The notes beneath the pieces were generated by a model. That model searched no databases, was not told the DNA's origin, and saw nothing but the letters and a program-made list of their open reading frames with translations. DNA of 32,200 bases, taken from sequence record SRR9188677_212; one strand, 5' to 3'. The position numbers and the translations under genes are program-made. This document shows positions 1-32,200 of the stretch, in pieces (position 1 is the first letter of the stretch; each line of letters starts with the position of its first letter).

Positions 1-767
1 CTAAAATCCACATTTTTAGGCATTTCCCCTTCTATTAAGGGTAGTCCAGCTGCGTATTTAATACCTGCCCAAAGATGATTTAAGAAAAGTGGTTCAGAAA
101 ATGTTTCATCGGTATGACCCATTGCTGTATAAAAGGAACGACCGCCATCAAATTCTTGATACCAACTCATCGGGTGATTCTCGCCATTTTTCCCTCCCTT
201 ATAACTTTTTTCATCAAGCGATAACGCTACATTGATTTTGGAAGAAATGTCTCTGAAATTATAGAACTCATCTGTTTTTTCAAATTCGTCTGGCATTCCT
301 TGTGTAGCCCAATGGTTTTTAAGATTTACCTTAAATTTTCCTTTTTGCACATTGTTTGGCGACGGATGGTCTAAAAAGTACGCTCCCACTAATTTTCCAT
401 ACCAAGCCCAACCATACTCGCAATCAGTAGCAGCATGAACACCCACATAACCACCTCCCGCTTGAATATATCGTTCAAATACATCTTGCTGTACATTGTT
501 CAGAATGTCTCCAGTGGTATTAAGAAAAAGTACTGCGTTATATTTTTTAAGGTTCTTTTCATTGAAAATTTCTGCATCTTCTGTAAAGGTTACATTGAAG
601 TTTTTCTCTTTCGCCATTAACTCCAATGCTTTTTTCCCAGCTGGAATAGATTCATGCCTAAATTCCACTGTTTTGCTAAAAACAAGCATATTAAATTTAG
701 CCTGAGAGAATACTCCGAACGGAAGAAGAATACACCCAATAAGCTTTAAGATTCTTGATAATTTCAT
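1..767 (-). CDS. Secreted ThuA-like (class I glutamine amidotransferase-like fold) domain protein, 3'-partial (runs off left edge)
   Basis: Hand translation from ATG at 767: MKLSRILKLIGCILLPFGVFSQAKFNMLVFSKTVEFRHESIPAG...VLFLNTTGDIL...YIQAGGGYVGVHAATDCEYGWAWYGKLVGAYFLDHP...GRSFYTAMGH...FLNHLWAGIKYAAG. These are ThuA-family motifs with a signal peptide. The frame is still open at position 1. Confidence 0.9.
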   Translation of the reverse strand, partial: MKLSRILKLIGCILLPFGVFSQAKFNMLVFSKTVEFRHESIPAGKKALELMAKEKNFNVTFTEDAEIFNEKNLKKYNAVLFLNTTGDILNNVQQDVFERYIQAGGGYVGVHAATDCEYGWAWYGKLVGAYFLDHPSPNNVQKGKFKVNLKNHWATQGMPDEFEKTDEFYNFRDISSKINVALSLDEKSYKGGKNGENHPMSWYQEFDGGRSFYTAMGHTDETFSEPLFLNHLWAGIKYAAGLPLIEGEMPKNVDF

Positions 768-799
768 CCTTATTTATCCTTTATTTGATTATTTCAAGA

Positions 800-807
800 C
801 AAAGTTA
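800..807 (-). promoter_or_regulatory. Bacteroidota primary-sigma -7 element (TAACTTTG) for the ThuA-domain gene
   Basis: Exact TAnnTTTG match on the minus strand, about 30 nt upstream of the ATG at 767. Confidence 0.6.
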
Positions 808-820
808 TAAATAAAAACCA

Positions 821-844
821 TATTGTATATTTTTTTATACAATA
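821..844. promoter_or_regulatory. Palindromic operator 1 (TATTGTAT-N8-ATACAATA), candidate NrtR-family site
   Basis: Perfect 9-6-9 palindrome TATTGTATA-TTTTTT-TATACAATA. A second copy lies at 898-921. It covers the expected -33 region of the leftward promoter. Confidence 0.7.
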
Positions 845-897
845 ATTTTCAAAAGAATAATTATACTATTCAAATACAGAATAAAACAAAAACATTT

Positions 898-921
898 TAT
901 TGTATTTATTTATATACAATA
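898..921. promoter_or_regulatory. Palindromic operator 2 (TATTGTAT-N8-ATACAATA), candidate NrtR-family site
   Basis: TATTGTATT-TATTTA-TATACAATA has the same arms and spacing as 821-844. It covers the expected -33 region of the rightward promoter. Confidence 0.7.
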
Positions 922-932
922 AATAATAGTGT

Positions 933-940
933 TACTTTTG
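933..940 (+). promoter_or_regulatory. Bacteroidota -7 element (TACTTTTG) for the NrtR-family gene
   Basis: Exact TAnnTTTG match, positioned as the mirror image of the 800-807 element relative to the operators. Confidence 0.55.
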
Positions 941-1130
941 TAATGCTTAATCTTTCAGACTAAACTTCTGATAACATCTTTTAAATAGTAAAGAGTAGGA
1001 AGTATATTTAAGGATAAAATTTTAGCGGTTTTCATATTTCAATACAACAAACATATAAAAATAAGACATGGTTTTACGTTCACGATGAGCAGAATCGGGG
1101 AAATCTCAACCTAAATTATTAAAAGACAAA

Positions 1131-1925
1131 ATGGAAAAAGAAATAGCTTTGAAGGAATTAGAATCTACAAGATGGATTAATTTAAGTCAACAAAATTATA
1201 TCAATCAAGTATCTATTGACTGTGTAATTTTTGGTTATCAAGACAGACAGTTAAAAGTATTAATTCCTAAACTTTCGTACAAAGGAGATTTTTGGGTATT
1301 ACCCAGTGGTTTTGTTTTGCAAGATGAAGATATTGACCAAGCTGCCGAACGCATTCTCCGTGAAAGAACAAATATTAAGGGTATCTATTTAGAGCAATTT
1401 CAAGTATTTGGAAAGGCAAATAGAAATAGTAAAGAGTTTATGAATCGCTTAAAAGATTTTAACTTAGAATATTTGAAGACAACGGATATAAATCTTGAAG
1501 ATCAACCTGACTATAACTGGTTCACAAAGCGATTCATTTCTATTGGCTACTATGCCTTAGTAGATATAAACAAAGTAGTTCCTCACAAAAGCATCGTTGA
1601 TGAGTCGATAGAATGGTATAATATCCATGAAATTCCGCCAATGGTGATGGACCATAATGAGATTTTGGAGAAAGCACTCAAAGCTTTACGCAATGATATT
1701 GACGAAAAATTAAATGTTTTTAATCTATTACCTGAAAAATTTACCATCGCCCAAGTTCAAGAAATTTATGAAACTATTTTTGAAAGGACTTATGTTAGAA
1801 CTAATTTTCAAAAGAAGATTTTGGAATTTAATGTATTGGAACGCTTAGAGAAAAAATTTACTGGAGCTGCCAATAAAGCTCCTTATTTGTACAGATTTAA
1901 GGATAAAATAAGTTTGCAACCCTAA
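1131..1925 (+). CDS. NrtR/AraR-family transcriptional regulator (degenerate Nudix domain plus C-terminal winged HTH)
   Basis: SIDCVIFGY, degenerate Nudix box WVLPSGFV..DEDIDQAAERILRERT, YLEQFQVFG, and wHTH LLPEKFTIAQVQEIYE...NFQKKIL...KAPYLYRF. Confidence 0.92.
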   Translation: MEKEIALKELESTRWINLSQQNYINQVSIDCVIFGYQDRQLKVLIPKLSYKGDFWVLPSGFVLQDEDIDQAAERILRERTNIKGIYLEQFQVFGKANRNSKEFMNRLKDFNLEYLKTTDINLEDQPDYNWFTKRFISIGYYALVDINKVVPHKSIVDESIEWYNIHEIPPMVMDHNEILEKALKALRNDIDEKLNVFNLLPEKFTIAQVQEIYETIFERTYVRTNFQKKILEFNVLERLEKKFTGAANKAPYLYRFKDKISLQP

Positions 1926-1938
1926 TTTATTTCAAGCA

Positions 1939-1972
1939 AAAAGCGGTCAAGATTAGCTTTTTGACCGCTTTT
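1939..1972. terminator. Bidirectional intrinsic terminator
   Basis: AAAAGCGGTCAA-N10-TTGACCGCTTTT stem with A/T tracts on both sides, between convergent genes. Confidence 0.8.
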
Positions 1973-2002
1973 ATTTTTTAAAACGCTTGATATTCAACGA
2001 GG

Positions 2003-2674
2003 CTATTCTTTATATTTTGTCACATATAAATCCTTAAAATAGCCTTCGGTACCAACATCCACAAATAAGCCCAAAGCACCTGAAGTGTTTTCGCCTAATG
2101 ATTCAGTAACAACTAAAGAAGGCTGTTTGGCATCATTTACAAATAGTTTAGCATACTTATCTTTTATTACGATTTTGATTTTTATCCACTCATTCAAACC
2201 CATATCAGCATAAGATTCATACATTTCAGGTTTTTCTTTTCTTAAACGATTGAATTTAAAATCAGGAAAAGAAAAGTATTGTATTGAATGATTACGGCGT
2301 ACTTGTTCATCAGCTCTACCATTGGTTGGACGAATATAAATACATTCAAACTTTGTATTATCTGCATTGATTCTGTATGCTACTCCTATAAATCCACGGT
2401 CGGATGGTGAAGCCGTTTTTAACAATCTGCTCAGTACTTTTACTTCAATAATACCATCTTTAAAATCAAGTTCTTTAATCCGAACAAAAGTTGCTTCATC
2501 TACTTTCTTTACGGTGGAATCTTTGATTACTTTCAGCACTTTCATGCCTTCTAGTTTTTCAAAAGACATGAATACTTGATTGGCCACAAGATTATTGGCT
2601 TCTAAACTGATAGTTTGAGCGAATAAATTATGATTTAGAAAAATGGCAAAAAATAAGATTAGTAATTTTTTCAT
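2003..2674 (-). CDS. Secreted beta-sandwich protein of unknown function (DUF1080/concanavalin A-like), paralog of 3692-4432
   Basis: Signal peptide (…NLFA|Q). Motifs DFKDGIIEVK, GFIGVAYR, IYIRPTNGRAD..RRNHSIQY, NEWIKIKI, GALGLFV..GYFKDL give an all-beta pattern like the DUF1080 clan. Confidence 0.7.
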   Translation of the reverse strand: MKKLLILFFAIFLNHNLFAQTISLEANNLVANQVFMSFEKLEGMKVLKVIKDSTVKKVDEATFVRIKELDFKDGIIEVKVLSRLLKTASPSDRGFIGVAYRINADNTKFECIYIRPTNGRADEQVRRNHSIQYFSFPDFKFNRLRKEKPEMYESYADMGLNEWIKIKIVIKDKYAKLFVNDAKQPSLVVTESLGENTSGALGLFVDVGTEGYFKDLYVTKYKE

Positions 2675-2810
2675 AGTTGAGGTTATCTTTGAAAGATAAG
2701 TTTTTGAATTGTATTTAATTTTTCGTAAAACTTAAATTTAAGTATTTTTTAAAATATACAAATTCTCATAAATCAAAAACTTTATTCAACTATCCTAACA
2801 CTACTGGGAT

Positions 2811-3671
2811 TCACTTCTTTAAAAAAGGAACAATACTTGCCCAAGTGGCAGTAAAATTTTCAGCAAAAACAACATGACCAGCATTCGGAATAATGCCTAA
2901 TTGGCAATTTGGTATCATATTATAAGCATTGATGACCGTGGGAAGCGGTGCATTTCTATCCAATTCGCCCGACAAAAGAAGTACAAGACATTTTATTGAA
3001 GCAAATAATGCCTTACTTGCCGTCATGGTATTATAAAAACCTGCCATTTTTGTCCAAAATTCTTGTAGTCTTTCTGGTTGTGGCATTAGCGTCCATTGCT
3101 GTTTCCAATAAGTAGTATCCAAACTTAATAATTCTTTGCTATCAAAAACTACTTTACGCAATCCAGGAATTTGTTCGCCTGCTCCAATGGCTATCATTTT
3201 CTTTACCTTTTCTGGATACATACTTGCTACTTTATAAGCCGTATAAGCTCCATCGCTAAAACCTAAAATAATCGCACTTTCTTTCGTAACGGCATTGATA
3301 ACTGCTATCACATCATTGGCTTTCTGCTCATAAGTAATGGCTGAATTGCCTATTTCAGATTTTCCATGACCACGAGTAGAAATGGCTATTACCTGAAAAC
3401 TTTGCTTTAAACTGTCAATAAAATCTGCCATTTCAATGGTAGAACCCAATATCCCACCATGTAGAATTACAATAGCTTGCCCTTTTCCATATACTTCGTA
3501 ATAGATTTTGGCATCTTTGGTTTGTGCATAATGCCCAAATTTCGGGTTATTCCCATAAGGCGTATTGTACACAACATTTGGCGGTTGAAATGCTCTTCTT
3601 AGGGTTTGTTGTGCTAAAATATTAGCACCAATAAAAAGAAAAAATATTGTTTTTAATATGCTTGATTTCAT
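2811..3671 (-). CDS. Secreted alpha/beta-fold hydrolase
   Basis: Signal peptide, IYYEVYGKG, oxyanion LHGG, RGHGKS, nucleophile elbow GFSDG, likely catalytic Asp (GELD) and His (NAGH). Confidence 0.9.
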   Translation of the reverse strand: MKSSILKTIFFLFIGANILAQQTLRRAFQPPNVVYNTPYGNNPKFGHYAQTKDAKIYYEVYGKGQAIVILHGGILGSTIEMADFIDSLKQSFQVIAISTRGHGKSEIGNSAITYEQKANDVIAVINAVTKESAIILGFSDGAYTAYKVASMYPEKVKKMIAIGAGEQIPGLRKVVFDSKELLSLDTTYWKQQWTLMPQPERLQEFWTKMAGFYNTMTASKALFASIKCLVLLLSGELDRNAPLPTVINAYNMIPNCQLGIIPNAGHVVFAENFTATWASIVPFLKK

Positions 3672-3691
3672 ACTTTTAGGTAAGTAAATAG

Positions 3692-4432
3692 TTAAATATC
3701 ATTTACTATTTCGCCAGCTTTCTTAGCTTTTAAAGCTCTTTTGGTTACTTTCAAATCTTTAAAATAACCAGTTGTGGCAATATCAACATATAAACCGATA
3801 CTTCCTTTTTTTGATTTACCTAACATTTTATCTACGATAAATGATGAATACTTAAGGTCATTGATAAACATTTCTGCTGATTCACCATTTACTTCAATTC
3901 TCATTTTTATCCATTCATTCAGAGCCACAGGAGCTGGTCCTTCATATTTGAAAGGAGCTATTTTTCGTAATGTATCAAATTTAGCATTAGGATAAGCAAA
4001 ATACTGAACCGTATGATTTCTGTACAGTTGGTTATCGGCTCTTCCAACTTTTGGACGAAGATAAATAGACTCCCAAGCTGAATTGTCTTCTTGAATTCTA
4101 TAATAAAGACCTATAAAACCTGCTGCACCAGCAAATGGTGATGGATTCTGTATTTGGCTATACATTTTCACTTCAATGGTGCCGTTTTCAAAATCATCTA
4201 AATTCAAAAGTCGTGCATAATGAACATCGTCCACAGTGGCTTCCAATCGGTTTATATCAAATGGAAAAGCCTTCAAATCTCTTTCTAATTTTAGTACTTT
4301 TTCACCCTGAAACTTTATTATTTCGCCCGTTACATTAAAAAGTTGGAAGATTTGTTTGTCGAATTGTAGGTTTTGTCCAAAACTTTCAATCGTAAAAAGA
4401 CAGAGTAAACTGTATAAAATATATTTTTTCAT
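3692..4432 (-). CDS. Secreted beta-sandwich protein of unknown function (DUF1080/concanavalin A-like), paralog of 2003-2674
   Basis: Start moved to ATG 4432 (MKKYILYSLLCLFTIESFG|Q signal peptide). DFENGTIEVK, GFIGLYYR, IYLRPKVGRAD..YRNHTVQY, NEWIKMRI, GSIGLYV..GYFKDL align colinearly with 2003-2674. Confidence 0.7.
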   Translation of the reverse strand: MKKYILYSLLCLFTIESFGQNLQFDKQIFQLFNVTGEIIKFQGEKVLKLERDLKAFPFDINRLEATVDDVHYARLLNLDDFENGTIEVKMYSQIQNPSPFAGAAGFIGLYYRIQEDNSAWESIYLRPKVGRADNQLYRNHTVQYFAYPNAKFDTLRKIAPFKYEGPAPVALNEWIKMRIEVNGESAEMFINDLKYSSFIVDKMLGKSKKGSIGLYVDIATTGYFKDLKVTKRALKAKKAGEIVNDI

Positions 4433-4507
4433 TTTTTGATTCATTAAAAATGCCACGAATGAATCATATTTTAATTCGGACATTCGTGACGATAATACAT
4501 TTGTTTC

Positions 4508-5032
4508 TTAAAACAACTTTTCTTGTGGTGGTTTTACACCTGCCAAACGAAGATAAACCGTAGTTTGTCCTCTTTGATGCGTTTGGTGCTCAAAGCTTTT
4601 TTGCAAAACCATTTCCTTGGTTAAATCAAATCTACCAAACAATTTGATATGTTCGTTTAATTGAGCTGGCGTCATCGTTTTGATAGCGTTAATCACAAAA
4701 TCATAACCTTCCATGACCAATTTCGTCACGTTAGCTTTTGATTTATCAGCCGTTTTTTCTAATTCGCCAATGCCTACGGGACTTTTTACTCCTGTTGCTA
4801 CCGACACAAAAGCATAATCTGTATCTGTTTAATGTAAAATTTGTTCAGCAAATGAACGCATTTCGGGAGTAGGTTTCAACCCATAACCAGATGCTGGCAT
4901 AGCGTCTAAGTATTCTTTGGTATAAGATTTTGCTCTTTCCCATTCTTTTGAGATTGCATCTACTGAATTTTGGGCATTTCCACTAAAGCTAATGCTTGTT
5001 AGAATAATGAAAAGGATTTTCGTGATTTTCAT
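4508..5032 (-). pseudogene. Secreted DinB-family protein interrupted by one in-frame TAA at 4829-4831
   Basis: ORFs 4829-5032 and 4508-4807 share a frame: ...KPTPEMRSFAEQILH*TDTDYAFVSVATG...EHQTHQRGQTTVYLRLAGVKPP, which are DinB/YfiT His motifs. Total 175 codons. Confidence 0.85.
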
Positions 5033-5060
5033 GTTTGAATTTTTTGATTGGTTGATGATA

Positions 5061-5068
5061 CAAAATTA
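5061..5068 (-). promoter_or_regulatory. Bacteroidota -7 element (TAATTTTG) for the dinB-led operon
   Basis: Exact TAnnTTTG on the minus strand, about 28 nt upstream of the ATG at 5032. Confidence 0.55.
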
Positions 5069-5090
5069 CTCAAACAGCATGCCTCGAACC

Positions 5091-5129
5091 CTTAACTTAT
5101 CTTAGGAAATAGGCTTAATGTAGTTTAAG
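5091..5129. promoter_or_regulatory. Tandem 16-bp palindromes CTTAA-N6-TTA(A/G)G, candidate Crp/Fnr-family boxes
   Basis: CTTAACTTATCTTAGG (5091-5106) and CTTAATGTAGTTTAAG (5114-5129) have the 5-6-5 geometry typical of Crp/Fnr sites and lie next to a Crp/Fnr gene. Confidence 0.6.
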
Positions 5130-5285
5130 AGTAAAAGCAAAATTTAGCCTTTGAAACGTAGATTAACCCTTCTTCAAGTTTATTACTTGCAATAAAGCCA
5201 GTAACTTTATGCCAAGTTTGAAGTAGCAAAAGCCATTACTTTATTATAAAAGTGATTTCATACAAATTGACAAAACACATTTTAG

Positions 5286-5885
5286 ATGCAAAATCCAACT
5301 GAGGTACTCATAGATTTTTTCAACAATTACTTATCTTTAAATCAAGAAGAAATTGCTTTGATTCTCGAAAAAATTACTCATCGAAATATCAAACGCCGAC
5401 AAATGGTTTTACAGGAAGGTTTTGTTTGTAAACACTATTTTTTTGTCGTTGAAGGATGTTTCAAAATGTATGGAATTGATAATAAAGGAAACGAACATAA
5501 CATTCAGTTTGCAGCCGAAGGAGATTGGATTATGGATATTGGCAGTTTTCATACTCAAAAACCAAGTCAGTTATTTATTGAAGCCATAGAACCCGCTGAA
5601 GTATTTCAAATAGAGCAACAAGACCTCTATTTTTTGTACTTAAATATTCCTAAGCTCGACAGGATTTTCAAAGTAATAGTAGAAAACAAATTTGTAGAAT
5701 TACAAAACCGTGTATTACAAACGTTTAGCTCAACTGCCGAAGAGCGATATTTGGATTTTCTTGAACGATACGCCGATTTAGCTTCACGCCTACCCAATAC
5801 TCAAATTGCTTCATATTTAGGAATCACACCTGAATTTTTGAGTAAAATTCGTAGAGATTTAAGTAAGCCTAAAAATAGGCATTAG
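5286..5885 (+). CDS. Crp/Fnr-family transcriptional regulator (Bacteroidota type)
   Basis: cNMP-binding-like domain (LQEGFVC..YFFVVEG...GNEHNIQFAAEGDWI) and C-terminal TAEERY...QIASYLGITPEFLSKIR HTH. Confidence 0.93.
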   Translation: MQNPTEVLIDFFNNYLSLNQEEIALILEKITHRNIKRRQMVLQEGFVCKHYFFVVEGCFKMYGIDNKGNEHNIQFAAEGDWIMDIGSFHTQKPSQLFIEAIEPAEVFQIEQQDLYFLYLNIPKLDRIFKVIVENKFVELQNRVLQTFSSTAEERYLDFLERYADLASRLPNTQIASYLGITPEFLSKIRRDLSKPKNRH

Positions 5886-6116
5886 GTTTGTTTAGTGTTG
5901 ATCTCTGTCAACTAATAAATATATCTAAAAGATAAGTTCTTGCCATATAACAATGATATATGAATACAATTAACAATCAGGTAAATAGATAGCATTACTA
6001 CTATTTTAGCAATAATACTATTCTATTTTGAACCTCTAGTGCCTTTAGACTTACAAAGTCTAAAATCATTCACAAAAAATGGCACAAAGAAATTAGATTT
6101 TTAGCGTATTTATTAC

Positions 6117-6770
6117 TTACCGATACTCTTTTCTCAGAAATTTACGAGTTGCCTCTGCCCAAATGCCATAGCCTTTGGCATTCAAATGAAGTTTATCTGC
6201 TACAAAAATATCAGACATTAATTCGCCATTGGGCAAGTAAAAATCTTTCTGAATATCAAGGAAATAAACGTTTTTAGTTTTCTTGCAATATTTTTCTACC
6301 TGTTGGTTTAAATCCTTTTCTTTTGCAATAATATGTGTTCTTGCTAAACTTGGACGCACTGAACAAAAGCCAACGACAGTATTTGGTAACTGTTTCTTTA
6401 CTTTCTGAACAAATTCTTTAAACTCTCTGAAAATAGAATCTGGACTTTCGCCTGCATTCAAATCGTTCCCTCCTTCATAAACTAAAATTACTTTGGGTTG
6501 ATATTTTGTCACGATTCTTTCAAAAAAGAAATTCAAATCGCTCATCTGAGAACCGCCAAAACCACGATTGATAACTGGAAATTCTTTCAAATCCTCTTTG
6601 AAAGTTGTCCAAAGACGAAAGGTTGAACTACCTACTAAAAGAATCTTCCCAGAAGCTGGCATATCAATCGAATCCTTGGCTTCAAAAGCTTGAATTTCAG
6701 ATAAATACTTTTGTGAAAAAGCGTAAAAAGTACTGACTTGTAATAAGGCAAGGATTAATATTTTTTTCAT
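6117..6770 (-). CDS. Secreted SGNH/GDSL-family esterase
   Basis: Signal peptide, block I LLVGSS, block II NRGFGGS, block III YEGGND, block V DKLHLN. Confidence 0.9.
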   Translation of the reverse strand: MKKILILALLQVSTFYAFSQKYLSEIQAFEAKDSIDMPASGKILLVGSSTFRLWTTFKEDLKEFPVINRGFGGSQMSDLNFFFERIVTKYQPKVILVYEGGNDLNAGESPDSIFREFKEFVQKVKKQLPNTVVGFCSVRPSLARTHIIAKEKDLNQQVEKYCKKTKNVYFLDIQKDFYLPNGELMSDIFVADKLHLNAKGYGIWAEATRKFLRKEYR

Positions 6771-6806
6771 GATTATCTGATTTTTGGATAATTTTCGGCG
6801 AGTTTC

Positions 6807-8249
6807 TTACCAAACAATCGTTGCAACAGCTCCAGCAGGTAATGATACTGTTGCTAATTTGTCCGACTGTTTTACGTTAATATCAACATTTGTACTTTTA
6901 TCGTTTTCTATAATCATCACTTTTTTCCCAGCAGGTGTCATAAAAGCAACATTAGGCAAATTGCTATTGGTAATACTTTGAATTCTTTTTGAACCCATAG
7001 GAACAAATTTTGAAGCGTGTCCAATAATATAATAACTAACATTTCGAGTAATACTTGAGCCTGAAATCGTTAATGCACCTTTGCATTCTGTACATCCTCC
7101 GGGCGTGTGTGGCTGAAAACTAGCATCATTTGCCAAATTCCATTCTAGGGCAACTTTACTCCAATTTCTTACCGAACCAATAATGACATTTTTAATATGC
7201 CATTGTAAATCTCCTGCAAAAGCTCCTTTTGAAGATGTCCATTGTTCTGTAAAATAGAGATTTTTATTTGGATGAAGCGTATGTACTTTTGACAATGCAC
7301 TAATGTCGCCCGCATACAAGTGAAATGCCGAACCGTCAATGTATTGATTGGCATCATTATCATTCAAGACATTGATGGGATAATCTGGATTATCACAGTT
7401 ATGATCCCAAACAACAATCTTAGTTTTGATATTTTCTTTACGAAAAAGTGGTCCTAAATTATTCTTGACAAAATTCGCTTGGTCAGTAAAACTCATGACC
7501 ATACTTGGATTATTTCCACCATGTTGAGGTTCGTTTTGTAGCGTTAAGGCATCAATCGTTATTCCTTCTTTTTGCATTTCAGAAATGTACTTTGCCAAAT
7601 ATTTTGCATACACTGAATAATATTCAGGAGATAAATTCCCGCCAATTGATTTTCCGTTAGTTTTCATCCAAACAGGTGCCGACCAAGGACTCCCCATGAT
7701 TTTAATGGATGGATTAATTTTGAGAATCTCTTTTAAGATGGGAATAAGATATTCTTTGTCGGGTGCTAAAGTAAATTTAGCTAGATTTTCATCTTTCTGT
7801 CCACTCTCTAAATCGTTATAACTAAATACTTTTTCGTCTAAATCAGAAGCACCAATACTGATTCTTAAATAACTGATTCCGATTGATTGAGCCTCTTTTC
7901 CGAATAATTCGTTCAATAAATTACTTCTTTCAGTTGTATTTAAAAGTCCAATTAATTTGGCACTTCCTCCTGTTAAAGTAAAGCCAAATCCGTCGATACT
8001 CTGAAATTCTTGTGTTGAATCAACTTCAATTGTCGGGTTAGTGCTGATACTTTTTAAGAAAGAAACATCTTGTTGTTTTTGTAATAAAAGAGATTGGTCT
8101 GAAGTAGTTAGCCAATAACTCAAGGTTGGATTATTAGGCGAAACGGGCGTAGTAACGACAGGTTGTTGAGGTGAAATATTGGTATTGATAGATTTACCAT
8201 CGCAAGCCCAAATTAAAAATAAAATAATTGTTTGAATAACAGAGCGCAT
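6807..8249 (-). CDS. GH30 glycoside hydrolase lipoprotein (probably endo-beta-1,6-glucanase-like)
   Basis: Lipobox LIWAC, Pro-rich linker, FQSIDGFG, LRISIGASDL, SPWSAPVWMKT, acid/base QNEP, AFHLY, nucleophile FTEQW, YYIIGHASKFV. Subfamily is inferred. Confidence 0.9.
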   Translation of the reverse strand: MRSVIQTIILFLIWACDGKSINTNISPQQPVVTTPVSPNNPTLSYWLTTSDQSLLLQKQQDVSFLKSISTNPTIEVDSTQEFQSIDGFGFTLTGGSAKLIGLLNTTERSNLLNELFGKEAQSIGISYLRISIGASDLDEKVFSYNDLESGQKDENLAKFTLAPDKEYLIPILKEILKINPSIKIMGSPWSAPVWMKTNGKSIGGNLSPEYYSVYAKYLAKYISEMQKEGITIDALTLQNEPQHGGNNPSMVMSFTDQANFVKNNLGPLFRKENIKTKIVVWDHNCDNPDYPINVLNDNDANQYIDGSAFHLYAGDISALSKVHTLHPNKNLYFTEQWTSSKGAFAGDLQWHIKNVIIGSVRNWSKVALEWNLANDASFQPHTPGGCTECKGALTISGSSITRNVSYYIIGHASKFVPMGSKRIQSITNSNLPNVAFMTPAGKKVMIIENDKSTNVDINVKQSDKLATVSLPAGAVATIVW

Positions 8250-8316
8250 ATTTGTAGGATAAATCGTCTAAGAAAGACAAGTGAAGATTTACGATAAGTA
8301 AAAATTGAGATTAAAA

Positions 8317-8355
8317 CCTATAAGGATTTAGACATTTAATCTTAATCCTTATAGG
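8317..8355. terminator. Stem-loop between susD and GH30 (attenuator or mRNA stabiliser)
   Basis: CCTATAAGGATT...AATCCTTATAGG 12-bp stem, 14 nt after the susD stop, followed by TTTT on the minus strand. Confidence 0.65.
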
Positions 8356-8369
8356 ATGTTCAATTTTAT

Positions 8370-9878
8370 TTAGTAGTTAGGATTTTGTTTGATTTTAGTA
8401 TTTTCTAATTCTTTGAAAGGAATCGGGAATACTTCGTTTTTACCAGCTTTGAAACCTCTGCTTGCTAAAACAGTAGCCGCTTTTCCAGTTCTTACCAAAT
8501 CAAACCAGCGATGTCCTTCACAAGCAAGTTCCAAACGACGCTCATTAGCAATAGCATTTAATGAAACTGGAATAGAAGGCAAACCTACTCTTGAGCGAAC
8601 TGCATCTAGTAAAGCTTGCGCTCTTGCACCTGTTCCGCCCAATGCTTCTGCTTCCATCAAATAAGTATCTGCCAATCTGATAAGGTAAGAGTTTTGTCTA
8701 AAATTCAATTCGATATTTCCTAAACCAGTAGAAACATCAGCTTGCTTCGGCATGAATTTATTGATAAAATAACCTGTGTCTTGATAAGCAGAAATATAAT
8801 TAACTTGTTTCGCTGCTTTCAAAGTTTTAGCATCTAAAATAGTTGCTGAAAATCTTGGGTCATCTTTTAAAGCATCATATAAATCTTGTGTGATAGGATT
8901 AAACGCCCAACCTCCAGAGTAATATGCTGGTGCGGTAGAACCCGCTGGTCTAGTTAATGTTCTTGGTCCAACCATTTGTACAACAGTATTTCCTTCATCA
9001 GTACCAGAACCCCAGTTTCCCCAACCTGCATTACTTGCACTTGTATGCGCCACTTCTAAAATACCTTCACTATTAAACTTGTTGGCAAAAACCCATAAAT
9101 CAGCAAAATTACTTAGTAATTTATATCCATAAGGGTTTGCTCCTCCCGGCGTTCCGTTAACGATGGCAAGTTGAGCAGCCGCTTCCGACAATTTTTTATC
9201 ATACAAATACACTTTGCCAAGTAATGCTTGTGCAGCACCTTTGGTTAGTCGTCCTGCGTCAGCCGCAGGAACTGTATTGGGTAAAACTGGAATTGCTTCA
9301 TTTAAATCTTTTTCAATTTGTGCATAAATTGCCGAAGGATCAGCCTGAACAACATTGTAGATTTCTGATGAAGGAAGCGGACTTGTAATAAGTGGAATGT
9401 TCTTGAACAACCTTACTAAATTGAAATAATATAAAGCTCTTAATGCCTGTGCTTCTCCCACATAACGTGCTTTCAAAGAAGCATCCATTGAAATGGCGGG
9501 CAATTTTGACAATAAGAAATTGGCTCTAAAAACACCTTGGTAATGATCGCCCCAATAACTTGCTGGCACTGTCGTCGGACTAAGTGTATAATTTGAAAAA
9601 GTCTGTAAACCAACGCCATCAGTCGCACCGCCACCGCCAGCTACATGGTCGTCTGAACCAGCATTAAGCATGGTGACCATGTTTTCAAAACCACCAGAAT
9701 TTTTTCTCATTACATCATATACAGCCACCAAACCTGCGAAAGCTTCAGATTGGTTGGTATAATAACTTGCCTCTAAACTACTTCCTTTCGGGAGTACTTC
9801 TAAGTAGCTTGAACTACAAGAAGTAAGAATAGATGTTGCTAATGCGATTACAGAATATTTGAATGTATTACGTTTCAT
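8370..9878 (-). CDS. susD: SusD/RagB-family outer-membrane glycan-binding lipoprotein
   Basis: Lipobox LTSC, EAQALRALYYFNLVRLF, GRLTKGAAQALLGKVYLY, IRLADTYLMEAEA, ERRLELACEGHRWFDLVR, QNPNY terminus; directly downstream of susC. Confidence 0.96.
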   Translation of the reverse strand: MKRNTFKYSVIALATSILTSCSSSYLEVLPKGSSLEASYYTNQSEAFAGLVAVYDVMRKNSGGFENMVTMLNAGSDDHVAGGGGATDGVGLQTFSNYTLSPTTVPASYWGDHYQGVFRANFLLSKLPAISMDASLKARYVGEAQALRALYYFNLVRLFKNIPLITSPLPSSEIYNVVQADPSAIYAQIEKDLNEAIPVLPNTVPAADAGRLTKGAAQALLGKVYLYDKKLSEAAAQLAIVNGTPGGANPYGYKLLSNFADLWVFANKFNSEGILEVAHTSASNAGWGNWGSGTDEGNTVVQMVGPRTLTRPAGSTAPAYYSGGWAFNPITQDLYDALKDDPRFSATILDAKTLKAAKQVNYISAYQDTGYFINKFMPKQADVSTGLGNIELNFRQNSYLIRLADTYLMEAEALGGTGARAQALLDAVRSRVGLPSIPVSLNAIANERRLELACEGHRWFDLVRTGKAATVLASRGFKAGKNEVFPIPFKELENTKIKQNPNY

Positions 9879-9895
9879 CTTTTATAATTTTTTCC

Positions 9896-12800
9896 TTAAA
9901 ATTTTAAATTAACACCAAACTGAATTGAACGAGCTTGAGGATAATAACCTCTGTCGATTCCAAAAACATTACCTCCAATTTCTGGGTCATAACCAGTGTA
10001 TTTTGTAATCGTCAGGAGGTTTTCTGCTGTTAAGAACAATCTTAATTTACTTGCTCCAATTTTGCTAACTATATTATTGGGAAGCGTATAACCTAATTGA
10101 ATGATTTTAAATCTTACAAAATCGCCATCTTCTAAGTAGAAATCAGATGCTTTTCCAAAATTTCCGTTTGTATCATTATTGGTTAATCTTGGATAGTCGT
10201 TTGAAGTACCTTCTCCCGTCCAGCGATTCAATACTTTTGTTTGATAGTTTGCATTCAAAATATCTAGGCGACGAAGTCCTTGGAAAATTTTGTTCCCGCC
10301 AGAAGCTTGAGCGAAAATCATACAATCGAAGTTTTTATAATCCATATTGATATTCAAACCGATTGTATATTTTGGTAAGCCATTGCCAAGAAATGTCTTG
10401 TCATTATCATTAATGGTTCCGTTTCCATCAGTATCAACCCATTTGAAATCACCCGGTTTTGCATTAGGTTGAATAACATTTCCTTCTGCTGTTTTGTAGG
10501 CGGCCACTTCAGCAGCATTTTGGAAAATGCCAGCAGTTTGAAATCCAAAGAAAGCATTATAAGGTTGCCCCACTTGTGTTCTGGTAATTGAACCCATTGA
10601 TTGAAAACCAGCAGCACCAGAAGTAATAAACGAGATACCATTTCCTAAAAATGTTACTTCGTTTTTCAAGAAAGAGACGTTTCCATTTGTTGAGAAATTG
10701 AAGTCACCAAAACGTTTTCTATAACCCAATTCAATTTCAACACCTCTGTTTTCCATATCAGCAACATTGCCTACTGGACTACTCGTTGCGCCAACATATC
10801 CCGGTAAAGTAATCGTCTGTAAAATTCCAGAAGTTTTTTTGCGATAAACTTCCAAAGTCAAGGTCAAGTTATTGAATAAAGTAGCATCAATACCGATGTT
10901 GGTTTGGGCTGTTTCTTCCCATTTCAAATCAGGATTTGAGGGCGCACTTGGACTAAATCCTGTTGAAATATCCACGCCACCAGTTCCATAAGTATAATTT
11001 CTTCCACCCACAATCGTCGATAAATATCCAAAATTCAGGATGGCATCATTACCCGTTACACCGTATCCACTTCTGATTTTCAATGATTTAACGATGTTAT
11101 TTTCTTTCCAGAAGTTTTCATTTGAAACGATCCAACCCGCTGAAAATGAAGGGAAAATACCGAATTTATTATTGCCTCCAAATCTTGATGAACCATCTCT
11201 ACGGATAATCCCTGTGAACAAATATTTTTCATTAAAATCGTATGTCAAACGGCTGAATAATGAAGTTACACGATGTTCAGTTCCAGTATAAGCACTACCC
11301 GTTCTTTGTGCCGCAGGAAGTGAAAAGTTGAAAGAAGCGTCTTCATAGGTATTAACAGGCAAATCTGAATAAGTAATATTCGTTCCGCTAGTGATATTGT
11401 CGATATAAAGTCCTTGCCCTAATAAAATACCTACATTATGCTTATTGAATTTTTTATTATACAAAACGGTATTTTCGATATTCCAACCCAAACCTGTGTT
11501 TGAACCTCTGCTAAAAGTATTTTTAGCCGCTCCAGAAGTAGCACTTAAATAATATTTAGGCGTAAAGAAGTCTCCTCCCCAATATGAAAGCTTTGCCCCA
11601 ATTGTACTTTTAAATTTTAAGTTTGAAATCGGTGATACTTCTAGGAAAGCATTCCCAACAAAATCATCTGCCCAATCAAAGTTGCCTAATCTTATTTTTT
11701 GATAAGCAATTGGGTTCGTCATTTCTTGCCCAACGATAGAAGATATTCCATAAGGTCTTCCTTCGCTATCTCTCAGAACAGGATTACTTGTATAGATTGT
11801 CGAAGCCGCCGAAGTTGGGTCAGTTACTACCAATGGAGTAGTTGGGTCTAAGTTAATCGCCGAACTTAAAGGTCCACCAAATTCACTATTGGTATTTCCT
11901 AAACCAACTGTTTTTTGATGAGAATACGCCAAGGTTTGTCCGATTGTAATGTATTTTGAAAGTTTATGCGTCGAATTCAAACGAAGGTTATCTCTGCGAT
12001 AAGAAGAAATGTCTTTTAAAACAATCCCTTCTTGGCTTTGTGTTCCTGCCGAAAGAAAGAAACTCGAAACATCATTTCCCCCACTAATACTTAATTCATG
12101 GTTTGTTCTTTTCGCATTGTTATTGAAAATAGCTGCTTGCCAATCTGTACCAGCACCTAATGAAGATGGATTTGGAAAAAGCACCGCACCACCAGCCGCT
12201 TGAGATTTTTCATTCATGATAAGTCCATACTCCGAAGCATTCAATAAATCTAACTGTTTGGCTGGTGCTGACGAACCTACAAAACCTGTGTAATTCACAT
12301 TTAGTTTACCTGACTTTCCTTTTTTAGTCGATACTAAAATTACGCCAGAGGCTGCTCTAGCCCCATAAATTGCCAAAGAGGCTGCATCTTTCAACACTTC
12401 AATTGATTCAATGTCCGACTGGTTGATAAAACCAATTCCACCATTATCAATAATTACTCCGTCAATAACCCAAAGCGGATTATTCCCTCCGTAAGTATCA
12501 AAAGTAGTAAGACCACGCACACGAACGGTTGAAGCTGAACCCGGTTGACCAGCATTAGCAGCAATCGTTACTCCCGAAACACGTCCTTGAAGAGCAGTTT
12601 CTATGCGACCACTCGGAATATTCTCAAGGTCTTTTGCCTTTATGCTAGAAATTGCACCCGTTACAACACTTTTCTTTTGTGTACCGTAACCAATCACCAC
12701 TACTTCATCTAGTCCTTTGATGTCTTCTTCCAAAGTAACATTTATTAAAGTAGTTTTTCCTACTGCTTTTTCAATGGATTTGTAACCAATAAAAGTGAAA

Positions 12801-13015
12801 ACCAACACATCATTTGGTGTTGCACTTATCTGGTACTCTCCTGCTGAATTGGTTGTTGCCCCTCTTGTAGTGTTTTTAACCGTAATCGAGACACCAGAAA
12901 TAGGCACATTCAAATTCGCATCAATCACTTTTCCTCGTACTTCAACCGACTGCCCAAAAACAGAAAGTGTACTCATACTCAGTAATAACAAACACAAGTA
13001 GTTTTTAAATTTCAT
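9896..13015 (-). CDS. susC: SusC/RagA-family TonB-dependent transporter
   Basis: CarboxypepD_reg-like N-domain, LDEVVVIGYG, plug DIESIEVLKDAASLAIYGARAASGVILVSTKKG, RRDGSSRFG, NPDLKWEET, terminal F. Confidence 0.97.
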   Translation of the reverse strand: MKFKNYLCLLLLSMSTLSVFGQSVEVRGKVIDANLNVPISGVSITVKNTTRGATTNSAGEYQISATPNDVLVFTFIGYKSIEKAVGKTTLINVTLEEDIKGLDEVVVIGYGTQKKSVVTGAISSIKAKDLENIPSGRIETALQGRVSGVTIAANAGQPGSASTVRVRGLTTFDTYGGNNPLWVIDGVIIDNGGIGFINQSDIESIEVLKDAASLAIYGARAASGVILVSTKKGKSGKLNVNYTGFVGSSAPAKQLDLLNASEYGLIMNEKSQAAGGAVLFPNPSSLGAGTDWQAAIFNNNAKRTNHELSISGGNDVSSFFLSAGTQSQEGIVLKDISSYRRDNLRLNSTHKLSKYITIGQTLAYSHQKTVGLGNTNSEFGGPLSSAINLDPTTPLVVTDPTSAASTIYTSNPVLRDSEGRPYGISSIVGQEMTNPIAYQKIRLGNFDWADDFVGNAFLEVSPISNLKFKSTIGAKLSYWGGDFFTPKYYLSATSGAAKNTFSRGSNTGLGWNIENTVLYNKKFNKHNVGILLGQGLYIDNITSGTNITYSDLPVNTYEDASFNFSLPAAQRTGSAYTGTEHRVTSLFSRLTYDFNEKYLFTGIIRRDGSSRFGGNNKFGIFPSFSAGWIVSNENFWKENNIVKSLKIRSGYGVTGNDAILNFGYLSTIVGGRNYTYGTGGVDISTGFSPSAPSNPDLKWEETAQTNIGIDATLFNNLTLTLEVYRKKTSGILQTITLPGYVGATSSPVGNVADMENRGVEIELGYRKRFGDFNFSTNGNVSFLKNEVTFLGNGISFITSGAAGFQSMGSITRTQVGQPYNAFFGFQTAGIFQNAAEVAAYKTAEGNVIQPNAKPGDFKWVDTDGNGTINDNDKTFLGNGLPKYTIGLNINMDYKNFDCMIFAQASGGNKIFQGLRRLDILNANYQTKVLNRWTGEGTSNDYPRLTNNDTNGNFGKASDFYLEDGDFVRFKIIQLGYTLPNNIVSKIGASKLRLFLTAENLLTITKYTGYDPEIGGNVFGIDRGYYPQARSIQFGVNLKF

Positions 13016-13159
13016 AAAATTTTAAGATTAAAAATTTGGAATAAATAATGAGTTTAGCAATCAACTCAATAGAAAGAATCAATAAAACTTAATTCTTGAG
13101 TTGCTCAAAAACCGAGGGCAATATTAAAGGCGAGTGCATGCTTTACAGAAAAAAACGCA

Positions 13160-13210
13160 TACACTTCAATTACGTTTGACGCTAAAAATCAATACGTTAC
13201 TATTACACTT
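13160..13210. promoter_or_regulatory. Helically phased direct repeats (TACACTT/TACGTT), candidate activator site for susC
   Basis: Units start at 13160, 13171, 13193 and 13204 (spacings 11, 22, 11), upstream of a near-consensus minus-strand -7 element TAATATTG (13119-13126). Confidence 0.5.
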
Positions 13211-13280
13211 ATATATGTATCTATTTAATTATCAATATTTTAGCAGAACTGTTTAATATAAATATTTACATATATAATTG

Positions 13281-13288
13281 TATATTTG
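13281..13288 (+). promoter_or_regulatory. Bacteroidota -7 element (TATATTTG) for the regulator gene
   Basis: Exact TAnnTTTG about 40 nt upstream of ATG 13330. Confidence 0.55.
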
Positions 13289-13329
13289 TAGATATTAAGA
13301 TGATGAATTCAATTAACAAGTAGCAAACT

Positions 13330-16251
13330 ATGAAAAAATTATCCTCAATTTTTAGAGGTATAACAATACTATATTTTCAAATTATTTGTAATGCTGATGT
13401 ATTATCTCAATCAAAACAGGCATTCAATCAAGATAATTTTGCAAATGCTAAACCTGCTATTTTAAGTTTTGCCAAGAGTGACTTTAAAAGTGATTCTCAT
13501 TTTAGTATCGGATGTGAGGCGAATGATGGTACCATGTTTTTCGGTAATTATGAAGGCGCTATTAGTTATGATGGCAACAATTGGAGAAAAATATTTTTAC
13601 CTAATAATTCTTCTATTTATAGTTTAGTAAAAACCCAAAATGGAGAAATCTATGCAGGAGGTTACAATGATTTTGGCGTATTGAAAAAAGATATTTATGG
13701 AAAATATGTCTTTCATTCGATGGTTAACCAATTGAAATTATCGAATCGAAATTTTGAGAATATATGGAGAGCAAACAGTATCGGAGAACACATCATTTTG
13801 ATGTCTTATAACGAACTTATCGTTATTTTTAAAAATGTAGCAACGATTATTAGTGCGCCTAAAACCTTTGTTTACGGTAATCGGATTGGAGAAAATTACT
13901 TTATTCAAGATTTTGAAAAAGGGTTTCTGTCTTTAAATCTATCTAGCAAAAAATTAGAACCTGTTTTTCCTGCAAGCTATTTCAAAGATGAGGTTACTAC
14001 TGCTATTTTGCCAACCAAAGTATTGCATGAAATATTGATTATGACCCGTAGCGGGAAGATTTTCTTAGGAAATGTTCAAACTAAAAAAATAACAATTATT
14101 AAAGAAGTATTCTCTGCCAATGATAATGACCAGCTAAATTGTGGCATCCAGAAAAGTGGCGATTTATATTTATTAGGAACGCTCAGTTCTAAGCTGTTGT
14201 GGTATAATTACGAAAACAATACACTTTCATACAATACTGAATTTCAAGATGTTATCAAAAACAATCCGATTATCAATCTTTTTGTAACATCCAAAGGAGA
14301 TATTTGGGTTTTAAAAAATAATGGATTGAATTTTTTAACCTACAATTCATCTTATCAGAATATCTTTGATAAAGCTTCTATTTATGACATTCTGGTTAAA
14401 AACAAAAAAGTGTATTTGGCAACTAACCAAGGGATATTCTACGCTACTCTTCCAAACAATAATTTAAGTAATCATTATGATTTTAAGGCTATTCCTACAT
14501 TAAAAGGACAGACATGGACAATCCAAAGTTTTGGCGACGATATTATCGCTTCACATAATATTGGTATTCTAAAAATTACGGATAATGGTTATAAAAAGAT
14601 TTCAAACCCATCAGGGTTTTGGAAACTTACCCCGATTCCGAATAAAGCTGGTTGGTATTTGGGTTCAAATTATAATGGTTTGTATCTGGTAAAAAACAAA
14701 AATAATGACTGGTTTATCGAAAATAAAATTGAAGGTTTTAACGAATCTACTCGTGATATTTCTCCCGATAAAAACCCCAATACTTATTGGGTTTGTCATG
14801 GTTACAAAGGCGTTTTTCGCATCAGAATCGACAATGATTATCAACGAGTAGAATCCGTTGAGAACTATACAAATACCAATGGTTTTACTTCTCCTTTTAA
14901 CATCAATGTTCATAATTATCAAGGAAGACCCATTTTCACAACGAATACAGGCATCTACCAATTTGACGAAAATACTAATTCTTTTATCCCGCACAGCACG
15001 CTGAACAAAGTCCTAAATCCACAAAAAAACACTAGAAAAATCTTTGAAACAAAAGATAAAACTTGGGCAATTGAAGACGATGAATTAGGATATTTTACTG
15101 AAAAAGGTTTAGTCTTCGAGAAAAACCTTTTCCTTAACCTGAAAGGAACATTCAATAAAGGAATGGAAAGTATATTGCCTCTTGACGCTGAAAAAGTATT
15201 GGTAGGAACGCATAACGGCCTTTTTTTATATGATACCAAAGTCCCTAAGCTCAAAACCCAGCCCCTTACTCAGATTAGTAGAATGTGTTATTTAATTAGC
15301 CAGACAGAAAATGAATTACCAATCAATAATCCTAAAAATGAATTACTCATTCCGAATGGTGCAGAAGTAGTGAGGATTGAATTTGCAGTGCCACAATTAA
15401 TCTCGAATATTGGCGTACAGTACAGTTACAAGCTTACCAATACTGATAAAGAATGGTCAAATTGGACGACAAATCCATTCAAAGAATATACAACGCTAAG
15501 TCCGGGGAATTATGTTTTTTTAGTAAAATCAAGGAACCTTTTGGGCGTAGAAGCAAAGGAAGCGAAAATGGTTTTCACGATAAAACCCAAATGGTATCAA
15601 ACTACTTTAGCGTACTTCATTTACATTATTTTAACGGTTATTGTTTTAAGATATATCTACTTATCTATTAAAAAAAGACTAGAAAACGAACATCTTAAAA
15701 CCAGAAATGAAATAGAAAAATCTAAAAAACTGATTGAATTAGAATTAGAACAATTGAAGCTTAAAGAAGATAAAGCGCAGGTTGATAAATATACTGAAGA
15801 GTTGGACAGAGACATTATTGTAAAAAGTAAAGAACTAGCGAATTATACATTGATGCTGAGTCAGAAATCTGAAATTTTTCAAGAAATAAAAACCGATTTA
15901 CAAGAACTAAAAACGCTGCTAAAAAGCGATGAGTCGAAAAAGAAGTTATTTGAGATTTATAAAAAATTAAACTCACAGAAAATCGGCAATGATTTTATAG
16001 AAATTTTTGACGTTAATTTTGAAAAAGTAAACCATGATTTCTTCAAAAAACTCAAAAGTATCAATCCAGAATTATCTCAAAGAGAATTACGACTTTGTGC
16101 TTTCGTAAAAATGGATTTTAGCAATAAACAAATCTCCCCACTTTTAAATATTTCAGCAAGAGGCGTAGAAACTGCAAGACTAAAAATTCGTAAAAAACTA
16201 CAAGTACCACATGAAGAAAGTCTAAGTGTTTTTCTTGAAAAAATTGTTTGA
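13330..16251 (+). CDS. Membrane-spanning one-component PUL regulator: periplasmic beta-propellers, Y_Y_Y domain, TM helix, coiled coil, LuxR/GerE-type HTH
   Basis: Propeller repeats (MFFGNYEG, IYAGGYNDFG, VYLATNQGIF, YWVCHGYKG), YSYKL..WSNW..YTTLSPGNYVFLVKSRN, PKWYQT plus TM, and PELSQRELRLCAFVKMDFSNKQISPLLNISARGVETARLKIRKKL. No kinase or receiver domain. Confidence 0.9.
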   Translation: MKKLSSIFRGITILYFQIICNADVLSQSKQAFNQDNFANAKPAILSFAKSDFKSDSHFSIGCEANDGTMFFGNYEGAISYDGNNWRKIFLPNNSSIYSLVKTQNGEIYAGGYNDFGVLKKDIYGKYVFHSMVNQLKLSNRNFENIWRANSIGEHIILMSYNELIVIFKNVATIISAPKTFVYGNRIGENYFIQDFEKGFLSLNLSSKKLEPVFPASYFKDEVTTAILPTKVLHEILIMTRSGKIFLGNVQTKKITIIKEVFSANDNDQLNCGIQKSGDLYLLGTLSSKLLWYNYENNTLSYNTEFQDVIKNNPIINLFVTSKGDIWVLKNNGLNFLTYNSSYQNIFDKASIYDILVKNKKVYLATNQGIFYATLPNNNLSNHYDFKAIPTLKGQTWTIQSFGDDIIASHNIGILKITDNGYKKISNPSGFWKLTPIPNKAGWYLGSNYNGLYLVKNKNNDWFIENKIEGFNESTRDISPDKNPNTYWVCHGYKGVFRIRIDNDYQRVESVENYTNTNGFTSPFNINVHNYQGRPIFTTNTGIYQFDENTNSFIPHSTLNKVLNPQKNTRKIFETKDKTWAIEDDELGYFTEKGLVFEKNLFLNLKGTFNKGMESILPLDAEKVLVGTHNGLFLYDTKVPKLKTQPLTQISRMCYLISQTENELPINNPKNELLIPNGAEVVRIEFAVPQLISNIGVQYSYKLTNTDKEWSNWTTNPFKEYTTLSPGNYVFLVKSRNLLGVEAKEAKMVFTIKPKWYQTTLAYFIYIILTVIVLRYIYLSIKKRLENEHLKTRNEIEKSKKLIELELEQLKLKEDKAQVDKYTEELDRDIIVKSKELANYTLMLSQKSEIFQEIKTDLQELKTLLKSDESKKKLFEIYKKLNSQKIGNDFIEIFDVNFEKVNHDFFKKLKSINPELSQRELRLCAFVKMDFSNKQISPLLNISARGVETARLKIRKKLQVPHEESLSVFLEKIV

Positions 16252-16268
16252 AATGAGTCTGGAAACAA

Positions 16269-16304
16269 ATTCACCTTCTCATAATTTCTTTCGAGAAGGT
16301 GAAT
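16269..16304. terminator. Stem-loop between the convergent regulator and susD
   Basis: ATTCACCTTCTC-N12-GAGAAGGTGAAT perfect 12-bp stem; weak U-tract on the minus strand only. Confidence 0.65.
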
Positions 16305-16415
16305 GATTGAATTAATATTAAATAGGTTTAGGTTTGACTTATCTCACAATTTAAAATATTCAAAGCAAACATTTATCGTAAAACATATCTTTGAAACCCA
16401 GCATTAACACTTTCA

Positions 16416-18233
16416 TTAATAACCAGGATTCTGATAATATGTTCCTCCTTCCTGAAGAGCATTTAAGAAACTAGAAGGAATAGGTTTTACTTCATTTATG
16501 CCATTTCTAAAAAACTGTCCTACATCTGGATTTGTATCCGATAAATAGGTTTTACTTAATTTTTTAGTACGTTTTAAGTCATAGTATCGTACATATTCTC
16601 CGCATAATTCACGGGCTCTTTCATCCAAAACAGTTTGAACTGTTACTGAACTAGTGAGTGGACTTGCACCAGCTCTTATGCGTACTTTATTGATATAAGT
16701 AATAGCATTAGTTCCACCGTTGGCATAAATGGCAGCTTCGGCAGCAATTAAATATACTTCAGACATACGCATCATGAATGTTGCATTCAAGTTTCCGTAT
16801 CTATTACTTGTTGCATTGTTCACGTAATAATTGCTACTGTTATGCTTTATTAAAGATGGATAAAAACCTAAAAATGGATTTGTTACGGTTGCAGGTTCTC
16901 TATTAATCCTATTATAAGTCATTTTCACCGTTTTATTCGTAACGTCATAAACATCGTTATAATCTACTACAAGATGTTTTTGATTTAGCTTAGTAGCTAC
17001 TTTTGTTGCATAATCAGTATCATTAGGATGAATAAAGTCGATACTTGTATTTCCTGCAACAACATTATCTGTGTTTTTAACTGTTGAACTACGGTCAAAG
17101 GTTCTTAAATTGGCATCAGACCAAGCAAAAGAAGGTCTATTAACCGTCCAAGTAGTCTGAAACGATTTATGATAACGTGGATCTAAAGTACCATTACTTT
17201 GTACAAAAAGGTCTAATAAATATTGACTAGGCATAAATGAGCCTGACGACCTTCTACCCCAAGTAGTATAATCTTCCAAAGTAAACTTCATTGCTGGAAA
17301 ATCAGTAACAGCACAGTAAAATAGTTCGTTGTTCATGTTCATTACCCAACCATTATTACTTACTCCACCCACCACAAAACGATGTGCCCACAAAGCTTCT
17401 TTATTCTGTAAATTATTCGTTTCAAGAAACACTTCATCAAAAGTAGGATACATATAAGTATTGTATTGTCCGCCTCCTGACTCACAATCATCAATCAACG
17501 TTTTTGCAACTTCTAAGGCTTTAGGTGCAAACGCCTTTGAATCATCATATTCAACTGTTTGCAAATATGCTCTGGCTAAAAAACCCATTGCCGATTTCTT
17601 CGAAGGAATAGTAATGACGCTTGTCGTTGGTAACCATTTTGACGCAAATTCAAGATCTGGAATAATGATTGTTTTGTATATTTCAAGCGGAGTTATTCTT
17701 TCTGGACGAGTATTCACCGTTGCAATTGGTTGGGTTGGAGCGGTTACTCCTCCAAAATGTTCAACTAGGTTGTAATAATACATCGCTCTCATAAAGTAGG
17801 CTTGTGCTACTGTAGCATTCTTTTCTTCAGCCGTTTTGAAAGGTGCCATTTCAGCATATTTTATGGCAAGATTACAATAACCAATACCATCGTAACAAAC
17901 ATTCCATACTGTATTTAAAGTATTGGTTGGAATGTTTGATGTTCCACCCCATTTGAAGAAATTAATATTAGAAGTAGGGCTATTTTTGGCATTTGTCCAG
18001 ATGTCTGTTCCTGCTTCGCTAAACATCATCCATTGATTAAAACCATACAATTGACGCTCCATTCCGAAATAACAATTATTCAGTAATTTTTTATATCCGT
18101 CAACTGAAGAAGAAGCTAGGGCATCTAAGGTAAAACCAGATAGGTTTTCCTCTTCTAAAGTACAAGAGCTTAATCCTCCTGTTCCTATAAGTACAGGTAT
18201 TAATAATATTTTTATAAACTTTTGAAGTTTCAT
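16416..18233 (-). CDS. susD: SusD/RagB-family lipoprotein (probably pectin-binding)
   Basis: Lipobox LSSC, AQAYFMRAMYYYNLVEHFG, MRMSEVYLIAAEA, VLDERARELCGEYVRYYDLKR, QNPGY terminus. Substrate inferred from the neighbouring enzymes. Confidence 0.95.
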   Translation of the reverse strand: MKLQKFIKILLIPVLIGTGGLSSCTLEEENLSGFTLDALASSSVDGYKKLLNNCYFGMERQLYGFNQWMMFSEAGTDIWTNAKNSPTSNINFFKWGGTSNIPTNTLNTVWNVCYDGIGYCNLAIKYAEMAPFKTAEEKNATVAQAYFMRAMYYYNLVEHFGGVTAPTQPIATVNTRPERITPLEIYKTIIIPDLEFASKWLPTTSVITIPSKKSAMGFLARAYLQTVEYDDSKAFAPKALEVAKTLIDDCESGGGQYNTYMYPTFDEVFLETNNLQNKEALWAHRFVVGGVSNNGWVMNMNNELFYCAVTDFPAMKFTLEDYTTWGRRSSGSFMPSQYLLDLFVQSNGTLDPRYHKSFQTTWTVNRPSFAWSDANLRTFDRSSTVKNTDNVVAGNTSIDFIHPNDTDYATKVATKLNQKHLVVDYNDVYDVTNKTVKMTYNRINREPATVTNPFLGFYPSLIKHNSSNYYVNNATSNRYGNLNATFMMRMSEVYLIAAEAAIYANGGTNAITYINKVRIRAGASPLTSSVTVQTVLDERARELCGEYVRYYDLKRTKKLSKTYLSDTNPDVGQFFRNGINEVKPIPSSFLNALQEGGTYYQNPGY

Positions 18234-18246
18234 GACTTTACGCTAA

Positions 18247-21200
18247 TTAGAAGGAAACATTGAGACCTAACACAAAAGTGGCAAACAGAGGGAAAGTATC
18301 AGAGCCATTTGTCTCTGGGTCAGTATCTCTGATTGATTTTTCTTTTGTAAATACTAAGGGATTATAAACTGTAGCATAAACTCTGGCTTTATTCATTAAA
18401 GCTAGTTTCCTTGCTTTTTCAGGAAGAGTATAACCTAAAGTAACTGTTTTAAGTTTTACGAAAGAACCATCTACATAGGTTAATGAAGCAATTCCTGTAG
18501 TACTTCCAACACCCGGACGTGGGAAATAAGCCCCTTGATTTTCGGGTGTCCAATAATCAATGCCAGCAGGTTGTCCTTCATCATTGCCACGATACCAACC
18601 TAAAAGCTTACTTTGAATTGTTTGTCCCCAACGAACCATCACAAAAGTACCCAAATCGAAGCCTTTGTAGTTAAAACTATTATTAAGTCCCAATAACCAC
18701 TTTGGAGCTGTTGTTCCTAATATCATTCTATCAGAATCTGCATAAGTATGTACACCACCGTCACTTACGCCATTCACAATTCTTTCATTCGTTGCTACTT
18801 TTACATAGCCTGGTTTTGCACCATATTTTGCGGCTTCTTCCTGTTCTTCAGTTGACCATATTCCTAAGTATTTAAAATCATAAAGTGCTCTAACGGGGTA
18901 TCCTTCGAATAGCCTTTCAGCAATTACATCGCCATCTGGCAAATCAACAATTTTCTCTTGATTTCTGGTAAACGAGAAATTTGAAATCCATTTAAATTTT
19001 GAATTACTGATATTAATCGTTCTTAAACTAATCTCAAATCCTTTGTTATTCGTCACCCCAATATTTTGCCATGTTTGAAGCGGTGAACCCCAAGCAGTTA
19101 TCGCAGCAGTAATTGGCAATGTTCTTCTAAACAAAAGTCCTTTGGTATCTGTATTGTAAAAATCTAGGGATAAATCTATGCGGTTTTTAAAGAGTGATAA
19201 ATCTAATCCAAGATTTAGGTTATAGCTTCTTTCCCATGAAATTTCAGGATTAGAAAAAGTACCAACATTCTGAACGTGTGATACGAGTGCTCCATTAAGT
19301 GATACAGCCTGATAAGTGATGGCTTGCGTTTGAGAAGAATAAGCATCCATTCCTCCTGAGTTTCCAGTAACACCATATCCCGCTCTTAGTTTTAAATCAT
19401 TGATAACTCTTTTGGTTCCAGCCATAAATCCTTCATCAGAGATACGCCATGCACCAGCTACAGCAGGGAAATTACTCCATTTATGTCCTTTTGCTAAATG
19501 TGAAACTCCGTCCCATCTATTGGTGAATGTTAGTAAATATTTCCCTCTGTATGAGTAATTTACTCTTCCTGCAAAAGACAACCTTGTTTTCTTTTGATAA
19601 GAAGAACCTATGCCAAATTTTTGGGTTCCATTACCAATATTATAGAACAAATAGCTGTCTAAATCCTGACCTTGTCCTAATGAATTATTATTTTCAGATC
19701 TGCTATCTGCCCATGATGTGATTCCTGTAATGGTAAAATTATGGTCATCAAGAAATGTTTTATTATATGTTGCTGTATTTTCCCAAATATATCCATAGCC
19801 GTTAGAGTCATTAAGAGTAGCCAATGGTAAGGTATAACCAGAAGGCGGTAATGCCGAAGACTGTTTCCCAATGTATCTACCTTGTCGGCTACTATTTAAT
19901 GTTAATCCAATGTTTGAACGAAAGATTAAACCTTTTACAGGAGTTAATTCCAAATAACTGTTCAATACTCCGTATGTTGAACGAGTATTATCAGCGTATT
20001 GATTTGGAATTTCATCACCAAGTGGTGTTAGCTCTCCATCGATAAATTCTGCATTGATATTTCCAAATTCGTCTCTAGGCTTTCCGAGTGGAAAAGCAGG
20101 AAGTGATTTTGTGAAAATATTATTATTTCTAGCATTTCTTACGGTATAATTTAAGTTAAGATTCGTCCCAACTTTTGCCCAAGTACTGAACGTATGGTCT
20201 AAATTTAACCTTACTCCTCCCCTAGACTGATTCTCTCTTGGCAACAAACCTCCTTCTCTTGTATATAAAAATGAAGTATAAACTTTTGTTTTAGGTCCCG
20301 CTGTAGTGAACGATAAATTATACTTCTCCTGAGTCGCTGAGTTATTAACTAATTCGTCTGTCCAATCTATCCATTGCCCTTCATTGTAAGCATTTAAAAT
20401 ATTGACATTGGTAAAAATCTGAGACATATCGTCAGGATATGCACCGTTGGTGGTTCTATAAAGTTCTCTTCTGTAATTAGCATATTCTTCTCCAATCATA
20501 CTATGAGTATAATGTGGCTTGCCACTTACTCCGTAAAAAGAATCAAAATCAATAGACGTTTTTCCTTCTTTTCCTCTTTTCGTTGTGATAATAATTACCC
20601 CATTTGCACCAGCCGAACCATAAATTGCCGTTGAAGAAGCATCTTTTAAGACATCAATGGTAGCAATATCTGAAGGATTTATTTGCGAATAACTCGCCTG
20701 AATACCATCAACAATATATAAAGGAGAGTTATCTCCATAAACAGAACGATTTCCTCTAAGCAATACATCTGCATCTGTTCCAACCGCCCCCGACAGTCTG
20801 TTAATATCAGCTCCGGCAATTTTTCCTTGCAAAGCTTCCATTACATTATTTACTGGAGTCGCCGTTATATCTGCTTCACGGATAGAAACCACAGAACCAG
20901 TTAAGTCTCTTTTTTTAGCTGTTCCGTATCCAATAACCACTACTTCGTCCAAAGCGTTGTTTTCTACTAATAATTGAGCGTTGAGTACAGATTGATTTCC
21001 AACGTTTTTCTCTATGGATTTATAGCCCACAAAACTGAAAACCAACGTAACGTCTTTGTCGGAAACAGAAAGTTTATAATTTCCCTCTCCATCTGTGGTC
21101 GTTCCCGTGTTTGTCCCTTTTACAACAACATTTACGCCAGGAATACCAACACCACTCTCATCGGTTACTTTACCCGAAACCTGAAAAATAGAAGCAACTG

Positions 21201-21597
21201 TAGACTCTTTAAGTTCTGAAAGCCTTAGCATACTTATCGCATTATCCAGCACTATTTGTCGTCCCGAAACTTCATATTTTAATTTAATAGGTATAAGTAC
21301 TTTATCTAGTACTTCTTTTACTGTTGAATTACTAAGATTAACCGTAATTTTTTGTTCGCTGTCTATCAAACGGGAGCTATATACGAAATGAATATTTGAG
21401 TTCTTTTCGATGATGCGTAATACTTCTTTTACACGCTGGTTATTTACCTTTAGTGTTATCGTTTGGCTTAAGACATCCTGTCCTTTCAATGAAGTAGCAA
21501 ACGAAAGGTTCATAAAAACGGTAATCAGGCAAAGTTGGTAAAAAGTTAACTTCATTGTTTGCCAAATAAAATTGTAAATCTTTAGATTTTTTTTCAT
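18247..21597 (-). CDS. susC: SusC/RagA-family TonB-dependent transducer with N-terminal STN signalling domain
   Basis: N-terminal extension ITLKVNNQRVKEVLRIIEKNSNIHFVYS...VLDKVL..LKYEVSGRQIVL, then LDEVVVIGYG, DIATIDVLKDASSTAIYGSAGANGVIIITTKRG, NPEISWERS, terminal F. Confidence 0.97.
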   Translation of the reverse strand: MKKNLKIYNFIWQTMKLTFYQLCLITVFMNLSFATSLKGQDVLSQTITLKVNNQRVKEVLRIIEKNSNIHFVYSSRLIDSEQKITVNLSNSTVKEVLDKVLIPIKLKYEVSGRQIVLDNAISMLRLSELKESTVASIFQVSGKVTDESGVGIPGVNVVVKGTNTGTTTDGEGNYKLSVSDKDVTLVFSFVGYKSIEKNVGNQSVLNAQLLVENNALDEVVVIGYGTAKKRDLTGSVVSIREADITATPVNNVMEALQGKIAGADINRLSGAVGTDADVLLRGNRSVYGDNSPLYIVDGIQASYSQINPSDIATIDVLKDASSTAIYGSAGANGVIIITTKRGKEGKTSIDFDSFYGVSGKPHYTHSMIGEEYANYRRELYRTTNGAYPDDMSQIFTNVNILNAYNEGQWIDWTDELVNNSATQEKYNLSFTTAGPKTKVYTSFLYTREGGLLPRENQSRGGVRLNLDHTFSTWAKVGTNLNLNYTVRNARNNNIFTKSLPAFPLGKPRDEFGNINAEFIDGELTPLGDEIPNQYADNTRSTYGVLNSYLELTPVKGLIFRSNIGLTLNSSRQGRYIGKQSSALPPSGYTLPLATLNDSNGYGYIWENTATYNKTFLDDHNFTITGITSWADSRSENNNSLGQGQDLDSYLFYNIGNGTQKFGIGSSYQKKTRLSFAGRVNYSYRGKYLLTFTNRWDGVSHLAKGHKWSNFPAVAGAWRISDEGFMAGTKRVINDLKLRAGYGVTGNSGGMDAYSSQTQAITYQAVSLNGALVSHVQNVGTFSNPEISWERSYNLNLGLDLSLFKNRIDLSLDFYNTDTKGLLFRRTLPITAAITAWGSPLQTWQNIGVTNNKGFEISLRTINISNSKFKWISNFSFTRNQEKIVDLPDGDVIAERLFEGYPVRALYDFKYLGIWSTEEQEEAAKYGAKPGYVKVATNERIVNGVSDGGVHTYADSDRMILGTTAPKWLLGLNNSFNYKGFDLGTFVMVRWGQTIQSKLLGWYRGNDEGQPAGIDYWTPENQGAYFPRPGVGSTTGIASLTYVDGSFVKLKTVTLGYTLPEKARKLALMNKARVYATVYNPLVFTKEKSIRDTDPETNGSDTFPLFATFVLGLNVSF

Positions 21598-21633
21598 ACA
21601 TTAGTACGTTAAAAATGGAAAATTTTGACATAG

Positions 21634-21701
21634 ACATCCTGTAATTCCGCCCAAGGAATTGGATGTTACTGAGCCGATAAACGTAGGACTTTATCGGCTC
21701 A
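21634..21701 (-). promoter_or_regulatory. Tandem double hairpin in the fecR-susC intergenic leader
   Basis: On the mRNA strand: TGAGCCGATAAA-N8-TTTATCGGCTCA, then GTA, then ACATCC-AATTCC-TTGGGC-GGAATT-ACA-GGATGT. GC-rich against an AT-rich background. Confidence 0.65.
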
Positions 21702-21790
21702 TCCTTTAAATAATACTTTGGTTTGGCTTGTTACATAGGCAATTGCATTGTTATATTTCCTTATTATTCTATCAATATTTATGGCAAAGC

Positions 21791-22897
21791 TTATCTGCAA
21801 CCTGTACCTGTTACAAGTATTTTATCATCGCTAGTTTTGCGATAATCTGCATGAACTGCTTTACAAATAAGTTTTAATTTTTCAGTCAAGGGTTCATCCG
21901 TCAATGAAGCAGTAATGGGACAAGAACCCAATACAGCATCATCATAAATAATGTCTATTTGATAGGCTTTTTCAATGCGTTTAAAAATATCTCTGACATT
22001 TGTTTCTTCAAATTCAAATGACATTTGCTCTATAGGTGCTTCAATTTGAGTTTTAACAAATGCTTCGGTTGGATTTACTTGTGTAATCTGATTTTTTTCA
22101 AAAACAGCTTTTTCTCCTTTCTCAAGTACAATTCCAGTTAGTTCTTTATGTTGTTCTTGTTCGGTTGCTTCTTCCGTTCCAGTTTTGAAGATGGCGACCT
22201 TTCCCGTTTTTACAGATACTACAATCTTTTGTGTTGGATAAGCACTTATGTTAAAACTTGTTCCAAGTACTTTGGTCGTGATTTGGTTGGCATGAACATA
22301 AAATGGCTTATTAGCATCTTTGGCTATTTCAAAAAACGCTTCGCCCGTCAAATACACTTCTCGCTTCTTTTCTGAAAAATTACTTGGATACGAAAGCTTT
22401 GTTCCTTCTTTCAACAAAATCGAACTCCCATCTGGTAAGTTGACCAGTTTTAGTGAAGTTGAAATATTTTCTACTTCTACCAATTCATATTGTTTGGAAG
22501 CCGATACAATTTGGTTTTCGTAAGAATTGATTGATTTTGAAGAATTTTGAAGAAAATAGGACGATAAAAAAAACGCCAACCCAGCAACGGCGGCGGCTGA
22601 AGCCCAATACCAAATTTTGTAAGATTTAACAGTAATTGTTTGCTCTATTTGTTCTATTCTTTCAAAAATAGATTCTTTAAGTGCTTTAATTTCTGTATTT
22701 GATACATCTGTTTCAACTACTTGGTTCGCCAACATCACAAGTTGGATGGCTACTTCAAGGTCTTCTCTTTTAGATGGATTTGTACTTAGCCAATTTTGCC
22801 AAAAATTTTCTGAAGATGAATTAGGCGTAGTTACCCATTGGATGAAAAAATCATCCTTAGCAAGTTCTTCTGGGGAGTAATGTAAGTAACTTCTCAT
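21791..22897 (-). CDS. fecR: FecR-family anti-sigma factor / transmembrane sensor
   Basis: N-terminal EELAKDDFFIQWV..FWQNWL, TM WYWASAAAVAGLAFF, LPDGSSILL, REVYLTGEAFFEIAKD..PFYV, TKVLGTSFNI, C-terminal DUF4974-like domain. Confidence 0.95.
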   Translation of the reverse strand: MRSYLHYSPEELAKDDFFIQWVTTPNSSSENFWQNWLSTNPSKREDLEVAIQLVMLANQVVETDVSNTEIKALKESIFERIEQIEQTITVKSYKIWYWASAAAVAGLAFFLSSYFLQNSSKSINSYENQIVSASKQYELVEVENISTSLKLVNLPDGSSILLKEGTKLSYPSNFSEKKREVYLTGEAFFEIAKDANKPFYVHANQITTKVLGTSFNISAYPTQKIVVSVKTGKVAIFKTGTEEATEQEQHKELTGIVLEKGEKAVFEKNQITQVNPTEAFVKTQIEAPIEQMSFEFEETNVRDIFKRIEKAYQIDIIYDDAVLGSCPITASLTDEPLTEKLKLICKAVHADYRKTSDDKILVTGTGCR

Positions 22898-22991
22898 TTA
22901 GTATTAATTCTAGGAATTATTGTCCTTTATAAGTACAGAGAAGTTTTTTTGATTTTACTACCAAAAGAAATGTGATTTTTTTTTGATTTTT

Positions 22992-23579
22992 TTAAATAAA
23001 TATAATCCAGATGAGCAAAACAATCATGATAGATAGTTTTTTACGAAGTTTACCAAGCGCATTTTGAAGAGTATTGGCTACAGTTTGTTCTTTTAAATCT
23101 AGGAGTTCGGCGATTTCCCTGATTTTGAGATTCGAATAATATTTGAGCGTAATAATTTCACGTTCTCTTTCAGATAATGCTTTCAGAGATTCTTGAATCT
23201 GTACTTGTTGATGATTTTCTGTTTCAAGGTCACAAAAAGCGGTTTCTGGTGAAATCTCTGCATCGAACGAATAAGCATCATCTAAATTTTCTCCTGTAGA
23301 AAGTTCCTCTTTCATCAACCTAACCACTGTTCTTCTCAAAGAACGATACAGATAAAATCGTACTTGAACATCTTCTGTAAGGTTATTTCTATATTGCCAA
23401 ATATCAACAAATACATCCTGAACAGCATCTTTAGCCAAGGATTTGTCTAGTGAAATTTTGTAAGCATAAGTAATCAATTCTCGACTAAGTGCATCAAACA
23501 ATGCTCCTAAGGCACTTTTATCCCCTTTGATAATTTCTTGCCAAAGTGCTTCTAGTGAGGGCAAATCATTCTTCTCCAT
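22992..23579 (-). CDS. ECF sigma-70 factor (Bacteroidota FecI-like)
   Basis: Region 2 AKDAVQDVFVDIW, region 4 LSEREREIITLKYYSNLKIREIAELL, hydrophobic C-terminal tail; directly upstream of fecR. Confidence 0.95.
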   Translation of the reverse strand: MEKNDLPSLEALWQEIIKGDKSALGALFDALSRELITYAYKISLDKSLAKDAVQDVFVDIWQYRNNLTEDVQVRFYLYRSLRRTVVRLMKEELSTGENLDDAYSFDAEISPETAFCDLETENHQQVQIQESLKALSEREREIITLKYYSNLKIREIAELLDLKEQTVANTLQNALGKLRKKLSIMIVLLIWIIFI

Positions 23580-23659
23580 TTAGATATTGAATTGGTACAA
23601 TTTATACTTTGTTTAATTATAAAGGTTAAAAAGCAAGGATTATACTTAAATCACTTTTC

Positions 23660-23667
23660 CAAATTTA
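23660..23667 (-). promoter_or_regulatory. Candidate -7 element (TAAATTTG) for the ECF sigma gene
   Basis: Exact TAnnTTTG on the minus strand, about 80 nt upstream of ATG 23579. Confidence 0.4.
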
Positions 23668-23757
23668 ATTTTCTTACTGTTTTACATTTAAATGCAAAAG
23701 AACAATTTTTTCTGGCTAAGCTACTATTTCTTAGATTTTTACTTCACGAATTCGTTT

Positions 23758-23783
23758 CGGCAACGTTGCCGGCAACGATTGCA
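23758..23783. promoter_or_regulatory. Tandem LacI-type operator (CGGCAACGTTGCCG plus GCAACGATTGC)
   Basis: Perfect 14-bp CG-centred palindrome overlapping a second imperfect one; a GC-rich island in the divergent sigma/GH28 intergenic region. Confidence 0.7.
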
Positions 23784-23925
23784 CAAAAAAAGATAAAATT
23801 TTGTTTGCTAAATCCAATATACCGACTGAATATTGAAGCTTGCTAAGCTAAAAATCTCACTAATTCTTACCTTTTCACTTCCTGAAATTTTGATTATTTG
23901 TATAAGTATCGTAAAATATAACATC

Positions 23926-25581
23926 ATGAAAAAAAGAATCTCTTTGTTAATTGCCATTTCATCGGCAATGTTTTGTAATAGTCTTGTAGCGCAAAAAACG
24001 CCTACTTATAGTTGGAAAAATCTTCCAAAAATCATCCAACCAACTTTTGCAAAAGATACTTTTAATGTCACCAAATTTGGAGCAAAACCTGATGGTATTA
24101 CTTTAAATACTCAGGCAATTAATGATGCCATTACTGCTTGTAGCAAGAAAGGCGGTGGCGTAGTACTTGTGCCAAATGGCATGTGGCTGACTGGTCCAAT
24201 TGTGCTAAAAAGTAATGTAAACTTACACATCAGGAAAGCCGCAACGCTCTTATTTACGGAAGATAAAAGTCAGTATCCATTGGTTGAAGGAAGCTATGAA
24301 GGTAAAAGTGCAGCAAGAAATCAATCCCCAATTTCTGCAACGAATCAAGAAAATATAGCCATTACTGGACAAGGAATTATAGATGGAAGTGGTGATGTTT
24401 GGCGTGCAGTAAATAAAGCGCAATTGACTGAATCAGAGTGGAATGCTAAGAAAGCATCAGGCGGAGTTTTAAAAGCAAATGGACTTACGTGGTATCCTAG
24501 CGAACAATTCATGAAAGCTAGTGTAGAAAACAGAAGTATGTTGTTGAAAGATGGCGTATCACTTCAAAGTTTTGCCGATATGAAAGATTTCCTTCGTCCT
24601 AATTTGTTGGTAATCACTAAATGCAAAAAAGTATTACTTGAAGGCGTTACTTTCCAAAATTCACCCGCTTGGTGTTTGCATCCATTGATGTCCGAAAATC
24701 TTACGCTTCGTAATTTAACCATCAAAAATCCAGAATATGCCCATAATGGCGACGGCATGGATATTGAATCTTGTAAAAACTTTTTGGTGGATGGTTGTAC
24801 AATTGATGTTGGCGACGATGCCATTTGTATTAAATCGGGGAAAGATGAAGAAGGTCGTAAAAGAGGTATGCCTACAGAAAACGGAATCATCAGAAATTGT
24901 ATCGTTTACAATGGTCACGGAGGTTTTGTTGTTGGAAGTGAGATGAGTGGCGGAGCAAGAAATATTTTTGTCTATGACTGTACTTTTGCTGGCACAGACA
25001 AGGGCTTACGTTTCAAATCAGTAAGAGGAAGAGGTGGCATTGTTGAAAATATTTATGCCAAAAATATCTTTATGAAAGACATAGCACAAGAAGCTATTTT
25101 CTTTGATATGTACTATTTCGTAAAATTCGCAACAGATAGCCCACGTGACGAACGACCTGTCGTAAATGAAGGAACTCCGATTTTCAGAAATATGAAATTT
25201 GAGAACATTGTTTGTAAAGGAGCAAATAAAGGCATTTTTGTACGTGGATTATCTGAAATGCCTATTCAGAATATTCAAATGAGCAACATTGTTTTAGACA
25301 CTAAAATCGGTGCAGAATTCATAGATGCAAGTAATATTACTCTTGAAAAAGTTACACTCATTTCAGAAAACACAAAACCTGTTATTTCAGTTAATAACAG
25401 TGATGGTTTAACTTTCAATACGATACAATATAAAGCCAATGCTGAATTGCTTTTTGCTATCGCTGGCGAGCGTAGCAAGGCTATTCAAATCCTACAAACT
25501 GATAGCAGTAAAGCTCAAAAACAAATTGAATTTACAGAAGGTGCTACCAAAGAGGCGATTACTGTAAGCACAGGAAAATAA
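23926..25581 (+). CDS. GH28 polygalacturonase / galacturonidase
   Basis: Start moved to ATG 23926 (MKKRISLLIAISSAMFCNSLVA|Q). Motifs HNGDG.D, GDDAICIKSG, GHGG.VVGSEMSGG, GLRFKS.RGRGG. Confidence 0.95.
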   Translation: MKKRISLLIAISSAMFCNSLVAQKTPTYSWKNLPKIIQPTFAKDTFNVTKFGAKPDGITLNTQAINDAITACSKKGGGVVLVPNGMWLTGPIVLKSNVNLHIRKAATLLFTEDKSQYPLVEGSYEGKSAARNQSPISATNQENIAITGQGIIDGSGDVWRAVNKAQLTESEWNAKKASGGVLKANGLTWYPSEQFMKASVENRSMLLKDGVSLQSFADMKDFLRPNLLVITKCKKVLLEGVTFQNSPAWCLHPLMSENLTLRNLTIKNPEYAHNGDGMDIESCKNFLVDGCTIDVGDDAICIKSGKDEEGRKRGMPTENGIIRNCIVYNGHGGFVVGSEMSGGARNIFVYDCTFAGTDKGLRFKSVRGRGGIVENIYAKNIFMKDIAQEAIFFDMYYFVKFATDSPRDERPVVNEGTPIFRNMKFENIVCKGANKGIFVRGLSEMPIQNIQMSNIVLDTKIGAEFIDASNITLEKVTLISENTKPVISVNNSDGLTFNTIQYKANAELLFAIAGERSKAIQILQTDSSKAQKQIEFTEGATKEAITVSTGK

Positions 25582-25606
25582 CGCAATTTGTCTTTAATCT
25601 ATCATC

Positions 25607-26632
25607 ATGAAAATCCTTATTTATTTAGGTATGCTGTTGAGTACTATCGGAGTATTTGCCCAAAATAAAACGGCAAATACTCCTAAGTATCCAACTTCTT
25701 TTACCGTTGCCAAAGATGGAAGCGGCGACTTCAAAAGTATTCAAGAGGCTGTTAATAGCTTCCGAGACCATTCTCAAGTACGAGTAAAACTGTATATTAA
25801 AAATGGTATTTATGAAGAAAAAGTGGCCATTCCATCATGGAAACCAAATATTCATATCATTGGCGAAAGTAAAGATGGCGTAATCATTACTGGCAATGAT
25901 TTTTCTGGAAAGCCTTATCCAAATGGTTTAAAAGACGCTACTGGAAAAGATAAATTCAGTACTTATACTTCACACACAGTACTGGTTGATGCACCAGATA
26001 TTATTATTGAAAACCTGACGATTCAAAATACTGCTGGATGTGTAGGACAAGCGGTAGCACTTCATGTAGAAGGCGACCGATTTGTCTGTAAAAATTGTAT
26101 TTTACTAGGCAATCAAGATACGCTTTACGTTGCCAGAGAAGGCACAAAACAGTATTTTCAGAATTGTCATATTGAAGGAACGGTAGATTTTATTTTTGGT
26201 AAATCTACTGCTGTTTTTCAATCATGTACGCTAAAAAGTTTATCAAATTCCTATTTAACGGCTGCGGCTACTCCACCCTATCAAGCTTTTGGTTTTGTGT
26301 TTTTTGATTGTAAGCTGATTGCTGATTCAACTGCCCAAAAAGTATATCTTGGTCGTCCGTGGCGACCACATGCTAAAACCGTTTTTATCAGAACAGCGAT
26401 GGGCAAACATATTACTCCCGCTGGATGGGATAATTGGGGAAATAGCGAAAATGAAAAAACTGTTATTTATGCTGAATATCAATCTACTGGCGAAGGCGCA
26501 AAACCAGAACAAAGAGTCGCTTGGTCTAAACAATTCAACAATAAAATCTTAAAACAGTATTCTCTAGCAAACATTTTTGCGAACGATAATCCTGAAAAAC
26601 CTGAGTCGAGCAATTGGTTTATCATTCAATAA
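25607..26632 (+). CDS. Pectin methylesterase (CE8)
   Basis: VAKDGSGDF.SIQEAV, GIYEEKV, GQAVALHV, GNQDTLY, IEGTVDFIFG, YLGRPWR, YAEY; signal peptide. Confidence 0.96.
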   Translation: MKILIYLGMLLSTIGVFAQNKTANTPKYPTSFTVAKDGSGDFKSIQEAVNSFRDHSQVRVKLYIKNGIYEEKVAIPSWKPNIHIIGESKDGVIITGNDFSGKPYPNGLKDATGKDKFSTYTSHTVLVDAPDIIIENLTIQNTAGCVGQAVALHVEGDRFVCKNCILLGNQDTLYVAREGTKQYFQNCHIEGTVDFIFGKSTAVFQSCTLKSLSNSYLTAAATPPYQAFGFVFFDCKLIADSTAQKVYLGRPWRPHAKTVFIRTAMGKHITPAGWDNWGNSENEKTVIYAEYQSTGEGAKPEQRVAWSKQFNNKILKQYSLANIFANDNPEKPESSNWFIIQ

Positions 26633-26732
26633 ATCAGTTGAAGAGTTGAAGATATAAACTATAAGTATTTTCAGTTAAATTCTCAGTATTAATCAATTAT
26701 ACGAATACTTATCTCTCAAAATTAAAAGAACT

Positions 26733-28385
26733 ATGAAGTTAAAAATTGCAACAATCCTAGCGTTAAATCTGGGAATGGGCATCAGCCATATTAATGCACA
26801 GACAAAAAATACTGTTTCTAAAGTTTGGGTGGCTGATTTAGGAAATGGGAAATACAAAAATCCTGTCATCGATGCCGATTATTCCGACCCTGACGCTTGT
26901 CGGGTTGGTTCAGATTTTTATATGGTTGCCTCAAGTTTTGATGCCGTGCCGGGTTTACCGATTTTACATTCTAAAGATTTAGTTAATTGGACGATTATTG
27001 GTCACGCACTAAAACGTCAACCTCCTTACGAACATTTTTCTAAAACTCAACACGGCAATGGTGTTTGGGCACCTGCGATTCGTTACCATAATGGCGAATT
27101 TATGATTTATTATCCAGACCCAGATTTCGGTATTTATTTAACCAAAAGTAAAAATCCAACTGGTCCTTGGTCAGAACCACTTTTAATAGAAGGAGGAAAA
27201 GGACTTATCGACCCATGTCCATTTTGGGATGATAATGGCGAAGCCTACTTGGCACATGGTTGGGCTGGAAGTCGTGCGGGTATCAAAAGTATTTTAACCA
27301 TCAAAAAATTAAGTGCAGATGGCACAAAAGTATTAGACGAAGGTACAATCGTTTATGACGGACACGAAACCGACCCAACTATTGAAGGTCCAAAAATGTA
27401 CAAACGCAATGGCTATTACTACATCTTTGCTCCTGCTGGTGGCGTTTCTACGGGTTGGCAATTGGTATTGCGTTCAAAAAATATCTATGGCCCTTATGAA
27501 CGTAAAGTTGTGATGGATCAAGGTTCATCGCCAATTAATGGTCCCCATCAAGGTGCATGGGTAAATACTCCGCAAGGTGAAGATTGGTTTCTTCATTTTC
27601 AAGACAAAGGCGTTTATGGCAGAGTAGTGCATTTACAACCGATGAAATGGCTGAACGACTGGCCAATAATTGGCATCGACAAAGATGGCGACGGAACAGG
27701 CGAGCCTGTTTTGACCTATCAAAAGCCCAATGTTGGAAAAACCTATCCAATAAGTACTCCCGCAGAATCTGATGAATTTGATGAATCTACTTTGGGTTTG
27801 CAATGGCAATGGCAGGCTAATCCCAAAGGTATTTGGCATACCACCAGTAAACAAGGATTTTTGAGGCTGTATTCTTTTCAAGCACCTAGCGAAGCAAAAA
27901 ATTGTTGGGAAATACCCAATATCTTATTACAGAAATTCCCGACAGAGGAATTCATGGTAACAACCAAACTGAATTTTAAACCTAATCCTAAAATTGATTC
28001 TGAAAAAGTAGCCTTGATTATTTTAGGTAAAAACTACACAAATTTAGGTTTAAGAAGTAGCAAAGAAGGCATCAATTTAGTATTGGGAGAATGTATCAAA
28101 GCCATAGATAAAGCGCCCGAAACAGAAAAAATCATTACTCGTATCGAGCAGAATAAAGCTATTTATTTGCGTGTAAAAGTAAACAAAGGTGCTATTTGTC
28201 AATTCAGTTATAGCCTTGATGGACAAACATTTATCAATGCTGGCAGTGAATTTAAAGCAGAAGTTGGTCATTGGATTGGCGCAAAAATGGGAATTTATTG
28301 TACTAGAAATAACCAAACTAATGATGCTGGCTATGCCGATTTCGACTGGTTTAGAGTAACACCAATTGCTGATACAAAATATTAA
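26733..28385 (+). CDS. GH43 beta-xylosidase / alpha-L-arabinofuranosidase with C-terminal beta-sandwich
   Basis: NPVI.ADYSDPD, ILHSKDLVNW, VWAPAIRYH, IDPCPFWDD, TIEGPKMYKRNGYYYIF, PHQG, C-terminal DEFD..LGLQWQW...ADFDWFR. Confidence 0.93.
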   Translation: MKLKIATILALNLGMGISHINAQTKNTVSKVWVADLGNGKYKNPVIDADYSDPDACRVGSDFYMVASSFDAVPGLPILHSKDLVNWTIIGHALKRQPPYEHFSKTQHGNGVWAPAIRYHNGEFMIYYPDPDFGIYLTKSKNPTGPWSEPLLIEGGKGLIDPCPFWDDNGEAYLAHGWAGSRAGIKSILTIKKLSADGTKVLDEGTIVYDGHETDPTIEGPKMYKRNGYYYIFAPAGGVSTGWQLVLRSKNIYGPYERKVVMDQGSSPINGPHQGAWVNTPQGEDWFLHFQDKGVYGRVVHLQPMKWLNDWPIIGIDKDGDGTGEPVLTYQKPNVGKTYPISTPAESDEFDESTLGLQWQWQANPKGIWHTTSKQGFLRLYSFQAPSEAKNCWEIPNILLQKFPTEEFMVTTKLNFKPNPKIDSEKVALIILGKNYTNLGLRSSKEGINLVLGECIKAIDKAPETEKIITRIEQNKAIYLRVKVNKGAICQFSYSLDGQTFINAGSEFKAEVGHWIGAKMGIYCTRNNQTNDAGYADFDWFRVTPIADTKY

Positions 28386-28386
28386 A

Positions 28387-29628
28387 ATGAAAAATAACAT
28401 GTCCAGCATCAAAAGAAGAACGCTTATTAAAACAGCCCTTACTTTAGGACTGACTTCATTTTTTCGTCAGCATACTTTTGCGCAAGGAACATTATTCACC
28501 AAAAAAATTGAACCTTGGTCGGTTCGTATGGCGAATGCTGATATACTCCGAAATCCAGAAGGCTGGATGTTAGATTTTTCCAAAGAACCTCGTTGGGGAT
28601 ATTGCAACGGCTTGGTTTGTAGCGCACTTGAACAATTATGGAAACAAAACGGCGATGAAAAGTACTTTCTTTATATAAAAAAGTACGCTGATGATTTGAT
28701 TAATTCAGATGGGAGCATCAAAAGCTATAAATTAGATGCCTATAATATTGATGCGCTGAATGCAGGAAAATTCCTATTCGCTTTGTATGCAAAAACGCAT
28801 GATGAAAAATACAAAAAAGCTATTCAACTTTTACGTAGCCAAATGAATACGCATCCACGTACTTCTGAAGGCGGTTTCTGGCATAAAAAACATTATCCAC
28901 ACCAAATGTGGCTTGATGGTTTGTATATGGCTTCGCCATTTTTGGCGCAATATGCAAAGACATTTAATGAAACAGTACTTTTTTCGGATGTCGCCAATCA
29001 AATTCTCTTGATAGACAAACACAATAAAAATTCCCAAACAGGTCTATATCATCATGGTTGGGATGAAAGTAAAGAACAACGTTGGGCGGATAAAGAAACA
29101 GGGAAATCGCCACACGTTTGGGGACGTGGCATGGGTTGGTACGCCATGACATTGGTTGATGTCCTTGATTATTTTCCGAAAGAACATCCTCAATATCAAG
29201 CCATTTTAAAGATTACTCAAGCAATGGCAGAAACCTTGCAAAAGTACCAAGACGAACCAACTGGACTGTGGTATCAAGTAATGGATGTGGGCAAAAAAGA
29301 AGGTAATTATTTAGAATCTTCGGGTTCAACAATGTTTGTGTACTTTCTGATTAAAGCTGCCAAACGAGGTTTAATTGATAAAAAATATATTCAGGTTGCT
29401 CAAAAAGGATACAATGGTATTTTAAAACATTTTATCCGTTTAGAAACTGACAATATTATTTCTATCACAGATGCTTGTGCTGGCGCAGGATTAGGCGGAA
29501 ATCCTTATCGGGATGGCACTTTTGAGTATTATTGTAAAGAAGTAAAACGTGATAATGACCCAAAATCTGTTGGTCCTTTTATCATGCTGGCATTAGAATT
29601 TGAAGCTATTCAGCAGAAAAAACGTTAA
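28387..29628 (+). CDS. GH105 unsaturated rhamnogalacturonyl/galacturonyl hydrolase with Tat-like signal
   Basis: YNIDALNAGK, HPRTSEGGFWHKKHYPHQMWLDGLYM..PF, TGLYHHGWDE, WGRGMGW, GLWYQV, NYLESSGS.MF, NDPKSVGPFI. Start is ATG 28387 or 28399. Confidence 0.94.
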   Translation: MKNNMSSIKRRTLIKTALTLGLTSFFRQHTFAQGTLFTKKIEPWSVRMANADILRNPEGWMLDFSKEPRWGYCNGLVCSALEQLWKQNGDEKYFLYIKKYADDLINSDGSIKSYKLDAYNIDALNAGKFLFALYAKTHDEKYKKAIQLLRSQMNTHPRTSEGGFWHKKHYPHQMWLDGLYMASPFLAQYAKTFNETVLFSDVANQILLIDKHNKNSQTGLYHHGWDESKEQRWADKETGKSPHVWGRGMGWYAMTLVDVLDYFPKEHPQYQAILKITQAMAETLQKYQDEPTGLWYQVMDVGKKEGNYLESSGSTMFVYFLIKAAKRGLIDKKYIQVAQKGYNGILKHFIRLETDNIISITDACAGAGLGGNPYRDGTFEYYCKEVKRDNDPKSVGPFIMLALEFEAIQQKKR

Positions 29629-29689
29629 TACTCAAAACGTAGCAAAACAAAGATTCTATTTCAAATAATGTGTTGCATGTTTGTTTATC

Positions 29690-29735
29690 AATTAGCAATC
29701 AGTACTTTTATGGGTATTGGTTGCTAATTTTATTT
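29690..29735 (+). terminator. Intrinsic terminator of the pectin operon
   Basis: 18-bp stem AATTAGCAATCAGTACTT-TTAT-GGGTATTGGTTGCTAATT pairs fully only on the + strand (four G-U pairs) and is followed by TTATTT. Confidence 0.7.
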
Positions 29736-29761
29736 AAGCACTTCCTTTTTGCTAAAAGTAA

Positions 29762-29769
29762 TACATTTG
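29762..29769 (+). promoter_or_regulatory. Candidate -7 element (TACATTTG) for the PAS gene
   Basis: Exact TAnnTTTG just downstream of the terminator and about 160 nt upstream of ATG 29931. Confidence 0.4.
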
Positions 29770-29930
29770 TAACTTTAGTATAGTGTTCAACGTTTGAAGA
29801 TTTTTAACTGTCACAGTAAAAAGTATATTATCTAAGTAGTATTTACCACTATTTTAAAAACAAACATTGTCTCTTGTAGGTTATTAATCGTCTAGGGATT
29901 CTCTAACATTCATCGTAAACTTATTAACAC

Positions 29931-30623
29931 ATGGAACGCACACCCTTTCTCAATTTAGAAACTGACATTCGTAGTAAAATTACCAGACATTTGCTCTATA
30001 ATACACCTTTATCTATTTACTTATTTGACATAGAACAAAGACGCAATGTCTTTATGAATGAACAATATTACAAAGCGATTGGATATAGTGCTACGGAATT
30101 TGAATCCTTTGGAAATGATTTTTTAGAAGTGATGATTCCCCCAGAAGATTTTGAAAATCTCTATAAATTCTTAGACGAACTAACCAACTCTCTAAACGAC
30201 CATTCTCATGTTCTAACACACAGGTGTATATGCAAAGATGGAACTTACAAATGGTTTAAAAATGATGTCACTATTTTTGAAAGAGATGAATCTGGTGTTC
30301 CAAAACTTGTTTTGGGCATTGCAGTTGAAATTACTTTTCAGGTAGAAGCAAGACAAAAACTTTTTGAACAAATCAAAAATATTGAAAAAGTATCCTTTAC
30401 ACTATCACATGAACTTCGCCATGAGCATAGTAAAATATTAAGTATTCTTCAGTTTTCGAAAGATAATAAAGATATGATTGAGGTAGATGACCTACAATGG
30501 CTTGCTAATTCGCTTTACGAAAGTGCGGAAAGTATTGATAAATCTATCTATAGCATTTCACAACAATTGAACTCTATAAAATCAGAATTCATAACCCTAA
30601 ATTCTAATTCTATTGAAGTATAA
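29931..30623 (+). CDS. Cytoplasmic PAS-domain protein with C-terminal HisKA-like helix pair and no HATPase domain
   Basis: PAS/PAC: FMNEQYYKAIGYS..EF...IPPEDF...HRCICKDGTYKWF...ERDESG.PKLVLGIAVEIT. H-box-like SHELRH. The ORF ends without N/G1/F/G2 boxes. Confidence 0.85.
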   Translation: MERTPFLNLETDIRSKITRHLLYNTPLSIYLFDIEQRRNVFMNEQYYKAIGYSATEFESFGNDFLEVMIPPEDFENLYKFLDELTNSLNDHSHVLTHRCICKDGTYKWFKNDVTIFERDESGVPKLVLGIAVEITFQVEARQKLFEQIKNIEKVSFTLSHELRHEHSKILSILQFSKDNKDMIEVDDLQWLANSLYESAESIDKSIYSISQQLNSIKSEFITLNSNSIEV

Positions 30624-30645
30624 TTTCTTGATTGGTACATTATTT

Positions 30646-30689
30646 TGAAATCCTTTGAAAACACATCGTTGAGCTTTCAAAGGATTTCA
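30646..30689. terminator. Bidirectional terminator-like inverted repeat
   Basis: TGAAATCCTTTGAAA-N14-TTTCAAAGGATTTCA perfect 15-bp stem between convergent genes, 3 nt from the ATPase stop codon. Confidence 0.75.
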
Positions 30690-30692
30690 TTT

Positions 30693-31991
30693 TTAAGCTA
30701 ATGGAAATTCTAATCTTCCTGCCCAATAAATTGGTATGAAGTTTAATTTCCCTTGAACGCCAAATGGTGCATTTGAAAAAATAATCGCTTGAGCAATATG
30801 AGGATAATGCTCTAACAAATAATGTAAACTTTTTAATGACCCACTTTTTCCAGATTTCACTTCTATTGGTATAATTTGTCCTTCTCTTACCACAACAAAA
30901 TCAACCTCTGCACTACTTCCTGGGCTGGTTCTTGCCCAATAAGTTAATTCTTCTTTTTGCGAAGCAATAAGTTGTTGTGCTACAAATTGTTCCGCCAACA
31001 TTCCATTGAAAGCGGCGGTAAGACTCTTTTTTAAGTAAATGTCCAGAAAAGACAGTTTACTTTTTCTTAACAGCAAACCAATATCAAGATGAAATAATTT
31101 GAATTGTTTTCCTGAAGGAGAAAGTGGTAAGCCCGAAATCGATACATTCTGAACTGCATTCAACAATCTGGCTGTTCTTAATACTTCCACACCTTTTTTA
31201 ACAGTGGGACTTGAAAAACGTTCTGATAAATGGGTATAAATAATTTGATTGCTAATCAATAAGGCACTTTTTTCTAAAATATCGTTTAGTGCATCTCCAT
31301 CAACTGTGGGTTTATACTTTTTAAAATCTTGTTCATAGGAATACAACAAATTATCTTGAATTTCCTGTACTTCTTTAAAGTTTTGATTGCTGACAAAACT
31401 TTGTACACACTCAGGCATTCCACCTACGATAAAGTAATTGTTGACTTCTTCATTCAGTATCGTTGTTACAACTTCTGGTAAAACTGTAGGCTTTTCATTT
31501 AAAATATTGGCAACTGCATCCTTTTTTCTAGCCAATAAAAACTCATAAAATGTCATAGGATGAAGATTCATAATATCTACTCGACCAACAGGAAAAGGTT
31601 GGTTTCTAAACTCAAAGTCTAATAATGACCCTGCGGCAATAAGATGTAACTCTTTTTTATCTTCAAAAAAATATCTCAAACTGCCCAAAGCATCGGCACA
31701 GGCTTGAATTTCATCAAAGAAAAGTAAATCATTGGCTACATCAATCTTGATATTTAAAGCAAATTCAAGTTCTAGGAGAATCCTGTTTACATCAAAATTG
31801 GTTTTAAAGATGATATGTAAGTCTTTTCTTTTCTCAAAATTGATAGTGATTACTTTCTTGTCAAAATATTCTTCCCCGAATTTTTGAACTAGCCAAGATT
31901 TACCCACTTGTCTCGCTCCGTTTAGCACAAGTGGTTTTCTTGTTGGCTTTATTTTCCAAGCCGCTAACTCATTTATTTTTTCTCTGAACAT
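30693..31991 (-). CDS. AAA_14 ATPase with C-terminal DUF4143 (PD-(D/E)XK nuclease-like) domain
   Basis: Start moved to ATG 31991. RKPLVLNGARQVGKS (Walker A), LLFFDEIQ (Walker B), IAAGSLL, FPVGRV, HPMTFYEFL, YFIVGGMPE, KLFHLDIGLL, LAEQFVAQQL, YW...AEVDFVV....IPIEVKSG. Confidence 0.94.
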   Translation of the reverse strand: MFREKINELAAWKIKPTRKPLVLNGARQVGKSWLVQKFGEEYFDKKVITINFEKRKDLHIIFKTNFDVNRILLELEFALNIKIDVANDLLFFDEIQACADALGSLRYFFEDKKELHLIAAGSLLDFEFRNQPFPVGRVDIMNLHPMTFYEFLLARKKDAVANILNEKPTVLPEVVTTILNEEVNNYFIVGGMPECVQSFVSNQNFKEVQEIQDNLLYSYEQDFKKYKPTVDGDALNDILEKSALLISNQIIYTHLSERFSSPTVKKGVEVLRTARLLNAVQNVSISGLPLSPSGKQFKLFHLDIGLLLRKSKLSFLDIYLKKSLTAAFNGMLAEQFVAQQLIASQKEELTYWARTSPGSSAEVDFVVVREGQIIPIEVKSGKSGSLKSLHYLLEHYPHIAQAIIFSNAPFGVQGKLNFIPIYWAGRLEFPLA

Positions 31992-32027
31992 AAAATATAC
32001 TATTTTGTCAATGCTAAATAATAGGAA

Positions 32028-32035
32028 CAAATATA
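32028..32035 (-). promoter_or_regulatory. Bacteroidota -7 element (TATATTTG) for the AAA_14/DUF4143 gene
   Basis: Exact TAnnTTTG on the minus strand, 36 nt upstream of ATG 31991. Its -33 region falls inside the inverted repeat. Confidence 0.55.
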
Positions 32036-32051
32036 AAGACAAAACAGTTAA

Positions 32052-32112
32052 ATTTAATATTATGGTTATTATTTTAAATAATTAATTTAAAATAATAACC
32101 ATAATATTAAAT
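32052..32112. repeat. Perfect 28-bp inverted repeat with 5-nt spacer; each arm resembles a dif/Xer site
   Basis: ATTTAATATTATGGTTATTATTTTAAAT-AATTA-ATTTAAAATAATAACCATAATATTAAAT. Checked base by base; pairing stops exactly at 28 bp on both sides. Confidence 0.92.
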
Positions 32113-32200
32113 GCCTTTGTAAATATCATCATTCGAATGAAGTTCTTTCATTCTTGTCTTAGTTCAATGAAAAGTAAAAATTGAAGTACTAATTTTGAAG

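Follow-up and report, generated by a model that had tools for sequence, protein, structure and literature searches.

An inverted pair of repeat units, probably an operator-like array, at the promoter of an AAA_14/DUF4143 ATPase-nuclease gene in Arcicella

The gene, the palindrome and the promoter

We analysed a stretch of 32,200 nucleotides from record SRR9188677_212 (below, the window), near the end of which a long palindrome adjoins an AAA_14/DUF4143 ATPase-nuclease gene. The gene lies on the minus strand at positions 30693–31991 and encodes 432 amino acids. Its open reading frame was listed as 30693–32042; homologues begin at the ATG at 31991, which was taken as the start. The product matched the Pfam families AAA_14 (1.7e-25) and DUF4143 (1.3e-23) as well as the PADLOC profile of the candidate defence family PDC-S01, the latter over its full length (8e-128, residues 1–427). 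Walker A and B motifs (GxxGK and DE) and a D...EVK motif were invariant or nearly so in 23 aligned sequences. Judged by the full-length profile match and the intact ATPase and PD-(D/E)XK motifs, the gene qualifies as a member of the PDC-S01 (AAA_14 + DUF4143) family.

A passage in PMC12988326 describes PDC-S01 as an ATPase fused to a PD-(D/E)XK domain and ranks it as the fourth most common defence candidate across prokaryotes, most PDCs still awaiting validation. An excerpt of PMC3424549 places DUF4143/COG1373 among the PD-(D/E)XK families of unknown function. The closest named records of our protein came from Arcicella rosea and A. lustrica, both 100% identical at the amino acid level. Distant homologues were found on plasmids (59 records, all below 60% identity), and a search of viral contigs returned no relatives.

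A search of PDB sequences with the protein gave no match. In a structure model built on 23 sequences (pLDDT 82.8), the predicted fold comprises an AAA+ core with its lid, a helix-helix-beta-hairpin segment at residues ~232–301 that is winged-helix-like and would lie between the AAA+ and nuclease parts, and a C-terminal alpha/beta domain. The best fold matches were the archaeal AAA+ ATPases 2fna and 2qen, followed by Orc1/Cdc6 proteins on origin DNA (2qby, 2v1u) and then by STAND proteins. According to this model, the protein could be able to bind DNA.

Upstream of the gene, two arms of 28 nt each (32052–32079 and 32085–32112) are 100% complementary and separated by the 5-nt loop AATTA (32080–32084). 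This bears out the perfect inverted repeat reported in a preliminary description of the locus, and direct reading likewise agrees with the 11-6-11 parse given there for each arm (ATTTAATATTA / TGGTTA / TTATTTTAAAT), including an internal dyad of 9/11. On the minus strand, the distal arm (32085–32112) reads ATTTAATATTATGGTTATTATTTTAAAT and has the orientation usual in the family relative to the gene. The promoter-proximal arm (32052–32079) is the same unit inverted, and the two lie 33 bp apart, centre to centre. The palindrome is far beyond chance: the longest other perfect inverted repeat in the window (loop of at most 10 nt) has 12-nt arms, and maximal arms of 8–12 nt were obtained when the window was simulated 30 times with a first-order Markov model. 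Its predicted folding is equally strong, with -22.7 kcal/mol as single-stranded DNA (z = -9.15) and -28.9 kcal/mol as RNA (z of about -9); in both cases 0 of 200 shuffles equalled it. An intrinsic terminator, with its G+C-rich stem and T run, was considered and ruled out; the stem has 2 G-C pairs in 28 and no T tract, and no terminator-like site was called within 31800–32200. An Rfam search of the corresponding locus in the nearest genome (G001) gave only a chance microRNA match (E = 0.31).

Between the palindrome and the gene, direct reading reveals TATATTTG at 32028–32035 on the minus strand, a likely -7 box of the ATPase promoter. The box is separated by 16 nt from the palindrome and lies 36 nt before the ATG, and it fits what we take to be the Bacteroidota -7 consensus, TAnnTTTG. 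Given this distance from the box, the palindrome would abut or overlap the presumed -33 region. In the Arcicella clade, a box of this type follows the palindrome after 5–16 nt, in exact form at 5 of 8 loci and as a near-match at the other 3.

A module of 1.4 kb and its repeat units in relatives

Repeats, promoter and one gene evidently make up a module of 1.4 kb that occurs in different contexts. Between contexts, homology is confined to the stretch that the stop codon (about 30693) and the outer palindrome end (32105–32112) delimit. These limits hold when the window is compared with five other contexts (77–79% identity) and also for two module copies within a single genome, G011 (86%). Many pairs from the wider family have equal limits, for example L072 and L073 (-142 to +1282, 87%). 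Since homology stops at the outer arm and at the stop codon, the palindrome is the terminal element of the unit. No copy of the repeat unit was found at the 3′ boundary at the stop codon, and, with up to 2–3 mismatches allowed, the genomes yielded no further copies. In the 25 genomes of the genus, single units with up to 2 mismatches were, this locus excepted, no commoner than a reversed control, and for this reason we reject a dispersed repeat of the REP or MITE type. Distribution of the module within the genus is patchy.

Flanking features lie outside these limits. A hairpin with a 14-bp stem (GAAATCCTTTGAAA ... TTTCAAAGGATTTC, 30646–30689) stands between the convergent PAS and ATPase genes as a likely terminator and does not belong to the module common to other contexts. 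On the other side, the first half-copy of a 101-bp tandem repeat begins at 32151 and runs past the window end at 32200; it belongs to an isochorismatase-family gene and not to the module. The repeat, which sits upstream of that gene, continues in L003 (1095–1549), with 4.5 copies and 93% matches in the nearest genome, and unit matches precede the same gene in G011 and G020. Joints and loose ends of run contigs confirm the tandem repeat without fixing its copy number. It had no Rfam match, and Tandem Repeats Finder called no array in L090 or L091. The isochorismatase proteins of G001 and G020 are identical at 227 of 229 positions, the neighbouring DNA being about 83% identical.

Copies of the palindrome were sought by comparing positions 31900–32200 of the window with 41 relatives, of which 16 matched, 13 of them among the 25 same-genus genomes. 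Inverted pairs with variations were present at loci of 8 of these 25 genomes and in 2 metagenome contigs. The palindrome of the nearest genome differs in its loop and by two changes in each arm, both of which are compensated. Contigs from three coded runs of three studies bridge the whole palindrome; the contig of a further run, X3, ends at 32019, short of the palindrome, and is uninformative either way. The palindrome is thus carried by independent assemblies, run contigs and metagenome contigs, which disposes of the assembly fold-back artefact that the preliminary description had considered.

The loop is AATTA in the window, whereas the contigs of three runs and the metagenome contig L093 have TAATT, its exact reverse complement, and so the loop has been flipped; both forms are known from assemblies only. 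The sources with the flipped loop also share a T>C change at 32112. The flip suggests inversion or exchange between the arms.

The state of the palindrome was compared between the window and eight gene-linked loci. Five of the nine have perfect arms of at least 27 nt (the window, L041, L044, L045 and L048). The others are imperfect, with 25 nt and 2 mismatches in L043, 20 nt and 2 mismatches in L047, 18 nt in L042 and 12 nt in L046; intact genes adjoin the decayed palindromes of L042, L047 and L046. At L044 and L035 (contig 32 of G011), a perfect 28-bp palindrome stands beside an ATPase gene broken by an in-frame TAG. About 400 bp downstream of this gene there is a 37%-identical paralogue, so that two genes of the family lie there in tandem.

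Two genomes, G007 and G020, carry a solo palindrome 3′ of the syntenic PAS-domain gene, between convergent genes and without the ATPase gene. Both are 99% complete, and neither contains an ATPase homologue at E <= 1e-5. Only the left arm of the 30646–30689 terminator hairpin is kept at the junction, so that a deleted gene is a better explanation than an empty target. In G007 the solo arms differ from those of the window at 1 of 56 positions, whereas the loop and flanks do so at 11 of 34 (Fisher p = 6e-5), which suggests either that the palindrome is maintained without the protein or that the deletion is very recent. The solo palindrome of G020 is decaying. Beyond the palindrome there is a SASA-family esterase gene in G007 and a glucuronyl-esterase-like gene in G020, while the lineage of the window has the 101-bp repeat and the isochorismatase-family gene, which together occur on other contigs in G011 and G020. 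The neighbours therefore differ beyond the palindrome, and synteny as well as homology breaks on its outer side, as the preliminary description had predicted for a module boundary at the hairpin.

The unit is arranged differently in sister clades. Homologues with 52–65% amino acid identity have 2–6 direct copies upstream, all in the orientation of the gene and spaced by 33 bp (32 bp in two loci). Their hosts are Emticicia, Runella, Fluviicola, Flavobacterium, Leadbetterella, Saprospiraceae, Sphingobacteriales and further Arcicella bins. The core of the unit is TTATGGTATTTATTTTAAA (57 units, 20 loci), with clade variants such as ...ATTCTAAA and ACCTGTATATTCTAAA, and the Arcicella arms carry TATGGTTATTATTTTAAA, which is the family core with two changes. 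When the 200 nt upstream of the gene were matched against themselves, the best lag was 32–34 or double that in 25 of 26 loci, with a score of at least 19/21 in 21 of the 25 periodic loci and a weaker one of 15–16/21 in four. In a control region, -500 to -300, the period was found in 0 of 32 loci. No unit was seen in the 106 nt of upstream sequence of L064. In many homologous loci, the end of the last unit passes into a box of the form TAAATTTG or TATATTTG. The comparison of upstream regions that the preliminary description had proposed for AAA_14/DUF4143 homologues thus revealed the core as direct repeats on the promoter in 25 of 26 loci, that is, a unit at helical-phase spacing over the promoter of the linked gene, as in arrays of the iteron or operator type. 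An arm and the loop add up to 28 + 5 = 33, and therefore the palindrome corresponds to two units at the period of the family, the proximal one being inverted.

In more distant homologues from Segatella and Prevotella (31–38% identity; L077–L089), another palindrome, AAATGTGTAAACTTACACATTT, is conserved ~26 nt before the likely ATG and 46–48 nt upstream of the start of the protein match. Clade-specific upstream repeats may therefore be general in the family.

On a quick protein tree, the seven classes of site need 7 changes, the minimum being 6; shuffled classes needed 19.1 on average, and 0 of 200 shuffles were as low. The variant of the site tracks the protein clade and not the host family: one class spans several host families, and Arcicella hosts two classes in separate clades. 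As site and gene are linked, however, this co-variation shows co-inheritance and not recognition.

Covariation within the palindrome was studied in a set of 11 Arcicella-type copies. In these, pairing extends to 92.5% of cells, and both sides have changed in 7 of 28 pairs (20 cells). For the percentage paired, the number of doubly changed cells, the pair types and the covariation score, 0 of 500 shuffles came as high, and the count of doubly changed pairs was reached in 11 of 500; slid controls were 35–49% paired. The core of the arms is invariant, and the outer 9–10 nt change in concert. Because the flipped loop suggests exchange between arms, such concerted change needs no selection for the fold.

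Resemblance to dif sites

The preliminary description read each arm as a dif-like site, and the palindrome as a possible Xer substrate or scar. A dif-like pattern search of five related genomes (G001, G014, G007, G011 and G020; L036–L040) returned ATGTTACATAA-TTTACA-TTATGTTAAAT as a single-copy, intergenic sequence in all five, and we regard it as a candidate host dif. Its left arm varies, and its centre and right arm are invariant in 5/5 genomes. The flanks are similar in four; in G011 they differ on both sides, and the contig ends 171 bases beyond.

The arm of the window agrees with this candidate at 19 of 28 positions: 7 of 11 on the left, 2 of 6 in the centre and 10 of 11 on the right, where the 11-mer is one base off TTATGTTAAAT. 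A score of at least 19 was reached by 4 of 64,006 other 28-mers of the window, which scales to several hundred per 6-Mb genome, and by one among 458 28-mers with at most 3 G+C. By these counts the likeness of the arm to dif is above average, not site-defining. The internal dyad of 9/11 is a property of the arm in the window. ATAA-N6-TTAT around the centre occurs in 5 of 11 Arcicella-type arms, where only the inner ATAA/TTAT is symmetric, and the core of the 57 sister-clade units is asymmetric.

Two related kinds of site were tried as candidates and rejected. A CTX-type attP(+) hairpin is forked, imperfect and located on a single-stranded DNA phage; here the stem is perfect, a search of viral contigs gave no relatives, and the neighbouring genes, which encode glycoside hydrolases, a PAS protein, esterases and an isochorismatase-family protein, are not of phage type. 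Integron attC came into consideration as the arm ends of one relative resemble attC core motifs. Such sites are imperfect palindromes with extrahelical bases; they follow promoterless cassettes on the 3′ side and form arrays next to an integrase. The present stem is perfect, each locus has only one, and it lies on the 5′ side of a gene that has a promoter box of its own; attC was therefore dropped.

Further dif-like sites, ATAATTAT(GA/AG/AC)TTATGTTAA(A/G)T, were observed in at least two places per genome in G001, G007, G014 and G020. By analogy with the single-stranded DNA prophages of Flavobacterium, they might mark Xer-integrating elements.

Interpretation of the repeat array

Taken together, these observations are best accommodated by the operator with several sites over the ATPase promoter that the preliminary description had offered as its alternative. 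We propose, with a probability of roughly 0.55, that the palindrome is an operator-like array of sites, probably bound by the module's own ATPase, a protein of predicted Orc/Cdc6-like fold with a winged helix. It would represent the Arcicella-clade form of a cis element of the module, with each arm as one repeat unit, head to head; sister clades have 2–6 head-to-tail copies with the same period, the last merging into the -7 box. The units are most likely binding sites of a sequence-specific DNA-binding protein, for which the product of the module is the best candidate because the module encodes no other protein. Binding so near the promoter would turn the array into an autoregulatory operator and perhaps also into a platform on which the ATPase assembles. 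The perfect symmetry would be kept most simply by exchange between the arms, as the flipped loop suggests, and Xer recombination would be unneeded.

Several observations weigh against this reading. The co-variation of site and protein clade is expected from linkage alone, and the predicted winged-helix residues vary little between site classes, with clade-wide differences only. Palindromes and genes do not always go together: the solo palindromes of G007 and G020 lack an ATPase homologue, yet the arms in G007 are conserved; the gene at L044 is broken beside a perfect palindrome; decayed palindromes adjoin intact genes at L042, L047 and L046; and L064 is without a unit in its 106 nt. In addition, the outer 9–10 nt are paired while their sequence is unconserved, which a purely structural role would fit too.

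The units might instead be duplicated promoter segments, each made of a -33-like TTTA, a spacer and the start of a -7 box, and serve no dedicated regulator; arrays would then offer extra RNA-polymerase sites or UP-like elements, and the Arcicella palindrome would be an inverted duplication of such a segment. The proximal unit does end in the -7 box in many loci, and a weak TttA occurs 5–8 nt upstream of the core, ~20 nt before the TAAA of the unit, as the spacing between -33 and -7 elements requires. Promoter spacers are normally not conserved, however, and here the spacer part, ATGGTATTTATT, is the best conserved of all, in hosts from several families. Upstream units also lack the TTTG half of the box, and Arcicella, whose proximal unit is inverted, uses a separate box, so this origin seems unlikely to us. 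Slightly less likely is a structural element, that is, a cruciform or an RNA or single-stranded DNA hairpin that acts as an insulator or terminator, or as a fragile or recombinogenic spot setting the boundary of the module. The strong predicted folding, the compensatory changes in the outer stem, the loop flip as a trace of interacting arms, the solo palindromes between convergent genes (with the conserved copy in G007) and the break in homology and synteny at the outer end would all agree with it. The direct repeats of sister clades, on the other hand, cannot fold, yet they have the same place and period, and it is the core sequence that is conserved and not pairing alone. A stem with 2 G-C pairs, no T tract and no terminator-like site called speaks against termination, and at several loci decayed stems stand beside intact genes.

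The array could also mark one end of a selfish cassette of 1.4 kb and be recognised by its own ATPase-nuclease, or by a host enzyme, for excision, insertion or homing. Precise boundaries at the outer repeat and the stop codon recur in many contexts, the module is patchy in the genus with two copies in G011, its distant homologues reside on plasmids, and the nuclease domain keeps a conserved catalytic motif. Nevertheless, we consider mobility of this kind very unlikely: the other end showed no repeat or site, target duplications were not seen, the module has no recombinase or transposase, no relatives were found in viral contigs, and the solo palindromes of G007 and G020, with half of a terminator, resemble gene deletions and not empty targets. 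The least probable of the readings weighed here is that XerC/D or another tyrosine recombinase would act on each arm as a 28-bp site of the dif type, the palindrome being the substrate or scar of a recombinase-free mobile module. It draws on the right 11-mer, which agrees with the candidate dif arm at 10 of 11 positions where only 1 other 11-mer in 2 x 32 kb is within one mismatch, on the ATAA-N6-TTAT in 5 of 11 arms, on the dif-like combination of a variable left and a conserved right part, on the loop in both orientations and on the module boundary at the palindrome; dif-flanked prophages are also reported, in passages of PMC9719478 and PMC3091885, from Flavobacterium and Bacteroidales. Like dif, pdif and CTX-type attP sites, the arms are 28 bp long, paired in inversion and placed at a module boundary, with an AT-rich right arm one base from the candidate dif. 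The centre, however, matches at 2 of 6 positions and the whole arm no better than 4 of 64,006 other 28-mers of the window. No second site flanks the other module end, as pdif flanking would have it, and no further copies of the unit turned up in the genomes with up to 2–3 mismatches. The stem is perfect and not forked, and neither recombinase nor single-stranded DNA phage genes lie nearby. In sister clades the unit has an asymmetric core and stands in 2–6 direct copies at 33 bp on the promoter. The exact 28-bp boundary that had been put forward as evidence for dif is explained instead by the 33-bp period (28 + 5), and the loop flip has simpler explanations. To our knowledge, moreover, two sites 5 bp apart cannot synapse as duplexes.

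The operator-like array has partial counterparts among known systems. With the iterons and inverted-repeat operators of plasmid Rep proteins it shares a unit that occurs as direct repeats at whole helical turns, or as an inverted pair over a promoter, next to the gene of the presumed binding protein. The present locus, however, shows no replicon, origin or DNA-unwinding element, its protein fuses AAA+, winged-helix and PD-(D/E)XK parts and is not a Rep protein, and the direct and inverted forms belong to different clades and do not occur together in one element. Archaeal Orc1/Cdc6 proteins and their ORB repeats also combine AAA+ with a winged helix and have asymmetric repeated sites of ~20–30 bp, direct or inverted, beside the gene. 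The TM-scores to 2qby and 2v1u are nonetheless low (0.28–0.31, 14% identity), our protein has an additional nuclease domain, and the module is a bacterial single-gene defence candidate with no origin function indicated. Defence regulators of the BrxR/CapW type, whose inverted repeats lie upstream of the operon, resemble it in the palindromic site at a defence-type promoter and the winged-helix reader; in the present case the effector itself would contain the reader as one of its domains, with no separate regulator, and the usual layout in the family is a direct array with a 33-bp period. The flipped loop has its likeness in plastid genomes, where loop inversions at hairpin-forming inverted repeats are described. 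Here the 5-nt loop is reverse-complemented and the arms are unchanged, but it concerns a bacterial chromosome and is known from assemblies, not from reads of one culture. We found no description of such an array in the literature on DUF4143, COG1373 and PDC-S01, on which supplements may also bear.

A more far-reaching version of the operator-like reading is tentative and, as a whole, unlikely. The array might work as a loading platform similar to that of Orc1 on ORB repeats, on which the AAA+ nuclease would oligomerise, at repeats three helical turns apart or at the head-to-head pair, silencing its promoter and storing inactive nuclease until infection. Such an array would end a self-contained defence cassette of 1.4 kb, mobile among Bacteroidota.

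The locus illustrates how easily an AT-rich 28-mer resembles dif and yields, as a by-product, a candidate dif site for Arcicella. For the family itself, the conserved array of repeats accompanying one large subfamily in Bacteroidota offers a concrete handle on PDC-S01. From it follow a predicted operator, a likely DNA-binding specificity and a minimal unit of 1.4 kb to clone.
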